From IMG/VR virus record IMGVR_UViG_3300050020_000030, positions 24,640-88,639 of that record: a DNA stretch of 64,000 nt; one strand, given 5' to 3'. Source of the stretch: a virus. The position numbers were made by a program, and so were the translations under genes. The notes under the pieces were generated by a model. The model searched no databases. It was not told where the DNA came from and worked only from the letters and a program-made list of their open reading frames with translations. Below, piece after piece: positions 1 to 64,000 of the stretch (its first letter is position 1; each line of letters begins with the position of its first letter).

Positions 1-1
1 A

Positions 2-395
2 GGCGGCTCGGTCTCCGACCCGGCTCGCTTGATTGGTGAACTTGCTGCTTAAGCAGCTAATCGGCCAATCTAAAACTCAGCTATATCGGTGAACCTCTCC
101 TAAAATTTTAGGAGACAATACCGAGGGAAGACTAGGGAAAGTACCTAAACCTAGAACCCGTAACGACTAATACGCTGGGCCTTCGAAAGAAGTGAAGATA
201 GAGTCTGAGCTATACGGCGACGTATAGAGTGTCTCCGGGGTGATCCGGGGGTGGATTAAGTCCACGATGACCTGAAAAGGCATCTCCAAAACGCAACTGG
301 GGTGGATTTCATATAACTGTAAGTTCGTGGTCACGCCTCCGCCCGGAGTAGTTATGAGGGCACGCAAGCTCCTGAGCCAGACGTCTTCAAGCTAA
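2..395 (+). CDS. C-terminus of probable major capsid protein (partial; exons <2-37 and 300-395, spliced GGSVSDPARLIG|GWISYNCKFVVTPPPGVVMRARKLLSQTSSS*)
   Basis: Joining nt 37 to nt 300 restores an open frame to TAA 393-395. The SDP...GW motif resembles N4-gp56-like capsid C-termini, and the gene heads the structural module. Confidence 0.6.
38..299 (+). mobile_element. Group I self-splicing intron without internal ORF
   Basis: P1 GATTGGT/GCCAATC with U37-G wobble; P3 CTCAGC(76-81)/GCTGGG(174-179); P/Q ATCGGTGAAC/CAATACCGAG; R CCCGTAACGACTAA(157-170); S AAGATAGAGTCT(195-206); P9 CTATAC/GTATAG; terminal G299. Confidence 0.9.
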
Positions 396-403
396 ACAAA
401 ACA

Positions 404-444
404 AAGGACTTATAGTTTATAGAAAATATTTTCTATAAGTCCTT
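404..444. repeat. 12-bp inverted repeat after the capsid stop (terminator or processing hairpin)
   Basis: AAGGACTTATAG(404-415)...CTATAAGTCCTT(433-444). Confidence 0.6.
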
Positions 445-471
445 GACTCAGTGAAGTTTTCGTGGTATAAT
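443..471 (+). promoter_or_regulatory. sigma70-type promoter for the GIY-YIG gene
   Basis: TTGACT-17bp-TATAAT with TG extension. Confidence 0.8.
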
Positions 472-565
472 GTAGTTAGGATCAAACTTCCGGTGTCATG
501 AACCGGAACACCCGAGGGGAGTTAGCTCCTACTTTCTCCCCTCAAAAATTCTTCTAGGAGGAAGA

Positions 566-1318
566 ATGTACGATATTTACGAATATACGAATCTAATTAA
601 TAACAAGAAGTATGTCGGGCAGAGTATAGATAAAGATACCCGGAGACGGCAGCACTTATACGAGGCTAAAAGGGGTTCTACCTGTCCCTTTCATCGTGCC
701 ATAAGAAAATACGGAATAGATAACTTCTCTTTTAGAATTATTGAATCTGTAGATACTCAAAAAGGCGCTGACGATCAAGAAGACTTTTGGATAAACGAAC
801 TAGACACGCGAAGCCGGGATCGAGGATATAATCTCAGGGGTGGGGGGATAGCAGGTCTCTTAGCTGAAGAGAGTAAGCAAAAAATCAGTAATTCTCTTAC
901 TGAGTACTACTCCGATGAAAAGAACCGCGAAACTATTAGGGATTCCTTGAAGAATTACTATGAGCAGAACCCGGATCGTGTAGAGAAGATACGGGAGGAG
1001 TCCAGAGAGAATATAAAGGAAAGAAAGAGAAATGACTTGGGTCAACTTCTTCCGTCTTCGGGTGTTCCCGTTCCCGAGAAGACTCCAGAGGAGAAAAAAG
1101 CTATTAATAAAAGAAAAAGCGAAATGATGCTTTCCAAGTCTCCCGAAGAAAAGGCTCGGATCAGCAAGAAGTTAAGTGATGCCCAGAAAGCCAGATATGC
1201 TGCTATGACCCCGGAAGAAAAAGAAGCCTTTTGTAAAAGAAAACGAGAGATTTCAGTTGCATATCACGCCAAAAAGAAATCAGGAATCCAATGCACAGTA
1301 GCCCAAGAAAATTCGTAA
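566..1318 (+). CDS. Free-standing GIY-YIG homing endonuclease
   Basis: DIYEYTNLINNKKYVGQS, R, E and GYN motifs; basic helical C-terminal repeats; SD AGGAGG. Confidence 0.9.
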   Translation: MYDIYEYTNLINNKKYVGQSIDKDTRRRQHLYEAKRGSTCPFHRAIRKYGIDNFSFRIIESVDTQKGADDQEDFWINELDTRSRDRGYNLRGGGIAGLLAEESKQKISNSLTEYYSDEKNRETIRDSLKNYYEQNPDRVEKIREESRENIKERKRNDLGQLLPSSGVPVPEKTPEEKKAINKRKSEMMLSKSPEEKARISKKLSDAQKARYAAMTPEEKEAFCKRKREISVAYHAKKKSGIQCTVAQENS

Positions 1319-1485
1319 TATATACGGAGGCTTCCGTTTCTGATCCAGCCTTCGTTGTTGTAGCGGAGGAAATTTTTCCAGATAAAAGTCCAGTCCGTTA
1401 TAGCGATTTCAGCGTTTTGAAATCCATCATTGCTCAAGTAGAAGGAACTCCCGGATACAACACCGGGGTGTATTTTAGGAACTAA
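1291..1485 (+). CDS. Hypothetical protein (64 aa)
   Basis: AGGA SD, operon position. Confidence 0.55.
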   Translation: MHSSPRKFVIYTEASVSDPAFVVVAEEIFPDKSPVRYSDFSVLKSIIAQVEGTPGYNTGVYFRN

Positions 1486-1495
1486 AAGGAAACCC

Positions 1496-1639
1496 ATGCC
1501 TGACGAAAAAGTTGTAGTTCCCGCAGTGGCTCCGGTTGTAGCGGCTCCCGCCGTTCCCGCCCCTGAAAAATATGTCACCCTCGAAAAGTTTGCAAAACTG
1601 GTAACTCTACTTGCCGATCATGGCATTCATCTGAAGTAG
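1496..1639 (+). CDS. Small Pro/Ala/Val-rich protein (47 aa, MPDEKVVVPAVAPVVAAPAV...)
   Basis: AAGGA SD, ATG 1496, TAG 1637-1639; below the ORF-track cutoff. Confidence 0.7.
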   Translation: MPDEKVVVPAVAPVVAAPAVPAPEKYVTLEKFAKLVTLLADHGIHLK

Positions 1640-1811
1640 GGCGGTTTCTAGCGGGATTCGACAGGGCCTATCCTTGGCCGGTGACTCCCTGAAGATTGTT
1701 TGGTCTCGCAAATACATTCCAAGGCTACCGTAGGCACACCGCCTACTATTCCGGAAAATGGACTAGCGGGCCAAGACCTTTCAAGACCTCCCGCAAAATT
1801 ACTCCCCGCCC
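1639..1811 (+). ncRNA. Candidate rod-shaped ncRNA (~173 nt)
   Basis: Nested stems GGGCGG/CCGCCC, GCGGGA/TCCCGC, CTTGGCC/GGCCAAG, TTGGTC/GACTAG, TTCC/GGAA, GTAGGC/GCCTAC fill the intergenic gap. Confidence 0.5.
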
Positions 1812-1831
1812 CTTCAATTTCTTGGAGACCA

Positions 1832-2023
1832 ATGAAAAAGATTTTTATACTGTGCTTCCTTGCGCTGATCCTCGCCTGTGGGATTAAGGCTAACGCTACC
1901 ACCTACTGTGTCCACTATACCAAGTGGACTATCGGTTTGGATGGAGTAGACGTGTACCTTATGGCGCAGTGCTCCGTTAATGGCATTTGGCAAGACCCTT
2001 ATGCCATCGCTCAAATCTACTAA
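1832..2023 (+). CDS. Small secreted protein with signal peptide (63 aa)
   Basis: GGAG SD before ATG 1832; MKKIFILCFLALILACGIKANA signal-like; two Cys in the mature part. Confidence 0.7.
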   Translation: MKKIFILCFLALILACGIKANATTYCVHYTKWTIGLDGVDVYLMAQCSVNGIWQDPYAIAQIY

Positions 2024-2033
2024 GAGGTAATAT

Positions 2034-2429
2034 ATGTCCGTTACTGCCCAAGCTGTAGGTTCCGTAAAACTCACAAATAACTTAACGGGCGCGAACTCGT
2101 TCACAACTCCTCTTAACCTCGCTTACGCCGGGACGCTCTCCTCGTATGCTCAGGGATTTGCTATCGCTTCTACCCCCACGACAATTTCAGTTCCTAATCT
2201 GAGCGGGCAGTTTCTGTACATCAAGAACCTCGCATCGATAGCGGGGCAGAATGTTTTGGTCACCTGGACGCCACAGGGCGGCTCTACAGAGTCAGCCCTT
2301 ACTTTGTCCGCAGGAGCCTCGATCATCTTCTGTGAAAGCGATACGACAAACGGGATCACCGCCCTTTCTCTTACCGCAACAGGAACTACCACCACAGGAA
2401 CCACCGTCGAATTTCTCTTGGTAGGATAA
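2034..2429 (+). CDS. Putative virion structural protein (131 aa, T/S/G-rich)
   Basis: GAGGT SD; composition and location. Confidence 0.6.
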   Translation: MSVTAQAVGSVKLTNNLTGANSFTTPLNLAYAGTLSSYAQGFAIASTPTTISVPNLSGQFLYIKNLASIAGQNVLVTWTPQGGSTESALTLSAGASIIFCESDTTNGITALSLTATGTTTTGTTVEFLLVG

Positions 2430-2431
2430 TT

Positions 2432-3046
2432 TTGGACATCCCGGTGCTCTACCTAATCCGTCACGGACAAACGAAGCCCAACGCCGCCAACCAGTTTCGT
2501 GGGGATTCCGATGTCCCTCTGACCCCAAAAGGTCGTAAAGACGCTGAGGACGTTGCCGAATTCCTAAAGGGAATCGAGCCTAGCTTTATTATATCATCGG
2601 ACAGGTCCCGAGCGATAGAAACTACGCAAATTCTTCAGAAATATTTTGATGCTCCCGTACATACGTCCCCCGAACTTCGAGCATGGGATGTGGGGGAATT
2701 TACCGGAAAGCCCCGCAATAAAGAAAACTTGGCGGAGATTCAGAAGTATATAGATGATCCTTGTCTCACCGTTCCGGGCGGGGAATCTTTAGCAGAATTT
2801 GCATCGCGGACTATGCCCGCGATTGATGAGTGTTTTCAACTAGCCAACTGCCACGGAGTGGGGTTCGTCGTCGCACACAGTTCGGTAATCCATCAACTGG
2901 GTTCTGATCTGTTAGGAAGCCACACGGCCCTAGTGGTAGACCCCGGTGGGGTTGTTCTGGTAGGACTATCTGGCGAGGGTTGTTCCGAAGCAGAAGCAAT
3001 CTTCAAACCAATGGAAAAAGAAGAAAATTCAGAAAGTATCTCGTAA
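2432..3046 (+). CDS. Histidine phosphatase (phosphoglycerate mutase superfamily)
   Basis: LYLIRHGQT, SSDRSRA, PGGESL, VAH motifs. Confidence 0.9.
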   Translation: MDIPVLYLIRHGQTKPNAANQFRGDSDVPLTPKGRKDAEDVAEFLKGIEPSFIISSDRSRAIETTQILQKYFDAPVHTSPELRAWDVGEFTGKPRNKENLAEIQKYIDDPCLTVPGGESLAEFASRTMPAIDECFQLANCHGVGFVVAHSSVIHQLGSDLLGSHTALVVDPGGVVLVGLSGEGCSEAEAIFKPMEKEENSESIS

Positions 3047-3086
3047 AGTAGTTCATAGTCGGTCTGACCGAATAAGGAGAAACATC

Positions 3087-3797
3087 TTGGCAAATTTTGA
3101 TACAATCGATGCACACGTAGGTGGCACAGGCCGCGAACAAATCAATGTTCTTACCCTTACCTCCGCAACTGAAACCCTTCTCTTGATGGGTACTGACACT
3201 TCCGGTACGACGGTCACCGCCGTTCTTGGAGTTCCCACAGGATCACGTACTGACGCCTCGGGACATACTCTTCTGTATGGTGCGGGTGCTCCCGTCGAGT
3301 TTAACCAGAATGGGGCAGTTAGCTCCCAGAGCAAGGGCCGCAAGGCTTCTGTGTTTACCGCGTCCCCGAATTTCTCTGTCAGTACGTTTGACTCTGGTCG
3401 TCCGTTCCGGATCAGACTTTTTGGGACCGCCTCGGTAGCCGCAGTTACTGTTACTACGGTAACTAACTCAATCGTGGTGGCAATTTATCAGGGAACTGCA
3501 ATCGTGGCTACTCGTCAGGTTTCTATCCTTACAGCGGGCGGAAGCTCTACTAGCACGACCGCTGCCGCAGTGGGTCAGTTCTTCTTGGATACCACCGTGC
3601 AGTGGGACTCGGTAAATCAGGTTCTTGGTGGCTGGTACGGCGGAAACGCTCTTAACACCCTCACCGCGTTTCACGCGCTGGGTAACGCCGTGTCGGTTAC
3701 TACGGCCAACAACCTTCAGTTCTGTGCGTCGGCTACCTTCGGTCACGCAGAGGGTGGTACGGTCACGGTTTCTGAATTCTCGATTGAACAGGTTTGA
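3087..3797 (+). CDS. Putative virion structural or decoration protein (236 aa)
   Basis: AAGGAG SD, TTG start, T/A/G/S-rich beta composition. Confidence 0.6.
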   Translation: MANFDTIDAHVGGTGREQINVLTLTSATETLLLMGTDTSGTTVTAVLGVPTGSRTDASGHTLLYGAGAPVEFNQNGAVSSQSKGRKASVFTASPNFSVSTFDSGRPFRIRLFGTASVAAVTVTTVTNSIVVAIYQGTAIVATRQVSILTAGGSSTSTTAAAVGQFFLDTTVQWDSVNQVLGGWYGGNALNTLTAFHALGNAVSVTTANNLQFCASATFGHAEGGTVTVSEFSIEQV

Positions 3798-3853
3798 TGA
3801 CTTTAGTAATTACTTTTGATTACTTTAATCTGAACAGTTCTCATAAAAGAGTA

Positions 3854-3890
3854 TCATTATACCGGAATTTGTGATATAATGGTATAATGA
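3854..3890 (+). promoter_or_regulatory. Extended -10 promoter giving a leaderless mRNA, flanked by a 10-bp inverted repeat
   Basis: TGaTATAAT(3872-3880), 6 nt, ATG 3887; TCATTATACC/GGTATAATGA. Confidence 0.65.
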
Positions 3891-4633
3891 GTAAAATTAA
3901 AGATTTGACTAATCAAAAGTTCGGGAAGCTGACGGCAATAAAAAGAATAGGGGCTACGAAGCAGGGGGCTTCCCTGTGGTTGTGTAAATGCGACTGCGGG
4001 GAAACTTCCGAGGTTCGGGCAGCAAGCCTCCTTAACAAATCCACGCAGAGTTGTGGATGTTCTAAAGTAGAAAACGCCAAGAAGAGGATTCTTGACCTTA
4101 CCGGACAAAAGTTTGGAAGACTCCTAGTAACAGGACCCACCGATAAACGAGTTACCGGAAGAATCTGTTGGGAATGCCTATGTGACTGTGGGAAAACAAA
4201 AGCAGTTATCTCTAACAACTTGGTACGAGGTATCGCTACGAGTTGCGGGTGCTATAATTTAGAACTTATACGAGGAAACAAATTTGCCTCCACTCTGGAG
4301 TCTGGGGTGAAATATCTTTTAGAAATATACAGAAGTAATGCTCAGACGAAAGACCGGAGCTTTTGCCTCTCTTTTGAGGAGTTTAAAAATTTAACCTCAT
4401 CTCCGTGCCATTATTGTGGGTCTATGCCCTCAAAGGTGGCTAAAAGTAGAAAAGCCCGCATTCCATATACGTACAACGGGATAGACCGGAAAAACAACGA
4501 TGTTGGGTACGAAATAGATAATTGTCTTCCCTGTTGTTCGTTCTGTAACCATGCTAAGCACATTTTATCCTATGAAGATTTCCTATCTTGGATTCAACGT
4601 TTAGTTCAATTTAACCTTCATCGAGGCAACTGA
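3887..4633 (+). CDS. Free-standing HNH homing endonuclease
   Basis: Two DLT(N/G)QKFG.L/C.CDCG/SCGC repeats; CHYCG...GIDRKNNDVGY...NCLPCCSFCN. Confidence 0.85.
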   Translation: MSKIKDLTNQKFGKLTAIKRIGATKQGASLWLCKCDCGETSEVRAASLLNKSTQSCGCSKVENAKKRILDLTGQKFGRLLVTGPTDKRVTGRICWECLCDCGKTKAVISNNLVRGIATSCGCYNLELIRGNKFASTLESGVKYLLEIYRSNAQTKDRSFCLSFEEFKNLTSSPCHYCGSMPSKVAKSRKARIPYTYNGIDRKNNDVGYEIDNCLPCCSFCNHAKHILSYEDFLSWIQRLVQFNLHRGN

Positions 4634-5277
4634 TGACTGACGATCCGTATGTAAAGCCTTCACACAACCTTCTGTTCTCTCCCACTCTTTGTGGTAAAGA
4701 ATGCCAAGCCTGCCGCCGCGTTCTTCCATACTCAATTTTTCCGACCGATAGTTCTATCAGGGATGGAAGGGCACTTATTTGTCCAAAATGTAAAGCTACT
4801 CCAAGGCTTTCTACAGCCGAGAATGCGTCTCGGGTGCGGGAGGCCAATTTTTCTTCAGACGCAGTAAGGAAACAGCGTCGAGAGAATGAGGAAGATTTTT
4901 TGGACAGGGACCCCCGAGGCCGGGTAATGTACCTCGGGGATTTTGTTCACAAGCTTGAACAAGCCGGGGTCGTAATTATTGTGGGCGAGGCCCACTTTGC
5001 TCAAGAGGTTAGTCTGTACGTTTTTGATCTTCGGCATCCCCCCACAAACGCCTTCTATGTAGGTTGGCTCCCAACGGGGTTGATTCAAGAATTCTCCGAG
5101 TACGAGTACAATAAGTACTCTATTCCCCAGTGGGAAACCGTTCACGGTTACCGGGGAGTTCTGAAAAATCTTATCAGCAACGGATACCTTACTGAAGATA
5201 AGTGTAGCAAAACCTTCGGGCCTTGCGATGAAAAAGTATGGGTCAAGGAAATGTTCGGGATTCGTAACAAGCAGTAA
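4633..5277 (+). CDS. Hypothetical protein with N-terminal CxxC...CxxC zinc finger
   Basis: CQAC and CPKC; coupled TGATG start. Confidence 0.7.
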   Translation: MTDDPYVKPSHNLLFSPTLCGKECQACRRVLPYSIFPTDSSIRDGRALICPKCKATPRLSTAENASRVREANFSSDAVRKQRRENEEDFLDRDPRGRVMYLGDFVHKLEQAGVVIIVGEAHFAQEVSLYVFDLRHPPTNAFYVGWLPTGLIQEFSEYEYNKYSIPQWETVHGYRGVLKNLISNGYLTEDKCSKTFGPCDEKVWVKEMFGIRNKQ

Positions 5278-5303
5278 GCGAGTAAATCGCGCCAATAAGG
5301 TGT

Positions 5304-5351
5304 ATTATATTGCACGTTAAGTGCCTTAACGTACATTATATTGCACGTTAA
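5304..5351. repeat. 17-bp direct repeat with central inverted copy (operator-like)
   Basis: ATTATATTGCACGTTAA at 5304-5320 and 5335-5351, with TTAACGTACA between them. Confidence 0.8.
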
Positions 5352-5403
5352 CTGATTTGTTGTATAAGGAAACGGGGTATTCCGTTTTCCGGAAAAGAGA
5401 TAT

Positions 5404-5997
5404 ATGGCTAAGGAAACTACTACAAACGTCGATACAAACGCCCCGGTTACTTTGTCCGTCGCGGACCTTCTGACGGTAATTGCTAAGATTCAGGCGGATA
5501 ATGCCGAAGCTTTGGCTAAGTCCGGGGAGCGGAACGCGGAAGTTTTGTCCTCCTCACTAGAGAAGTTGAGTCCAAGCTACAAGACTCCGGGCCAGAAGCA
5601 GAACGAGCAGCAGCTTAAGCAGGCTTCCCGTGAGGGCGAGCTAAACAAGATTCGCATGAAGAAGCGTCAACAGCACTTCTGCGATCATGAGATTGGTCAG
5701 ACTGGTCGGAAGCGACTGGGCGAGGGCGCGTTCTTCCCCATGAAGATGGCTACCGGAGAAGTGATTGCCGTTTGCTGCTACTGCCAGAAAGTCATTTCCA
5801 GTATCAACCCCAAGCATGAGAAGTTCTGGAAGAAGGTCGGCGGAACGATGGGCGAGGCCGGTCAGATTTCCGGGCTTAACGATCCTATCGAGGCTGCTCT
5901 CCAGAGGCTTACTGGTGACGAGCAGGATGCCGTTCGCAAGTCCCGGCTGGAGTATAGGAAGATCGTTCCTACGGAAATCGATAACTACGACGACTAA
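5404..5997 (+). CDS. Hypothetical protein (197 aa; coiled-coil plus CxH/CxxC)
   Basis: Long ORF, operon context. Confidence 0.75.
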   Translation: MAKETTTNVDTNAPVTLSVADLLTVIAKIQADNAEALAKSGERNAEVLSSSLEKLSPSYKTPGQKQNEQQLKQASREGELNKIRMKKRQQHFCDHEIGQTGRKRLGEGAFFPMKMATGEVIAVCCYCQKVISSINPKHEKFWKKVGGTMGEAGQISGLNDPIEAALQRLTGDEQDAVRKSRLEYRKIVPTEIDNYDD

Positions 5998-6020
5998 TAC
6001 TACAAGTAATTTGAGGTACT

Positions 6021-6755
6021 ATGCCAAGTACGATTCCGCTGTCCAAAACGATAGAGTATGCTAGACGATTCATATACAATTCCCCCCTTCTGTTTACTAA
6101 TGAAGGTACGTTGGCGTTCTCTATCGCGGACGATGTTCGACAGTTTATTCTCTCTCCTCCTTTTTGCTGGAGATGGAATCGTGGAACCGTAGCTCCTATT
6201 ACCTGTCAAGCCGGTCAAACGGATTATCAGGTAAACCTCCCAGATTTTGGGTGGATCGAAAGAGCTTGGATTACCTTCCCATCAACAGGTATTGACCCTA
6301 ATCAGCCCCTCCCCACAAAAGAACTTACTGTCAATTCTACCTTGGCTCAGGAAACTGTCCAAGGCCAGCCCGCGTTCATAAGTGCATTGCTGGATGATAA
6401 CAATGGTAACATTACCTTTCGGCTTATGGGTACTCCGGATGACGAATATATTCTGAATATTATATATCAGAAAGTCCCGCCCAACTTCTCCTCGGTTACT
6501 GATACTTGGTACCCGATCCCGGACTATCTATCCTATCTCGTACAAGCCGGTTTTCTCAGTAAGGCTTACGAATACAAGGGAGACGAACGCCTCGGTTTCT
6601 CGTGGCAGCAATTTCTTAAACAGGTAGTCGCAGCCTCGGACGGCTTGACAGAAGCCGAGAAAAATATTTTCCTCGAACCTAGAATTGCAGCAGCCCGCGA
6701 GCAGGGTGCTTTGCAGACGAGTCAGCAAGCCAGAAGCGCACGCGGAGGTGCATAG
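6021..6755 (+). CDS. Head-tail adaptor protein 1 (P22 gp4/T7 gp11-like position)
   Basis: PFCWRWNR and YQK...PIPD...GFL motifs typical of podoviral adaptors. Confidence 0.6.
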   Translation: MPSTIPLSKTIEYARRFIYNSPLLFTNEGTLAFSIADDVRQFILSPPFCWRWNRGTVAPITCQAGQTDYQVNLPDFGWIERAWITFPSTGIDPNQPLPTKELTVNSTLAQETVQGQPAFISALLDDNNGNITFRLMGTPDDEYILNIIYQKVPPNFSSVTDTWYPIPDYLSYLVQAGFLSKAYEYKGDERLGFSWQQFLKQVVAASDGLTEAEKNIFLEPRIAAAREQGALQTSQQARSARGGA

Positions 6756-7036
6756 TGTTTAAATTTATTTTCGCACATCTCGGAAATCTAGGGACTAGCT
6801 TCAAATGGTTTATGACCATGTGCCTCGGAGAAGGCGGAACGATTAGTTTTGGCCGCTCCTTGAGTGCGTTTTGGAGTCTATATTTTGCTGCTATAGACTG
6901 GAATCTATTTGCTAAGTCAGGTCATCTAGTCGATAATGCTACGCTTTTGACACAACTTACTGTTATTACCACGAGTTACGCGATCACCAAGGCACTGAGA
7001 GCAAGCGACGGAGCGAAAGATGATCCTAAAGTTTAA
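6755..7036 (+). CDS. Small membrane protein, holin candidate
   Basis: Two hydrophobic segments, charged C-terminus. Confidence 0.45.
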   Translation: MFKFIFAHLGNLGTSFKWFMTMCLGEGGTISFGRSLSAFWSLYFAAIDWNLFAKSGHLVDNATLLTQLTVITTSYAITKALRASDGAKDDPKV

Positions 7037-9620
7037 GTACCTTCTTCCCCTACTGTTAGTAGCCGCCGCTTTCGGTCAGTCCGGGCAGCGGTCTGGGCAG
7101 GCTTTGCTTAAAGGTGGGGGGAATTTTGCGATCATCGCCCCCAGCGCCTCTGTGTATGTGTGCGTATATAACTCCCAGCTTGCCTGTTCTACCCAAGTAG
7201 CTACATGGTCGGACCCCGCTCTTACTGTTCCGGTTTCTCAACCTATTATAGCAGATGTGAACGGTGTATATAGCTACTATCTCCCGAGTTCCCAGAGGGT
7301 AGTGGAAAAGGTTTGTTCTATACAGAACCAGTGTAGCTCCTACGCGGTAAGTATTCCATACGGGGCGAGCGGGTCCTCCGGAGCGGTACTTGCGGTATTC
7401 GGGAGATACGGGGCAGTTGTAGCGGGTACTGGGGATTATAGCTTCTCCCAAATATCAAGTACACTTCTTCACTCTCAGTTGCCTACTCTCCTTAGTGGGG
7501 ATATTCCAAACAACATTTCTACCGCTGCGCAGCTAACGTCGGCTTTGGCCGCGTGCGGCTCGGCAACTTGTTCGTTAACTATCATTGGAAACATTGCAAT
7601 TGCGTCCAATTTGTCAATCCCTTCTAACGTTAGCCTCACCTTTTCAGGGGGTCAGTTACTACCTGGATCAGGTGCTACAGTAACGATTCTTGGAAAGATA
7701 ACGGACACGTCTTCGCAGATATTCGGTGGTGTAGGTTCTATCGCCGGGTTGACTCTTGATCGACCTGAGTGGTTCGGAACGGGAGCAACGTGCGTAAGCG
7801 GTGCGTGCCCGTCGATTAAGACCGCCATCTCAGCGTTAGGTAGTAACGGGGGTACCGTAAGACTGGGCTACGCTTTCTACCGTAGCGGATACGAAGCGGG
7901 GACAAACCTGACGCTTCCGAATATCACAGTTCAAGGAGTTCAAGAGCCTGCATTTAATACCGCTACCCCCACTGCTTTGGTGAACGGATCGATTATTCAA
8001 GGTACCTTCGGGGTCGCTGCGGGGGCGAATAACCTCACTATTTCCGGTGTTGGCTTTGATACTGGGTCGGCCTTCGTCTCCTCGCAGTATGGAGGTACGT
8101 CTTCAGATGCCTTCTCCATCTACGTACCCGGACAAACTACAGGTACAACCCCAATATCAAATGTCAATATTAGTAACGCAGCGTGCTTGGTCTCAAGTGC
8201 TTCGGCGTTATTCCACTGTTTCTTAGCGGAGAATGTTGTCAACTCCACGTTCCGGGATATCTCAGGATTTTATGGTGTCCACGGGATGATTATCAAGGGC
8301 GTGCACGACACGGCGGACGGACTCTATTTCCACGGTCACAACTACGACTGCTTGATTGTTAAGTCGGACGACTACGCTCCAACCAGTAATATAACAGTGA
8401 GTAATATGCACTGCAATAGCGTGATAGCCGGAGATACGGGAGGCGTAATATTGCAGGCTGAAACGGCCTCGCTAGCTAACGTGTCTTTAAGCAACTTCGC
8501 TATTCAGGGAGCGAACTTCGGTGTTTCTACGATTGTTAGTGCATCTGGGGTCTCTAGGATATCAGTTGCAAACGGAACCGTTGACTACGGTGGGCTATCT
8601 TCTGCTCCGAGTTCTCAGATGTGTATTGGCGACTCCGGAACAGGAACCTATAATTACTCCAGCTTTACAAACATAGATTGCAATAACTACCAGTACGCCA
8701 CGTACTTTCCGACCCGCATGGATGCCTCCATGATCTCAAATCTAACCTCAAATAACTCCGCACAGGGCATTTGGCTTAACGGGTCAAACACGGTTATATC
8801 TAATGTGTTTGAGGAGGCAGACACGGGGTTCAATTCATCGCTTGTTACCTCAAGTGTAGGTGGATCGAGTATCTCTGTGCAAAATCTTACCGAGTACGGG
8901 GCTTATGGGTACTTATCTATCGTGAGCAACGGTGCGCACATTGCGTTCGGTGATTTACTGGACGGAACCGGATTATTTCTCCAGCAGACCATAGAAGTTG
9001 GAAGCCCGTACACCGTGCGTGGAGGGACCGGAGCTACTAACGACTTTACCGTACAGGATGCAACGGGAGTTTATAACAACTGGTTGGTGACAGATGCCGG
9101 AATTGGTCATCTACGCGGTGATATGTGGGCCAACAGCTATCTAGTACAAGGGCATATAGCGATCCCTGCTACGGCTGGTGGTTATTTAGGTCCGGCAACG
9201 GGATATGTCCAGCTTGCCCCCGCTCCTTCGGGTGCTGGCTGTCTCTACCAAAACGGCGCTAGTACCTATTCATGGGCTACGTGCGGCGGTGTTACGCCGC
9301 TGGCGACTCCCGCCTCGGCCATTACAATTTCTCTCCCCCACGGGTACGGAGTTTGTACCGGGACCTGTACTGTAACGCTACCCGCCCCAACAACAGCGGG
9401 GGATGACTTCTGTCTGTGGAACGACGTGGGAGTAAGTACTGCAATTACAATTTCAGGACATACAGGTGTTTTCTTTTCTCAAACTGATTTAAGTGCTTAC
9501 GGGACAACGGGCGGTACCTTTACTGCCACGGCAGCGGCGGGGAACAAAGTTTGCATGGTGGCAAGGGATACAACGCACTGGATTCCGCTATCCTATGCAG
9601 GAACTTGGACGGCCAATTAG
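7020..9620 (+). CDS. Tailspike-like beta-helix protein with N-terminal signal peptide (866 aa)
   Basis: MILKFKYLLPLLLVAAAFG; head-binding-like WSDPALT..QPIIADVNG; VFGRYGAVVAGTGDY; PEWFG; N/S/I-rich beta-helix repeats. Confidence 0.75.
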   Translation: MILKFKYLLPLLLVAAAFGQSGQRSGQALLKGGGNFAIIAPSASVYVCVYNSQLACSTQVATWSDPALTVPVSQPIIADVNGVYSYYLPSSQRVVEKVCSIQNQCSSYAVSIPYGASGSSGAVLAVFGRYGAVVAGTGDYSFSQISSTLLHSQLPTLLSGDIPNNISTAAQLTSALAACGSATCSLTIIGNIAIASNLSIPSNVSLTFSGGQLLPGSGATVTILGKITDTSSQIFGGVGSIAGLTLDRPEWFGTGATCVSGACPSIKTAISALGSNGGTVRLGYAFYRSGYEAGTNLTLPNITVQGVQEPAFNTATPTALVNGSIIQGTFGVAAGANNLTISGVGFDTGSAFVSSQYGGTSSDAFSIYVPGQTTGTTPISNVNISNAACLVSSASALFHCFLAENVVNSTFRDISGFYGVHGMIIKGVHDTADGLYFHGHNYDCLIVKSDDYAPTSNITVSNMHCNSVIAGDTGGVILQAETASLANVSLSNFAIQGANFGVSTIVSASGVSRISVANGTVDYGGLSSAPSSQMCIGDSGTGTYNYSSFTNIDCNNYQYATYFPTRMDASMISNLTSNNSAQGIWLNGSNTVISNVFEEADTGFNSSLVTSSVGGSSISVQNLTEYGAYGYLSIVSNGAHIAFGDLLDGTGLFLQQTIEVGSPYTVRGGTGATNDFTVQDATGVYNNWLVTDAGIGHLRGDMWANSYLVQGHIAIPATAGGYLGPATGYVQLAPAPSGAGCLYQNGASTYSWATCGGVTPLATPASAITISLPHGYGVCTGTCTVTLPAPTTAGDDFCLWNDVGVSTAITISGHTGVFFSQTDLSAYGTTGGTFTATAAAGNKVCMVARDTTHWIPLSYAGTWTAN

Positions 9621-10702
9621 TGAGATATTCTCTCATACTCCTCGTTCTTCTTTGGATTCCTGGATGCTCTTGGCCCCAGATTCCTGGGGGGCTGATAGGG
9701 GGGATCACTCCGGTATCTTCGAATATTTTTTCCCCCGCTGCGGGACATTACAGCACTGCGCAGAGTGTAACGATCACTGCTCCAGCCGGAACCACTTGTT
9801 ACTACACCACAGACGGTAGCACTCCAAATATTGCTTCTACCCCCTATACAACTCCAATTACTGTTTCAGCAAACACAACCCTGAGTGCCGTATGCGCTGA
9901 TGTTGTTAAGAGCTACACGAACGTTCAAGCTGACTCGACGCAGGATACCGGCACTAGCAGGGGTTGGAAGTGTATCACCGCGAGCGGCCTGCCTTCACCT
10001 TGCTATTCCGGTGGAGGCGTGGTGGGAACAATCTCGGCGGAATCGCAGACCTATGGTAGTACGGGGGTCGAGTCAGCTTCGACGACGGCGAGCACAGGCG
10101 AAAATCAACTCCTAGTCGTTTACACACAGTTAGGAGCGGGTGGCCTAGCGTCCGTGCTCGCAGAAGACAAAATCATTCAACCCTCGCAAGGTTCAACATA
10201 CGTCGCTAATCAAGAAGCTGATATGAATTTGAACGACTCTACACAGTCTCCTCCCCGGTATCATGCAGGAGGTCTTCAGTGTAACCAGCAGTCGGGATCG
10301 CTTCAATGGCAGATTGATAATCAGCAGGGAAGTTGGCAAAACATCTCACCGCCCATTACATTCGGGTGCCCGTTATCTACCACTCAGGCTACCGAAATCA
10401 AATACTCTATGCACTGGACAAACGGAGATACGGGGTGTGGCGGGTATGGATGTGATAGTTATGATGTACTAAGTATCTGTGTTGGGGGAACGTGTAACAA
10501 CTACTCTCTTGGAAGAACACTTGAGGCATACACGGAGACCTGGGGCGACATCATGATTATTCAGGATCAGACAGACTTGACTAATACAACGCAGTCTGGT
10601 GCAAATCCAACTACTTCTACGCGCACCATCACGCAGGATAACATGGCTGCGGGCATTTACTCAACAATGGTTACAGCTACCGCAGGATATACGATTCCAT
10701 GA
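9620..10702 (+). CDS. Secreted protein with CHB_HEX_C/Fn3-associated domain and lectin-like insert (360 aa)
   Basis: GTG overlapping the upstream TAG; hydrophobic signal; FSPAAGHYSTAQSVTI...YYTTDGSTP. Confidence 0.75.
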   Translation: MRYSLILLVLLWIPGCSWPQIPGGLIGGITPVSSNIFSPAAGHYSTAQSVTITAPAGTTCYYTTDGSTPNIASTPYTTPITVSANTTLSAVCADVVKSYTNVQADSTQDTGTSRGWKCITASGLPSPCYSGGGVVGTISAESQTYGSTGVESASTTASTGENQLLVVYTQLGAGGLASVLAEDKIIQPSQGSTYVANQEADMNLNDSTQSPPRYHAGGLQCNQQSGSLQWQIDNQQGSWQNISPPITFGCPLSTTQATEIKYSMHWTNGDTGCGGYGCDSYDVLSICVGGTCNNYSLGRTLEAYTETWGDIMIIQDQTDLTNTTQSGANPTTSTRTITQDNMAAGIYSTMVTATAGYTIP

Positions 10703-10962
10703 TACGCGCCCTAGCAATCTTACTGCTCTCGATAAGTATTCCTAGTCACCAGTCTGCTCCTGTAGCTAGTCTAGTCCAGCCTCCTTCATATCCGCATAAT
10801 CTTACACTCTATAATCCGAAGGGTGAGCAGGTTATAACCTGTCAAATCGTGGATAACGGAGACACCATCAAAGACTGCAAGATTCGGGATGGGTTCACCT
10901 TGGACGATGTAATGACATCATGGGCCGATGCTTATAAGGACTTGGAAGGCAAAAAACAGTGA
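10699..10962 (+). CDS. Small secreted protein (87 aa)
   Basis: MIRALAILLLSISIP signal-like; ATGA overlap; Cys pair. Confidence 0.6.
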   Translation: MIRALAILLLSISIPSHQSAPVASLVQPPSYPHNLTLYNPKGEQVITCQIVDNGDTIKDCKIRDGFTLDDVMTSWADAYKDLEGKKQ

Positions 10963-11066
10963 CTCTCGACGTGTTTGTATTTGCGGTTGGACTTATTGGC
11001 GGCCTTTTGCTCGCGGGTGTCTTACTCGAAATGTTCTTCACGAAGTTGCTCCAAAAATATTTATAA
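10959..11066 (+). CDS. Single-TM microprotein (35 aa)
   Basis: GTGA overlap; MTLDVFVFAVGLIGGLLLAGVLLEMFFTKLLQKYL. Confidence 0.55.
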   Translation: MTLDVFVFAVGLIGGLLLAGVLLEMFFTKLLQKYL

Positions 11067-11084
11067 GAAAGCAGAGGAGACCCC

Positions 11085-12179
11085 ATTCCCGTCTTTCCAA
11101 ATCTAGCCCCACCGAGTTCCGTAACTATTCAAAGCGTGGTCGATTACTGCCGAGCGGTGGACCCCGCGTGTAACCCTATCCTCCCGGCTGGTGGCTACAA
11201 CTATGAGCCCGCGCTTACGTTTGCGAATGACGTACTCCAGAAAATCTTGTTTCAAGGAATGAACTGGAGATGGAATACCTCCTATATTCCGCTGTTCCTT
11301 ACTAACTGCCTCCAGCAGGATTACATTACGAACGTTAAAGATATTGGTTGGTTTACCTCCGGCTATATCATCGATATCAATAACTCGACCAACGCCAATA
11401 ATCAAGCACCTAAACCTATCCGAGGTCTGGAAGTAAACCGGGCAATGGGGATTACTCCCTTCGCAAATCTTCCTACTGAGTCCTGCTTCATCCTGAACAA
11501 TCAAGCCAATTTTGGGGTGTGGCAACCTAATACTGCGTACCCCTGTCCTTACGGAGTCGCTGCTGCCCCGGCTACACCTATCTGCCAAATTGTGGATGGC
11601 GTCGGTAACATGCTGTTTTTGGATACCGCGCAGATGGGATTGACGACTAACTCCCCCGGATTTCCTAACAATAATTCAATACCCCCGGTCGCGCCCAATA
11701 GTCCTTATGGAGTTACAGGAAGCGTAGCACCACTGCTTCCTCCTAACTCTGCTCCGGGTACGCAGGTAATTGACGGTACGGTAACGTGGACAGTAGCCGA
11801 TCCTAACGGGTATGCTATTAGATTTAATCCGCTCCCCGGTCTAGGTGGGCTTGCTTGGCTAGTGTGGATGGAGTACCAGAGGAAAGCCCCCAAGTGGCTT
11901 ACTTTACAGAGTACGATTTCTCCTATCCCAGATGACTACGCCTTTTTGTTTCGTCAAGGTTTCTTGGCTAAGTGCCTGCAAGCGGCAGGGAGCAAGAATG
12001 CTCAGGCGGCTTACCAGCAATTCGAAGAGCAGGTAGATCAAGCCCTTCGTGCGTCTACCCGAGAGATTTCTGCTTTCGGTATGGTTCCGGACAACTCTAT
12101 GAGTTCTTCCAACAGTTCTATAATGAGCTACCCTGCTGGCCCATCTAATCCGTTTTCCAGCAATGTCCAGTACTATTGA
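11085..12179 (+). CDS. Head-tail adaptor protein 2 (paralog of 6021-6755), probable ATT start
   Basis: NWRWN, YQRKAP...PIPDDYAFLFRQGFL; GAGGAG 5 nt before in-frame ATT 11085. Confidence 0.65.
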   Translation: MPVFPNLAPPSSVTIQSVVDYCRAVDPACNPILPAGGYNYEPALTFANDVLQKILFQGMNWRWNTSYIPLFLTNCLQQDYITNVKDIGWFTSGYIIDINNSTNANNQAPKPIRGLEVNRAMGITPFANLPTESCFILNNQANFGVWQPNTAYPCPYGVAAAPATPICQIVDGVGNMLFLDTAQMGLTTNSPGFPNNNSIPPVAPNSPYGVTGSVAPLLPPNSAPGTQVIDGTVTWTVADPNGYAIRFNPLPGLGGLAWLVWMEYQRKAPKWLTLQSTISPIPDDYAFLFRQGFLAKCLQAAGSKNAQAAYQQFEEQVDQALRASTREISAFGMVPDNSMSSSNSSIMSYPAGPSNPFSSNVQYY

Positions 12180-12180
12180 T

Positions 12181-12209
12181 TTGACGAGATCAGAACTATG
12201 TGATATAAT
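12181..12209 (+). promoter_or_regulatory. sigma70 promoter, leaderless start
   Basis: TTGACG-17-TATAAT with TG; ATG 7 nt downstream, no SD. Confidence 0.8.
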
Positions 12210-12216
12210 ATAGATA

Positions 12217-13107
12217 ATGGAAAATATAGAACAAAAGCCGTACGGGATTATCTACTTTGCTTTGAACAAGTTGAATGGAAAGTGCTACGTGGGACAGTCC
12301 ATCCAAGCCGAAGGGAAAAGGTGGAAGCAGCATATATCCTCCAGTCGCCATAGGGGAAGTAAACTATATTTTCATAAAGCCATTCACCACTACGGACCCG
12401 AAAACTTCGAGTTTCGTACTATCCTATCCTGCCCCGATCAAGCGTCTCTAAACTCCGCTGAAACCTATTTTATAGAATTCTTCGGTTCTATAGACCCCAA
12501 AATAGGATACAATAGTACCCTCGGAGGGGACGCGGAAGTTCCTAGCGAGCAGACCAAAAAGAACATGATTACTGCTTGGGCTAAGCGCCGGGGAGGGGAT
12601 ATCCCGGATACAGAAACCCTGATTAGGGATTATAAGTCAGGGCTATCTTCCGTTAAGATTGCAAAAAAATACGGGATATCCAAGTTCTGTGTACTCCGTA
12701 GATTTAAAGTGGTGGGGTTTGATACACGATCTAATTCTGAGTCTAAAAGACTGCCCGGAATACCGTCGCTAGGGGATGAGTATCTGGCAGGAAAAGACCT
12801 CGGGGTTCTGGCCGAAAAATACGGGGTAACTCCTTCGTGGGTGTGGGGTCAACTAAAACAGAGCAACGTGCCCCTGAGAACGGCTACGGCCTCCCGCACT
12901 CTCAATATGGAGAAAACCGGAGAATTAAGTACACTACCCTCCCCCGAAGATTTGGCAGAAGAATACCTATCTGGAGTATCTTCCGTAAAGCTTTCGAAGA
13001 AGTACAATACAACTAAAACTAGGATATTAGCCTACCTCATCAAGAGTGGAATTACCCTTCGGACTAAATCCGAGGCTTGGGTAGGGCGAAAACAAAGCAA
13101 AACATAA
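12217..13107 (+). CDS. Free-standing GIY-YIG homing endonuclease with three C-terminal HTH repeats
   Basis: GIIY...KCYVGQS, GYN; Y.SG.S..K.AKKY repeats. Confidence 0.9.
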   Translation: MENIEQKPYGIIYFALNKLNGKCYVGQSIQAEGKRWKQHISSSRHRGSKLYFHKAIHHYGPENFEFRTILSCPDQASLNSAETYFIEFFGSIDPKIGYNSTLGGDAEVPSEQTKKNMITAWAKRRGGDIPDTETLIRDYKSGLSSVKIAKKYGISKFCVLRRFKVVGFDTRSNSESKRLPGIPSLGDEYLAGKDLGVLAEKYGVTPSWVWGQLKQSNVPLRTATASRTLNMEKTGELSTLPSPEDLAEEYLSGVSSVKLSKKYNTTKTRILAYLIKSGITLRTKSEAWVGRKQSKT

Positions 13108-13116
13108 AAGGATAAA

Positions 13117-16100
13117 ATGCCTAACCAGCTTAGCATAGCAGGCGCGAATCCGGGAAAACAAACCAAGAGAACTGCACTTTGGACGGCCCGCTGGTCAGAT
13201 GGGCTTTTCACGAACTCTGGTGCCCTTAGAGACGTGTCTTCAAGGATCGAAGAGCATTATTACGGTGCTCACAATGGCCGTCTTATCGAACCTAGCGAAA
13301 ATGTCGAGATTACCTCCAAACTGACTCTCAAGAGACGGTATGGTAATTCTGTTTGGAATAGTAACACCTGGACCGACCTAAATTCTTTCTACGAGTTTCG
13401 CCAGTTTAACGCAAACGAAGAACAAATCAAGGTCATGGTTGATACCCAAGGCGCGTTGTATGACGCCTCAAATAACCAGCAATTGAATATCTGGTCCAAG
13501 GTTCCCACTAGTGGTCAGTCCTATATGCAGAGTGTAGGAAACACTCTATTTTGGGGGGACGGATACGACCGTAAAAAGTGGCTGACTACCCTGCTCGATA
13601 GAATCCCATACAAGGTAAGTCCCTTCCCCGAGCCGCAGAATCCCTATAACTTCACTCCGTATAACCTAAACTCCTTTATCATAGATACCAACGGGGATAC
13701 CGAACAGCTTATCGGTACCGTTTTACAGTTATCTAGCTTCTATATCTTAAATGACACTATTGTATTCTCCCTGTTATCTACCAAGAACGGACACGCTCTT
13801 CCTAGCGCGTATGAAATCTTGGTTCCCGGATTACAAATTTTCTTCCCCGCTGACTCCCAAGTCTCTCAAACTCTCGGTGAGCCTAACGGGGTAACTTTGT
13901 CTATAGGGAGTCTTGTCGGCGGAATAGAGGCCGCGTCGGTTACCTTTGGAGGGTCTGGATACACTATTGGAGACATCGTTGCAGTAAACCAGACTTCGCC
14001 TCTGGGTAGCATGAACGGTACCCTAAAAGTTCTGAACGTCGGGGCAGCAGTCGGAACAGGATATAGTACAGCCACAGTTCCTACTACCACGAAGGGCGGG
14101 GGGTCCGGAGCGACCCTGAATATTGCCGCCCCTACGGGATACCTTGTCTCAGCCACTGTGGGAGCGGGCGGAACCGGATACGTAAACGGGGACTATATTA
14201 TACCTACGCAGGCAAACGCCTCTGGAGGGTATTTTAAAGTTGTAAGTACCGGGGGTGGCGGGAGTGTAGTTACCGTAGCCGTAGCTACGAATGCGGCAAC
14301 AAGTTTAGGAATCCAGACAGCGGGGGAGGGGTACTACAATGCTACCGGAATTCCGGTTTCCGGAGGAACAGGAACCGGACTTACTGTAAGTATCGTTGAC
14401 GACGAAACACAGTTCAATGCTCCGTTTACCTACGGCGGTGGACCTGTAGCTACGGTTACTGTCACCACGCCCGGATCGAACTATAACATCGGGGATGTTA
14501 TCGTGCCACTTGAGAGTACCCAGACCACTTCTGGAGGGGCGCAGTTTACGGTTACCAACGTGACCGGAGCGGCTTCTGGAGCAGGTCTTACCTACGGTGG
14601 TGCTGCGGTTGCGGGGTACGCTCTAGGCGCAGCCAGTGTATGGCAGACCTCCGGATACGGTACCAGTGCAGCTATGACTATTACTGGTGTGTCTGGCGGA
14701 GTAATCACCTCGGCTACTACAGCTTATGGGGGGTCTGGGTACTCGTCCGGAGACTTGTTATATATTTCTCAGGGTCCTGTTCGCGGTGCAACTCTTATAG
14801 TAAGTACCACGGGAGGCGGAGGGGCAGTTGCCCTTGTCACCGTGCTTAACGGGGGTCCCACAGCGTATACTCCAGCTACAGGGGTCGCCACATATACATC
14901 CGGGGGAGGCAACGGGGCTACAATAGATATTACCACGGTATCTTCCGGACAGATCACGGCAGGAGTTTTGAATGCCGGGGGTACTGGATATACTATAGGA
15001 GACTTGTTGTACGTTGTACAGACGGGAACTGCCGGGGATGCTTATTTTACAGTAACATCCGTAACTGCCACGGGCGCAGGAGGGATCACGGGTCTAAGCA
15101 TTCTTACTCCGGGACACGGCTATATTCAGGAAAGTGGAGTTGTAACTACCGCGCAGACGGGTACGGGAACGGGAGCTATACTTACCCTCGGGGTAGGCGC
15201 AGCGTCTTTCTTCCCACCTTTCGCGCTTTCGGATACACCTACGGTGTTTTCGGGCGGTAACCCTATCTCCGACGCGAGAACCAATGCACATATAACATGG
15301 GCCGGGGTTGGACAAGAGACTATTGACGGCTCCGCTTTGTGGGTCAACAGGGGAGTATCGATAGACGGCGGACCCGTGTATAACTGGGGGATGGCGGGCG
15401 GGACTAACGCCCCCTCGGTTGTAGTAAACAACGCAATTGGCGGGTGGGTTGCGGATACTTACTACTCCCGCTGGGACTTTATTATAGTTACCGTTTCAGG
15501 AAGCAATTACCTGATGCAGGTAGAAGGAAGTGGAAAATCCGGAGCCGCCGCGCCTACGTGGAATACAGTTGTCGGGCAGAAAACTACCGATGGTACAGTA
15601 ACATGGATGTGTATTGCAAACGACGGTGATACCTCCTTTACTTGGGCGGCAACTCATACATACACTCCGGGCCACGTTATTGAGGCTACGGTAAGTTCGC
15701 TGTCCTGTGTTTTTCGGCTACAGTCCTATTCTGGAATCATGACACAAGGAGTTATTCCTGCGTATTGCTGGCAACTCGGCTCGCAGTTCGGGACAGACGT
15801 AGGGGCCGCAGGAGAGATAAACGTAGGTGGAACTAATGCACCTATGGCTCAGAACGGCGGTCAGTCTCTAGCTACTGCCACCTATACGGGAAACATGAGC
15901 GGGCTATTCCTGACCTCTGGCTCAGGAACTGTAGGAACCCCCGCTGTCTCGGGAAATGGCTCAGTAGCGGGATCAAGTCCCCAATTGTTCCCGGCTACCT
16001 CCGATCTAAATATTGGGATGTTCCCCCAGCTAGTTATTCCCGCAGCAGGGACCTATACGTTTACAATCGGTCATCAGGTTGCGATGTTCTGGGGAATAGG

Positions 16101-18462
16101 TAGTGGAAGTCTAAGTCTGAATGTTACTTCAGTTCAGGTACGTGGTGGAACTCTAACAATCGTAGCTGACCGGGATTTGACGACTCTTCTTACCCCAGCG
16201 GTTAGCCTAACCTTTAATGGGCTGTTGTCTTCTACTTGGCTAAATGGGACTACGGTTGCAGTTAGTACGGTGACCGGAAATACTTTTACTGCGAATCTTG
16301 CTCATGCAAATTACGGGCCTATCACCGACACAGGCACGGCTACTACCGGAGCTACGCTATCCCCGACTCCTGTTAGTGGGCCGATGACATGGAAAACGGG
16401 TAGTCCGAATACCTATAATTTCTCTACGGGTACTCCTGTAAAAGGATATCCGATCATGAGTGCAAACTACCCCTCATCCGGAGGAACGGTTGTTGAGGAT
16501 TCTGTTCAGATTTCTTTTCCATCTGCTGGAGTCTACCCCGCTGAGATTCATTATGGAGTCTGGTACCACACCACGAGTGGGTATACCGCTCCCGTAACTT
16601 CTCCTACTCTCCCCGGAACTCCGTTTAGTTTCTATATGGTGTACACCCCTCCGGGGAGCACTACTAAATACAATATCCTCCCCGAGTCCCTCGCATGTAG
16701 CTCAGCCGGAGCACCTGCATTTCCCGCATGGCCTACTTCGGTAGTTAACATCCAAGCTATCTCTCCCGCGTATCCGTCTGTAGTAGAAGCCTCGGGGAAC
16801 TTTACTTGGTGGAATCTTGGTCCTACCTCCCAGCTTGGGTGGACGGCGAATACTAATTACACGACCCAAGAGTTCGTTGTAGACCAGAACTCTAACCAAG
16901 AAGCGGCGTATGAACCGGGGATAAGTGGAACCGCAATACCTCTGTTCTCTACCACTCTTAATGGGGTTACCGCAGATACTATCACTACGGGATCAACGGG
17001 ACTTCTCTGGGTAAATACTGGCCCAGAAGGGAGTACTCCCACCGGAACTCTTGCTACGACCCAAGGAGGGTGGAGCTACGCTGTCGCGCTGGTTAATACC
17101 CTAGATGACACCGTAAGTAACGCTAGCCCCATATCGGCATATACGGGGAACTTCTTCGCATCTACCGGCGTCTATGTTAGCGGAGGTCTCCCCTCAGTTA
17201 TCGACCCACAGGCCGATTATGTGGCTATTTTCCGCACGCAAGATGGCGGTGCGACCTATTACCTGATTCCGGGGCCAATTTCCGGAAATGGGAATACGGA
17301 GTATACTCTTCCTCTCAGCGTTTACGAGTCTCAGGGATTCACAGATACTACTCTGGATTCTGGACTCAATACTCTCTTACAGGCTCCTCTCTCGAAGCAG
17401 AACTCAGTTCCGCCGAAGGGGATCATCAACCTTGCCTTCCATGTTAGCAGAATTTTTGGTAGTGTTGGCAACGTGGTATACTGGAGCACCGGACCAGACA
17501 CCCCCGTTGGTAACGGGTACAATGGTTTTGCCCCGAATAACTTCGCGGAAGCTCCATCCTTAGTTACCAAGATCGTTCCCCTGAATGCCGGAACTCTAAT
17601 CTTTACAGTATCCGATATTTATATTCTTTCGGGTGACGGAACTCCCGGAAACCCATTTATACTAGAACCCTACCTGCAAAGGATCGGACTTCTCAGTTAC
17701 AACGCCCTTACAGTAAATGGAAGCATCGTTTACTTCATGACTACCGACAATCAGATAGTCGAGCTAAACGTTCATACCGGCGTAAGCGGAATTGGAACGC
17801 CTATCGCTGATTTGATAAGCGCCAATATGTCTCCTTCTAAGAGCTATCTAACGTGGCATACGAGTGGATACCAGGATCAGTGTTTGTTTGCCGCAGACGG
17901 AAGTACCGGCTGGTACAGGATGCTTCCCACGGTCCCCCCTGAGCAGGGGATGCCGTGGTGCCCGAAGGCGAATATTATTGGCGGGGTTGGCGCAGTACAG
18001 TCCGTCGAAACTCTCCCCGGTAACATCCAACTCCTGATGGGTCCTCCTCCTGCTATCTCCGGTCCCATTCTGTTCAGGGATTACACTACTTATCAGGATA
18101 ACGGCGCGAACTACCCGGCCAACATTACCTTTGGTCCTATCGTTCTTGCTCATCCGGGCCAGTTAGCGAGCATCGAGTTTATCACGGTAGATTCCCATAA
18201 GTTTACTGGAGCGGTTCCTCTTACCCTAGCTGTCCTTCTCGGGGAACTGTACGGGACCTTTGAACCCCTAACGGAATACGATTACGATCCGCCCCAACTG
18301 GGTCCGAGCGAGTCGGTAAACAACCAGAGGTTCTATCTCTCCCAAAGTAATGACTCGGTTGAGTGCCGGTACTTCCAACTACAGGTTATCTGGCCTCCCC
18401 AGAACTTCGCGGATGAGGTGGAAAGTTTAAGCCCAGTCGGCGGCTACAGCCAGGAAAGTTAA
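13117..18462 (+). CDS. Tail nozzle/tubular protein B-like (P22 gp10-like) with large receptor-binding-type insert (1781 aa)
   Basis: Propeller-like N- and C-termini (ENVEIT..LTLKRRYG; RIFGSVGNVVYWS); central G/T-rich repeats. Confidence 0.65.
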   Translation: MPNQLSIAGANPGKQTKRTALWTARWSDGLFTNSGALRDVSSRIEEHYYGAHNGRLIEPSENVEITSKLTLKRRYGNSVWNSNTWTDLNSFYEFRQFNANEEQIKVMVDTQGALYDASNNQQLNIWSKVPTSGQSYMQSVGNTLFWGDGYDRKKWLTTLLDRIPYKVSPFPEPQNPYNFTPYNLNSFIIDTNGDTEQLIGTVLQLSSFYILNDTIVFSLLSTKNGHALPSAYEILVPGLQIFFPADSQVSQTLGEPNGVTLSIGSLVGGIEAASVTFGGSGYTIGDIVAVNQTSPLGSMNGTLKVLNVGAAVGTGYSTATVPTTTKGGGSGATLNIAAPTGYLVSATVGAGGTGYVNGDYIIPTQANASGGYFKVVSTGGGGSVVTVAVATNAATSLGIQTAGEGYYNATGIPVSGGTGTGLTVSIVDDETQFNAPFTYGGGPVATVTVTTPGSNYNIGDVIVPLESTQTTSGGAQFTVTNVTGAASGAGLTYGGAAVAGYALGAASVWQTSGYGTSAAMTITGVSGGVITSATTAYGGSGYSSGDLLYISQGPVRGATLIVSTTGGGGAVALVTVLNGGPTAYTPATGVATYTSGGGNGATIDITTVSSGQITAGVLNAGGTGYTIGDLLYVVQTGTAGDAYFTVTSVTATGAGGITGLSILTPGHGYIQESGVVTTAQTGTGTGAILTLGVGAASFFPPFALSDTPTVFSGGNPISDARTNAHITWAGVGQETIDGSALWVNRGVSIDGGPVYNWGMAGGTNAPSVVVNNAIGGWVADTYYSRWDFIIVTVSGSNYLMQVEGSGKSGAAAPTWNTVVGQKTTDGTVTWMCIANDGDTSFTWAATHTYTPGHVIEATVSSLSCVFRLQSYSGIMTQGVIPAYCWQLGSQFGTDVGAAGEINVGGTNAPMAQNGGQSLATATYTGNMSGLFLTSGSGTVGTPAVSGNGSVAGSSPQLFPATSDLNIGMFPQLVIPAAGTYTFTIGHQVAMFWGIGSGSLSLNVTSVQVRGGTLTIVADRDLTTLLTPAVSLTFNGLLSSTWLNGTTVAVSTVTGNTFTANLAHANYGPITDTGTATTGATLSPTPVSGPMTWKTGSPNTYNFSTGTPVKGYPIMSANYPSSGGTVVEDSVQISFPSAGVYPAEIHYGVWYHTTSGYTAPVTSPTLPGTPFSFYMVYTPPGSTTKYNILPESLACSSAGAPAFPAWPTSVVNIQAISPAYPSVVEASGNFTWWNLGPTSQLGWTANTNYTTQEFVVDQNSNQEAAYEPGISGTAIPLFSTTLNGVTADTITTGSTGLLWVNTGPEGSTPTGTLATTQGGWSYAVALVNTLDDTVSNASPISAYTGNFFASTGVYVSGGLPSVIDPQADYVAIFRTQDGGATYYLIPGPISGNGNTEYTLPLSVYESQGFTDTTLDSGLNTLLQAPLSKQNSVPPKGIINLAFHVSRIFGSVGNVVYWSTGPDTPVGNGYNGFAPNNFAEAPSLVTKIVPLNAGTLIFTVSDIYILSGDGTPGNPFILEPYLQRIGLLSYNALTVNGSIVYFMTTDNQIVELNVHTGVSGIGTPIADLISANMSPSKSYLTWHTSGYQDQCLFAADGSTGWYRMLPTVPPEQGMPWCPKANIIGGVGAVQSVETLPGNIQLLMGPPPAISGPILFRDYTTYQDNGANYPANITFGPIVLAHPGQLASIEFITVDSHKFTGAVPLTLAVLLGELYGTFEPLTEYDYDPPQLGPSESVNNQRFYLSQSNDSVECRYFQLQVIWPPQNFADEVESLSPVGGYSQES

Positions 18463-18477
18463 TAGAATCAATAACTT

Positions 18478-19251
18478 ATGAGCGCATCTAAGAGGAATAT
18501 AACGCACTGCAAATACGGCCACGAGTTTACTCCCGAGAACACTAGAATAAATAAAGGAGGAAAACGGTCGTGTAAAATCTGCGAGTTTTATAAACACCTA
18601 AAGAAACAGTACGGAATATCCCCTCAAGAATACCAGCAGGTTATTGATACACAAGGCGGTAAGTGCCCTCGGTGCGGGATCATTCTATCCGACCCAAACG
18701 TTGTCTTCGATAGGGAGACCAAAAAGGTAGAAAGCATTAGATGCTATGCTTGTAGCAGGATCAGAGGCGAGTTTAAAATACCTACCCACTGTAGTAAAGG
18801 ACATGAGCTTACAGAAGATAACCTATTTGTTTACCCGGAAAAACGTATATGGTTTTGCCGAGAGTGCGGAAGAGCTAACGGCCAAAGGTGGAAAAAAGAT
18901 AATCCGGACAAAGTAAGATTATCTAACAGTACTCCCGAGGCGCGAGCGAGCCAGAAGCGAAAAAGAATGAAGAGAAATGCTAAATTTCCTAGATACTATA
19001 AAGGAAGAGACCTAAAGAAGTTCTATAAGATGACCCTAGAAGACTGGGATAGGATGTATTCTGAACAAAAGGGACTCTGCGATATATGTAAGACAGAAGT
19101 CGAAAATCCAGTAGTCGATCACAATCACCTAACTGGAAAAGTTCGCGGACTACTCTGCCGAACCTGCAATCTAGGTATAGGACACTTACAGGAATCTCCC
19201 GAAGTACTTCTGTCTGCCATAGAGTACCTTCAGAAACACAAAGAGTCATGA
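18478..19251 (+). CDS. Endonuclease VII-family homing endonuclease with duplicated module
   Basis: THC..GHE.T..N twice; VDHNHLTGKVRGLLCRTCN. Confidence 0.85.
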   Translation: MSASKRNITHCKYGHEFTPENTRINKGGKRSCKICEFYKHLKKQYGISPQEYQQVIDTQGGKCPRCGIILSDPNVVFDRETKKVESIRCYACSRIRGEFKIPTHCSKGHELTEDNLFVYPEKRIWFCRECGRANGQRWKKDNPDKVRLSNSTPEARASQKRKRMKRNAKFPRYYKGRDLKKFYKMTLEDWDRMYSEQKGLCDICKTEVENPVVDHNHLTGKVRGLLCRTCNLGIGHLQESPEVLLSAIEYLQKHKES

Positions 19252-19266
19252 TAAGAAAGGAGTTAT

Positions 19267-19506
19267 ATGCCATCAATCTCTAAGTCCCTAACATCTACTC
19301 TGGATATGTCTAAGTATAAGCCTTTGGAACCGGCTCCGCCGTCTGCTCCTTCTTCCTTTGGCACGGCGGAAATTACTCAGAGGAACGCCTTTCTTAGATG
19401 TCCAGTTCCCTCCATAAGTAGCTCGGCCACCTCTGATGACCTTAGACAGTTTTACCAAAACTCCAGAATCCCACAGTATCGCTCGTTCGTCGGACCCAAG
19501 AAATAG
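19267..19506 (+). CDS. Hypothetical protein (79 aa)
   Basis: AAGGAG SD. Confidence 0.65.
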   Translation: MPSISKSLTSTLDMSKYKPLEPAPPSAPSSFGTAEITQRNAFLRCPVPSISSSATSDDLRQFYQNSRIPQYRSFVGPKK

Positions 19507-19512
19507 GATAAC

Positions 19513-19878
19513 ATGACAGATATCTATCAGAAGACCGCGCTTACGGGAGGCAGATTCCAAGACTCACAGGGAAATCCTCTGTCACTCGGATATCTAGTCT
19601 TCAAACTCAGCCATGATAGTAATGTAGCCGTATTCGGAAGTCCCACAGGAGAGCAGGTTGTCGCGGGCAGGAATACAAAGATGTATCTAAACATGAACGG
19701 TTCTTTGAACTCCGGATATTCTATCTGGGCAAATAATATATTGGCACCATCAGGTTCTTTTTACGGGGTGCGTGCATTTAACTCGTCGGGTTTAGAAGTG
19801 TGGAGTTCGCCTCAAATATTCCAGCTTACCTACGCTCCGACCCTAGACATCGGATCGGTTCAGCCCGTAACTCCCTAG
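19513..19878 (+). CDS. Stand-alone tail-fibre adaptor/head-binding-like domain protein
   Basis: GRFQDSQGNPLSLGYL resembles tail-fibre N-termini. Confidence 0.5.
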   Translation: MTDIYQKTALTGGRFQDSQGNPLSLGYLVFKLSHDSNVAVFGSPTGEQVVAGRNTKMYLNMNGSLNSGYSIWANNILAPSGSFYGVRAFNSSGLEVWSSPQIFQLTYAPTLDIGSVQPVTP

Positions 19879-19906
19879 CCTTGGGCCTCCGTTAACAGGA
19901 GATTGC

Positions 19907-20248
19907 ATGAACGAGTTTCTTAACGCCTTCTCGTATTTTTCAGATCACGTTCATATCGTGGGCTGGACATTCATCATAATCATCGCAATTAAAGTATCGT
20001 GGAAATTCTCTGCCTTCAAACTATACGTCGAGGGTCTGGTAGCTAAAGCTCAAGAGGTCGAGAATACAGTAGACCTTTTAGCCACTAATCATTTGCCCCA
20101 TCTTCAGGCGGGGCTGGACGCAAATATCGAGTCTAATAAAGAGGTGGGAAGATCGGTAGATAACCTGCGAACAGACCTTCTTGCGGAGCTTCGCGGTCTT
20201 AGGGGCGATATCCTGCAATATGCTTTGAATGACGCGAGGAAGAAATGA
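19907..20248 (+). CDS. Single-TM plus coiled-coil protein (holin-like candidate)
   Basis: Hydrophobic IVGWTFIIIIAI segment; AGGAG SD. Confidence 0.5.
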   Translation: MNEFLNAFSYFSDHVHIVGWTFIIIIAIKVSWKFSAFKLYVEGLVAKAQEVENTVDLLATNHLPHLQAGLDANIESNKEVGRSVDNLRTDLLAELRGLRGDILQYALNDARKK

Positions 20249-20670
20249 TTTTTGTCAGGCCAACCCGACCGGAAGACTCAGAGAAGTTTACTGAGTGGTA
20301 TTCTAAGCACCCGAGTTTTGATCCAGATGTTATCCGTTTTCCGGAAACTTATACCCTCTGTGCGTACCGCGCTCCTAGATGTAAAGATGGTAACGGAAAA
20401 ATTATTGGCTTTATGCCCGTCCAGAGTTTGAGTTTTGTTTCCTCTCAGGTTCTGGACTCTTTGATAATAAACCCCGAGGCTACTAACCTCGAAATTGCAG
20501 AAGCTATGAGAGAGCTAGTTAAACAAGCAATATTTTTAGGCCACCTAAAAGGCTGTGGGATGGTTTACTTTGTGGGCGATCATCCAGAAACAAATAAGAT
20601 AGCCGAAAAGATTTTTGAAAAAGTAGAGTACCCCGTATACAGGCTACGTCTCAAAGATTTGGAAGGATGA
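20245..20670 (+). CDS. GNAT-like protein preceding the ejection genes (T7 gp13/P22 gp14-like position)
   Basis: VRPTRPED, KIIGFM; synteny. Confidence 0.5.
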   Translation: MIFVRPTRPEDSEKFTEWYSKHPSFDPDVIRFPETYTLCAYRAPRCKDGNGKIIGFMPVQSLSFVSSQVLDSLIINPEATNLEIAEAMRELVKQAIFLGHLKGCGMVYFVGDHPETNKIAEKIFEKVEYPVYRLRLKDLEG

Positions 20671-20671
20671 C

Positions 20672-21451
20672 ATGGGAAACGGCGCATCAAAGGGACAAAC
20701 AGATATTGCAGCCAGCCAGAAGAACTTTGCTAGCTCTCTTCAGGCTGATTTTGGTACGGCTTTTGCGGGCCAGCAGAATATCCTTAATGGGCTTACCAAG
20801 TCCCTTACGAGTACTCTCGCGGGGGGTCCCAGCCAGTTCGGATTCTCTGAACCGGAGAATACCGCTATGAAGACACTGGCTACCTCCGCTAATTCCCAAG
20901 CCTACCAAAACGCTAAGGCTGCGGCAGGAGAAGCGGCTGCTGCTGCGGGTGGGGGAGGAGCCGTTCTTCCTACGGGTTCTCAAGGACAGACCCAAGCAGA
21001 CCTCGCTTTAAAAACCGCCCAGAACCAGAGTAACTCTTTACTGGGAATTCAGGAAGCCGGGTACAAGCAGGGTAATGCAAACTACAATGAAGCTGTTTCC
21101 GGACTTCAAGGAACTGCTAGTTTAGAGAATCCTAATGGTCTAGCCAGTAATGCAAACTCCGCAGGGAATGATGCTTTCAACTCTGCAACTACTATCCAGA
21201 AAACTAATGCTGCTGCCAGTCCTTGGGCGCAGGTTGGTGGTTTGGTAGGGTCTCTCGGGGGAGCAGCACTTAATGCCTTTGTCCCCGGAGCAGGAGCTTT
21301 GGGAAAAATATCTAATCCCATGTCTGGAACCTCTGCGGCTTCGTTAGGCGGGCTAGGAAACGCTCCGGGTGGTAATATCAATATGTCTGGACTAGGAAGT
21401 TCTCCCGATCTGTCTATGTTCAATACCTCTTATAATGTTGGTCAGGGGTGA
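20672..21451 (+). CDS. Ejection/DNA pilot protein (small, A/G/Q/N-rich)
   Basis: Composition, Gly-rich hydrophobic segment, synteny. Confidence 0.6.
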   Translation: MGNGASKGQTDIAASQKNFASSLQADFGTAFAGQQNILNGLTKSLTSTLAGGPSQFGFSEPENTAMKTLATSANSQAYQNAKAAAGEAAAAAGGGGAVLPTGSQGQTQADLALKTAQNQSNSLLGIQEAGYKQGNANYNEAVSGLQGTASLENPNGLASNANSAGNDAFNSATTIQKTNAAASPWAQVGGLVGSLGGAALNAFVPGAGALGKISNPMSGTSAASLGGLGNAPGGNINMSGLGSSPDLSMFNTSYNVGQG

Positions 21452-21837
21452 TTATGGTAAACAAAATCGAAGCATTGGCTGACGCCCTCATGACCGTCCA
21501 CGGGTACTTTAAACCCGACTCGGAGAGCTACAAACTTCGTAACCCCCTCATGCTACGCTCGTGGGGCCGAGCGGGTAAACACGAAGTTACTGAGGACGGA
21601 GTGCGTATATTCCCTAGCTTCCTCGGGGCGTATCGCGCCGGAATTTTCGATATTGAAAAAAAATTGAGCGGAGAGTCAAACTCGGGAATCCAGAAAACGG
21701 ATAAACTGAAGAACCTCTTAGGAGTATACGGCGTAAACCAAGAAAAAGATATTCTCGTTGTGGTCTCCTTCTTGAGGAAGGCTTTGGGGGACCCCTCTAT
21801 TTCTATCTCTACCCCGCTGTCCTATTTTGCAGTATAG
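21448..21837 (+). CDS. Hypothetical protein, possible lysozyme-like virion protein
   Basis: RNPLMLR...GVRIFPS..G resembles the NNPGNIR-type fold. Confidence 0.4.
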   Translation: MIMVNKIEALADALMTVHGYFKPDSESYKLRNPLMLRSWGRAGKHEVTEDGVRIFPSFLGAYRAGIFDIEKKLSGESNSGIQKTDKLKNLLGVYGVNQEKDILVVVSFLRKALGDPSISISTPLSYFAV

Positions 21838-21866
21838 TTCAATTTTGGAACTAAATTGACATAAAC

Positions 21867-21895
21867 TTGACATATACGTAAAAATGTGTTATAAT
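21867..21895 (+). promoter_or_regulatory. Consensus sigma70 promoter inside the virion operon
   Basis: TTGACA-17-TATAAT with TG; second TTGACA at 21856. Confidence 0.85.
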
Positions 21896-21910
21896 GTACT
21901 TGGAGTGAAA

Positions 21911-22612
21911 ATGGGATTCATGGATAGCTTATCGGGCCTTCACCCGGACGCTCAAAAATTCTTCTCCGAGCTAGGTCCCTCCAGCGGTCCTCAGTCTAAA
22001 GTAGATACTTCTTTTCCTCGGAACCAAAGTAAACCTACTGGGTACTCGGATGTTCTGAACGATGTAGCCGAAACCTACCCTGCACTCGCGCCTCACGCCA
22101 AAAATGCAATCGTGTACGATGCCCCTCCCCCCGCAGAAAATGCTACCGCAAAGTATCCTAAAGGCTTAGAAACCTATCCTCCGTGGGAAGACTGGAACCC
22201 CCATCCCGGAAAGACTACGGTAGAACTTTACAAGTCCTTCCAAAGTAGAGCACAACTTCGGGATGTTCTGGCCGGGGACATGATCCATATAGCAGGGGCA
22301 ATTCATCCGGAAACCGGAAAGCCTGTTGACCCCGTTTACTACGGACTTAAGCAGCAGGTAAAAAAGGCTAGGAGTTCCGAGCAGATTGCTATGGACTACA
22401 AAGCATATAAACAGGACCAGAAAGATGGGGAAGATCGTTCCTTTAGCAAATGGTTCAATGATAGCCGATCTGAAGCGTATGTTAGGGGAAAACTATTTCC
22501 AGACGAAAAAGATGAGTGGAAACATGTCTACGAGAAAAATCCCAAACTAGCTAGCACCATAGACCGAATTGGAAGTTACCTACGAACAGGTAAAGACATA
22601 AAGGAAAAATAA
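21911..22612 (+). CDS. Hypothetical protein (233 aa), possibly injected
   Basis: GGAG SD before ATG 21911; coupled to the next gene by TAATG. Confidence 0.7.
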   Translation: MGFMDSLSGLHPDAQKFFSELGPSSGPQSKVDTSFPRNQSKPTGYSDVLNDVAETYPALAPHAKNAIVYDAPPPAENATAKYPKGLETYPPWEDWNPHPGKTTVELYKSFQSRAQLRDVLAGDMIHIAGAIHPETGKPVDPVYYGLKQQVKKARSSEQIAMDYKAYKQDQKDGEDRSFSKWFNDSRSEAYVRGKLFPDEKDEWKHVYEKNPKLASTIDRIGSYLRTGKDIKEK

Positions 22613-24591
22613 TGGCTTTTCTTGATACCCTCGGACCCGACCCGGACGCTACCTCTAGTATTCCTTCTCCGACAACCCCTGCTTCAGGAACTCCTCCGGT
22701 GGCGGGAATGTCTATGCCGGGTCAGCCTTTATCCTCACCAGCTACACCCCCTCCCGCCCAGCCTCAGTCAGAACAGGCTGCACAGGCACATAAGCACATC
22801 TGGGATAGCATCGGTAAAGGCGTAGATACTGAGTACAACATCGATCCGCAAACCGGAAAGACGGTAGCTACCCAGACTCCTCAGAAGCCGGGGCAGTTCT
22901 TCAGGAACATTTTGGCGGCTGCGGCTACTGGAGCAGCGGGTATCGGCCCGAATCACGGAGAACAGAACTTCGCACAAGGCTTGATGGCGGGCCTCGGCGG
23001 GGGCGTCATGGCCTCAAACAACCTTACCGACAAGCAGAACGCAGAGAAGCGTGCTCAGGCCCAGCAGGACTACCAGAACCAGCTTAAAGCACAGGAAGAG
23101 CAGCGGAAGACGAACGAGGAAACCCGTCAGGTAAAGCAATTCGACTACCAGCAGCAGATGGATAAAATCATGCTGGCGAATGAAAAGATCAAAGCGGTCG
23201 GTCTCGCCCAGATCGCCCATCAGGGAGAATACGATAGAACTTTGGAGGGCCAAAGCGCGGGTGTGAATATGCTCATGGTTCATGACAAGGTTAAGGTAGA
23301 CGCCTACGATAAGGCGGGAATGAAACCTATCGCCACCTATCGGGCGGACGAGCTTGTGGACCCCAAAACTGGCGGGATGAGCGAGGAGTTCAAGAAGGCT
23401 CATCCGAATTATCTGGGGTACGATCAAGCGGTAATTGGCTCTGAGAAAGTCCCCGTCTTAGACGCGGCGGGAAACCAAGCCAAGGATGCAAACGGTATCC
23501 TCCAGTACAGGAACGAGGCTGTGTACGCCCTGTATAACCCTCTCGCGGTAGTTACCGATGATATGGTTAGTAATGCTAAGTCCAAGGGAGTTGATAAACA
23601 AAACCCCAATATGTTCAAAAAGATGGAAGCCATGAACAAGGCTTGGCATACAAACGGTTCCCCCGACCCGAACACAGTAAAAGCTGAGGACCCCGCGAAC
23701 AAAGTGTTCACTGTTGGCTATCAGGATATGGGAAATTTCCTCGGGCAGATTCAGAAGTCCACCGACCTCCAGAAGCAGCAGGACGACCACCTCGATAAAG
23801 TAGCTACTAGGCAGAGATCACAAGCCGAGGCTGCGGACTCCTGGACAAGAAATGCCCTTGCTAAGAGACAGGTCCTGAAGGAGGATCAGGCAGATCAGGC
23901 CAGTAAAGATTCTATCCTGCTTTTCGATAATCAGGGAAATATGAATGACATTGGCAAGAAACTTTTAGATAGTACCAAGGACCCCAAGCTTACCGAGGCC
24001 CAGAGGAAGCAGGCTACTGAGAGACTCACTAACCTAGAGCAATACCAGACAATGAATAAAGAAGGCTTGGCGGAAAAACTAGACAAAGGTAAGACGTGGA
24101 ATAAAGACCAGAACAAGTGGGAATATGCCGATGACTTCGACGTGTTTCACTCCATGCTTACTAACTCCAGCAATAAGCTGAGTTCTCTCCAGAATGGTGG
24201 CAAAGCGGCCCCATTTTCCGGAGTCGGAGTCGGAGTAGCGTCTAAGCAGCCCTACATGGCTCAACTTCCTGAAATATCCGCACAGGCTTTTGATACAGTA
24301 ACAAACGACGAAAAAGGGAATTTAGTCCCCACGGAGTCTGTGGCTTTAGATAACCTGAGAAAACTCGCGGCAACTCCGGGATTTAGCTCACACGGAGTAG
24401 ATACAACTCAGGTAGCTAGACAGATTTCCGCTTTCTATAAGGGGAGAGCGCGGGAGACTCAGGCGGCAAAGGAAGAGGCACTAGCCACAGACGAAAAGGC
24501 AAAAGCGGATATCGAAGCTAGTCAGCCCCCCTCATTCTTTAATCCTAGATCGCTAACCGATGAAGATGTTTCTCCCTATAATAAGAAGTAG
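22612..24591 (+). CDS. Ejection/internal virion protein (659 aa)
   Basis: Pro-rich N-terminus, Gly/Ala hydrophobic segment, Q-rich coiled coil. Confidence 0.65.
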   Translation: MAFLDTLGPDPDATSSIPSPTTPASGTPPVAGMSMPGQPLSSPATPPPAQPQSEQAAQAHKHIWDSIGKGVDTEYNIDPQTGKTVATQTPQKPGQFFRNILAAAATGAAGIGPNHGEQNFAQGLMAGLGGGVMASNNLTDKQNAEKRAQAQQDYQNQLKAQEEQRKTNEETRQVKQFDYQQQMDKIMLANEKIKAVGLAQIAHQGEYDRTLEGQSAGVNMLMVHDKVKVDAYDKAGMKPIATYRADELVDPKTGGMSEEFKKAHPNYLGYDQAVIGSEKVPVLDAAGNQAKDANGILQYRNEAVYALYNPLAVVTDDMVSNAKSKGVDKQNPNMFKKMEAMNKAWHTNGSPDPNTVKAEDPANKVFTVGYQDMGNFLGQIQKSTDLQKQQDDHLDKVATRQRSQAEAADSWTRNALAKRQVLKEDQADQASKDSILLFDNQGNMNDIGKKLLDSTKDPKLTEAQRKQATERLTNLEQYQTMNKEGLAEKLDKGKTWNKDQNKWEYADDFDVFHSMLTNSSNKLSSLQNGGKAAPFSGVGVGVASKQPYMAQLPEISAQAFDTVTNDEKGNLVPTESVALDNLRKLAATPGFSSHGVDTTQVARQISAFYKGRARETQAAKEEALATDEKAKADIEASQPPSFFNPRSLTDEDVSPYNKK

Positions 24592-24596
24592 GAAAA

Positions 24597-27500
24597 ATGC
24601 CAGAAAACCCATTTACAAATCTATTATATCCCGGAGCACCGACTCCCGGAGAAAGTTCTCAAGGTACCACGCAGGGGGCGGGGGGAACTTCGTCTGGAAA
24701 TCCCTTTACAAGTATGCTCTACGGGCGGGGTACTGGCGGTTCTGGGCAATCGTCCCCCGGCTCTCCGCTTTCCGGAATTAACCCGGAGTCTGGACACGAC
24801 GAGTCTGACCGCTTCACTCAAGAAGACCCTAACGACAACTGGCTCCAAAAAGGCTGGTCTGCTCTAAACAAGCCGTTGAGTGAAACTATTGGAACATGGG
24901 TGACAGGGAAACCTTTTGGGCAATACCGTTCTGGGGCGGGCGGTCTAGAACGCGGAGCGGAGAAAGTTCTCTCCGGGATTACCTCCCCTCTCAGCTTACT
25001 GACTCTCGCTGCATTCGCACCAGCGAGCATTGGGGAATCCGTCGCCGGAACTGCTATCAAAGAAGGGCTGATGAGCGAAGTTGCTCCTCTCCTTGGCGAA
25101 GGTATGGACGCGGCTAAGGCCGGGAGTACAGTAGAAACCTACGCCAAAGCTTTGGGCGCGGCTAAGAAAGCCCTAGTAGCAAATACCAATATTGACGAAG
25201 CAGTAACCGCTGCTGGCATGGACCCGGCTCACTATACCAAGATTGGAGAATTCCTCCGGTCTCAGGGTCTCAAAGAAGACGATATGCTGGCCGAAGGTAC
25301 TGTCCGGAGAGTGGCCGCGCAAGGACTTAAAAAGGCCGGGGTATCTGCTGCCGGTTCCGTGGCTATCGCTAAAGGCGCGGAAACTCTAGTTAACGCCGGA
25401 TTTGCCTACCAGCAGATTCAGAGCGCCGTGTACTCTTTCCCCCGATTTACAGACCTAATGGAGCATGGACAATATGACGAGGCCGGGGAGTACCTTGTTA
25501 CCGGTGGGGCGGGAGTTCTGTTTGGCGGACTAGGAGCAGCACACTCTCTTCACAGTTTGGATACTCTGGTTCCCGGACTAAACGAAAAAGGGGAACTCCA
25601 GTATACCGAAGCTAACCGAAGTATGATGAATTTAGTCAAGGGCCGGGATGAAGAAATGGGCACGGGAAATACCCGCGTAAATACCCAAGCTAGCAATCTG
25701 CACCGAGAAGCCTTTAAACTTGCCGGGATAGATATCCCCGAATCTTTACAGTACAAAGAGGTTCCTTCTGATTTTGCGGGGCAGGCTAAACAATTCTTTG
25801 AGTCCCTCGTAGGGTCGGTCGCCAAAGTCAAAAGTGATGTACTCCACAACTCCCCGGCCAACGATCCGCGCTTACAGGCGTTTAGAAAGAAGATCAACTT
25901 TTCCATACAAGCCGGAGGGGATAGGAATTCTCTATTCCAGCAGGGAGATGCACTCGCACACGCTATGGGTCCGGAGGCGGAAAACGCTTGGCACGCATTT
26001 ACAAAAGACTATGTTAAGCCCGAAAGAACTGTAGAAAACATCATTGCTCGGCAAACAGAGGACTTACAACTAGTCAAGAAACAGGTAGCCACCGGGCAAG
26101 AGAACATCAAGTCTCTTTCAGACTCTGTGGCCCGGAAGACTCTAGATCGGGATAGGGCGAAAAGCCCGGAAGCGAAGGCAGAACACCAAAAAGTTTTGGA
26201 CGAGTTTCAAGACCAACTTTCGCAAGCTAGAGACACCCAAGAAGCCGCTCAGCAGAAGTTTGAAAGTCTCCGGAAGTGGGAAGGAAATCCTGATGAGGCT
26301 CTTAAGGCCCATCACCAAGACCTAGTACACCAGTTCTACGAAGCAAGGGAGCACCAGCCTTCTACCGAACCTTCTCCGGAAAATGGAACTGCCCTAGACG
26401 AGTTTAACCGCCGCGCTAATCTGATGGGTCGCGTAGGACGAGATGCCCAGATTATTCAGGAAGCCCACCCCGAATGGTTCAAAAATCAAGAACCTGTCGT
26501 TTCTTACCCAGAAAAAGGAACTGAAGGTAAAGTACCAACCTCCGAAGAGCAGACGGCGGAAGTAAGGCCAGAAGCTAAGTTACAGACTGTCCTCCCCGAA
26601 GACCTCGAAGGCTTTCAAGGAAGCAAGAACGCTACGTGGGAACAAGGCCCCCGCCATCCCGATCTTCCTGATGACCTCGAAGAACGCGTGGAAAAAGCCA
26701 AACCCAAGTTTCAAGAGATGGCTAGGAAAACTCCGAAGGAGTACCAGCACCGCCTAGATATCCTCAAGGGGTACGCTGATGCTGCGCGTGGACTCTCCCC
26801 GGAAGAACAGGCTTTCGCAGACAAGATCAAGGAAATGGATTTTGAAACCTGGGCTGCTGGAAGCAATAATAACCTCCTCAAAGGCTTCATAGAGAACCAT
26901 CTTTACCGCGACTGGAGTAAGGACTCCGGGGTAGGAAATGAACTCCTCGCACAGTCCCGTGCAGGAAACTTTGCTACTAATGTTATTCAGGCCCGCCATC
27001 GTACATTCCAAACCCCGCTAGAGGGTTTTCTCAAAACCAAGAGGATGACGAACTACGACCCAGTTGAGATGGTTCGCAAGAACGCAAACTGGATTGTAGA
27101 TGCTGCGGCGAATAGAAAAGTTGTCCATTCCCTCTTGAAGTCCGGACTCACCAACTCTAGGGGTATGCCCCTGTTTTTACTGAAGGGTTCCGGTAATGTG
27201 GCAGAGGGTGTGGATGGAAAACCGTCCGCTGCTATGGTTAACCCCGACAAGGTAATGCCTACGGATATTACTCCAGAACAAAAAGCCCGCATGTACGCCA
27301 ACGGGCAATGGGAGGCTTTACTCGCCACTAGGGAAGTTATAGATCGTACACCTTATGTATCTCTAGATAACATACCAGAGTGGATCAATTCTGTCAAGAA
27401 GAAAATCGCAAAGCTAGAACAAACTAATCCTCTCCTCGGAAATGGGATGACGGAAGCAGCCCGCCATAAAGCTAGCTGGGAAGAGATAGGAACTTTTGTC

Positions 27501-29828
27501 AAGGATAGAGCGGCTCGGTCTGCCCAGTATATCCGCGCCACTCTGAAAGCAGCGAAAGCTGATGGCGGTCGAACTTCTACGGACGTTCCTTCCGATATCG
27601 CAGTAACTCCCTACATAACCAAGATACTCCACTCGGGGGGAGTCCTGTCCGATAGAGATATTCTTCGGGCGAGTCAGCACGCAGATAAACTTGAAACTCA
27701 GGCAGAAGGCGCAAGTAGTTCTGCTCACTGGAGGAATCCTAAAGAAGGAGTTATCCGTGCTCCGGAAGTCGGGGAACTCCTGCGTATGAACAAAAAATTC
27801 ATCCCCCCCGAACTCCAGAAGTACCTGGATGAACAACACGACAAATTTGCCTACGATAAAGACGGTAAGCCTATTCGTACCGCCGATGGTAACTGGGATA
27901 CCAAGGGTTTAACCAAAGCTATGCAGGCCGTCGAGCACGCCGCGAATAGCGGGGAGTACCCTCAACTACAGCTAGACCTCAAGGACTTAAGTGAAATTCA
28001 TGAGAAATACTCCTCAGTAAATCCAATCTCCCAAGCGAATGCTCGACCCGAGGCGGAAAAACTTCTTTCGGATATAAACTCTCGCCAGCCCGGAAAATTT
28101 CAGTTCGCCCCCAAGCCCGGAGACTATCAGGAGATCGACCACCCTGCATTCCAAAACTGGAACTTCATGACCTCTACCCCAGACGGTACCTCAGTACTAG
28201 CTAAAACAGGGGTAATGGTAGACAAGAGTATCCATAATTATATTGTAAACAGACTGGGGTTAGAAACCTCGGCTCTCCGGAAAACGGAAGGGATCGGTAA
28301 GCTAACTGCTCCTATCCTCAAGGGCGGGGCTGAAGCTAAATCCCTGCTGTTGAGCGGCTCACCTTTCCACGTCATCCAGGAAATGATTCGCGGACTTATG
28401 CTGGGGATTAACCCCCTGATCCGTCCTAATCCGGTAGCTGATCTTACTGCAAAGTTCAATACAGTACGGGGGGAAAAAGCCCTCTATCAGCTTGGAGTTA
28501 GAAACGGTCTAACTATCGGAGGTTCCCACGAAGGCTCGCTATTTTCTGAGGGACTGGCTTCACCCTCAAAGCTCGTAGCTAAGATTCCGGTCTGGGGTCC
28601 GATCTCGGATGAAATCCATTCGATGTTATTTGATCGATACATTCCTGCACTTAAAGCTTCTGCTTTCAAGAAGATGTTCGATAAGTACGCTACGGCTCAC
28701 CCAGACTGGGAAGACGACGCCGTAGCAGAGCACGCGGCTAAACACGTCAACAACGCTTTCGGTGGGCAGAACTGGAAGGAGATGGGCCGGTCAGCTACCA
28801 CACAAGACTGGTTCAATCTTGTATCTCTCGCACCTGACTGGCTGGAATCTGAAATGAGATTCGCGGCTAGCACAATGAACAATGCAGGACTAGGTGCCGG
28901 TAAGTACAGAGAAGAAGAAGGCAAGAACTTCTCCCGCCAGCAGGTAGCTGTTATGGCGGCGGGAACCTACATGATGGCCCGCGTCCTGAATGGTCTGTAC
29001 TCCGGAGACCCTCATTTTGAAACACCGTTCGGGCTAGCCACTAAGGATAAGGACGGAAAAACGATAGAGTTCGGAGTAAGGACTTTACCGGGGGATATCC
29101 TGCACATGGCGAGCGATCCTAAAGGATTCCTCACCGGACGCGAAAGTCCCTTTGTCCGCACTGCCCAAGAACTTGTTACCGGACGAAACCAGTTCGGTCA
29201 GAAGCTCACGGACGGTGAAAAGTTTGCTGATGTGGTTTCCCAGTTCTCGCCAATCGGTTTCCAGAATGTAATGAAAACTGTCACAGGCACAACCACAGGA
29301 ACCGACGTTGGTACCCCCGCTCAGATAGCAAAATCCTCCGGCGCAACCGCCTCGGTCTACAGGTCTCCTGCGCAAAAGTTGGCCGCTAACCTAGCCGCCG
29401 AGAGAAGCGAGGAAGGCGCAATGTCTCCACAAAAGGTAGCAAAGCATCGTGTCATTCTTAAGCTTGAGGAGGATATCAAGGCGGGCAGGCTCACCGGGCA
29501 AGGTCTTCAGGACATGGCGGATAGCGGACAGTTAGATCAAGACTCGGTAAAGAACATCCTCAAGGTCGTAAAGGAGACCGCAGGACTGGACCCAGAAAAC
29601 ACTCGACTATACTCCCGCGTTTCTAGACTCGATGCTCAAGGGGCTATGGATGTGCTTAAGGACGCTAACTCTTCTGAACGGCAGATTCTCCTACCCCTGG
29701 TGGAGAAAAAAGTGAAGGCTTATTTGAAAAAGAGTAGAACCGGGTCGGTTCCAACAGAAAGAATGTCAGACCCTACTTTTCTTGAGGCTCGGAAAATGTT
29801 CCCACAAACAGTTGAAGCCCCTGATTAA
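24597..29828 (+). CDS. Large ejection/internal virion protein (1743 aa)
   Basis: Last and largest helical A/E/K-rich gene of the module; NPFT.xLY N-terminal repeat. Confidence 0.65.
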   Translation: MPENPFTNLLYPGAPTPGESSQGTTQGAGGTSSGNPFTSMLYGRGTGGSGQSSPGSPLSGINPESGHDESDRFTQEDPNDNWLQKGWSALNKPLSETIGTWVTGKPFGQYRSGAGGLERGAEKVLSGITSPLSLLTLAAFAPASIGESVAGTAIKEGLMSEVAPLLGEGMDAAKAGSTVETYAKALGAAKKALVANTNIDEAVTAAGMDPAHYTKIGEFLRSQGLKEDDMLAEGTVRRVAAQGLKKAGVSAAGSVAIAKGAETLVNAGFAYQQIQSAVYSFPRFTDLMEHGQYDEAGEYLVTGGAGVLFGGLGAAHSLHSLDTLVPGLNEKGELQYTEANRSMMNLVKGRDEEMGTGNTRVNTQASNLHREAFKLAGIDIPESLQYKEVPSDFAGQAKQFFESLVGSVAKVKSDVLHNSPANDPRLQAFRKKINFSIQAGGDRNSLFQQGDALAHAMGPEAENAWHAFTKDYVKPERTVENIIARQTEDLQLVKKQVATGQENIKSLSDSVARKTLDRDRAKSPEAKAEHQKVLDEFQDQLSQARDTQEAAQQKFESLRKWEGNPDEALKAHHQDLVHQFYEAREHQPSTEPSPENGTALDEFNRRANLMGRVGRDAQIIQEAHPEWFKNQEPVVSYPEKGTEGKVPTSEEQTAEVRPEAKLQTVLPEDLEGFQGSKNATWEQGPRHPDLPDDLEERVEKAKPKFQEMARKTPKEYQHRLDILKGYADAARGLSPEEQAFADKIKEMDFETWAAGSNNNLLKGFIENHLYRDWSKDSGVGNELLAQSRAGNFATNVIQARHRTFQTPLEGFLKTKRMTNYDPVEMVRKNANWIVDAAANRKVVHSLLKSGLTNSRGMPLFLLKGSGNVAEGVDGKPSAAMVNPDKVMPTDITPEQKARMYANGQWEALLATREVIDRTPYVSLDNIPEWINSVKKKIAKLEQTNPLLGNGMTEAARHKASWEEIGTFVKDRAARSAQYIRATLKAAKADGGRTSTDVPSDIAVTPYITKILHSGGVLSDRDILRASQHADKLETQAEGASSSAHWRNPKEGVIRAPEVGELLRMNKKFIPPELQKYLDEQHDKFAYDKDGKPIRTADGNWDTKGLTKAMQAVEHAANSGEYPQLQLDLKDLSEIHEKYSSVNPISQANARPEAEKLLSDINSRQPGKFQFAPKPGDYQEIDHPAFQNWNFMTSTPDGTSVLAKTGVMVDKSIHNYIVNRLGLETSALRKTEGIGKLTAPILKGGAEAKSLLLSGSPFHVIQEMIRGLMLGINPLIRPNPVADLTAKFNTVRGEKALYQLGVRNGLTIGGSHEGSLFSEGLASPSKLVAKIPVWGPISDEIHSMLFDRYIPALKASAFKKMFDKYATAHPDWEDDAVAEHAAKHVNNAFGGQNWKEMGRSATTQDWFNLVSLAPDWLESEMRFAASTMNNAGLGAGKYREEEGKNFSRQQVAVMAAGTYMMARVLNGLYSGDPHFETPFGLATKDKDGKTIEFGVRTLPGDILHMASDPKGFLTGRESPFVRTAQELVTGRNQFGQKLTDGEKFADVVSQFSPIGFQNVMKTVTGTTTGTDVGTPAQIAKSSGATASVYRSPAQKLAANLAAERSEEGAMSPQKVAKHRVILKLEEDIKAGRLTGQGLQDMADSGQLDQDSVKNILKVVKETAGLDPENTRLYSRVSRLDAQGAMDVLKDANSSERQILLPLVEKKVKAYLKKSRTGSVPTERMSDPTFLEARKMFPQTVEAPD

Positions 29829-29889
29829 GGAGGCTTCATACTTATTAGATGTAACAGAACTCAAAAGGATTCAAAAAGTTTTCAAAATA

Positions 29890-29916
29890 AAAGCCCACCC
29901 CTAAAAGGTGGGCTTT
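29890..29916. terminator. Bidirectional intrinsic terminator
   Basis: AAAGCCCACC-7nt-GGTGGGCTTT between convergent modules. Confidence 0.8.
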
Positions 29917-30123
29917 GTTCTGGTCTCGCTCTCGGTGGTCTGGGAAAGTTAAGAATTCTTTCGGCCAAAACTCAAGGGTACTCCGCTTTCTTTCTGGTAT
30001 CAATATAGATTATTCTACTGTGCCTTGCGGGTGAGTGCATGTTTTTCTCCTATACCCTATTAGATGTAGGTTAGGAGAAAAGGTATACTTGCAGTTCAAA
30101 AAATGAGTAATAAAAGTAGTAGT

Positions 30124-30146
30124 AAAAAGCCCCCTTTCGGGGGCTT
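30124..30146 (-). terminator. Intrinsic terminator of the minus-strand operon
   Basis: AAGCCCCC-GAAA-GGGGGCTTTTT on the minus strand. Confidence 0.85.
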
Positions 30147-30474
30147 AGTTTTTGTCTACGTGTTTTCTTAGTTGGTCCCAAACATCTTGCGATACCATTA
30201 GAGTCCTTGGCGGGAGCCAGTCGTGTACCCGAATTGTCCACCCTTCAAAGCCTCCTTCAGCCACTACGTCTGAATACTCTTTTTTCCTTCTTTCATACTC
30301 TTCTTCCCAGAACTGGGTATTAGCTTCTCCGGGAGTATCTGCTCTAGGGCCGGTGAGCAGACACCTAGAACACACACTGTAGTAGTCTTTTTTCTTAGTT
30401 GGATTCCACAAAGGGGTAACGGTTTCAACATTCTCTACAAGGTAATCAGCCCCGCAAGTATGAAAACATCTCAT
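30145..30474 (-). CDS. Hypothetical Zn-ribbon (Lar-like) protein
   Basis: CFHTCG...CSRC..TGP; TAATG coupling. Confidence 0.55.
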   Translation of the reverse strand: MRCFHTCGADYLVENVETVTPLWNPTKKKDYYSVCSRCLLTGPRADTPGEANTQFWEEEYERRKKEYSDVVAEGGFEGWTIRVHDWLPPRTLMVSQDVWDQLRKHVDKN

Positions 30475-30671
30475 TATAGTCCTCCTACATCCCACCTACG
30501 GTTAATCTCGTGGTTGTCTTGCGTGCCGTAAATTTCTGAGACCACCCACACCCTATCGTCGCCTTTGAGAGAAATCCTCATGGCGACTTTTAGTTTGTAT
30601 TCGTCACTGGGTAGCCAACAAGTCATTTCGGTTCCCGGCTCACTGAATAGTTTTACTTGGGTGATTTTCAT
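30474..30671 (-). CDS. Hypothetical protein (65 aa)
   Basis: ATGA overlap with RNR. Confidence 0.65.
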   Translation of the reverse strand: MKITQVKLFSEPGTEMTCWLPSDEYKLKVAMRISLKGDDRVWVVSEIYGTQDNHEINRRWDVGGL

Positions 30672-33487
30672 CGTAGTGGGCAGGCCCCTCCTTCACATTC
30701 CATCCCGTCAATCAAACCACCTTCTCCCACGTCTTCGAAGTCAATAGGCTTGATTTTCTTGGATAGCTTCTCGTACTGTTCCCTCGTGATTGCTTCCTTC
30801 GGTGCCTGAACAAATCCGTGATCGCTGGCGCAAAGAAAGCTAATAGACTTGATGTACTGAAGATTCTCCGCGAGCCAAATCTTCAGCTTAGGGATATCTT
30901 CCCGCTTGTAATACACGGTAACAGATACGGCTTGATCCGACCAATGCTTCTGAGCGAACTTCAGAACATCAAGCTGCTTCCATGTATCCCAGTCTTCGTC
31001 TGCTACGGGGAACCCGTCCGGAGCCTTCTGATAGAAGTCTACAACCATCGTATTCGGGTTAACCTCCCCAAAGTTGTTCTGAGGCTCCATGTAGTGCCCC
31101 GCTGCCCGGAGTTTAGGAATCAGGGGGTCACTTGAGCCGAACCTAACTCTCTGGATCATGTACCGGCTATATGCTGCGTGTATCCCCTCGTACCCCATAC
31201 AGTCAAGAACCTTGCTCATAGTTCCGCTTGGCTTGACCAACGTAGTTCTCTTACTGAGTGGAATTCCTAGTTCCGCGCTATACTTTCGGTCCTCGTCCTG
31301 AACTGCCTCGTAAACCCTGTCTAGTGTACTTGCATTAAAAAGAGGCGAAGCCAGACACCCGGTAATGCCGATACCCGTCCTGCGGTTCCTCTTAATAACC
31401 TCATCGGACAGCTTGTGGTGGTACTTCTCCATAGTAACCCGCTTGGTGTACCTCTGCATTAGGCGGGCGATTTTTTCAAACTCTTCTTCTGAGTCTACAT
31501 TCGGGAGAGGGATTTCCGCCAGATTACAGCTTTCCCCATTCTCTAGTTGCGATTCAACACACTGCCCAGTAACTACCCCCTCGAAGCATCCTGTGCCATT
31601 TTTGGGGTCTGTAAAACAGTAGACCTTCTCGGCAAACCCGGAGTCTTCTACAGATACTACAGTTACAAATCTTCCTGCATTTCTTTGGGGAGAGAACCCT
31701 TCCAGAGGTAGCCTCTCACAGTGTAGTCCGATGCTTACTAATTCCTGCATTTCCTGAGAGCCAACTAGTAGTCTCCAAGAGTCTTGACAGTCAAAAAGCC
31801 TAGTTCCTCCCCGTCCATTGGGCATCAGCCTCTTCCCCGCGAGATTAGCTAGAGTAACCTTTGTATTTACTCCCAGAGTTGTTAACATCTTTTGGGTGTC
31901 AAGAAGAAAAGTTTTATCGACAGAGCATACTTGGGTACCCCCCTCTTTTAGAAGAGTTCCGTCTCCATCCAACAAACCCGCAAACCAGTTCAGTCGAGAA
32001 TCTACGTCCCAAACAGTATCTGGGACAAAGGACTTCTTTAGCTTCTGGTAGGTGGGTATTACCGTGGCTCTTTCTTGAGATTCTTTATATTCTTTTGCCT
32101 CTGCCTGAAGACGGGAAATGCACATAAACTTCGGTCTGTACACATAGAAGTACTTGTAGTCATCCATCCCCTCTGCCGAGAGAAAACCCTGTGTATACGC
32201 AAAATCATAGTTATACTTTCCGGGAACTATGGGCATATCAAACTTAGCTAAAGGAGTTCCTATCGCCAAATCTTTTGCTTTAACTTTTTTTGTCGCCCCG
32301 GTATACCCAATAGCAGTTACGAATTCATGGTAGAGGGTGCATGTAAGACTTTGACCAGAAGAAAGGATAACTTTTACGAGAGGCTGGTTTCCCCCTGTAA
32401 TCCCCGGACGTACTTTGGAGAATTCAATGCCATTCCAAACTTCTACTTCCTGTCCGATAAGAGAGTCAATTCTCCGGTACCCCTCTGAGGTAAGAATCTC
32501 CGTGTATCCCGGAACGCAAGGATTAAACCCAATCGCCGCGTCGGGTTTCAGTTCTCCCATACGCCCGTACTTCTGGGCGTTCTTGATGTTGATAATCCCA
32601 AAAGGCTCTCCCTGCTCATAGGTCTTCCAGAACAAGGGATGTAGGTCCTCTATGTCCTCACACACGATACTGTAGTTTGCATTGCTCCTGTGGGGAGGAA
32701 TCTGCCCAAGGTCCCACCTCTTAGCCTTCAGATACTCCTTGTCCCAGCAGTCCCCTTGGATTAGAATCGCGCTTCTGCGAACATTGCCGCTTACTACTAG
32801 TTGACCTGTTGCTGTAAGGATATCCGCCGCGTCTATCGGTCTCATATTCTTCCCTTCTCGGGAGACGAAGATAGCACATAGGTTTTTAACAAATTCAATT
32901 AGGGGAAGAGGCCCAGAGGCCGTCCCGCCAAACCCAATAATAGCTTCGTCCCTCCCCCGCAGACAGATAGTGGAGTAACTGAAACTCTTGCCCGTAACAA
33001 AGAAACTTTCAAGAATCCTGTGGAAAAATTCTCCCCACCCTTCTCTACTATCCGGAATAATAAAGTCTGCGTCCTTGGTGGGCTTGTGGATAATCACAAT
33101 ACCCTTCTTCACCTTCGGGAGTTTACTGGTGTATTTATGTTCCACACTCATCCCGACCCCTCCCCCCAGCATGAGGAGGTCGAGAGCGATTACAAAGTTG
33201 TACCAGTCTGCCGCTGTCAGGAACCAGCAGTTACAGCACGCGGCTCCGCCCACCTTCTGGTGGCTAGGTGCCCCCGAGAACCAATACCCCCGTCCTGCGG
33301 GACCCCCTTTTCGTTCCTGCCCAATCCTGATAAGCTCTTTGATCTCACTTTCCGGTACGTTCTTTCCTTTAACATTTCCCATTACGGAACGCTCTACGGT
33401 CTGATCCCAGTTCTCTAGGACTCCGGAGTCCTTGCGGGCGTAAGTTCGGCGGTAGACCACACGAGCCAAATTGCTCCAATCTTTCAA
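30668..33487 (-). CDS. nrdJ: Class II (B12-dependent) ribonucleotide reductase with intein
   Basis: RTYAR, GGGVG, RRSA, NP|CVE, KPSGT, C-terminal CEGGACP. Confidence 0.93.
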   Translation of the reverse strand: MKDWSNLARVVYRRTYARKDSGVLENWDQTVERSVMGNVKGKNVPESEIKELIRIGQERKGGPAGRGYWFSGAPSHQKVGGAACCNCWFLTAADWYNFVIALDLLMLGGGVGMSVEHKYTSKLPKVKKGIVIIHKPTKDADFIIPDSREGWGEFFHRILESFFVTGKSFSYSTICLRGRDEAIIGFGGTASGPLPLIEFVKNLCAIFVSREGKNMRPIDAADILTATGQLVVSGNVRRSAILIQGDCWDKEYLKAKRWDLGQIPPHRSNANYSIVCEDIEDLHPLFWKTYEQGEPFGIINIKNAQKYGRMGELKPDAAIGFNPCVPGYTEILTSEGYRRIDSLIGQEVEVWNGIEFSKVRPGITGGNQPLVKVILSSGQSLTCTLYHEFVTAIGYTGATKKVKAKDLAIGTPLAKFDMPIVPGKYNYDFAYTQGFLSAEGMDDYKYFYVYRPKFMCISRLQAEAKEYKESQERATVIPTYQKLKKSFVPDTVWDVDSRLNWFAGLLDGDGTLLKEGGTQVCSVDKTFLLDTQKMLTTLGVNTKVTLANLAGKRLMPNGRGGTRLFDCQDSWRLLVGSQEMQELVSIGLHCERLPLEGFSPQRNAGRFVTVVSVEDSGFAEKVYCFTDPKNGTGCFEGVVTGQCVESQLENGESCNLAEIPLPNVDSEEEFEKIARLMQRYTKRVTMEKYHHKLSDEVIKRNRRTGIGITGCLASPLFNASTLDRVYEAVQDEDRKYSAELGIPLSKRTTLVKPSGTMSKVLDCMGYEGIHAAYSRYMIQRVRFGSSDPLIPKLRAAGHYMEPQNNFGEVNPNTMVVDFYQKAPDGFPVADEDWDTWKQLDVLKFAQKHWSDQAVSVTVYYKREDIPKLKIWLAENLQYIKSISFLCASDHGFVQAPKEAITREQYEKLSKKIKPIDFEDVGEGGLIDGMECEGGACPLR
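31562..32518 (-). mobile_element. Intein in RNR (319 aa), LAGLIDADG endonuclease, Gln-terminated
   Basis: CVPGYTEILT...VYCFT...GVVTGQ|C; GFLSAEG and AGLLDGDG motifs. Confidence 0.92.
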
Positions 33488-33488
33488 T

Positions 33489-33848
33489 TTACTTAATCTC
33501 CTTGATACTTATATTTCGTCGGGCGGCTACCATCGCTATGGCGGTGGACTCAATTGCACACTCTACGTGTGGGTTAAATTTTCCGGTATGCGGAGTACAG
33601 TAAAAGAATCGTAAATGAAGTAGCTCGTGAACTACCGTGACTTCCAGATCATGAACAGCCGTATGAGTTTCGTCCATGAACTCCGGGTCCAAGACTTCCA
33701 TCAAGACTGTATTCTGCATAGGCTTAATAGTAGAGCACCCATAGCTAGCGGGGTCTTGTGTTATTACCGGGGTGATAGCCCAATCTGTTAATCGGAGAGC
33801 TTTCTGCCAGTAATGGGTGTGTGCTTTTACTTCCGAGATCAGGCTAAT
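33489..33848 (-). CDS. HExxH metallopeptidase-like protein, probable ATT start
   Basis: WQKALRLTDW...VVHELLH; GGAGG 6 nt before in-frame ATT. Confidence 0.6.
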   Translation of the reverse strand: MSLISEVKAHTHYWQKALRLTDWAITPVITQDPASYGCSTIKPMQNTVLMEVLDPEFMDETHTAVHDLEVTVVHELLHLRFFYCTPHTGKFNPHVECAIESTAIAMVAARRNISIKEIK

Positions 33849-34047
33849 TTTGGGCCTCCGCTCTTCGATTCCAGCCTGTAGACACTTTTAGGGGGTCCCA
33901 GTGGCCCATCTCGGCAGGGCACTCAGTACAGCGTATTGAGTAAATAAAGGAGCCACCTATTCCTTCTTGGGAGGTGAGGTCTGTGGTATTCCATATTTTA
34001 CTACTTCCACAAAAAGGGCAAGGTTTAATACCCGGTGTATATGCCAT
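33844..34047 (-). CDS. Lar-family restriction alleviation protein
   Basis: KPCPFCG...CTEC...WNRRA. Confidence 0.75.
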   Translation of the reverse strand: MAYTPGIKPCPFCGSSKIWNTTDLTSQEGIGGSFIYSIRCTECPAEMGHWDPLKVSTGWNRRAEAQN

Positions 34048-34619
34048 TAGTTGTTTGCCTCCCCCTGTAAGTAGTTAAGTAACGCCCCCGCTTGGGCTTC
34101 AAGCAGCTTTGTCTGACCTTTCTTTACCGTCAGAAAGTAGTCAGCCTCAATATCGTGTGTCCCTGTTTCCGAGATATGGTTAGGGTCCCTATCTTGACTA
34201 ATGTAGGAAATCCCGTCCTTGACCAAAGCTGTTACCCGGACAATAGCCGAAGTCCCTGTAGGACCTACGCAATATTGCTCCTGAATAAAGGTAGCTTCAT
34301 TAGGAAACCGCACGTTTGGAATAATCGCCACGTCCCAGAAAGTATTCTCAAGGTCTTCCTCAAGGAGTTCAACCCAATGATCTACGTTCTCCGCACGGCG
34401 GGACATTCCCCTTTCGACCAGTAAGGATACATTGTCCTTGAGGTCTTCTCGTGTAGCCGACTTAGGAACTAGCCCGTCACTTTTCAGATCGGCTAGAACG
34501 TAGTCAGACAACTCAAAAATCTTGGCCGTAAGACCTTTAGCTTCAGCGGCCTTGAGAATTCCAAGGGCCACCATAGACTTCCCACTTTTTGCGCGGCCAG
34601 TTATCCCCAGCAAAATCAT
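34047..34619 (-). CDS. Deoxynucleoside monophosphate kinase
   Basis: GITGRAKSGKS, VRFPNEA, HISE. Confidence 0.8.
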   Translation of the reverse strand: MILLGITGRAKSGKSMVALGILKAAEAKGLTAKIFELSDYVLADLKSDGLVPKSATREDLKDNVSLLVERGMSRRAENVDHWVELLEEDLENTFWDVAIIPNVRFPNEATFIQEQYCVGPTGTSAIVRVTALVKDGISYISQDRDPNHISETGTHDIEADYFLTVKKGQTKLLEAQAGALLNYLQGEANN

Positions 34620-35065
34620 TGAATTTCCTTTCCGGTTTCCGAAAATTCTTTAAACCTAACTTTGTAGTCCTTGAGGTCATCGAAGTAGGGGTAAGTATAG
34701 GTCACGTAGGGTGCTTGCCACCCCCACGTCCACTTTTCGCTTTGAACCTGATCGACCGCCTCATTAACGATATTAGAGCCTGTGATAGTCCCGCCAGACT
34801 CGACACTGGCCCCCTCAGTATCCTTTACCGCGTCTTTGGTTATTCCTGTAAACACAGTACCAACCTCGTTGATACTAATTATATCATAGAACTGGTAAGG
34901 ACCGTCTTGACCGACAGCTTCGGCATAGTCTTCTGCAAGTTCATTTGCTTCTCGAAGGCTATTGGCTAGGATTTGGACTTCTTCCTCATCTTGGCTATCT
35001 TGGTCGGCTGACTTGTACTTTCGGATTGTAACGTCGTAGAGGGTGCTGAAATTTGGCTCGGACAT
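34616..35065 (-). CDS. Hypothetical acidic protein
   Basis: ORF, GGAG SD. Confidence 0.6.
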   Translation of the reverse strand: MSEPNFSTLYDVTIRKYKSADQDSQDEEEVQILANSLREANELAEDYAEAVGQDGPYQFYDIISINEVGTVFTGITKDAVKDTEGASVESGGTITGSNIVNEAVDQVQSEKWTWGWQAPYVTYTYPYFDDLKDYKVRFKEFSETGKEIQ

Positions 35066-35316
35066 GTTTTGGTCTCCAGTTTGACTACTGATTCTATTCT
35101 AACACAGTCTCTTCCCTGTGTCAAGTCCAGCCAAGAATTTAATCCAGACTTTGCCTGTTCTAGCGAGTCTGCCGGAAAGTATACTTCGGCCAAAAGCCGC
35201 CCTTTCTTGGTACCATCCGGTTGCTCGGTAAGAGCGCGGTAAAGGTACTTAAACTGAGCGGCTTGAGGGGTTATCTTAAGATAGAATTCCGGGGTCACTC
35301 CTGATTCCCAAGGCAT
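34966..35316 (-). CDS. Hypothetical protein
   Basis: ORF in operon. Confidence 0.55.
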   Translation of the reverse strand: MPWESGVTPEFYLKITPQAAQFKYLYRALTEQPDGTKKGRLLAEVYFPADSLEQAKSGLNSWLDLTQGRDCVRIESVVKLETKTCPSQISAPSTTLQSESTSQPTKIAKMRKKSKS

Positions 35317-35564
35317 ACTTCGCGGTCGCAGTTTGGGTCTGGTTCTTCCGGATCGGGGTCAGCTTCTGAGGACCAAACAAAGTCAATCTCGTAGATCGCC
35401 TTGATGTCGTAGTCCTCCTCATCAAACCCGTAGTCTTCCAGAGCGACCTCATGGGCTGTTGATACCGCGTGTTCAAAACAACACGCACTCACAACGAAGG
35501 TTGCATCTTCTTCGTCAGCATTGATAGTTACTTCATAAATCTTGTTCAGATTGAGCATTACCAA
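35295..35564 (-). CDS. Hypothetical acidic protein
   Basis: ORF in operon. Confidence 0.6.
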   Translation of the reverse strand: MVMLNLNKIYEVTINADEEDATFVVSACCFEHAVSTAHEVALEDYGFDEEDYDIKAIYEIDFVWSSEADPDPEEPDPNCDREVCLGNQE

Positions 35565-36085
35565 GTCTCCCCTGTATGTTTTTGAACCTGTGATTTAATG
35601 TCTTCTAGTGAAATTGGCGTGTAGCCAAGAGTCTCAACGCACACTGAAAAATATTTGTCCCCCACCAGCCACTGATCCTTCTGGTGGGAATGTCCGTGAA
35701 CGCAGGCGTGATTTTTCCCAAGGCTGTTTGGGTGGATAGGTATGTGTGTAAAGATCATCCTATCCAGTAAGCGGCTAGAATAGATAGCCTCGAAGTACGG
35801 AGTGTACAACTGGACTTTCCCCCGGTCGTGGTTTCCGAGGATTAGGCGACCGTGGCCGTTCATCCTTTTTAAAAACTGAAGTCCGGAGTCCTTCATTGAA
35901 ACGTCTCCAAGACAGTACCATTTATCTTGCGGACGGACCACGGAGTTGTGCCTATCGACCATGTACTCGTCCATCTCCTCTACCGATCCGAAGTCTCGCA
36001 TAGGGGAGCCGTCGGCCCGCTTGAACGAAAAGATCGTCGCTGCGTGGCTGAAATGGTGGTCGCTACTCACAAAAACATTTGGCAC
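35558..36085 (-). CDS. Calcineurin-like metallophosphoesterase
   Basis: SDHHF, LGD, GNHD, THIP, HGHSH. Confidence 0.9.
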   Translation of the reverse strand: MPNVFVSSDHHFSHAATIFSFKRADGSPMRDFGSVEEMDEYMVDRHNSVVRPQDKWYCLGDVSMKDSGLQFLKRMNGHGRLILGNHDRGKVQLYTPYFEAIYSSRLLDRMIFTHIPIHPNSLGKNHACVHGHSHQKDQWLVGDKYFSVCVETLGYTPISLEDIKSQVQKHTGETW

Positions 36086-36086
36086 G

Positions 36087-37238
36087 TTAGTCCTTTTCCG
36101 TATGGAATACTATTGAGATAAGTCCTTCTTCCCTGTCCCAGACATAGGCTTCCGCACTGCGCTTGTTGCCTACGAAGGCATTCTGGGCGTGCCAATCATC
36201 CGCTGCACATAATGCTGGGAGTACTCGAACTCGAACGCCGTGCTGCTCGTCTAGCTGGGTCTTATGAGTATGCCCTGTATGGCATTCCCGATGAGTAGTC
36301 TCTCCGAACATGCGTGGCTCCTCTGTTGCCATGACCAGCGGGTAGTCCGACTTCTTACCTTTATCACCGTGGGTAAAACACAACATCACCTTACCGTGCT
36401 GGTGATACTTCCTAGCCCGTGGTCGGTTGTCAATAGTAATCTTATCGTCATTCATGAAGAACATCTCGACGCTATCTGCGAGATGCCAGCTACTAAGCTG
36501 ATCGTGGTTTCCATAAACCGGAATAACCTTTACCGGGGCGAGTTGTTTAAGCCGTTGTATAGCCTTGATGGTCATAGTCCGAGCTACAGCAAAGGTCTTA
36601 TGGTACCGAGCGTCAGAACTCACGTAGGTTCCTGCGGTTGTGCGGCCCTCGATGTCATCTGAATTGAGCAGGTCATTGCCTAAAATATAGATTACCTGAT
36701 CGAACTTATATCCGGATACCCTGTCGATGAGAGTTTCGAGAGAGCGGTTGAAGGTGGCTTCCGCAATCTTCACATCGTAGTTCGGCCCACCAGTCTCCGT
36801 TCCCCAGGCGAGCTTGCCAATATGTAAATCTGGCGTATTTATTTCCAACATAAGTCCAGAGGGCTTACGCGGCCTCTCTCGGAGGAGTTCCTGGGGCCAC
36901 GGAAACTCTATGGCCAGTTTCTTGAGGCTCTCAATCTCCTTCCTGATATTCTCGACTTCTACTTTCTTCTTCAAGAACGCCTTGACTTGGAACAAAGGCT
37001 CCGTCTTGACCTTAGCGTTGTCCCCTTTACCAACCTTGATTCCCACTTCCCATTTATTAACTTGGAATTTTTCCACGGCCCACACAGACTCGTCCACCTT
37101 GCAGTAATCGAGGAGTTGGGGGAGAGTATGAATCCTAGTCTTAGGGAGCGAGATAGCCCACGTATCCCCAGTAATTTCACTGGTCTCCACTGGACCCTTG
37201 CCAACAACATCTTCAGTTTTCAAGCTTTGCCACCTCAA
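36087..37238 (-). CDS. Metallophosphoesterase-fold protein (383 aa)
   Basis: DLHIG, GND, GNHD, HGD, GHTH. Confidence 0.85.
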   Translation of the reverse strand: MRWQSLKTEDVVGKGPVETSEITGDTWAISLPKTRIHTLPQLLDYCKVDESVWAVEKFQVNKWEVGIKVGKGDNAKVKTEPLFQVKAFLKKKVEVENIRKEIESLKKLAIEFPWPQELLRERPRKPSGLMLEINTPDLHIGKLAWGTETGGPNYDVKIAEATFNRSLETLIDRVSGYKFDQVIYILGNDLLNSDDIEGRTTAGTYVSSDARYHKTFAVARTMTIKAIQRLKQLAPVKVIPVYGNHDQLSSWHLADSVEMFFMNDDKITIDNRPRARKYHQHGKVMLCFTHGDKGKKSDYPLVMATEEPRMFGETTHRECHTGHTHKTQLDEQHGVRVRVLPALCAADDWHAQNAFVGNKRSAEAYVWDREEGLISIVFHTEKD

Positions 37239-37497
37239 AAAGTTTCTTGTGTTTCTTCTTAAATTCTTTTATTACGGATTTCGCTCCGTAGTATTCTACT
37301 CCCCGGAATTCTACGCACCATCCGTTAAGTAGCGGGGAGGTCTGAACATCCCAACAAGGTACAGAAGTTTCTCTACTCAGGTCTTCGCTCCTATACATTT
37401 CTGGCGCATTTACTTCCAGATAAGTAATGACCTTTTGGATGTGGTCCGGAAAAGGCTGGCTAAGAATCTCATCAATCTTCATTTTGCTGGTCCTCAA
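37213..37497 (-). CDS. Small winged-HTH-like protein
   Basis: Similar to the upstream neighbour. Confidence 0.5.
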   Translation of the reverse strand: MRTSKMKIDEILSQPFPDHIQKVITYLEVNAPEMYRSEDLSRETSVPCWDVQTSPLLNGWCVEFRGVEYYGAKSVIKEFKKKHKKLFEVAKLEN

Positions 37498-37711
37498 ACG
37501 CAGTAATCGCAGAACTTGACCCGAAATAATTTTTGCCTTGGAAGTTAGTCCTGAACGCTCGAAGAGTGCTAGAACTCTTGATGGTGCTCTCAGCTACCCC
37601 AAACCGTTCAAACAACTCCTGCACTGTGTACACCTCGTCGTCCGGGGAGGTCTCCAAAAAAGAGATGATACTCTTGATACTCCCACCCTTAATCACGTCT
37701 GATACTTTCAT
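37472..37711 (-). CDS. Small winged-HTH-like protein
   Basis: GGAGG SD; EVYTVQELFERFGV. Confidence 0.55.
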   Translation of the reverse strand: MKVSDVIKGGSIKSIISFLETSPDDEVYTVQELFERFGVAESTIKSSSTLRAFRTNFQGKNYFGSSSAITAFEDQQNED

Positions 37712-37872
37712 TCTTCCTCCAAGGGTTCGAAGCTCACAATATTCGCCACTAGGGTAGTTGGAAGACCTTCTTCGAGGGCCTCCGCAATCCACAGTTCTAT
37801 ATCGTCCCCTTCAGCTTCTAGGGAATAGTCAGTCACTTCAAGAGTGAGCGCGTACACGCGAGGGGCGGGCAT
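37708..37872 (-). CDS. Small acidic protein (54 aa)
   Basis: TAATG and ATGA coupling on both sides. Confidence 0.55.
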   Translation of the reverse strand: MPAPRVYALTLEVTDYSLEAEGDDIELWIAEALEEGLPTTLVANIVSFEPLEEE

Positions 37873-38633
37873 TACTTGAACACCCCTGTTAGGAACCCGG
37901 CGATGAACCCAAGACCGAAACTCTTCAATGTGCTTTTCAAATTATGTGCCTTCAGTACTTTAATTTGAGCCGTACACTCTTTCTGCTGATCTACAATCTG
38001 AGTGTTAAGACCCTTATTAAGATTATCGCAAACCAACCCTTGACTTGTCAAGCCCAAAATTTGCTTATCATCATTAGACTTGATAAGTATATCGGAGGCT
38101 ACCTGCTCCTTGAGGGCCGGAATCGTATCTAGGGTAGTCGTCACTCCAACACTTTGGTCGTGCGTAAGAGTGACCCCGTTAGGGTTAGACTGTATTCCCT
38201 GCTGATTCGTTAGCGCGTCGAGCCTTGCAGCGAGTTGATCGTTGTTAAGTCGTTGATCCGAAGCAGCTTGAGCCGCTGCTGCTTTGTAAGCGTTCGCTGC
38301 CTGTTGCGCAAGGGTAGCATTCTGGGCCTGTAGCTGGGCATTAGCCTGCACTGTTTGTATCTGTAGGGCTGCGTAGCTGGTTTGCAGAGCCTTATTAGAC
38401 TCCTGCTGGTTGGCAAGAGTTTGCGCGGTAAGAGATTCCTCTGCCTTAACGGAGTTGTAATGTCCGTCGATGAATTTATATCCGAGGAACAAAATGAGAA
38501 GCAAAACAAAAGTGGTCAGAATGAACTTCTCATGAATGATTAGCCAGCTAATGCCTCCCTTGATTTCCACCTGTGTCACGCCCGGAATCTCCTGAGCCTG
38601 TTCTTTTACCGTATCCAAAAATCCTGCTCCCAT
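37872..38633 (-). CDS. Spanin-like membrane coiled-coil protein
   Basis: N-terminal TM, long Q/A coiled coil, hydrophobic C-terminus. Confidence 0.5.
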   Translation of the reverse strand: MGAGFLDTVKEQAQEIPGVTQVEIKGGISWLIIHEKFILTTFVLLLILFLGYKFIDGHYNSVKAEESLTAQTLANQQESNKALQTSYAALQIQTVQANAQLQAQNATLAQQAANAYKAAAAQAASDQRLNNDQLAARLDALTNQQGIQSNPNGVTLTHDQSVGVTTTLDTIPALKEQVASDILIKSNDDKQILGLTSQGLVCDNLNKGLNTQIVDQQKECTAQIKVLKAHNLKSTLKSFGLGFIAGFLTGVFK

Positions 38634-39127
38634 TACTCCCCCTCGAATCCGTTCCGGTAGTTTGATTCTCCCGCCAGAAACTTTTGATAATTCCTGATAT
38701 ACTTGGCCGCGTTTTCCAAATACTCTGGGTTATCTTGCCATTTTCTGAGTCCCGAATTAGCCAGCCAACTGAGTATACCTCTGACACTTAACCGCTTGAG
38801 TCGGGCCTTGACCTTGGCCCTAGAAACTGCTTTCAGCCTATCAAATTCTACGAACTTGAGTCTGCCAATCCCGGAATCCTGCCTGCCATATCCTTTCGGC
38901 CAAGAATACCAAACCCCTTGTCCCTTCTCGGATACGATCTTCCACCGCTCAATCTTATGGTCGTGGTCCACATGAAGACTTACCGTACCTGGGGGGTTAC
39001 CTGTTATCGAGCACACCCCTCCATTCTTGCGAAGAGCGTCATTGTATTCTTTCTCCGAGATCAGAAAGTTCCTGCGAAGGTACTTCTCCCTCTTGGATGC
39101 GGGGTTAATCGTTCTTGGCTTCCTCAT
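38633..39127 (-). CDS. Endonuclease VII-like protein (divergent)
   Basis: LHVDHDH...VRGIL....N.GL...DNP. Confidence 0.75.
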   Translation of the reverse strand: MRKPRTINPASKREKYLRRNFLISEKEYNDALRKNGGVCSITGNPPGTVSLHVDHDHKIERWKIVSEKGQGVWYSWPKGYGRQDSGIGRLKFVEFDRLKAVSRAKVKARLKRLSVRGILSWLANSGLRKWQDNPEYLENAAKYIRNYQKFLAGESNYRNGFEGE

Positions 39128-39266
39128 TAGTCTCCTCGTGTAGTTTTTTCAGTGAAGGGTAGCGGGCGGATATCCTAACTATGTGAGAATGGCAGTTCGG
39201 GCACGTATCGGTCATTACCCCCTCAAAGAGTATCATACAGTAATCGCAGCGAATAGTCTCTATCAT
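39105..39266 (-). CDS. Small zinc-ribbon protein (53 aa)
   Basis: CDYC...CPNC; ATGA overlap. Confidence 0.5.
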   Translation of the reverse strand: MIETIRCDYCMILFEGVMTDTCPNCHSHIVRISARYPSLKKLHEETNEEAKND

Positions 39267-39553
39267 CCTTCCTTCCCCTCTGCTTTGTCCAGGGCTAAAT
39301 CGATAGCTTTACAAGCCGCCTTCCATCCGAAGTCAGCCATCCAGTTTCCAGAAAGAATTATCTCTGCTTTCGCTAATTGTAAAGCTCTATACATGCTGGG
39401 GACAGCGGAGATAGAATAGCAGTCTTCAGACCTGTCCGGCTGACAGATTCCAGTAAACCCGTTTCCGAAGTCCCCCGAAGTATCCAGAAGGACCACATAT
39501 CTAGGTTCTAGGTGGCGGTCGATTACTTCCCAAGTCTCGTCTTTAAAACTCAT
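39263..39553 (-). CDS. Hypothetical protein
   Basis: GGAGG SD, ATGA overlap. Confidence 0.6.
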   Translation of the reverse strand: MSFKDETWEVIDRHLEPRYVVLLDTSGDFGNGFTGICQPDRSEDCYSISAVPSMYRALQLAKAEIILSGNWMADFGWKAACKAIDLALDKAEGKEG

Positions 39554-40677
39554 CCTTCCTCCAATTCCGTTTTGCGGAAAAATTGTTTTGATGCGGGCTT
39601 CACAAACTCCCAGACCATCTCCTCGAACCTGTCCATCTTCCCGTCAAACAGCGTAAACAAAAGGCTGCTCTTTTCGTAGCCTTTTGCATACATAGCAAAT
39701 AGTTTCCGCCGCTCCCTATCTACTACGTCCCCTTCGCTGATATTACAAAGAGCTATTACTGTTCTGAACGCTTCTGTGTAGGCGGTTCGCAAGCTGTCGT
39801 GGTCCCTCCGGATATCCGCCGCTATCTTCCCCGCCCAATCCTTTAGAGCCTGATCTGCATCCTGTAGTTCCATTATAACAGATTTTCCGACGCGAGTCAA
39901 GTCCCAAATTACTAGAGTGCTGGTCTGGAAATAGAGTTTATGAAGAGTTTTGTAAAGGTCAAATTTGATCTTCCTGCGCTCGGTACGAGGTCCATCAAAC
40001 CATAGAGCTACATACCCCTCTTGATTTTCAATATCTTTCTTCTGGAGAACGTCAAGGTCCTCATAGTCGTACTGCTTAATTTCCCTGAAATCTCTAAGCC
40101 ACCTGCTAACACTCAGACTCGCAGACGAGGGTAAGTACTCCGTTCCATTAACTTTATCCACCGCACCAAGGAGAACAAGTCCAAAAAATTCGTATTCAAC
40201 TACCTTCCTATCTTCCGGAATGATAACTTCAAAAACATAGTTCATCCTAGTGTTGGCAAGGAGTACAGATTGTTTGATTAGGTGTTCCTCAACCCACTTA
40301 GCTGCCCACTTAGCTTGGTCGGATTCAAAACTGCCTCGCGTGCTGACTACTATCTCTCCCTTATAGAAAAATAAATTTAGGTAACTTCCGTCCGCTTTCT
40401 CAAAGATAAACGGAATTCCTTCTGGAAGTTTCCCGGCCCGAGGGTCATCATACGAGAAGAATTTCTTGAACGGAATAGCTATTACCTCAAGAGTCTCTGT
40501 GTCATAAACCAAGCCCCGACAGTAAGATAAAGTGTCCGTCCAGATTTGGACTGACTGGGCAGCGGGCGAGTAATTAAGGATTTGAAGCGGAAGTCGAGGA
40601 TGCGGTCGGGCACGCACAATCCCGTCATCAATATACTGCCCCAGCAATTTCACGTCGATAAGTTCACTTAGCAACAT
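39550..40677 (-). CDS. RNA ligase, T4 Rnl1-like
   Basis: CRGLV, PFKKFF, EKADGS, STRGSF, EGYV, KIK. Confidence 0.9.
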   Translation of the reverse strand: MLLSELIDVKLLGQYIDDGIVRARPHPRLPLQILNYSPAAQSVQIWTDTLSYCRGLVYDTETLEVIAIPFKKFFSYDDPRAGKLPEGIPFIFEKADGSYLNLFFYKGEIVVSTRGSFESDQAKWAAKWVEEHLIKQSVLLANTRMNYVFEVIIPEDRKVVEYEFFGLVLLGAVDKVNGTEYLPSSASLSVSRWLRDFREIKQYDYEDLDVLQKKDIENQEGYVALWFDGPRTERRKIKFDLYKTLHKLYFQTSTLVIWDLTRVGKSVIMELQDADQALKDWAGKIAADIRRDHDSLRTAYTEAFRTVIALCNISEGDVVDRERRKLFAMYAKGYEKSSLLFTLFDGKMDRFEEMVWEFVKPASKQFFRKTELEEG

Positions 40678-40901
40678 TACCAGTCCTCATTTACAGTAAA
40701 GGGCAGGATAGAGTACTCGTTCGGGTAGCAGCCCATATCTCTGGGGAGTTCTAGACGATGGCTAGTACGGAGATCAACGCACCGTTTTACATCCTTGTCA
40801 ATCTTATCTTTAGCTAGCTCTGGCGTATCGTAGACGCCTTGAACAATGTCTACAGAATACTCGCACCCATCTGTTTCAGTAAACATTACTGCATATAACA
40901 T
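40677..40901 (-). CDS. Hypothetical protein (74 aa)
   Basis: TGATG coupling. Confidence 0.55.
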   Translation of the reverse strand: MLYAVMFTETDGCEYSVDIVQGVYDTPELAKDKIDKDVKRCVDLRTSHRLELPRDMGCYPNEYSILPFTVNEDW

Positions 40902-41776
40902 CAAAAGTCTTCCTGTTCTCCGCCCACGGCGATTACCCACGGTATCTTCTCGTCGCGCCACATCTTCAGAACTTGGGGGCGATCATCAGCCACGAGCCAA
41001 ACTTTCTCCCTTGGGAGTAGATTGAGAATATCTTTCTTCACCTGAAAATCTGGACGCCCATCTGAGCGGTCTCTGAAAAATACTTGGTAGATCAGGAACT
41101 TCGGAACTTCCGTTTCCCGGAATAAAGGTCGAGGAGACCAGATAGACTGAAACCATGACAGGGTTTTCTCTAGGTATGTATCTGGTCTCCCGCTCACCAA
41201 AACGATATGGTTCTCTTTACTAAGTTCTGACATCCACTTAAAAATAGGGATGATCGGAGTATCCTCGTGCAGTAAATGATAGTAGGAGTCCCAGTTTTTC
41301 TTTTCCTGCTTCAAGTACTCTAAACGCTTTCCATTCTGGGCTAGGGTCCCGTCTATGTCACAGATAACAATAGGCTTAGTCCACTCGATCAAGCCATTTC
41401 TAGCGGCGGTCTTGGTAATTACGTTCCGGCCTACTGGGTTTTCTCTGAGGGCGTCTCTGCGAATACACTCTTCCAAAGTGGTATCGAAGGTTTTGGTCTC
41501 CAAAATAGCAGGGGCAATTTCGTTCCAGCCGGGATCACGAAAACCCGTATCATCAACAACTACCGAGTACCCGTGCTCTAGGATAGTCTTCGCCATAGAC
41601 ATCTCTACTTCGATGACTACCTTCTCCCGCTCCCTAGTCCATTTACTGTCGAACATCATAGCACGGAGATCGTCTCGATTCAGACGAAAGTAATTGCCAG
41701 AGTCTTTGACGAGGGATTTTGCGAAGGTTGTTTTTCCAGAGGCTTGCAAACCCTTTAGAACGAGTAACTTAGACAA
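40901..41776 (-). CDS. Polynucleotide 5'-kinase/3'-phosphatase (T4 Pnkp-like)
   Basis: GLQASGKTT, RDDLR; HAD DIDGT, SGR, DDR. Confidence 0.92.
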   Translation of the reverse strand: MSKLLVLKGLQASGKTTFAKSLVKDSGNYFRLNRDDLRAMMFDSKWTREREKVVIEVEMSMAKTILEHGYSVVVDDTGFRDPGWNEIAPAILETKTFDTTLEECIRRDALRENPVGRNVITKTAARNGLIEWTKPIVICDIDGTLAQNGKRLEYLKQEKKNWDSYYHLLHEDTPIIPIFKWMSELSKENHIVLVSGRPDTYLEKTLSWFQSIWSPRPLFRETEVPKFLIYQVFFRDRSDGRPDFQVKKDILNLLPREKVWLVADDRPQVLKMWRDEKIPWVIAVGGEQEDF

Positions 41777-41935
41777 TTACTTTTCCTCCTCGACTGAAAT
41801 TATCTTTTCCCGGCCCTCAAGAATCCTGCGGGTCGCTTTTTCCCATGCGATGGCTAGAGAAGGGGCCTCGACTTCAAAGGTCCTCTCTTCATCCTCCGAG
41901 AATCTGGTCCAGCAAGTCACCCACCAAACCTTCAT
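41777..41935 (-). CDS. Small protein (52 aa)
   Basis: ATGA overlap; RTFEVEAPSL..A. Confidence 0.6.
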   Translation of the reverse strand: MKVWWVTCWTRFSEDEERTFEVEAPSLAIAWEKATRRILEGREKIISVEEEK

Positions 41936-42138
41936 TCTTTACTGGCTCCAAAAACCAATCTGATATCAAAAATCTTTTCCACCCCGGAGATGCTAACCTG
42001 TTCCGCCATATCCTGCGCGTCTAGGTAGTCTACTGCGTCTACCTCGAAGGTTCTGACTCCGCCTTCCCCATAGGGACTTGAGATACTAACTCGGTAGATC
42101 ACTTGTTCCTCCACCTTTTGTAAATTGAAATTCCCCAA
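41932..42138 (-). CDS. Small protein (68 aa)
   Basis: RTFEVDAVDY..A. Confidence 0.55.
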   Translation of the reverse strand: MGNFNLQKVEEQVIYRVSISSPYGEGGVRTFEVDAVDYLDAQDMAEQVSISGVEKIFDIRLVFGASKE

Positions 42139-42440
42139 GCACCCAGCTTCGCGTGTTGTTCTGCGTGTGTCCTCATCTGGTCTTCGACGTTAGCCGGGAT
42201 TGTCTTTCCCTGCCCGAACTCGTCTGTGTACCAATACTCCCCGATAGCTTCTTGACAGGACATACAGGTATATCTGTATTTGTACGTTGGTACTGCCTCC
42301 CCGATCCGGTGGATAGGACTTCCCCACACCCTACCAAAGATGATCCGTATATCTGGAACAACCTCGTTTATATCGAAATCTTCATAGAAGGACTTCAACA
42401 GGAGAAACACGGGATAGTAAATTCGAGAAATCTGATCCAT
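42099..42440 (-). CDS. Hypothetical protein, leaderless
   Basis: ATG 6 nt after the -10 box; CxxC...H...H. Confidence 0.55.
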   Translation of the reverse strand: MDQISRIYYPVFLLLKSFYEDFDINEVVPDIRIIFGRVWGSPIHRIGEAVPTYKYRYTCMSCQEAIGEYWYTDEFGQGKTIPANVEDQMRTHAEQHAKLGAWGISIYKRWRNK

Positions 42441-42446
42441 GTACTT

Positions 42447-42475
42447 ACTATATACCTACACCTTTCCCGTGTCAA
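42447..42475 (-). promoter_or_regulatory. Early promoter (TTGACACGG class)
   Basis: TTGACA-17-TATAGT. Confidence 0.75.
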
Positions 42476-42986
42476 GGGATTTATCATAATTGCGGTAAAA
42501 AATTAGAGAACCCACCACAGATAGCTTTACAAAGTTGGGCGGGATATAGTAGCCCTTTTCAGTAAAATACTGTGATCCGTTCGTGCTGTCGAACGTCTTA
42601 CCTGCGAGTACCACATCCAAATTCTCCAGTAGCCGGGTAAAGTTAATCTCCTCCTCCGGGTAGTCTTCTTTATGAGGGTTGTCCGGATACCCCATACTAA
42701 AGGTCTCAACATCAGTAAGATGAGATCGGTGGACTCCTTTTTTCTCCCTATTAACCAAAACGTGCAGAACGGCGCTCATGCCGGGATACATCTCTGTCCT
42801 GCCCTCTCTCCAGCAGCAGAGAGCTACCAAGGACTTCTCTAGGTCTTGGGCGACAGCCCCAGACTCCTCTAGGTACTTAGAGAACGAGGGGTCTCGGGGG
42901 TCCGGCCACTCGTGGGGGAGTTTAGATTCTTTCTCCCGCCAGTACTTGACCAGATCGATACTCTTTTGAAAAGTTTTAAAATCCAT
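42456..42986 (-). CDS. Cell wall hydrolase, SleB/Hydrolase_2-like
   Basis: WREGRTE...AVLHVLVNR...DSTNGSQYF. Confidence 0.7.
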   Translation of the reverse strand: MDFKTFQKSIDLVKYWREKESKLPHEWPDPRDPSFSKYLEESGAVAQDLEKSLVALCCWREGRTEMYPGMSAVLHVLVNREKKGVHRSHLTDVETFSMGYPDNPHKEDYPEEEINFTRLLENLDVVLAGKTFDSTNGSQYFTEKGYYIPPNFVKLSVVGSLIFYRNYDKSLDTGKV

Positions 42987-43077
42987 ACAAGCTTTCTAAG
43001 TCCAGATCGGACGTGGGAGTATCCGTGCCGTATAGGTGCGACCCGAACTTTGTGCGGAAGATCGTTTCCATTATTTT

Positions 43078-43512
43078 CTACTTTCCACTTTCCGGAATAC
43101 ATAGTCCCTTTCCTACAGGGAACTCGATCACGTTAATCAGCTTACTGGACCGGCGCAGGTAGCCCGCCGCGCATTCCGAGGAGCAGAATACCTTCTTGTT
43201 TCCTTGGTAGTCTGCCATAATAACTACACTAACTACGTCCTTGATAAACTTTTCCGCGCCAGTACCATCATCCTCAAATGAGAAGGTCTTGGGGTGGGTC
43301 TCAAAAGTCGCGTCCACAACAATATTTGTGCAGTAGTTGCCCGCATCGCAGGTTACAGTCACAAAGTTCTTTTGAGAGACTGGTGTTCCGTAAACAGTAG
43401 TCTCTTCGATCTTGTCCTTGATGGCCGCAAGGTTCTGGGCCACAAAAGTCCCCGTCCGCTCTACCCCATCCAGACCTTTTATGGTCAAGATTGTTTCGAT
43501 CTCTACGCTCAT
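43078..43512 (-). CDS. Hypothetical protein
   Basis: GAGGAG SD; FCSSEC. Confidence 0.65.
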   Translation of the reverse strand: MSVEIETILTIKGLDGVERTGTFVAQNLAAIKDKIEETTVYGTPVSQKNFVTVTCDAGNYCTNIVVDATFETHPKTFSFEDDGTGAEKFIKDVVSVVIMADYQGNKKVFCSSECAAGYLRRSSKLINVIEFPVGKGLCIPESGK

Positions 43513-43916
43513 TGTTCTCCTCTAATCTTACTGCTTTGAAACCTACGATCTCCGTGGGCTACCTGTAGGTGACAGTAGCTACACAAAGCCACTGAGTTTG
43601 AAATACTTACTTCTCCGGGCTTATCGTCTTCGTCCCTCTTACCCCTAGCAAGCCTCTCGTGCATGTGACCAGTATACCAGTCAATACGTTTACCGCAATC
43701 CTCGCAGTGTACTATACCGTCGTCGTCTGTGGCCCGTTTAAAAACTGCTCTTCGGATTTCTTCAACCGCCACCTTCTTGGCTACCTGCTGTACCCGTTCT
43801 GGCTCCATACGGTGGGCTTCATGCGAGAGTTTTATGATCCGGATAATCTGTCCGGTTTCCGGAATCACCTCAACATAGACCATTTGCTTAGCCACTAGTA
43901 CCAAACCTTCCACCAA
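43509..43916 (-). CDS. HNH endonuclease-like protein
   Basis: CEDCG...HMHE...NSVALCSYCH. Confidence 0.75.
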   Translation of the reverse strand: MVEGLVLVAKQMVYVEVIPETGQIIRIIKLSHEAHRMEPERVQQVAKKVAVEEIRRAVFKRATDDDGIVHCEDCGKRIDWYTGHMHERLARGKRDEDDKPGEVSISNSVALCSYCHLQVAHGDRRFQSSKIRGEQ

Positions 43917-44404
43917 GGCTTACGCGGGATAGGCTCGTTCTCAAGTGTGTAACTCCCATAATAAGACGTAGCCAGTTGGGGATCAAACTCCGGGAGAACC
44001 CCCGCCAGGTACTTACGGAAAGCCTCTTGACTCTTCATTTCTCTGGATGCGCTATCCACTCTATACCAATCCTCGTATTTAAGTCCGGAGACTTCTGTTG
44101 AGATAGTTACACGGTCGTCTACGCCATAATACCCCGGTCGTTTCGGTTCGGGTCTAAAATCCTTTAGGTTTCCTTTATAGGCGATATAGGAATATCCACA
44201 GTCTTCCAGGGAAGACTTACTTCCGGGACTACTAAGACCCCAGTAAAGTCCCCCCAAGAAGACGTAGTATCTACTACCATAAGAAAACGCGGTATAGTAA
44301 ATCCCGCCCTCCTCTGGAATAAGTTTAGGGTGTTCCAGGATTCTGATCGTGGGAACTACCCCCGGTTTATCTGTCTTAACGGTCTTAGCTTTCTTAACTG
44401 TCAT
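43895..44404 (-). CDS. Hypothetical protein
   Basis: GAGGAG SD; KPWWK tail. Confidence 0.6.
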   Translation of the reverse strand: MTVKKAKTVKTDKPGVVPTIRILEHPKLIPEEGGIYYTAFSYGSRYYVFLGGLYWGLSSPGSKSSLEDCGYSYIAYKGNLKDFRPEPKRPGYYGVDDRVTISTEVSGLKYEDWYRVDSASREMKSQEAFRKYLAGVLPEFDPQLATSYYGSYTLENEPIPRKPWWKVWY

Positions 44405-44634
44405 TCTTTCTCCTCGAATCCATTTTCCAAAGCCCACTTCCTCAGTGTATCAAATCCAAACACGTCGGGGTCGAAGTTGTTAGTACAGTGGTTAATAATC
44501 TGCTCTTCTGAAAATACTTCATCCACGTCGAGGTTGTCCTGAATCCAACTTACATAGGTATCCAGTAGGTCTCGGGGAAGTTCATCCAGTACAAAATCCC
44601 GGAACTTCGATTCAGTATTATACGACAGTGACAT
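44401..44634 (-). CDS. Hypothetical acidic protein
   Basis: GGAGG SD. Confidence 0.65.
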   Translation of the reverse strand: MSLSYNTESKFRDFVLDELPRDLLDTYVSWIQDNLDVDEVFSEEQIINHCTNNFDPDVFGFDTLRKWALENGFEEKE

Positions 44635-45163
44635 TCTTTTCCTCCTTGGCTACCTTTTGCGCGTATGCGAGATTAAATTCTGCTCGGGCGATCTCTACCC
44701 TCGCTTTCTTAATTATACCACGGTAATAGGTAACGTGCCAAGCCCACGACTTATAGTTTCTTTCTTTGTTCTTGACTCGATCTCGGGCTTCCCGAGAAAT
44801 CTGCTCGGCCAGAGCAACTGCTCTAATTTCCGCTTCTGCTTGCGAAGCGAAAGTATTCTCTTCCTTCAGACACCAAGAAGAGTACTCGGAGTCCCCCTCT
44901 GCGATCTTGTATTCTACTCCTTCCGTACTAACCTCGATGCCCTTGATTTTCCCAGACAGGACTTTAGGCTCCTGCTCGAAGTAGATATTAACTCCTCGTG
45001 GCCCATTGTACCCGTTTGTACATCCCTCGCACGGAACAGTGACCTCTTCTCCGTCACCAAGAATGACGGTAAGAAACCTCTTGCCGAAGCAGTCGTTACA
45101 GGTTACATACTTCTCAACTGATCTTGTCTGGGCCATCCAGACCGTATCTCCAATATTAAACAT
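44618..45163 (-). CDS. Hypothetical protein with DnaJ-like zinc finger
   Basis: CNDCFG...CEGC; MFNIGDTVW start. Confidence 0.7.
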   Translation of the reverse strand: MFNIGDTVWMAQTRSVEKYVTCNDCFGKRFLTVILGDGEEVTVPCEGCTNGYNGPRGVNIYFEQEPKVLSGKIKGIEVSTEGVEYKIAEGDSEYSSWCLKEENTFASQAEAEIRAVALAEQISREARDRVKNKERNYKSWAWHVTYYRGIIKKARVEIARAEFNLAYAQKVAKEEKNVTVV

Positions 45164-45830
45164 TGTTCCCCCATGTTCCTGTAAATTCTTGTGCAAGACG
45201 AAGTACTGCTTCCTTGAGTTGTAACCATTCTGGGTATGTGTGTGGAATAGCTGGATCAACTGCCTTAGCGATTTCTAGAGCCTTGAGCCATGTTTTCTTC
45301 TCATCCTCTAAAAGAAACGCCCCTCCAAATGAAAACCAATGTCCTACCTCTTCTGGAAGAACTTGATGTAGCCGAAGGGCGGTCGCCCCCCGAAGTTCCT
45401 CGGTCTTGGTCTTGGGGTCCATCGCCATAGCGAGAAGGTCTTCCGGTAAGGATAGTACCCCGGACTGCTCTGCGTATTTACTGAGCACGCTTGCTTTAGT
45501 GATCCCTATGTTGCAAAGCGATTCCTCCGATAAAAGTGGCGTGAGATTTTGAGCGATACTGATCCCCAAATACAATTGCGAGTGCCCGATATCATACTTC
45601 TTTGCCACAAACTTTACGTAGTCTCCGAAGCTGCGGTAATTCCCAAGTAGCCAGTATTTCTTGGCCCGGACACAGTGCAGCAAACTACCCAATCGGGCGT
45701 AATTTGAGGCCAACGTCCGGGTAGCCGCGAGGATAACCCCGGTAGCTGAATCAATATCTTCTTCGAGCTTCTTGGCCTCAAGTTTTTCTTCAGTCGAAAA
45801 ACTCTCAATTACGAGACTTTGGGAGTCCAA
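45156..45830 (-). CDS. Hypothetical DNA-binding-like protein
   Basis: YW..GNYRSFGDYV motif common in phage proteins. Confidence 0.6.
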   Translation of the reverse strand: MDSQSLVIESFSTEEKLEAKKLEEDIDSATGVILAATRTLASNYARLGSLLHCVRAKKYWLLGNYRSFGDYVKFVAKKYDIGHSQLYLGISIAQNLTPLLSEESLCNIGITKASVLSKYAEQSGVLSLPEDLLAMAMDPKTKTEELRGATALRLHQVLPEEVGHWFSFGGAFLLEDEKKTWLKALEIAKAVDPAIPHTYPEWLQLKEAVLRLAQEFTGTWGNNV

Positions 45831-46045
45831 ACCTTCTCCTCTTCATCCACTTTACCGAGCATCTTCAGGGTGTGGATAAGCCCCTGATAGAAACTGTACC
45901 CGCCGCAGAGAGTGGACAGCAAGAGGAGAACAAGACACGACCCCTCCCCCCAAGCTGCGAGAAACAAACTCAGGGTTGCACAAGCAAACCCGAGGGTAGC
46001 CGCCGAAAAATACGCTACTGCCGCCCAGTTAGTTTTTTGGATCAC
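45809..46045 (-). CDS. Two-TM membrane protein
   Basis: Hydrophobicity; GGAGGT SD. Confidence 0.65.
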   Translation of the reverse strand: MIQKTNWAAVAYFSAATLGFACATLSLFLAAWGEGSCLVLLLLSTLCGGYSFYQGLIHTLKMLGKVDEEEKVWTPKVS

Positions 46046-46196
46046 GAATCGTTACCTCCCTGAAAGTCTCGGCTGGATAGCCTTTATAGGCGTTTTTGAG
46101 ACTAGCCCAATACGTATCCTGCCACAAAAAAGTATCTTCGTCTATATCTATCCGCCTCTGGACAGTAAACACACCCTTTGTCTCGGTTTTCTTCAT
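46029..46196 (-). CDS. Small protein (55 aa)
   Basis: First ORF after the promoter, GAGG SD. Confidence 0.55.
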   Translation of the reverse strand: MKKTETKGVFTVQRRIDIDEDTFLWQDTYWASLKNAYKGYPAETFREVTIRDPKN

Positions 46197-46212
46197 AATC
46201 CCTCACTCTTCT

Positions 46213-46241
46213 AGACTACCACAGACAGGTGTCCGTGTCAA
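46213..46241 (-). promoter_or_regulatory. Early promoter (TTGACACGG class)
   Basis: TTGACA-17-TAGTCT with TG. Confidence 0.7.
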
Positions 46242-46253
46242 GGTTAAAAAGAT

Positions 46254-48143
46254 TTAAAATTCAAAATCACTTTGGGTCATCGGGGGTTCGATGTTTATGA
46301 TCTCCGTAAAGGTGGCAATAGCCCCAATGAAGAATAGTTTAGTAAACGCTGCGCCCTTACCCCGACTCCGACCTTTCATACACCGTATCTGCACCTCTGG
46401 AGATAAGTTGTCCTTGGTATTCTCATCCATGTTCTTGACTACTTCCCTGTGAAGGTATAGAACCACGTCAGCATCAGAAACGAGAGACTCGCTACCCTTC
46501 GCGTCGTAAATATCGATCTGCTTTCCCTGCGTCTTTTGCCCTGGTTTTCTCGGCTGACCGACCACAAAGAACTTCAGTCGGTAAATCTGGGCCATACGCT
46601 TGATTCGCTGCATAGCCTGACTCTGGGCCTTCGTCTCATCCTTCTCGTTCCTGCAAATGAAATGTATATGATCTAGGACCACACTGGTGGCCCCCACGCG
46701 TCGTACCCCAGCCTCTATCAAGTCCAGAACCTCTGTCATCGTGTTCAGGTTAGGGTTGTTGCCAATAAAGTAGGATACCCCTTTGAGTTTCTTTGCCGCC
46801 TCTAGCCGGTCTTCTTTCTTAATATCTCCACGCTCTTTAGCCATCAGGTTCGCGGTAACAATCTCTCCGATCTCGCTGTCGGACATTTCCGTTTGGTAGT
46901 TGAGAACTACCTCATCATTCTTTCTCGCTGCTGCGATAGTAGACTGTAACAAAAATTGGGTTTTTCCACTCGACGTTTGGGTGGCAGACACATACACAAT
47001 ACTCCCCGGCAGAATGTTTGCCATACTGTCCACGGAGTTCCAGCAGAACCTGAACCTATTAGGGTTGTCCTCTGCTGTACCCGACTCATCACTACGCAGG
47101 ATATCTTGCAGGCTCTTCACGCCCGGTAAAGGGTTAGCATACGCCTGAACGACTAAGTTATCCACCAGATTCCGGAAAACGGAGATATCCCTATTAGCTA
47201 CTTCGAGGTAGGTCTGGTTTGCGTCCTTCTGTCCTTTAGGCCACACGAGCCTGTAGGTACGCTCCTTGAACTCCGCCCACAGTTTGTTCATCCTGTCCGT
47301 ACCCACGGAGCCATCGTTGTCCCCCGCGAGGATAACAACAGCCGCCCCCATTATGCGGTCCCTCATTTCAGGCGTAAGATTCATGCTAGCGTTAGGCAAA
47401 GATACTGCTCGGTATCCGGCCTGAATCATCACGGCTTGATCGAATTTTCCCTCGGTGATATAGATCACTTCGTCCGGGGAAATCCAGTCTACTCCGAAGA
47501 GTACCTTGGTTTCCATGCCAGTCTTGCGAGAGAATTTCTTCTCCGCCATACTACGAAGTTCGATACAAACAACTTCATCTCCTTCGACGGCGGGTGTGAT
47601 AATCCATCCAGAATCGGCAACTCCTCGCAAGTCCTCCGAAAACTTTTTGTTAATGGATTCCAAATTCTGGCAAAAGCCAAAGTGTAGTTTCCGAGCAGTA
47701 TCGTAAAGAATTCCGCGCTCTCGGAAGAGCCACTCCTTAGCCACTTCCGATTCATACAGTGCAATCTCAAATTTGGCATATTCGTGTAGTGAGTACCTCT
47801 TGGCTGGCTTGATTTCGGCTAGGTCTATCTTCTGGAAAGTTCTGTCCGCCAGATTCTTGGTCTCTTCCCAGTCTCCCCCGGTAATCCCTTCTACGATTTT
47901 TACTGCCTCACCGAAAGAAATTTTGTCAAATTTTTGGAGGAAGGCGAGCACATCCCCGCCCCACCCACAGCCGAAGCAGTGAGCTACCCAGTCTCCTTTT
48001 TCGTCCCTATTGAGATTAAATGACGGATTCTTATCTGGGTGAAATGGACAGACGGCCCAATAACTACTATCTCTTTTCTCCAGTTTCACCCTCTGCGCGA
48101 AAACTTGGAGCAGTGCCGGGTGATTCTTTACTGTCTCAGACAT
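46254..48143 (-). CDS. Primase-helicase fusion (CHC2 Zn finger, TOPRIM, DnaB-like SF4 helicase)
   Basis: CPFHPDKNPS..CFGC; ITEGKFD, GDND; SGKT, LDH, KGR. Confidence 0.9.
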   Translation of the reverse strand: MSETVKNHPALLQVFAQRVKLEKRDSSYWAVCPFHPDKNPSFNLNRDEKGDWVAHCFGCGWGGDVLAFLQKFDKISFGEAVKIVEGITGGDWEETKNLADRTFQKIDLAEIKPAKRYSLHEYAKFEIALYESEVAKEWLFRERGILYDTARKLHFGFCQNLESINKKFSEDLRGVADSGWIITPAVEGDEVVCIELRSMAEKKFSRKTGMETKVLFGVDWISPDEVIYITEGKFDQAVMIQAGYRAVSLPNASMNLTPEMRDRIMGAAVVILAGDNDGSVGTDRMNKLWAEFKERTYRLVWPKGQKDANQTYLEVANRDISVFRNLVDNLVVQAYANPLPGVKSLQDILRSDESGTAEDNPNRFRFCWNSVDSMANILPGSIVYVSATQTSSGKTQFLLQSTIAAARKNDEVVLNYQTEMSDSEIGEIVTANLMAKERGDIKKEDRLEAAKKLKGVSYFIGNNPNLNTMTEVLDLIEAGVRRVGATSVVLDHIHFICRNEKDETKAQSQAMQRIKRMAQIYRLKFFVVGQPRKPGQKTQGKQIDIYDAKGSESLVSDADVVLYLHREVVKNMDENTKDNLSPEVQIRCMKGRSRGKGAAFTKLFFIGAIATFTEIINIEPPMTQSDFEF

Positions 48144-48433
48144 TAGCTCCCCGATTGATGTTCTAGATAGTCGTTTCTGTTTTTATACTCTTGATGGAAG
48201 TCGTATAGCTTACCAAGGGCCTCGTTAGTAATAAAGGTGCAGCCTACTTTCATTCCGTCTGGATAGCTGATTATCGGAATAGTCTTTACAACCCCGTCCT
48301 GTATGTGAACTATCCTGTGTAAAGGCCCTTCCACCCCGAGCTTAACCCTCTCTCCATAATAGGTCAGAGGGACCGTATAAACTTTCTGGTTAACTAGGTA
48401 CTCCTCGTAAGTTATTCCGCGACCTACACTCAT
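48143..48433 (-). CDS. Hypothetical protein
   Basis: GGAGG SD. Confidence 0.6.
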   Translation of the reverse strand: MSVGRGITYEEYLVNQKVYTVPLTYYGERVKLGVEGPLHRIVHIQDGVVKTIPIISYPDGMKVGCTFITNEALGKLYDFHQEYKNRNDYLEHQSGS

Positions 48434-49227
48434 AGTTCCTCCTCCGCGTCTTCCGGCTCCTCGGTGATCTGTTGCTTTGCTGCTTCCATCTGGGCGATAG
48501 CAATACTCTCTTGCATACGCTGTTCATACTGCTGGCGTTTTAGAGTATCGATCAGGATATCCGCTCGCTCAAGAAAATTCTTGGCTGCGAAAGGAATACT
48601 CTTGTCGTCCACACTAGAGTAGAAAGTCAGGAACGCTTCCGTGACCAGATTCTTCCCGTGGTCCTTGAGAAGTCGAGCAAGTCGAATCCTGTAATCTCCT
48701 GTAAAGAATACCCGGCTGTCTGTCTTGTACGCAATATCCCGCTCTACCGAGTCGAGGGCGGGGTTTGATACGGCAGGTTTCCTGTGAGAGATTCCGATCA
48801 GGCTACCTACGTTCCGGAGAAAAGCAGAGATAGGCTTCTTCCCCAGAAAATTACTCTGGCTGGAACTCCACTCGTAGAAGGCCGACAAAACTTCGTCGTG
48901 CCCGTATTGCTTTACCGCCGTGCTAAGGTCTTTCTTCCACCACCTCTTCTCCTCAAAAAACCCGAGGTTCTCCGTAGAAATCTTCTCGACATTCCCCTCG
49001 ATAGGCATGTGGTTACTAAGGTACTTATCTACCCCCTCAGTAAGAGAGAAGTTCTCAGAAGTCTCTTCTTTGGCGGGCGGGAAAGGGCTGGTCTGAATGG
49101 GGGACTTCGTGTAGGGGGCCACGAACATCTTTTCCACCTTCCGGAAAGCCCCGCCCGCTACCAAGGCTTCCAAAAGAGGCGAGACCCAAACTCCCTCAAG
49201 AATCTGCTGATATGTATCACCGATCAT
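48430..49227 (-). CDS. Hypothetical protein, possible replication initiator or loader
   Basis: Two helical repeats (K.YG/HG..V..AF); adjacent to primase. Confidence 0.45.
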   Translation of the reverse strand: MIGDTYQQILEGVWVSPLLEALVAGGAFRKVEKMFVAPYTKSPIQTSPFPPAKEETSENFSLTEGVDKYLSNHMPIEGNVEKISTENLGFFEEKRWWKKDLSTAVKQYGHDEVLSAFYEWSSSQSNFLGKKPISAFLRNVGSLIGISHRKPAVSNPALDSVERDIAYKTDSRVFFTGDYRIRLARLLKDHGKNLVTEAFLTFYSSVDDKSIPFAAKNFLERADILIDTLKRQQYEQRMQESIAIAQMEAAKQQITEEPEDAEEEL

Positions 49228-49415
49228 CCGATCTCCACTTCTTCGCTAAGTTCCTCGATACTCCCGATATCTCCCCCACGACGGAGATAGTCATTGCCGC
49301 CATCAACAAACATTGCCCCGCAAGTACAGGAAACGAAGTCATGGCGATGTGTACTAATTACCACATCCCCGCACTTAAGGCACCTAGCCGCATTTTTAAT
49401 AATCTTAGTCGTCAT
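49224..49415 (-). CDS. Small zinc-binding phage protein
   Basis: CLKCGD...HRHDFVSCTCG..VDGG.DYLRR. Confidence 0.75.
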   Translation of the reverse strand: MTTKIIKNAARCLKCGDVVISTHRHDFVSCTCGAMFVDGGNDYLRRGGDIGSIEELSEEVEIG

Positions 49416-49509
49416 CTTCCTCCTCGTCATTGATAGAGTGGACTTTTACCATTCCCCAAAATATCAGGAGGAACAAAAGGAACGCCCCTAGAATAAATAG
49501 AAATTGCAT
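49405..49509 (-). CDS. Single-TM microprotein with acidic tail (34 aa)
   Basis: TAATG coupling; MQFLFILGAFLLFLLIFWG. Confidence 0.55.
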   Translation of the reverse strand: MQFLFILGAFLLFLLIFWGMVKVHSINDEEEDDD

Positions 49510-49733
49510 TAGAACTCCTTCTTCTTAAAAACAACAATAGCAGTCCCGGAGGGCCGTTCGACCCAGTAAACCACCGTAGCACAAAACAGAGAAATTGCGG
49601 GGAATCCGGATAAAAAGATAAAGCACACCAAATCTCCTCTAGTTACATCAAATGAGAATCTCCACGCCTGTATAAATAAGTAAAGAGATAAGCTCCATGA
49701 AACCACCCATCCGAGAATAAACCAAATAATCAT
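49509..49733 (-). CDS. Two-TM membrane protein (paralog A)
   Basis: Ends VVFKKKEF. Confidence 0.65.
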   Translation of the reverse strand: MIIWFILGWVVSWSLSLYLFIQAWRFSFDVTRGDLVCFIFLSGFPAISLFCATVVYWVERPSGTAIVVFKKKEF

Positions 49734-49969
49734 TAGAACACCTTCTTCTTAAAAACGATTCTAGAATCCCAGGGAGTTCCTCCTATATAGAATACTAAAG
49801 AAACCAAGAGGTTAGCTCCGGGGATCAAGGACGCAGACACGCAAACAGCCACGTCGCTCCTATATACATCCCCCATGTATCTAAGAGAAGTGATAGTTAC
49901 GTACATAGATACTACGACGGACACTATATATATGCTAAAATCCACCAAATCATCAGAACACCCCGTCAA
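49733..49969 (-). CDS. Two-TM membrane protein (paralog B)
   Basis: Ends IVFKKKVF. Confidence 0.6.
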   Translation of the reverse strand: MTGCSDDLVDFSIYIVSVVVSMYVTITSLRYMGDVYRSDVAVCVSASLIPGANLLVSLVFYIGGTPWDSRIVFKKKVF

Positions 49970-51092
49970 TTCGGATCAAACGCTCGCGTACAAGTTCATC
50001 GTCCCCAATGCACAGACCTAAGCATGAGCAGGCCCCGCAAATATTTTTCGGGAAGCGTACTCCCGGATTCTGCGGGAAGTTCCCCGCCAGATTACAGGCC
50101 GAAATTTCAATAGCTTCCCTCTTCAAAAGCTGCTCTGCGTCGCTTCTGGCCTGATCCGAAATAATCGCGGGCAAGAACTGAATCCTAGTCTTGGTTACTG
50201 AAGATATAGGAAGACGGACCCCCTTGAAGATGTACTCAGCAAGGAGAGCCTCCTTCGCGGCTACAGCACCCTTACCGACGATAAGAGCTTTCCTAGATTG
50301 GTATTCCTCATATTGGAGTCTACTCTTTAATACTACCACATAACCATCTTCCGTGTCAAGTACTGTATAGGGCTCCCCAAGACCGAGACCCTTAGTAGGC
50401 TGAAGGATGTTTACCCACTGCCCGGTGCCGATGGCCGAAATATTTTTGACGAGGACGATGAATCCGACTGTCGATATCCCTGTAGCCCACGAGTACTCAC
50501 GAAGCTGACGGTCCAGAGAAGCGAGCCGGGGGTCACTAAAGTAGGAATTTTGGGCCGTTTTTAAATCCCAAATTACCTTTCGGGTAGGACTTCCGTTTTC
50601 CAGAATCTTGGGCAGTAAAGGATGATCCCACGCGGGTTCGGCCACGATATCCAGATACGCCAGATGCTCTAGACCGTCATATTCCGTTCCGGGGAATAGC
50701 GGGGTGACTATCTTTTGCTGAAAGACTGCGCCCTCAAGAGGAAGTTTGGGCCGCTGAATTTCATAAAGGGCTAGAAGTTCCGACCCGCATTTATACAGGT
50801 CTTCCCAAGAGCCATCCTTCTCCCCATAGGTAACGTCGGCGTTGTCTTTTTCTCGTAACCAAAGTTGCTTGAATTCGAGAATTCCAGTACCCGGCTCGAA
50901 GTTCTGGTTATGGTGAAATTGAATTGCGCTCTCAACGGCTTTACCGAATCCAAGTGCCGCTCGTTCGTCACGCTCGACCCAACCGTTAAGCCTTTTGTGC
51001 TGGTATTTTCTGGGACAGCCCCAGTCAAGCCCTCCCGAATATGAGTGCGCAGTGACTTGACGGCCCTTGATGTTCTGATAGAGTATAGCCAT
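49953..51092 (-). CDS. PD-(D/E)XK exonuclease (RecB/Cas4-like)
   Basis: HSYS..CPRKY; LD..WDLKT; QLREY; C-terminal C..C...C. Confidence 0.8.
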   Translation of the reverse strand: MAILYQNIKGRQVTAHSYSGGLDWGCPRKYQHKRLNGWVERDERAALGFGKAVESAIQFHHNQNFEPGTGILEFKQLWLREKDNADVTYGEKDGSWEDLYKCGSELLALYEIQRPKLPLEGAVFQQKIVTPLFPGTEYDGLEHLAYLDIVAEPAWDHPLLPKILENGSPTRKVIWDLKTAQNSYFSDPRLASLDRQLREYSWATGISTVGFIVLVKNISAIGTGQWVNILQPTKGLGLGEPYTVLDTEDGYVVVLKSRLQYEEYQSRKALIVGKGAVAAKEALLAEYIFKGVRLPISSVTKTRIQFLPAIISDQARSDAEQLLKREAIEISACNLAGNFPQNPGVRFPKNICGACSCLGLCIGDDELVRERLIRIDGVF

Positions 51093-51292
51093 TACTTACC
51101 CCTCCGGACTTCTTCTCTCGTCATCCACACTAAAGTGTTAATATGGTCCAACTGCGAAAGAACAAGGTGGTAGTAAGATTCGGACACCACACCTATAGGG
51201 AAATCCGACCATCGTTTTCCTATGGATCGGATACCTTGCTCAATCTCGTAGGTTAGCTCCTCCGCTAAAGCTTTCTTTTCCGGATCGGTCAT
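51092..51292 (-). CDS. Hypothetical protein
   Basis: ATGA coupling. Confidence 0.55.
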   Translation of the reverse strand: MTDPEKKALAEELTYEIEQGIRSIGKRWSDFPIGVVSESYYHLVLSQLDHINTLVWMTREEVRRGK

Positions 51293-51690
51293 TTCATACC
51301 TTTCTTAAGATCAGTAAGGGCAGCTTCCAGACGGGCGAGGGTACGAAACCCACGAATCATCCCAATAATTGTTCCCAGCCTGATAGGGTACCCGCTGCTC
51401 AAATATTCATCCCATGTTCCGTTCCACTCATCTAACTCTTTGATCTCTTCGCACAACTGCCTGATCTCCTCTTGGCGGTCCCGTGTAAATTCTGTGGCTG
51501 CGGATAGAGCCAGATCGAGAGTCGGCGCAGAGAAATATAAATCATCTTCCCAAGAGTATTTCAGCCGGATTTTTACAAACCAGTAGGTAGGCTGAGGCTT
51601 TGGTTTCCGTCCCTGCGCCCCGCTATACCCACTACCCGTCTGAAACTCCTCCGCATCCCACGCGGCCCTAACTACCTCTTCGTCTGTCAT
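51289..51690 (-). CDS. Hypothetical protein
   Basis: ATGA coupling. Confidence 0.6.
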   Translation of the reverse strand: MTDEEVVRAAWDAEEFQTGSGYSGAQGRKPKPQPTYWFVKIRLKYSWEDDLYFSAPTLDLALSAATEFTRDRQEEIRQLCEEIKELDEWNGTWDEYLSSGYPIRLGTIIGMIRGFRTLARLEAALTDLKKGMK

Positions 51691-51917
51691 ACATAACCCC
51701 CTAAATCAGTGATTTGTGCAATGCCCCGTAATGTCCAGATGTGGTCACAGTGTGTGCATATACCGACTACCTTGTAGGGACTCCCCTCATTCTGGCATCC
51801 TCCCATTAGCCTGCCGTCCTTCTCCTGGATAAACTCGATAGAGTGATTCTTCCACAGTTCCTGTAGGCATATGTCGGAACCTTTGGCTTGGCATTTAGGA
51901 CATATAACCATTTTCAA
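51687..51917 (-). CDS. Zinc-ribbon protein
   Basis: CPKC...CTHC. Confidence 0.6.
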   Translation of the reverse strand: MKMVICPKCQAKGSDICLQELWKNHSIEFIQEKDGRLMGGCQNEGSPYKVVGICTHCDHIWTLRGIAQITDLGGYV

Positions 51918-52113
51918 ACTCCTCTCCTTTTAGAGTATCGGGTTTCCAGTGGCGCATCTCATATTCTACATCGTTGCGGATACACCAGTAACAGTCACAA
52001 TCTACGATGATAGCCGCGCAGCGACCGGAGTTTAGCTGTTTCTCCTCACGCTCGGCAAAGCGTCTCGAAAACTCTGTATTGTAAGCCTCCGCAAGTTTTT
52101 CTTGGTCGGTCAC
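51895..52113 (-). CDS. Hypothetical protein
   Basis: GTGA coupling; CDCYWC. Confidence 0.55.
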   Translation of the reverse strand: MTDQEKLAEAYNTEFSRRFAEREEKQLNSGRCAAIIVDCDCYWCIRNDVEYEMRHWKPDTLKGEEFENGYMS

Positions 52114-54755
52114 ACACCCACCTCTGTTTCTATTGTATCACCTTCTCGCTGTTTCACGCTAGCTAAATAACGCGAGGGTGTCCCCCAATAAGAAATATTT
52201 AGAGTGCGTTCAGGGCGCGAAACGGCCACATAAAAGGTGTTGGCCTCCCCTTGCAGGTCCTCCGGGGATTGACTTTTACTGTGGGGCAGCACCCCCTCGT
52301 TGCAGCTTATTAGAAACACATTTACAGCTTGTCTGCCCTTAAAACTGTGTATGGTACTAAGGACTACACCTTTTCGACTCCTGTTAGCTCCCATGACCTT
52401 CCTAACGTAGCTCAGAAAGTCCAGGAGAGAGTCTTTCTTCTCACTTACCCTGAGCAGTTCCCTCAGGCTTGCCACGGGGTCTTTGTCCGGACAGATACCT
52501 GACTCCTCGCGGTAATGTTCTAGAGCCTTGAGGTCCCTAAGCAGGTTTGCTACTACCTCTTTAGCAGGTAGCCCCCGGTATCCATATATTTTCCGGACGA
52601 AATCTACAAACTTCTTTACTGCCTGATTTTGCCGGTCGTCTCTACTCCTGTAGTTACTAAGGAGTACCCAAGCTGTCTTACCTTGCTTTGTGATTTGTTC
52701 CCGGATTTCTTGTGCGACCAATTTTCGTTTGATGAACTGAGTAGGCCAGAACGGTGTTTGCAAAGCAGCCAGTAAAAAGTTGTCTACCGGGGCCTGTACG
52801 CACCGAATCCACGCCAGCATTTCTCGAACCTCGGGCTGATCCCAGAAGCCTTCGTCATTCAACAGATAGTGGGGGATTCCCCTTTCGATCAAAATTTCTT
52901 CCACGCTCCGGAGGGCCAAGTTTGTACGGGCCAGTACCGCGCAGTCGTTTGGGGGAAGAAGAGCGATCTTGCTGACTACTCCTTCGGCCTCCATAAAGTC
53001 TGTGCTGTAGCCGGTAATGACAGGCTCCGGGCCTTGCTCGGTACTTACCGCCTCGAAATGTTCTGATATCTCTGCGAATGGCGCGGCATTTTTGACATAA
53101 GACACAATCGATTTTGTGCTTCGGTAGTTTTTGCCAAGAAATAATTTCTGGGTTCCGGGAAAGTAGTCGTTCATGCTAAGGAAGTGTTCTGAAATCCCCC
53201 CTCGAAATCCATAAATGGAGTTTCCGACCACTATCCCGTCAGCGATATACGTATGATCTTTTTCAACATCTAAGGAGTACACCAAACCCTCGTAGTGCTC
53301 CCTCGTAATCTTGTCAATGACTTCGGATTCGCATCCCCCTACTGCGGGAAGTTTCATAAGTTCGGGAATAAGGTTACAGGCAGATATTTGAAAATAACGA
53401 GAATGCGGCCTCCCCCCTACCCTTCGAAACAAAGGAATATCAAAAAATAGATTATGTTCTTCTAAGCAATCAAATCCTCTTTTTAAAGGTACTTGGGCGA
53501 ATATCTCGTTTATAAGCTCTTGGGTAACTTTGCAGCTTTTGTTTGCGCAATAAACGCTCGTGGGAACCCCAAATTTAGCGGCGGTAACCAGTTCATATCT
53601 GTGCGCTTCTTCTCGGGTCTCCCATACCCTGAGAATCCATGCCATGTCTGCTCTTTCTTCGAAGCATCTGCTTGTAAATCCGGCCACCCCGTTTCTATTA
53701 TTTTTATATATAGCCGCTTTACACATTCCTATTCTAAAACCTAAACCCTCCCGGTACATGATGTAAGTTATGTGTTGAAATCTGCAATCTCTAGACAAAG
53801 TTGCCCAAAACTTATGATTAGGGGTTACTTTCGTTTGTTTTCCGCCCGAATGGATTGTAAGTAGGTCTCCCTCATAGTGTCGGGAAGATTTTTCTAAAAT
53901 CTTTTCTCCTACCATCTTGGAGTAAGCTTTCCTTCGGTACCAAGTGGATACTTTGTCTCCTACAGAAAGAGACTCTATGGGAACGGAAGTCAGATGACAT
54001 TTGTTTCCTCGGCGTCCTGATCTACTGCCAACCACTTGAACCATAGTTCCGGGGGGCTGGCATTGCCCTGTATCTCCTACAGCCATTAGACTTTTGTTTT
54101 TTCTGGTCAAGAGGCTCATTAAGTCCCACTCAATTTTACTCAGGTCTTGCGCCTCGTCCACAAGTATATGATTATACTGCCACTTAGCTCGAATATCGGG
54201 GCGCGACTCTAAAATATCAACCATGAACGAGATGAGGTCGTCAAAGTCGAGCACGCCTAAGTTTTTGAGCAGACGTTGGTACTCTTTGAAAGCGAGGGCC
54301 GAGGCCAAGTCCTTCCCTGTTCTTTCCGCTATCTGGACAGCTTCTACCGGGGAGATGCGCTTCCGTTTCTGTAAAGAAACATACGCCGTAAAAACTCTGA
54401 AATTGATATTGTTTTTTGTAGCCTGAAACGCAGCTTTCATAGCTACCCCGTCCCCCGCCAGCGGGTTGTCTGAGAGGGGGAAAGGAAAGCTGTCAGGGTG
54501 CTCGTTTGCAAATTGTAGCGCGAGCGAATGAACTGTGCGAAACTCCGCCGTGGAGGAAGGGAAGAGTTTCGCACACCTGTCCCGCATATTTCTGCCGGAC
54601 TCGGAGGTAAAAGTCAAGCATAGGGTCTTGCCCAGCAGGGACAATCTTGCAGCCCGATTTACAAGTACAGTCGTTTTACCGCTTCCAGCGCCTGCGTACA
54701 CCGCTAAATAAGCGGCGGGGGCATCAACGACTCGCTTCTGGTCTTCATCAAGCAT
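52110..54755 (-). CDS. UvrD/PcrA-like SF1 helicase with intein
   Basis: AGAGSGKT, VDEAQD, GD.GQ|SIYGFRG, NYRST, TIHSFKG, YVAVSR. Confidence 0.93.
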   Translation of the reverse strand: MLDEDQKRVVDAPAAYLAVYAGAGSGKTTVLVNRAARLSLLGKTLCLTFTSESGRNMRDRCAKLFPSSTAEFRTVHSLALQFANEHPDSFPFPLSDNPLAGDGVAMKAAFQATKNNINFRVFTAYVSLQKRKRISPVEAVQIAERTGKDLASALAFKEYQRLLKNLGVLDFDDLISFMVDILESRPDIRAKWQYNHILVDEAQDLSKIEWDLMSLLTRKNKSLMAVGDTGQCQPPGTMVQVVGSRSGRRGNKCHLTSVPIESLSVGDKVSTWYRRKAYSKMVGEKILEKSSRHYEGDLLTIHSGGKQTKVTPNHKFWATLSRDCRFQHITYIMYREGLGFRIGMCKAAIYKNNRNGVAGFTSRCFEERADMAWILRVWETREEAHRYELVTAAKFGVPTSVYCANKSCKVTQELINEIFAQVPLKRGFDCLEEHNLFFDIPLFRRVGGRPHSRYFQISACNLIPELMKLPAVGGCESEVIDKITREHYEGLVYSLDVEKDHTYIADGIVVGNSIYGFRGGISEHFLSMNDYFPGTQKLFLGKNYRSTKSIVSYVKNAAPFAEISEHFEAVSTEQGPEPVITGYSTDFMEAEGVVSKIALLPPNDCAVLARTNLALRSVEEILIERGIPHYLLNDEGFWDQPEVREMLAWIRCVQAPVDNFLLAALQTPFWPTQFIKRKLVAQEIREQITKQGKTAWVLLSNYRSRDDRQNQAVKKFVDFVRKIYGYRGLPAKEVVANLLRDLKALEHYREESGICPDKDPVASLRELLRVSEKKDSLLDFLSYVRKVMGANRSRKGVVLSTIHSFKGRQAVNVFLISCNEGVLPHSKSQSPEDLQGEANTFYVAVSRPERTLNISYWGTPSRYLASVKQREGDTIETEVGV
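53220..54062 (-). mobile_element. Intein in helicase motif III (281 aa)
   Basis: CQPPGT..VTPNHKF..VYSLDVEKDHTYIADGIVVGN|S. Confidence 0.9.
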
Positions 54756-54767
54756 CTATATCCTTCT

Positions 54768-55077
54768 TTATTCCCTGTGGATCATCCTGTTTTGAAGAAC
54801 CAGTGGAAACTTCTGGCGTTTTATAACCGTTGGGAATTGAGAGCATCCGTATTCAAAAGCGGCATCCGCTTCCGACCGACCAAAACCGCGCACATAGATG
54901 CCAGAGTTACAAGCTCCCCGCGTATCGACCCCACCAATAAAAGGCGTACCAGAAAGCATTCGCTCCTCCTGGACCGTGTAGGTAGTGTCCAGGTTGATCC
55001 CAGCAGCCGAAGTATAGGGCTAGTTTGCCCATCTTCCGGTCTTCATCAATCGCTGTCTCTAAGGTCATTTCAATCAT
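54768..55077 (-). pseudogene. Possibly split (frameshifted) small gene
   Basis: LYFGCWDQPGHYL in one frame and VDTRGACNS...FP in an overlapping frame. Confidence 0.3.
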
Positions 55078-55270
55078 TTCCTCCAAGGGAGTTAAGTATG
55101 TAAGTCCCAATACTTTTATGGTATACGCAGGCATGTGCCATATCGCGTATCCAGGGTCTCTCGGGCGGGGGAGGGTACTGTCCGTACAGGACAAGACTCT
55201 CCCACATCTTTTTGTACTCGTAGTCGAGGAGCTTTTGAAGGGCCTCCTCTACATCAGAACGAGTCTTCAT
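55070..55270 (-). CDS. Hypothetical protein
   Basis: ORF filling the operon. Confidence 0.5.
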   Translation of the reverse strand: MKTRSDVEEALQKLLDYEYKKMWESLVLYGQYPPPPERPWIRDMAHACVYHKSIGTYILNSLGGND

Positions 55271-55586
55271 CGCGGGGCGGAAAATCAATAAAATCAATGT
55301 TATTCACGATTACCTTGGTACGCGACTGCTTTACACCGTCTTTTTCCCACTCGTCCAGCCCGAGTCGTCCGGTAACTGTGAGTCGGGAACCCTTGTCTCC
55401 GAATCGAAGCAGAGCCTCGGCGTTCTTCTCCCATACTTCTAGTGCAGTCCACAAAACTTTTTTCTTGTCCCCATATCTGTCATCAACAGCAAGGCTAATG
55501 GATACCACAGTTTTACCGCCGTTCGTAGTCTTGGCCTCGGGCTTCTTCCCCAAACGACCACTCAATACTACCAGATTAACACTCAT
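55254..55586 (-). CDS. ssb: Single-stranded DNA-binding protein
   Basis: NLVVLSGRLG..PE, KG..L.VTGRL, acidic DEDSF tail; AGGAGG SD. Confidence 0.92.
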   Translation of the reverse strand: MSVNLVVLSGRLGKKPEAKTTNGGKTVVSISLAVDDRYGDKKKVLWTALEVWEKNAEALLRFGDKGSRLTVTGRLGLDEWEKDGVKQSRTKVIVNNIDFIDFPPRDEDSF

Positions 55587-55703
55587 GCTTTTCCTCCTGA
55601 TATAATAGGAGGTCCAGAAAAACCTCCTACCCGACGCCATCGGGACCACCCAATCATACGGGTTGGGACGGTTAGTTAATATTATCCTCTTTCTGTTGAG
55701 GGG

Positions 55704-56645
55704 CTACTTTGCTCCATTAAAGAGTTCCTTGACTGCTGCGGGGCCTGCTTCTACGGCCTCTTCGATCAGCTTTAGTGTGTTCTCTGCGGTAACAGAAGGT
55801 ACATACACGAGCTTCTTTCCGTTATGGCGGGCTTCCAAATACCCACTTACCGCCTTAGTCGAGAACTTCTTCTGGGTAACTAGTTCCTTCAGTCGGTCCT
55901 GGATATATGTGTGGCGTTCCTGAGAAAGAGTTTCAGGCGCGTCTACACCGGAAGCGGCATTTTCAGCTTCTTCTGAAAGGGGCTGTTCTACTGAAACCTG
56001 TTCAGAGAACATTTCCTTCGGGAGGTCTTCGCTGGTAATCTCTGGATTCTTTCCGTTTCCGTTTTCCGGAACATTTTTTCCGAAGTTAAAGTCTGTGGGG
56101 CTACTCTTGGGCTGTTCCTTGAACGCCTCCTTCTTGAAAGCCTTCTCCTGTGCGATCTTCCGTGCTGCTTCCGGATCGTTAGGAAGTTTATTCGGGAACT
56201 GCGCTGAGAAAGGCTTATTCTGCTGGGACTGAGGAGGAGTAGTTCCTTTTTTGAGATCAGGGGCATCCTCGTCGTCGTCTTCTCCACTAATTCCTAGAAA
56301 CGGAAAGAGGTCTATACGACGGGCATACGTGATAATTTTTCCGAGTTCCTTCCCCGGACTGATTTTGGGGAGAGGAATACCTGCGGACTGGTCCCACTCT
56401 TCGGCAAGCTGAACCTTGGTTGTTTGCCTAAGAACTCCGTCTGAACCCTCCACGATAGGCTGGCTCAGATAGATTCCCTCCGCGTTGAGCAGGGGGCGAA
56501 CTACTGCGAGGCCATCGGGAAGGGCCGCGTAACTGAATTTCAAATTTCCTTCTTGGCCTGTTTTATCCTTCTTAATAGTCGTAAACTTCGCCTGTGCCCG
56601 TGCTAGGGCGGAGGCCAATTTTGCTGTACTTTCGCTCTGTGCCAT
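55704..56645 (-). CDS. ERF-family ssDNA annealing protein
   Basis: ALARAQ..I.KD, YA.L, G..ITYARR..L...GI..EDDD. Confidence 0.88.
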   Translation of the reverse strand: MAQSESTAKLASALARAQAKFTTIKKDKTGQEGNLKFSYAALPDGLAVVRPLLNAEGIYLSQPIVEGSDGVLRQTTKVQLAEEWDQSAGIPLPKISPGKELGKIITYARRIDLFPFLGISGEDDDEDAPDLKKGTTPPQSQQNKPFSAQFPNKLPNDPEAARKIAQEKAFKKEAFKEQPKSSPTDFNFGKNVPENGNGKNPEITSEDLPKEMFSEQVSVEQPLSEEAENAASGVDAPETLSQERHTYIQDRLKELVTQKKFSTKAVSGYLEARHNGKKLVYVPSVTAENTLKLIEEAVEAGPAAVKELFNGAK

Positions 56646-56842
56646 CAGTTCTCCTTGGTTTCTTCTAATTCTTTTGTGTACTTCTCTATACGATCCAGCT
56701 TAACTTTTTGGTTGTGTAGTTTTATGATATAGTCTCTCAGCCAGTTTGCCCCGGAAGTAATAACGTACTGACCAGACTCTGATTGTATCTGGGTTCCGTA
56801 CCCGGAATGCCTATCCGTCCACAGTTCGTCAAGAATACTCAT
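56645..56842 (-). CDS. Hypothetical protein (65 aa)
   Basis: GAGGAG SD after the promoter. Confidence 0.6.
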   Translation of the reverse strand: MSILDELWTDRHSGYGTQIQSESGQYVITSGANWLRDYIIKLHNQKVKLDRIEKYTKELEETKEN

Positions 56843-56859
56843 ACTCTCCTCACTCTTTA

Positions 56860-56888
56860 ATACTACCATTGTTCTTGTCCCGTGTCAA
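56860..56888 (-). promoter_or_regulatory. Early promoter (TTGACACGG class)
   Basis: TTGACA-17-TAGTAT with TG; -35 contains the upstream TGA stop. Confidence 0.75.
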
Positions 56889-57658
56889 GAGATTTCTAAC
56901 AGTTGGTTTTCTGCTTCTTGCTTTTTTCTAAGCCTAGCCGCCGCTCGTCCCAATGTGGAGGCCAGCACCCTCTCCGGGGAGTATTTTTTACCGCTGTTGG
57001 ATTTTCTAATCTTGTCACGGGTCTCCTCTGATGGAGTGTAGCTCGTTTTCCCTAGTTTAGATTTTCGTATCTTTTCTCTGGCCTCCTCCGAACAGGGATG
57101 TCCCGGCTTTCCTTTTCTCGATACAGACATCTTGTCTCGGGTCTCTTGCGTAACTATCCTATTTCGGTTAGCTGCCGCCAAAAGTGCGGCGTGCTCCGGG
57201 GTTCTGGGAGGCATTGGCTTTCCTAAACGGGCCTTGCTTTGCTTCTCTCTAGTTTCCGGAGTAGCTTTCCTTCCTCTGTTAGAGTTTCCTATTTTCTCTC
57301 TAGTCTCCTTGTTAGAAACAACACCATCTCCCCCGAGGGTACTGTTATACCCAAAAGACCTCTTATGTGAGGCGAACATCCATATAAAAAATCTCTCTGC
57401 CTCGTCTAGAGCGTGCTTGTCCGGACAACTGCACAGAAGAAAAGACTCGAAGTTTTCTGACCCGTACTTTCTGACCGCATTATAAAAATAGGTATTTATA
57501 ACCGATTTAGTAGTCAGAATCCCCGCCTTAGTAAAATGGTTTTTTACCCTCTTTTTCCAAGTTACAGTAGTTTGTCCTACGTAGATTTTCCTATTTATCT
57601 TGTTAAGGATGAGGTAGATACCCCCGTACTCCTTTTTATCCAAACTTTTCACTTTCAT
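56885..57658 (-). CDS. GIY-YIG homing endonuclease with NUMOD3 repeats
   Basis: GIYLILNKINRKIYVGQT, GYN; ETREK/ETRDK repeats. Confidence 0.92.
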   Translation of the reverse strand: MKVKSLDKKEYGGIYLILNKINRKIYVGQTTVTWKKRVKNHFTKAGILTTKSVINTYFYNAVRKYGSENFESFLLCSCPDKHALDEAERFFIWMFASHKRSFGYNSTLGGDGVVSNKETREKIGNSNRGRKATPETREKQSKARLGKPMPPRTPEHAALLAAANRNRIVTQETRDKMSVSRKGKPGHPCSEEAREKIRKSKLGKTSYTPSEETRDKIRKSNSGKKYSPERVLASTLGRAAARLRKKQEAENQLLEIS

Positions 57659-58542
57659 TTTGTTTCTCCGTAAAACAGTTCCACAATTTTAGGCACCCAC
57701 TCCCTGTCACACCCGAGAGTAGCCATACAGTAAATTCCTAAAGTTATCGAGGACGTACTGTTATGCCCCGCACGGTACCCAACCACCCTTTCCGGAATTT
57801 TTAGGTCGAGAAGCAGGGACGTGATGTTCCCTCGCCTAAAAGCGTGCGGGGACTTGTACTTAACCCCCGCCTTAGTGCACACCTTCTGGATCATCTTCAT
57901 CAGCTTTGTGGGATAGCACATTCTGTCGTCCGGTTTCCGGAAAATAAATTCCTCTGGCCCACCAAGAATCAGATGCTTGAGTTCCCGTACAAGTTCGTCC
58001 GAGATACATATCGATCTTACTGAGGAATCTGTCTTGGGGGAGTCCTGTAAAAATCCTTGGGATACGTCTCTCCGGATGTGCAGAGTATTCCCTTCAAGGT
58101 CCTGTGTTTGTAGCCCGAGGACTTCTCCTATCCGGACCCCTGTTTCGCAGAATAGCATGATAAGGGCTTTGTCCTCCCCTGTAGCCGCTTTGATTAAATC
58201 TCTCATCTCCTGGGTAGTATAGAAGTCCTGCTGCTTTCGTCTTTTGCGGGGCAAAGTCAGTCGAGGAAGTACAAATTCTTCGTCGGCCCACATGCAGATA
58301 CTCCGGAAAACGGAAATGTACCTGCGGATAGCCGCCGCACCTATAGTCATATTCAGCTTACCAATGTACCTCTGGATCAACTTCTTGTCTATACTAGAAA
58401 TTTTCAGGTGGCCGAATTCCAAGACAAGTTTTTGGATCAAGTAGTTTAGGTTGTAATACGTGCTCGCTTTCTTCATAGAAAGAACTTCTGTCTTATAGTT
58501 ATCCGCAGCGATCATAAAGATGGAAGACTCTCTAGATTTCAC
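57655..58542 (-). CDS. Tyrosine recombinase/integrase
   Basis: TGVRIGE, PKT, HAFRR, GH, Y catalytic residues. Confidence 0.9.
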   Translation of the reverse strand: MKSRESSIFMIAADNYKTEVLSMKKASTYYNLNYLIQKLVLEFGHLKISSIDKKLIQRYIGKLNMTIGAAAIRRYISVFRSICMWADEEFVLPRLTLPRKRRKQQDFYTTQEMRDLIKAATGEDKALIMLFCETGVRIGEVLGLQTQDLEGNTLHIRRDVSQGFLQDSPKTDSSVRSICISDELVRELKHLILGGPEEFIFRKPDDRMCYPTKLMKMIQKVCTKAGVKYKSPHAFRRGNITSLLLDLKIPERVVGYRAGHNSTSSITLGIYCMATLGCDREWVPKIVELFYGETK

Positions 58543-58889
58543 GGCTGTACCTCCCGTGTTACGTGCTTCCCATCTATCATGCAGGGAGCCCCGTGGTCGC
58601 TAATCTTCCAATGATATGGTCCACCCTCGAACCAGCAATTATGTACTTCAAATTGGGACGCTGTTGAGAACAGCTTTCCGTCTACCCAGGTGCCAGCATC
58701 GTTAACGCAGATAGCGTATTCTCCCGTTGAGCAGATCGCTTCAGGTTTAGGAGGTACTAGCCACTTTGAATGTACAATGTAGCCTGCCATTATCCTGTCC
58801 TCTCGCGGGCCGTGTACAAACGGCTCACACCCGTCTGCCAGTGCCAGCACCAAGCAAAGCCACAAGATTGTAAGTAGTATCTTGTTCAC
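58539..58889 (-). CDS. Putative lipoprotein
   Basis: VNKILLTILWLCLVLALADGC signal/lipobox-like; AAGGTG SD. Confidence 0.55.
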   Translation of the reverse strand: MNKILLTILWLCLVLALADGCEPFVHGPREDRIMAGYIVHSKWLVPPKPEAICSTGEYAICVNDAGTWVDGKLFSTASQFEVHNCWFEGGPYHWKISDHGAPCMIDGKHVTREVQP

Positions 58890-58979
58890 GGCTGCACCTT
58901 TCCTGCGCGGGCCGCAACAAACGTGTTTATAAAGCCGCGCATACCACCATCCGCTCACTTGCTTTCTTGCTCCATATTT

Positions 58980-59008
58980 AGAATACCACTATACCCTGCC
59001 CGTGTCAA
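58980..59008 (-). promoter_or_regulatory. Early promoter (TTGACACGG class)
   Basis: TTGACA-17-TATTCT with TG; -35 contains the pol TGA stop. Confidence 0.75.
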
Positions 59009-62000
59009 CCCTTAGTATAATATAAAGATTCCATACCTTCCGCGCCTAGTAAAAAATCTGATGCCCAAGGAGGAGCCGTTGTCATACACTCTACTAGCTC
59101 CTTTACTCCGAGGGGGGAGTCTTCATCCACTTCGGCCACGATTTCGTCGTGACAAGTTAGTACGATCTGGAAGCCCATATTTTTGGCTAGGTGCATTCCG
59201 TAAAACAGAATATCCCGGCAAAAAGCCTGCACGATGTTTTCGAAAGTCTTAGCCCCCCTAGTCTCTATACTCGTCCATTGGTGAGTGACTTGCGAGATGC
59301 CGTCCACACGGAGATCAGCTTTTCGGTAAGAATTACCCTTACGGGAGGTGGCGTCTACCCACGTTACCGAGGGGTTAATATAGTGCAGAGCGCGGCCCGA
59401 GGGTAGCCAGACACAGAGTACCCGGCCCTTCATTTCTAGGCGGATAGGCCCTAGTTCGGCGGTCGTATCGTTTTCCACGACTCTAGCGAAAGCCCGGTGG
59501 AGATCGTACCAGTACTGTTCTACCTCTCGGTATGTATTTCTGTAGACCTGTACCGCCTTTTCTGCATACTCTAAGGTAAGTTCAATACCCATATTTTCCG
59601 CGTAAGCAAGCAAGCCAGTCTTAACCGAGTTACCCTCTTCATCTGTAGTTTCTTCGCCCGCACTAAGTCCGTACCCGCAGTTATGAACAATCAGGGGACC
59701 CTTCTCCGTCAGGATCGTGAACCGACTCCTCGGACCCGAGTTTAGAATGTCGAACGTAGGCACCCCGGCATTGGGACTGTTCTGCAATGATCCTTTCTGG
59801 AGAGAATCCTTTGTTGATTTTTCGGCAGACGTTTCCGCACTCCCGGTACTGGGGGCAGTATCTTTCCCAGAACTCAACGGCAGAAAGTTTTTCTCCCAGA
59901 TAGTGGATGTAGCAAAGGTTTTCTTTATTCCTCCCATTAACTTTTGAGGTAACAAATCGAAGATTCCCTTTTTCATAATGGCCGTCATTATCTTCTCGGT
60001 CGATCTGGTACGCGGGCTTGTCATAGTTCTTAAGGGTAAGGCAGTGTCCGATGAAATCGTACACATCCTCAAATTTGCACTGAATCCCCCGTCCTCCGTA
60101 GCGATGAGCGGCAGAACCGACTCCCCGGCAGCGCGACAGAATCGCGTAGTACCTGTTCGCCAGCCGGTCAATAAGTTCTCTAGGTTCCGAAAATCTGACG
60201 TATACTCCGTTCTGGTCTTCCTGAACCTTTTTTCGGGCACAAGGGAGGCAACGACTTGTCTTACCCTTTTCAAGATTCTCCCTATTGACCAGTTTTTCGG
60301 AGCCGCAGACCCCGCATCGGCAAGGGTAACTGAGGTATTTTTTAACCTTCTGAGCGAGTCCGGTAGTAACCCACTCGCCAAATTTATAGCCGACCTCTCG
60401 TAGAGGCCACTTTGCGTCACTTCGCACGCTTCTTTCCACCCTTCTTCTGTAAGAATCCCGTGCTCCGGAGTAACATCTACTCGGAGCAGGTTGATAACTT
60501 TCTTGTCCCCCTGATACACACAACCATCGTGAGACACCCATTCACCGCCATCCCACAGCTTATCCTCTAAGGTAACGTTCACAATCTTCTTTACCCCGTG
60601 GTTGGTAAGGACCATAGTATCTTCACCGAAACATCCGAGGGTAGGCGCTTTAGCGTTTGTCCTAGCGGTCTTATCCCCCGCCTTATACGTCTCCCACAAC
60701 TCCTCGTAGGTAGCGTGACCATCCATTTGTGCTGCAAAAGCAATATAAGGGTCTCTCCCCTGACGAAACACTTCCAGAAGAGGTTCGCACTCTGTAACCC
60801 ATCCGGCTCCACGAGCTTCGATAGCGGAGAGATCGGCAATCACGAACTTCTTCCCCGGAGCCGCACACAAAATCGGGCGCAAGGCCGCACAAGCCACGTC
60901 TAGCGGGCTACTAAAATTTTTCTTGATTCCCTCATAATCCCCTGATTTTAATAGGGATAAAGCGAGATCGAATTTTCCGCCCACTTCCTTGGATGCCTTC
61001 ACGAGATTCTGCACTTGCACCAGCCCGGAAGTCATGCGCCCGGTTCTAGCCGCCCCCATAAAATGGAACAATCCGCGAACCCTACCATCTGACATGATAG
61101 AAGCCCGGTATGCGTCCAGCTTACTAACCGAACTTTTACTGAGTTGTAGCCTAAGTTCCAGAGCTTTCCGGCACTGTTCATTTAGATCACACTCCCCGTT
61201 CAAAGCCCGCTTGATAAAGGGCTTTCCGATAGACAGAAAAGTGTACCCGTTCTGTCTGGCATACGCCAGCACCTGAACCGGGGACTTGGGGTTCTTGATG
61301 CCTGTAAGTTCGAGAAACTGTTTGGTAAGAGCCGATTGCTCTTTTTCTACGACTATACTCGCCCCCTGTAGAAGCACCGAGTCCGTGTAGATTCCATAGT
61401 CGTTGATTTCTTCTGATAGCGCGAAGTTTTCATATTCCCAGTCCGGAAGAGGAAAGTCCTTTAGCCGGTGCAGGATTTCCCGCATAGCTTCTACGTCCGT
61501 TTTGCAGTAATCACAGAAGCGGGAATACTCCTTAACATGGGTATCCCAGTCACGATAGGAAGTCGGCTCAATTCCGAAGAGGGTTAGCTCCCCGCCAAAC
61601 CGAAGGGGCTTGCAGAAAAGATCGACCATGCTAACATCTTTTACAAAAAATTCGGTCAGCTTCTTGGACTTGATATCCAGAATCTTGCCCACTTTTTCCA
61701 GCTTACCGGGCATACTCATAGCCCGACTCAGGATCATCGGGTCAATAAATCTATCAACCGGAATATCAATATCAAAAAATCTTTTTATGGCAAGGCGTTC
61801 AAACTGACAATTGTGAGCGACGATTATTTGAAAAGGGTCCTGCAACCCCTGAAGTAAGTCTTCCGGGATAGGACCCTTGTGGCATTCCCATAGCTGTACG
61901 TCGGCATCCCCCCACGCATAAGCAAACATGAGGAGTTCGCAGCTAGGATGATCTATGTATTTGTATGCCCCAGTTGTCGAGATATCCAGTTCGTTCCGTG

Positions 62001-62025
62001 TTTCGAGGTCGATATGCAGAAGCAT
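59005..62025 (-). CDS. Family A DNA polymerase with intein
   Basis: IDLET, AHN..FE, TGR, DLSAIEAR (motif A), R..AK...LG|CGYG (motif B), HDEIV (motif C). Confidence 0.95.
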   Translation of the reverse strand: MLLHIDLETRNELDISTTGAYKYIDHPSCELLMFAYAWGDADVQLWECHKGPIPEDLLQGLQDPFQIIVAHNCQFERLAIKRFFDIDIPVDRFIDPMILSRAMSMPGKLEKVGKILDIKSKKLTEFFVKDVSMVDLFCKPLRFGGELTLFGIEPTSYRDWDTHVKEYSRFCDYCKTDVEAMREILHRLKDFPLPDWEYENFALSEEINDYGIYTDSVLLQGASIVVEKEQSALTKQFLELTGIKNPKSPVQVLAYARQNGYTFLSIGKPFIKRALNGECDLNEQCRKALELRLQLSKSSVSKLDAYRASIMSDGRVRGLFHFMGAARTGRMTSGLVQVQNLVKASKEVGGKFDLALSLLKSGDYEGIKKNFSSPLDVACAALRPILCAAPGKKFVIADLSAIEARGAGWVTECEPLLEVFRQGRDPYIAFAAQMDGHATYEELWETYKAGDKTARTNAKAPTLGCFGEDTMVLTNHGVKKIVNVTLEDKLWDGGEWVSHDGCVYQGDKKVINLLRVDVTPEHGILTEEGWKEACEVTQSGLYERSAINLASGLLPDSLRRLKNTSVTLADAGSAAPKNWSIGRILKRVRQVVASLVPEKRFRKTRTEYTSDFRNLENLLTGWRTGTTRFCRAAGESVLPLIATEDGGFSANLRMCTISSDTALPLRTMTSPRTRSTEKIMTAIMKKGIFDLLPQKLMGGIKKTFATSTIWEKNFLPLSSGKDTAPSTGSAETSAEKSTKDSLQKGSLQNSPNAGVPTFDILNSGPRSRFTILTEKGPLIVHNCGYGLSAGEETTDEEGNSVKTGLLAYAENMGIELTLEYAEKAVQVYRNTYREVEQYWYDLHRAFARVVENDTTAELGPIRLEMKGRVLCVWLPSGRALHYINPSVTWVDATSRKGNSYRKADLRVDGISQVTHQWTSIETRGAKTFENIVQAFCRDILFYGMHLAKNMGFQIVLTCHDEIVAEVDEDSPLGVKELVECMTTAPPWASDFLLGAEGMESLYYTKG
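59680..60633 (-). mobile_element. Intein in polymerase motif B (318 aa), dual-coding centre
   Basis: CFGEDTMVLT, VTPEHGI, TFDILNSGPRSRF...IVHN|C. Confidence 0.92.
59681..60427 (-). CDS. HNH homing endonuclease in an alternative (-1) frame inside the intein (start uncertain: GTG 60427 or 60439; frame open from 60541)
   Basis: GYKFGEW, CRCGVCG, SRCLPC, RC...RYGGRGI, IDREDNDGHYEKGNLRFVT...N.RN. Confidence 0.85.
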   Translation of the reverse strand: MRSDAKWPLREVGYKFGEWVTTGLAQKVKKYLSYPCRCGVCGSEKLVNRENLEKGKTSRCLPCARKKVQEDQNGVYVRFSEPRELIDRLANRYYAILSRCRGVGSAAHRYGGRGIQCKFEDVYDFIGHCLTLKNYDKPAYQIDREDNDGHYEKGNLRFVTSKVNGRNKENLCYIHYLGEKLSAVEFWERYCPQYRECGNVCRKINKGFSPERIIAEQSQCRGAYVRHSKLGSEESVHDPDGEGSPDCS

Positions 62026-62035
62026 TTTATCCTTT

Positions 62036-62109
62036 TGGTTCCGGGTCCACGAATCGAACGTAGGTTAGGAGGATCAAAACCTCCTGTCTTACCACTAAAC
62101 GAACCCGGA
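62036..62109 (-). tRNA. tRNA-Gln(UUG)
   Basis: Acceptor TCCGGGT/ACCCGGA, anticodon stem GGAGG/CCTCC with loop TTTTGAT, TTCGATT T-loop, encoded CCA, U1-A72. Confidence 0.93.
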
Positions 62110-62112
62110 ATT

Positions 62113-62688
62113 TTATTCCTGTTCCACCTGGTCCCAGAAAGTCTTCAGATTTATCCGAATCTTCCCCGGATACCAGCAAACAGTGGGGGCGTTACGGATT
62201 GCCTCGTTCAGTTCTTCGATTTTAGTACATACCTCGTCAGGGAGTTCTCCATCTTCCGGAAGATCGTCACACCAATTGTCATAGTCAATAGTGTGAAGTT
62301 TCCCCCGCGCACACTTCACTATTTGAACTTCTGCTTCTTCGTTCTCCCCTAAGTCGGCTTTCAAATCGGCCATCCAATCCAAAAGAGAATCTTCATCGAA
62401 GAAGTATGTATCATCATTATAGACGCACACCGGCTCAGACCCGTCCCAGTCTTCCACAGGAAGAGCATAGTACTTATCTGAGTCTAGCTTAGACTGGCAA
62501 GAATCACACCTAACATGGCCCTTTGAGTATATTTTACCGCAAGGGCAGGTTCGGTGGGTACACCCCGCGTATCTGGCAATATTTTCGTCTTTCCCGTAAA
62601 ACCTCCCGTCGCTGGCTACCCACCCGCTTATGTCTGTTTTGAAGGTTGCAGCTTCCGGGCTATCATACATGATTATTTTCTCGGTCAT
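62113..62688 (-). CDS. Hypothetical phage protein (Cys-rich N-terminus, acidic C-terminus)
   Basis: GWV..DG.FYG..E..ARY.GCTH motif; GGAG SD. Confidence 0.7.
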   Translation of the reverse strand: MTEKIIMYDSPEAATFKTDISGWVASDGRFYGKDENIARYAGCTHRTCPCGKIYSKGHVRCDSCQSKLDSDKYYALPVEDWDGSEPVCVYNDDTYFFDEDSLLDWMADLKADLGENEEAEVQIVKCARGKLHTIDYDNWCDDLPEDGELPDEVCTKIEELNEAIRNAPTVCWYPGKIRINLKTFWDQVEQE

Positions 62689-63104
62689 TGTGTCTCCCAC
62701 AACTTGAGTTCTGCTTCCCTGCGCCTAGTAAGTCCGGGCACTGGTAGTCCGCCTGATTTATCCCACCGAAGAATCTGAACAGGAATATTTTCCAGTCCGT
62801 GAGACAGCAAAAGTCGGAGTGATCCTACCCCCAAATTAAATCCAAAATCCACGAGGGAATCAAATTGATTCTGGGTAAATGTATGTTCTAGCGCGAGTCT
62901 ATTTAAGACAGACTCCACGCCCTGTACATCCTTGCTGAGGAGTTCGGCGCACTGCTCTTCTGATATCCCGTTCGGGTAATGTTCCCCCGGAAGCAACAAA
63001 TGGCCTACTCCGATAGTCCACTTACCGGCTACATCTTGGTACTGTGTTAGCCGCCGCCCCTCAAAAGATTCGATAAATTGTAAACCCGCACTACTGGTTT
63101 TCAT
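62685..63104 (-). CDS. Lysozyme (GH24) endolysin
   Basis: FEG..L..YQD.AG.WTIG.GH, QFDSLVDF.FN.G, GL.RRR.AE. Confidence 0.93.
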   Translation of the reverse strand: MKTSSAGLQFIESFEGRRLTQYQDVAGKWTIGVGHLLLPGEHYPNGISEEQCAELLSKDVQGVESVLNRLALEHTFTQNQFDSLVDFGFNLGVGSLRLLLSHGLENIPVQILRWDKSGGLPVPGLTRRREAELKLWETQ

Positions 63105-63418
63105 AGCTGGCTCCCCGAGAATTCAATGCTAAAAAATAGCTCTACTTCCTCACTATCTCTTTCGGCGGAAAACCCTCCCGTGCGAATGTAGACGCTCTTG
63201 GGCTTATCAAGCAAATCAGAAATTAGCCCCTCGGCAACCTCTTTTATCTTCTCTAGAGTGGGGATAGCTTCTCCCCACTTCCATCCGGTAAGCACCATAT
63301 AGGCATGTACCTTCTCGAAGTCAAACTCAGAAAATATTTCCCGTATGATTCTCCGCTTGGCTACCTCTTTACTGATTTTCATAATTCTCTGCTTATCTAC
63401 ATTTTTACTGGTTTTCAT
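63101..63418 (-). CDS. Hypothetical protein
   Basis: FDFEKVH..M....W.W...TGGF; GAGGAG SD. Confidence 0.7.
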   Translation of the reverse strand: MKTSKNVDKQRIMKISKEVAKRRIIREIFSEFDFEKVHAYMVLTGWKWGEAIPTLEKIKEVAEGLISDLLDKPKSVYIRTGGFSAERDSEEVELFFSIEFSGSQL

Positions 63419-63620
63419 AGTAGGTCTCCTCACAAGCCTCCTGAATTTGTTTGATAATTCCTAGCTGTTCCGGAGTGAATGGTCGAGATCGCTCAAAATC
63501 CTGTTTGGAATCTGCCTTCAGCCGCTCGGCCCCGCTAGGATTACTTTGCTTATTCGCAGGTAGCAACTTCCGCCAACTTACTAGGACATTTTTACTGGCC
63601 GTCTTGAAGTTGGAAGTCAT
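63405..63620 (-). CDS. Hypothetical protein
   Basis: ORF in operon. Confidence 0.5.
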   Translation of the reverse strand: MTSNFKTASKNVLVSWRKLLPANKQSNPSGAERLKADSKQDFERSRPFTPEQLGIIKQIQEACEETYYENQ

Positions 63621-63629
63621 CCAGCCATC

Positions 63630-64000
63630 TTAGAACATTCTGTCTAGAATTTCGACCAAATACGTAGTCTCGACCTTATCTGGATTCTTGTCCCGAAGAA
63701 GTTTGATAACCTGTAGGAAATACGCCGTGTCAACACCAATCAACTGATCCTCTAGAACGTCAATGTCGGTAAGGTCCAATTCGCTGATCTGCATACAAAT
63801 CTTGAGTATCTGTCCTGCATTTGCGTGCCAGCCGCGAGAAATAAATTTCTTAAGTCGAGCCACGCTGCATACAGGATACTTACTGCCCACGTACACAAGC
63901 TGCTTCGCTAGGATAGCCGCGAGAGCTTCCGGCCTAAGAACCAACTCATTATCCCAACTCGTCCAGACGTTAGTCGTGTGGATAAAGTCATAATTCTTGT
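63630..64000 (-). CDS. Hypothetical protein, 5'-truncated by the window (nucleotidyltransferase-like C-terminus)
   Basis: Open to the window end; DFIHT, YP.CS..R..KFI.RGW. Confidence 0.55.
   Translation of the reverse strand, partial: KNYDFIHTTNVWTSWDNELVLRPEALAAILAKQLVYVGSKYPVCSVARLKKFISRGWHANAGQILKICMQISELDLTDIDVLEDQLIGVDTAYFLQVIKLLRDKNPDKVETTYLVEILDRMF

Follow-up and report, generated by a model that had tools for sequence, protein, structure and literature searches.

A class-1 intein in a phage family A DNA polymerase gene with a putative endonuclease gene nested in the −1 frame

The window analysed here is a stretch of 64,000 nucleotides from the IMG/VR virus record IMGVR_UViG_3300050020_000030 (positions 24,640 to 88,639). 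In it, the gene for a family A DNA polymerase (PolA) is interrupted by an intein, and we are fairly confident that this element combines a HINT domain read in the polymerase frame with a nested endonuclease gene read in the −1 frame, the latter being expressed by internal initiation and presumably serving homing. Support for coding in both frames comes from family matches, from structure models, from conservation that is specific to the frame, and from 55 related loci that share the layout. We describe the architecture of the element, the selection seen on both frames, and its presence or absence between near-identical polymerase alleles of its relatives. Layouts of this type have already been published for other inteins, so that the window adds a further member and no new principle. 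The features are listed in Table 1; the frame of the nested gene is referred to below as the HNH frame.

Table 1. Features of the polymerase gene, its intein and the nested gene (positions in the window)
Feature	Position	Strand	Basis
Family A DNA polymerase precursor gene (exonuclease and polymerase), 1006 codons, open through the intein	59005..62025	−	ORF list and family matches
N-extein, 464 codons, last residues ...RTNAKAPTLG, motif B	60634..62025	−	Junction alignment of 53 host proteins
Class-1 intein, 318 codons: Cys1, block B TPEH, terminal His-Asn, then +1 Cys	59680..60633	−	Sequence, junction alignment, AF2 model
N-terminal splicing domain, intein residues 1–95, polymerase frame	60349..60633	−	pLDDT 95–98; frame-specific conservation
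Shine-Dalgarno-like GAAGGGTGG, 8 nt 5′ of GTG 60427	60436..60444	−	Encoded by intein block-B codons Glu-Gly-Trp
Nested gene from GTG to TAA, predicted HNH-annotated endonuclease of 248 aa	59681..60427	−	PHROG 374 match, homologues, AF2 model
Intein centre in polymerase frame (~residues 96–289): stop-free, Ser/Thr/Arg/Lys-rich, predicted-disordered linker	59767..60348	−	pLDDT, no family match
C-terminal splicing domain, intein residues 290–318, blocks F and G, polymerase frame	59680..59766	−	pLDDT 96–97; 87% identity to L001
TAA stop of nested gene	59681..59683	−	T of CAT and AA of AAC (intein terminal His-Asn codons)
C-extein, first residues CGYGLSAG (remaining motif B)	59005..59679	−	Sequence, junction alignment, intein-free relatives

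The polymerase gene matched Pfam DNA_pol_A (8e-09), PHROG 17 ‘DNA polymerase’ (6.8e-87) and phrog_7766 (1e-42). The insert is 954 nt long, in frame, and lies between the glycine and the cysteine of motif B (LG-CGYG, where the hyphen marks the insertion point). Intein-free relatives, among them loci L087, L089, L090 and L106, run from the N-extein straight into CGYG, with a 0-nt gap at the insertion point. Extein relatives were collected with a five-sequence extein alignment as the query; the N-extein used as a single-protein query for related loci returned only one truncated identical contig and one distant relative, and among cultured phages there was no blastn match to the polymerase gene.

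A preliminary description of the window, made from its letters and open reading frames, had pointed out normal splicing blocks. These blocks (...TLG-CFGEDT, TPEH and VHN-CGYG) are indeed present and fall at the exact ends of the intein, 59680–60633. Residues C1, T55 and H58 occupy invariant columns of the intein alignment A3, and the junction form, (H/S/A/L)N followed by C/S, is kept across the 53 host proteins, appearing in the window as VHN followed by C. In the AF2 model the HINT fold is formed by the two ends of the intein alone (residues 1–95 and 290–318, pLDDT >95). When these confident parts were compared with known structures by VIA-align, the top 27 matches were inteins or Hint domains (Z 13.5–8.2), the best solved inteins being NrdJ-1 (Z 13.5, rmsd 2.2, 111 aligned), Mtu RecA (Z 13.3) and Npu DnaB (Z 13.1), with ∼111–115 residues aligned. 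The intact catalytic residues, the modelled fold and the essential nature of the polymerase suggest that the intein splices out of the polymerase, removing its filler.

This filler, the intein centre as read in the polymerase frame, has the properties of a disordered linker. Intein residues 99–286 were modelled with pLDDT <50, no family was matched in Pfam (E ≤ 0.1) or in the PHROG searches, and alignment A3 has no conserved columns across the region. The earlier remark that no nuclease motif is recognisable here in the polymerase frame is in keeping with both the lack of a family match and the predicted disorder.

The second open frame that had been described over the intein DNA corresponds to an ORF of 286 aa in the −1 frame (59681..60541, minus strand), which overlaps the polymerase ORF and contains the nested gene. 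As had also been described, its TAA stop is visibly built from the terminal His-Asn codons of the intein, CAT AAC. A nested-frame stop occurs at the equal position, 1 nt short of the last base of the intein, in loci L001, L008, L009, L013, L015, L021 and L026; for the relatives, the stop-codon letters themselves were read in L001 only. Eleven homologues of the nested protein, with 43–62% identity, share its starting point. The protein is predicted to fold over residues 10–225 (AF2 mean pLDDT 87.3), and its last 23 residues, which overlap the C-terminal region of the intein, do not fold in the model.

Profile searches on both frames, which had been proposed as a check, separated them: the polymerase-frame centre matched no family, and the nested frame matched three PHROGs annotated ‘HNH endonuclease’ (374 at 2e-21, 3377 at 3.6e-16 and 2081 at 7.4e-06). 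A BFVD search with the model of the nested protein gave 95 matches at E ≤ 1e-3, which show its resemblance to free-standing HNH or homing endonucleases of phages; phage ‘HNH endonuclease’ proteins were on top, down to 3e-13. Other collections were silent. Neither the HNH frame nor the intein had a Pfam match at E ≤ 0.1; NCBIfam returned no HNH model for the nested protein, only a lone chance match to Cas5 (E 0.13); and PDB gave no match by sequence (phmmer, E ≤ 10) or by structure (Foldseek, E ≤ 1e-3). The best PDB match of the model was the HNH restriction enzyme PacI, at a Z of 5.9 that lies in the chance range (rmsd 3.2, 86 aligned, residues 73–171).

The residues invariant in the family alignment A2 are C60, R99, Y110, R113, I115, D143, R144, N147, Y151, N155 and N167, and the nested protein of the window retains every one of them. 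Asparagines are among these invariant positions, and the alignment has no invariant histidine. The preliminary description had called the protein an HNH endonuclease; given the match to PHROG 374 ‘HNH endonuclease’ at 2e-21, this is an annotation-level label, one that comes without a Pfam HNH match or an invariant histidine. The lack of such a histidine makes the catalytic chemistry uncertain. In PacI, a tyrosine replaces the general-base histidine.

The two frames carry different signatures of constraint along the intein. Between the window and its relative L001, identity in the intein centre is 66% in the HNH frame and 41% in the polymerase frame; in the N-terminal splicing domain, the order is reversed, with 59% in the polymerase frame and 27% in the HNH frame. 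The nucleotide differences agree with this. Counted by HNH codon position, the differences in the intein centre number 51/33/98, and those in the splicing blocks, counted by polymerase codon position, number 24/18/58; both distributions peak at position 3. Closer pairs show the same bias (e.g. 2/2/12 for L036–L039). Purifying selection had been put forward as a test of the dual-coding reading, and the third-position bias is that of the HNH frame in the centre and of the polymerase frame in the splicing blocks. Sequence comparison thus indicates that the endonuclease frame has been under purifying selection in the centre, and the host frame in the splicing blocks.

The centre of the polymerase frame also appears to be constrained, at the level of stop codons. 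Across the overlap in the window, the polymerase frame has 0 stops and the third frame has 21. When the codons of the HNH frame were shuffled synonymously, a mean of 4.0 polymerase-frame stops resulted, and only 0.3% of the shuffles had none. Every nested locus likewise has 0 stops in its host frame and 2–23 in the third frame, in accord with the earlier proposal that the polymerase frame is kept stop-free; in free-standing relatives, the two alternative frames contain 7 and 15 stops on average. The nested gene is without ATG, TTA, TTG and ATA codons, and the base after each of its NTA or NTG codons always avoids a polymerase-frame stop.

To place the layout in a wider context, we considered the best 80 IMG/VR loci related to the nested protein. 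In 55 of these, the homologue lies inside a long PolA ORF with intein junctions at the same site; the remaining 25 are free-standing. Within the 55 PolA inteins, the HNH frame is −1 in 24, +1 in 31 and in frame with the polymerase in 0. An unrooted HNH tree, which is weak at depth, can be explained by as few as three state changes among −1, +1 and free-standing, with the −1 and +1 frames used by two old sister lineages. Because free-standing relatives exist, it is plausible that a mini-intein was invaded by an endonuclease gene of this kind, the origin proposed in the preliminary description; the tree, unrooted and weak at depth, is no proof of it.

These loci also bear on the possibility that the out-of-frame arrangement is an assembly or sequencing artefact, in which two compensating indels would have disguised a canonical intein with its HNH domain in frame. 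We consider this to be practically negligible. All sampled 31-mers of the stretch are present in 18 peat-metagenome runs, and 99% of them in two more, so that 20 runs from 17 studies (2018–2025) contain it. Four peat runs that were assembled independently (2018, 2020 and 2025) gave contigs that cover the stretch with 0 gaps and ≤4 substitutions, and an assembly indel, which had been argued against from the open frames, is disfavoured by these gap-free contigs as well. An artefact would also have to contend with 55 related loci out of frame and 0 in frame. A search for fused longer homologues of the nested protein (435–2000 aa) gave none at E ≤ 1e-5, which is weak evidence against the artefact.

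Two routes had been proposed for synthesis of the nuclease, internal initiation and frameshifting, and the comparisons favoured the former: the start is conserved, is preceded by an SD-like motif and has a stop just upstream in several relatives. In most −1-frame relatives, the start codon lies 11–16 codons ahead of a conserved G..FGxW motif, with a purine-rich SD-like run 5′ of the start. Motifs of this kind precede 17 of the 23 long ORFs of the window. However, conservation of the SD-like motif at the nested start would not be independent proof of function, because it is partly forced by the conserved intein codons Glu-Gly-Trp. A sigma-70 promoter scan found no promoter-like site within the intein upstream of the nested start, the counts being those of the background.

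Were the nuclease instead made by −1 programmed ribosomal frameshifting, N-extein, intein N-domain and HNH protein would be joined in one truncated product. The window itself would permit this: 38 open codons of the HNH frame lie upstream of GTG 60427, reaching back to 60541, and a shift made there would be read through. Against it, there is no X_XXY_YYZ heptamer between 60541 and GTG 60427, all four candidates being inside the HNH gene. In the relatives, moreover, the HNH frame opens only 0–11 codons before the start, and in L021–L024 the codon directly before the GTG start is TGA. The gene of the sister clade is in the +1 frame, which a −1 mechanism cannot serve. We therefore regard frameshifting as very improbable, and internal initiation at the nested start as the better supported route.

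Presence or absence of the element is sporadic among close host alleles of the family. The clearest case is that of the intein-plus locus L105 and the intein-free locus L106, whose exteins have a nucleotide identity of 96.9% on either side of the insertion point; L097 and L102 are 84–89% identical. The sequences of relatives such as L105 and L106 are thus what points to a sporadic distribution for the family. For the window, three of the four nearest polymerase relatives are without the intein, at a DNA identity of only ∼66–74%. Recent homing is unsupported for the copy in the window because its nearest intein-free allele is only ∼66–74% identical.

This distance gives some room to the view that the nested ORF is an unexpressed or inactive relic, with the intein inherited by vertical descent and the polymerase frame open simply because the polymerase is essential. 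According to homing-cycle theory, a fixed element is predicted to decay, and decay after fixation would thus be expected; the alignment, as noted, lacks an invariant catalytic histidine. Yet the nested frame is intact for 248 codons and yields a model with a pLDDT of 87, it keeps all of the family-invariant residues, and the third-position bias of the family in the HNH frame indicates purifying selection until the divergence from L001. On balance a relic seems unlikely.

Relatives of the nested protein are also present in phages that have been cultured. A tblastn search with the HNH protein of the window found matches, at ∼27–35% identity, within the annotated DNA polymerase genes of 93 phage records. 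The carriers include Dhillonvirus, Sodalis phage SO-1, Shigella phage EP23, Escherichia phage Pubbukkers, many Salmonella phages and Streptococcus Javan prophages. PolA genes from cultured phages of this set are annotated as ‘intein-containing DNA polymerase precursor’. The records differ in how they treat the insert: that of Pubbukkers annotates the polymerase alone, while that of SO-1 (NC_013600) already has an ‘HNH endonuclease’ CDS nested in the polymerase CDS and reads the insert as a group I intron. The GenBank note of the latter, ‘type I self-splicing intron’ (gp38/gp39), would suggest that the insert in the window, too, is a group I intron with an ORF for a homing endonuclease. We find this scarcely credible, given that the polymerase frame continues across the insert without a stop, that junction residues and fold (HINT) are those of an intein, and that an Rfam search of 59000–62100 at E ≤ 1 gave a tRNA and neither a group I intron nor any other family.

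The preliminary description had taken it as established that intein endonucleases are normally in frame with the splicing domain. Exceptions to this are in print: Gorbalenya 1998 (cited in bioRxiv 10.1101/2025.01.02.630785), that preprint itself and bioRxiv 10.64898/2026.09.14.751524. Gosselin, Arsenault and Gogarten described non-canonical inteins of actinobacteriophages in which reading frame 3 encodes an endonuclease VII-like homing endonuclease (bioRxiv 10.1101/2025.01.02.630785). The actinophage inteins and that of the window have in common a splicing domain in the host frame, an endonuclease encoded on that strand but in another frame, and an in-frame centre without recognisable structure; the authors propose that a free-standing endonuclease gene invaded the intein. 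The endonuclease differs, being of the PHROG 374 ‘HNH’ type in the window and endonuclease VII-like in the actinophages, as do the carriers, a peat phage as against actinophages. All the non-canonical inteins of the survey together have the terminase large subunit, minor capsid, thymidylate synthase and DNA polymerase as hosts; the polymerase in question is Pol III alpha, whereas the window has its intein in PolA motif B. The layout is called rare there, and here it accounts for 55 of the 80 best IMG/VR relatives, in both alternative frames.

Another parallel is the dnaX intein of cyanobacteria, whose LAGLIDADG endonuclease is out of frame (Phillips, DeSimone and Gogarten, bioRxiv 10.64898/2026.09.14.751524); the authors cite Gorbalenya 1998 for its first description. 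It too has overlapping frames, a disordered in-frame centre, frame-dependent selection and a sporadic distribution, and secondary invasion of a mini-intein has been proposed for it. Unlike the intein of the window, its endonuclease is a LAGLIDADG enzyme and its host is cellular dnaX, not a phage PolA gene. The ShiLan domain, a hidden out-of-frame HNH endonuclease in a mycobacteriophage DNA methylase (Arsenault, Gosselin and Gogarten, Genes 2025, PMC11855218), resembles the window in having a shifted-frame HNH gene in an insertion that is open in the host frame, and in that this gene starts with GTG close to the 5′ end of the insertion. No splicing domain is detectable in ShiLan, and its in-frame reading remains as a loop of the methylase, whereas the filler in the window has a complete intein around it; an RBS was not found for ShiLan, leaderless initiation being proposed, whereas the window has an SD-like motif. 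In fractured genes (Dassa et al. 2009, PMC2677866), the two halves of a split intein are separated by a free-standing endonuclease gene. They share with the window an endonuclease gene of free-standing type between N- and C-terminal splicing parts. The host of a fractured gene is in two ORFs and is spliced in trans, in contrast to the continuous polymerase frame here; a split intein or fractured gene was ruled out for the window, where the polymerase ORF is continuous over 1006 codons.

The following course of events is the most likely one on these data. A class-1 intein interrupts motif B of the polymerase at LG-CGYG, with its HINT domain read in the polymerase frame, and the middle third of the intein forms a second gene, one base out of step (−1), for a predicted 248-aa protein of the free-standing phage ‘HNH endonuclease’ type. 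Ribosomes would make this predicted nuclease by internal initiation on the polymerase mRNA, at its own GTG and SD-like site. In the polymerase frame, the same DNA would yield a disordered linker of ∼190 residues, which selection keeps free of stops and which would leave the polymerase with the excised intein. The putative nuclease would cut intein-free polymerase alleles, and repair would copy the whole element in, i.e. homing.

Whether the out-of-frame layout is selectively maintained, in-frame fusion being counter-selected, rather than a frozen accident is a more tentative matter, and we regard maintenance as possible but doubtful. The 0 of 55 PolA inteins in frame, the use of both alternative frames and an RBS built from intein block-B codons would all fit a maintained layout. 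If it is maintained, a separately initiated, low-dose nuclease, uncoupled from both polymerase output and the splicing fold, would be the favoured design, and one that was kept through at least one frame switch or second capture.

The element would thus place two selfish functions in two frames of one DNA stretch, protein splicing and a separately made homing nuclease, and its layout supports the entry of endonucleases into pre-existing mini-inteins as free-standing genes. Gene callers that bar same-strand overlaps will miss the nuclease; most records name the polymerase alone and one calls the insert an intron. The family represents a large natural data set on the mutual accommodation of two overlapping frames and, with relatives in cultured phages of E. 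coli, Shigella and Salmonella, its expression, splicing and homing are open to direct test.

The family A DNA polymerase (PolA) ORF is interrupted by an intein between the G and C of polymerase motif B (...RTNAKAPTLG / CGYGLSAG...). The junction residues read in the sequence placed the intein exactly where the preliminary description had put it, and the proposed origin of the −1-frame stop was also confirmed.

Features of the polymerase region, in window coordinates
Feature	Coordinates	Strand	Details
Family A DNA polymerase ORF	59005..62025	minus	1006 codons; matches Pfam DNA_pol_A and PHROG 17 'DNA polymerase'
Intein insert	59680-60633	minus	318 codons; CFGEDT start, TPEH within, VHN end, then Cys
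−1-frame ORF overlapping polymerase ORF	59681..60541	minus	286 codons
−1-frame stop TAA	59683-59681	minus	built from the intein's terminal His-Asn codons CAT AAC
tRNA-Gln gene	62036-62109	minus	anticodon TTG; 10 nt upstream of polymerase start codon
ORF	58539-58958		139 aa
Tyrosine recombinase	57655-58542	minus	Pfam Phage_integrase, 1.6e-13; downstream of polymerase, past the 139-aa ORF
Free-standing GIY-YIG plus NUMOD3 gene	56885-57658	minus	homing-endonuclease type; three genes downstream of polymerase

The parent IMG/VR virus record is 88.6 kb long, with a completeness estimate of 77%, and k-mer matches to sequencing runs place the intein stretch in peat metagenomes. The 31-mers sampled from 59400-60900 were all present in 18 peat-metagenome runs and 99% were present in two more (17 studies, 2018-2025). 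Independent assemblies of four peat runs gave contigs covering the stretch without gaps and with at most four substitutions, and none carried the compensating indels that the preliminary description had suggested looking for. The dual-frame layout is not an assembly artefact. A 10-kb contig from another sample, IMGVR_UViG_3300037156_000084 (L082/L086), is 100% identical to the N-extein and stops before the intein, and probably represents a piece of a genome from the same phage population.

Profile searches of both frames gave the division of labour that had been proposed. The −1 frame matched PHROG 374 'HNH endonuclease' (E 2e-21, residues 49-220) and phrog_3377 (3.6e-16), and the polymerase-frame reading of the intein centre matched no family in the same search. 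Eleven database proteins (169-244 aa) share 43-62% identity with the −1 frame. Every one of them starts a few residues ahead of the motif KYPLRE.G..FGEW, and the nested start is therefore taken to be GTG 60427 and not the upstream ATG 60541. The AlphaFold2 model of the resulting 248-aa product has a mean pLDDT of 87.3 and is confident over residues 10-225, with pockets near residues 70-80 and 160-170 in the high 70s; disorder is confined to the final 23 residues, where the product overlaps the intein C-terminal region. It matched 95 predicted viral proteins (E<=1e-3), the best being free-standing phage proteins with the name HNH or homing endonuclease.

In the polymerase-frame model, pLDDT exceeds 95 over intein residues 1-95 and 290-318, which together resemble solved inteins (NrdJ-1, Z 13.5; Mtu RecA, 13.3; Npu DnaB and gp41-1, both 13.1), with 27 intein/Hint entries matched at Z>=8. 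Residues 99-286 have a pLDDT of ∼33 and matched no fold, so no nuclease fold is hidden in this frame. As modelled, the polymerase frame therefore encodes a mini-intein whose linker of ∼190 residues is disordered.

The name 'HNH' carries a caveat. None of the Pfam and NCBIfam HNH models matches the nested protein, and in the family alignment there are Tyr, Asp, Arg and Asn residues that never vary but no such His. We therefore refer to it as an HNH-annotated endonuclease, probably His-Me-finger-like. The best solved-structure match of its model was the HNH restriction enzyme PacI (Z 5.9 over 86 residues). PacI has a tyrosine in place of the general-base histidine of other HNH enzymes, so this match, though no more than suggestive, is an interesting lead.

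A search of IMG/VR with a pattern from the HNH alignment found 461 relatives, and the genomic context of the best 80 was examined. At 24 loci the gene sat inside a long PolA ORF and, like the window's, in the −1 frame; at 31 it sat inside such an ORF in the +1 frame. None was in frame, and 25 were free-standing. The nested loci, 55 in all, correspond to 52 different host proteins (53 alignment rows with the window's), and every one of these has its intein junctions at the motif-B position used in the window. The +1-frame sister clade (among L011-L080, e.g. L031, L036 and L040) has PolA inteins of the form CIAEG...LVHN/C and a recurrent Met near the nested-frame start (...M(T/K)D(S/L)Q...); several of its contigs are prophage-like UViGs from isolate genomes. 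Six +1-frame hosts (L012, L016, L017, L038, L056 and L062) have far longer ORFs of 1206-1366 codons, in which the match to the window's polymerase is limited to the surroundings of the intein or to part of the polymerase domain; they may be fusion proteins or another polymerase architecture.

Across the overlap there were no host-frame stops in any nested locus and 2-23 stops in the third frame; in free-standing relatives the two alternative frames contain 7 and 15 stops on average. Shuffling synonymous HNH codons of the window produced a mean of 4.0 host-frame stops, with zero stops in 0.3% of shuffles; stop-making codons are already scarce in the pool that was shuffled, which makes this null conservative. 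The nested gene uses no ATG, TTA, TTG or ATA, and the base after each NTA or NTG codon is always one that avoids a host-frame stop. An unusually long open frame also runs along the antisense strand, in register with the HNH codons, in the window (59717-60403, plus strand) and in two related loci (L001, 4127-4855, minus, 242 codons; L002, 4007-4627, minus, 206 codons). The window's HNH frame has 0 TTA, 1 CTA and 2 TCA codons, and this openness is probably a by-product of the NTA-codon avoidance that keeps the polymerase frame free of stops.

Comparison with L001 separated the two frames. In the intein centre the HNH frame is 66% identical and the polymerase frame 41%, whereas the polymerase frame is the better conserved in the N-terminal (59% versus 27%) and C-terminal (87% versus 66%) splicing blocks. 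Nucleotide differences peak at position 3 of the HNH codons in the centre (51/33/98) and at position 3 of the polymerase codons in the splicing blocks (24/18/58). The switch in wobble phase is also seen in close pairs (L036-L039, 2/2/12; L031-L032, 5/2/19). The out-of-frame layout is conserved and under selection.

The preliminary description had left internal initiation and frameshifting as alternative routes to the nuclease. An SD-like GAAGGGTGG (60444-60436) lies 8 nt before GTG 60427; the same bases encode Glu-Gly-Trp, conserved residues of the intein that follow block B. Among 18 −1-frame rows (the window and 17 loci), 11 have a candidate start 11-16 codons ahead of the G..FGxW motif; in the others it is further upstream or the exact motif is absent. 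A purine-rich run resembling an SD site stands upstream of almost every chosen start; examples are GGAGGA in L001, GAAGGATGG in L009 and L021, and GGAGGGTGG in L026. SD-like motifs stand at 17 of the window's 23 long ORFs, which suggests that initiation in the host is SD-led. Frameshifting from the polymerase frame would have to proceed without a canonical slippery heptamer upstream of the nested start in the window, and in several relatives a stop closes the nested frame within 0-11 codons of the start, with TGA as the codon just before it in L021-L024. Taken together, the SD-like motif, these stops and the missing heptamer favour internal initiation over frameshifting as the probable route.

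Loci found with the N-extein alignment allowed alleles with and without the intein to be compared. L105 (the L002 contig, with intein and HNH gene) and the empty L106 have exteins 96.9% nucleotide-identical on either side of the site; for L097 (intein) and L102 (none) the figures are 89% and 84%. The four polymerase relatives closest to the window's include three without the intein (L087, L089 and L090) and one with it (L001/L088). Homing would be expected to leave this sporadic pattern at a single exact position, and precise loss would do the same. The nearest empty allele to the window's copy, at about 66-74% DNA identity, is too distant to argue for its recent movement. In the HNH tree, the +1-frame genes cluster together (SH-aLRT 83) among −1-frame lineages and 13 of 14 free-standing genes make up a separate group (support 100), with three changes between the −1, +1 and free-standing states where the minimum possible is two. 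An old intein-endonuclease association in which the frame seldom changed would fit this; the tree, which has no root and is weakly supported in its deep branches, accommodates one capture or two alike. The GIY-YIG/NUMOD3 gene is a second mobile-nuclease gene in the polymerase neighbourhood, and in L001 a 300-aa ORF (5599-6501), recombinase-like by eye, directly follows the polymerase.

Endonuclease ORFs that lie in another frame of an intein, or on its opposite strand, have been known since Gorbalenya 1998, according to papers citing that work. An endonuclease VII-like gene of actinophage inteins lies 'in reading frame 3' (bioRxiv 10.1101/2025.01.02.630785), and a cyanobacterial dnaX intein has an out-of-frame LAGLIDADG gene (bioRxiv 10.64898/2026.09.14.751524). 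A hidden out-of-frame HNH gene also ends in TAAC, as in the window, but has no intein (PMC11855218). Our literature search found no paper on the PolA motif-B/HNH family. Database records do touch on it: tblastn with the nested protein gave hits within the polymerase genes annotated in 93 cultured-phage records (Salmonella, Escherichia, Shigella, Streptococcus, Pseudomonas and others), the name in many cases being 'intein-containing DNA polymerase precursor'. In Sodalis phage SO-1 (L084, NC_013600), a nested 'HNH endonuclease' CDS (2333-3091) lies inside the polymerase CDS (849-4037), and the insert, which RefSeq labels 'type I self-splicing intron', is probably a mis-annotated intein with an overlapping gene. 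A group I intron was rejected for the insert in the window; no Rfam intron model matches positions 59000-62100 at E<=1. The dual-coding PolA intein with a −1-frame HNH-annotated gene is confirmed as first observed, and the interpretation given in the preliminary description is supported, with internal initiation the preferred route to the nuclease. Its general architecture is already published, and the window element is one member of this recently described non-canonical kind of intein, with putative splicing and nuclease activity, belonging to a large PolA/HNH family new to the literature searched.
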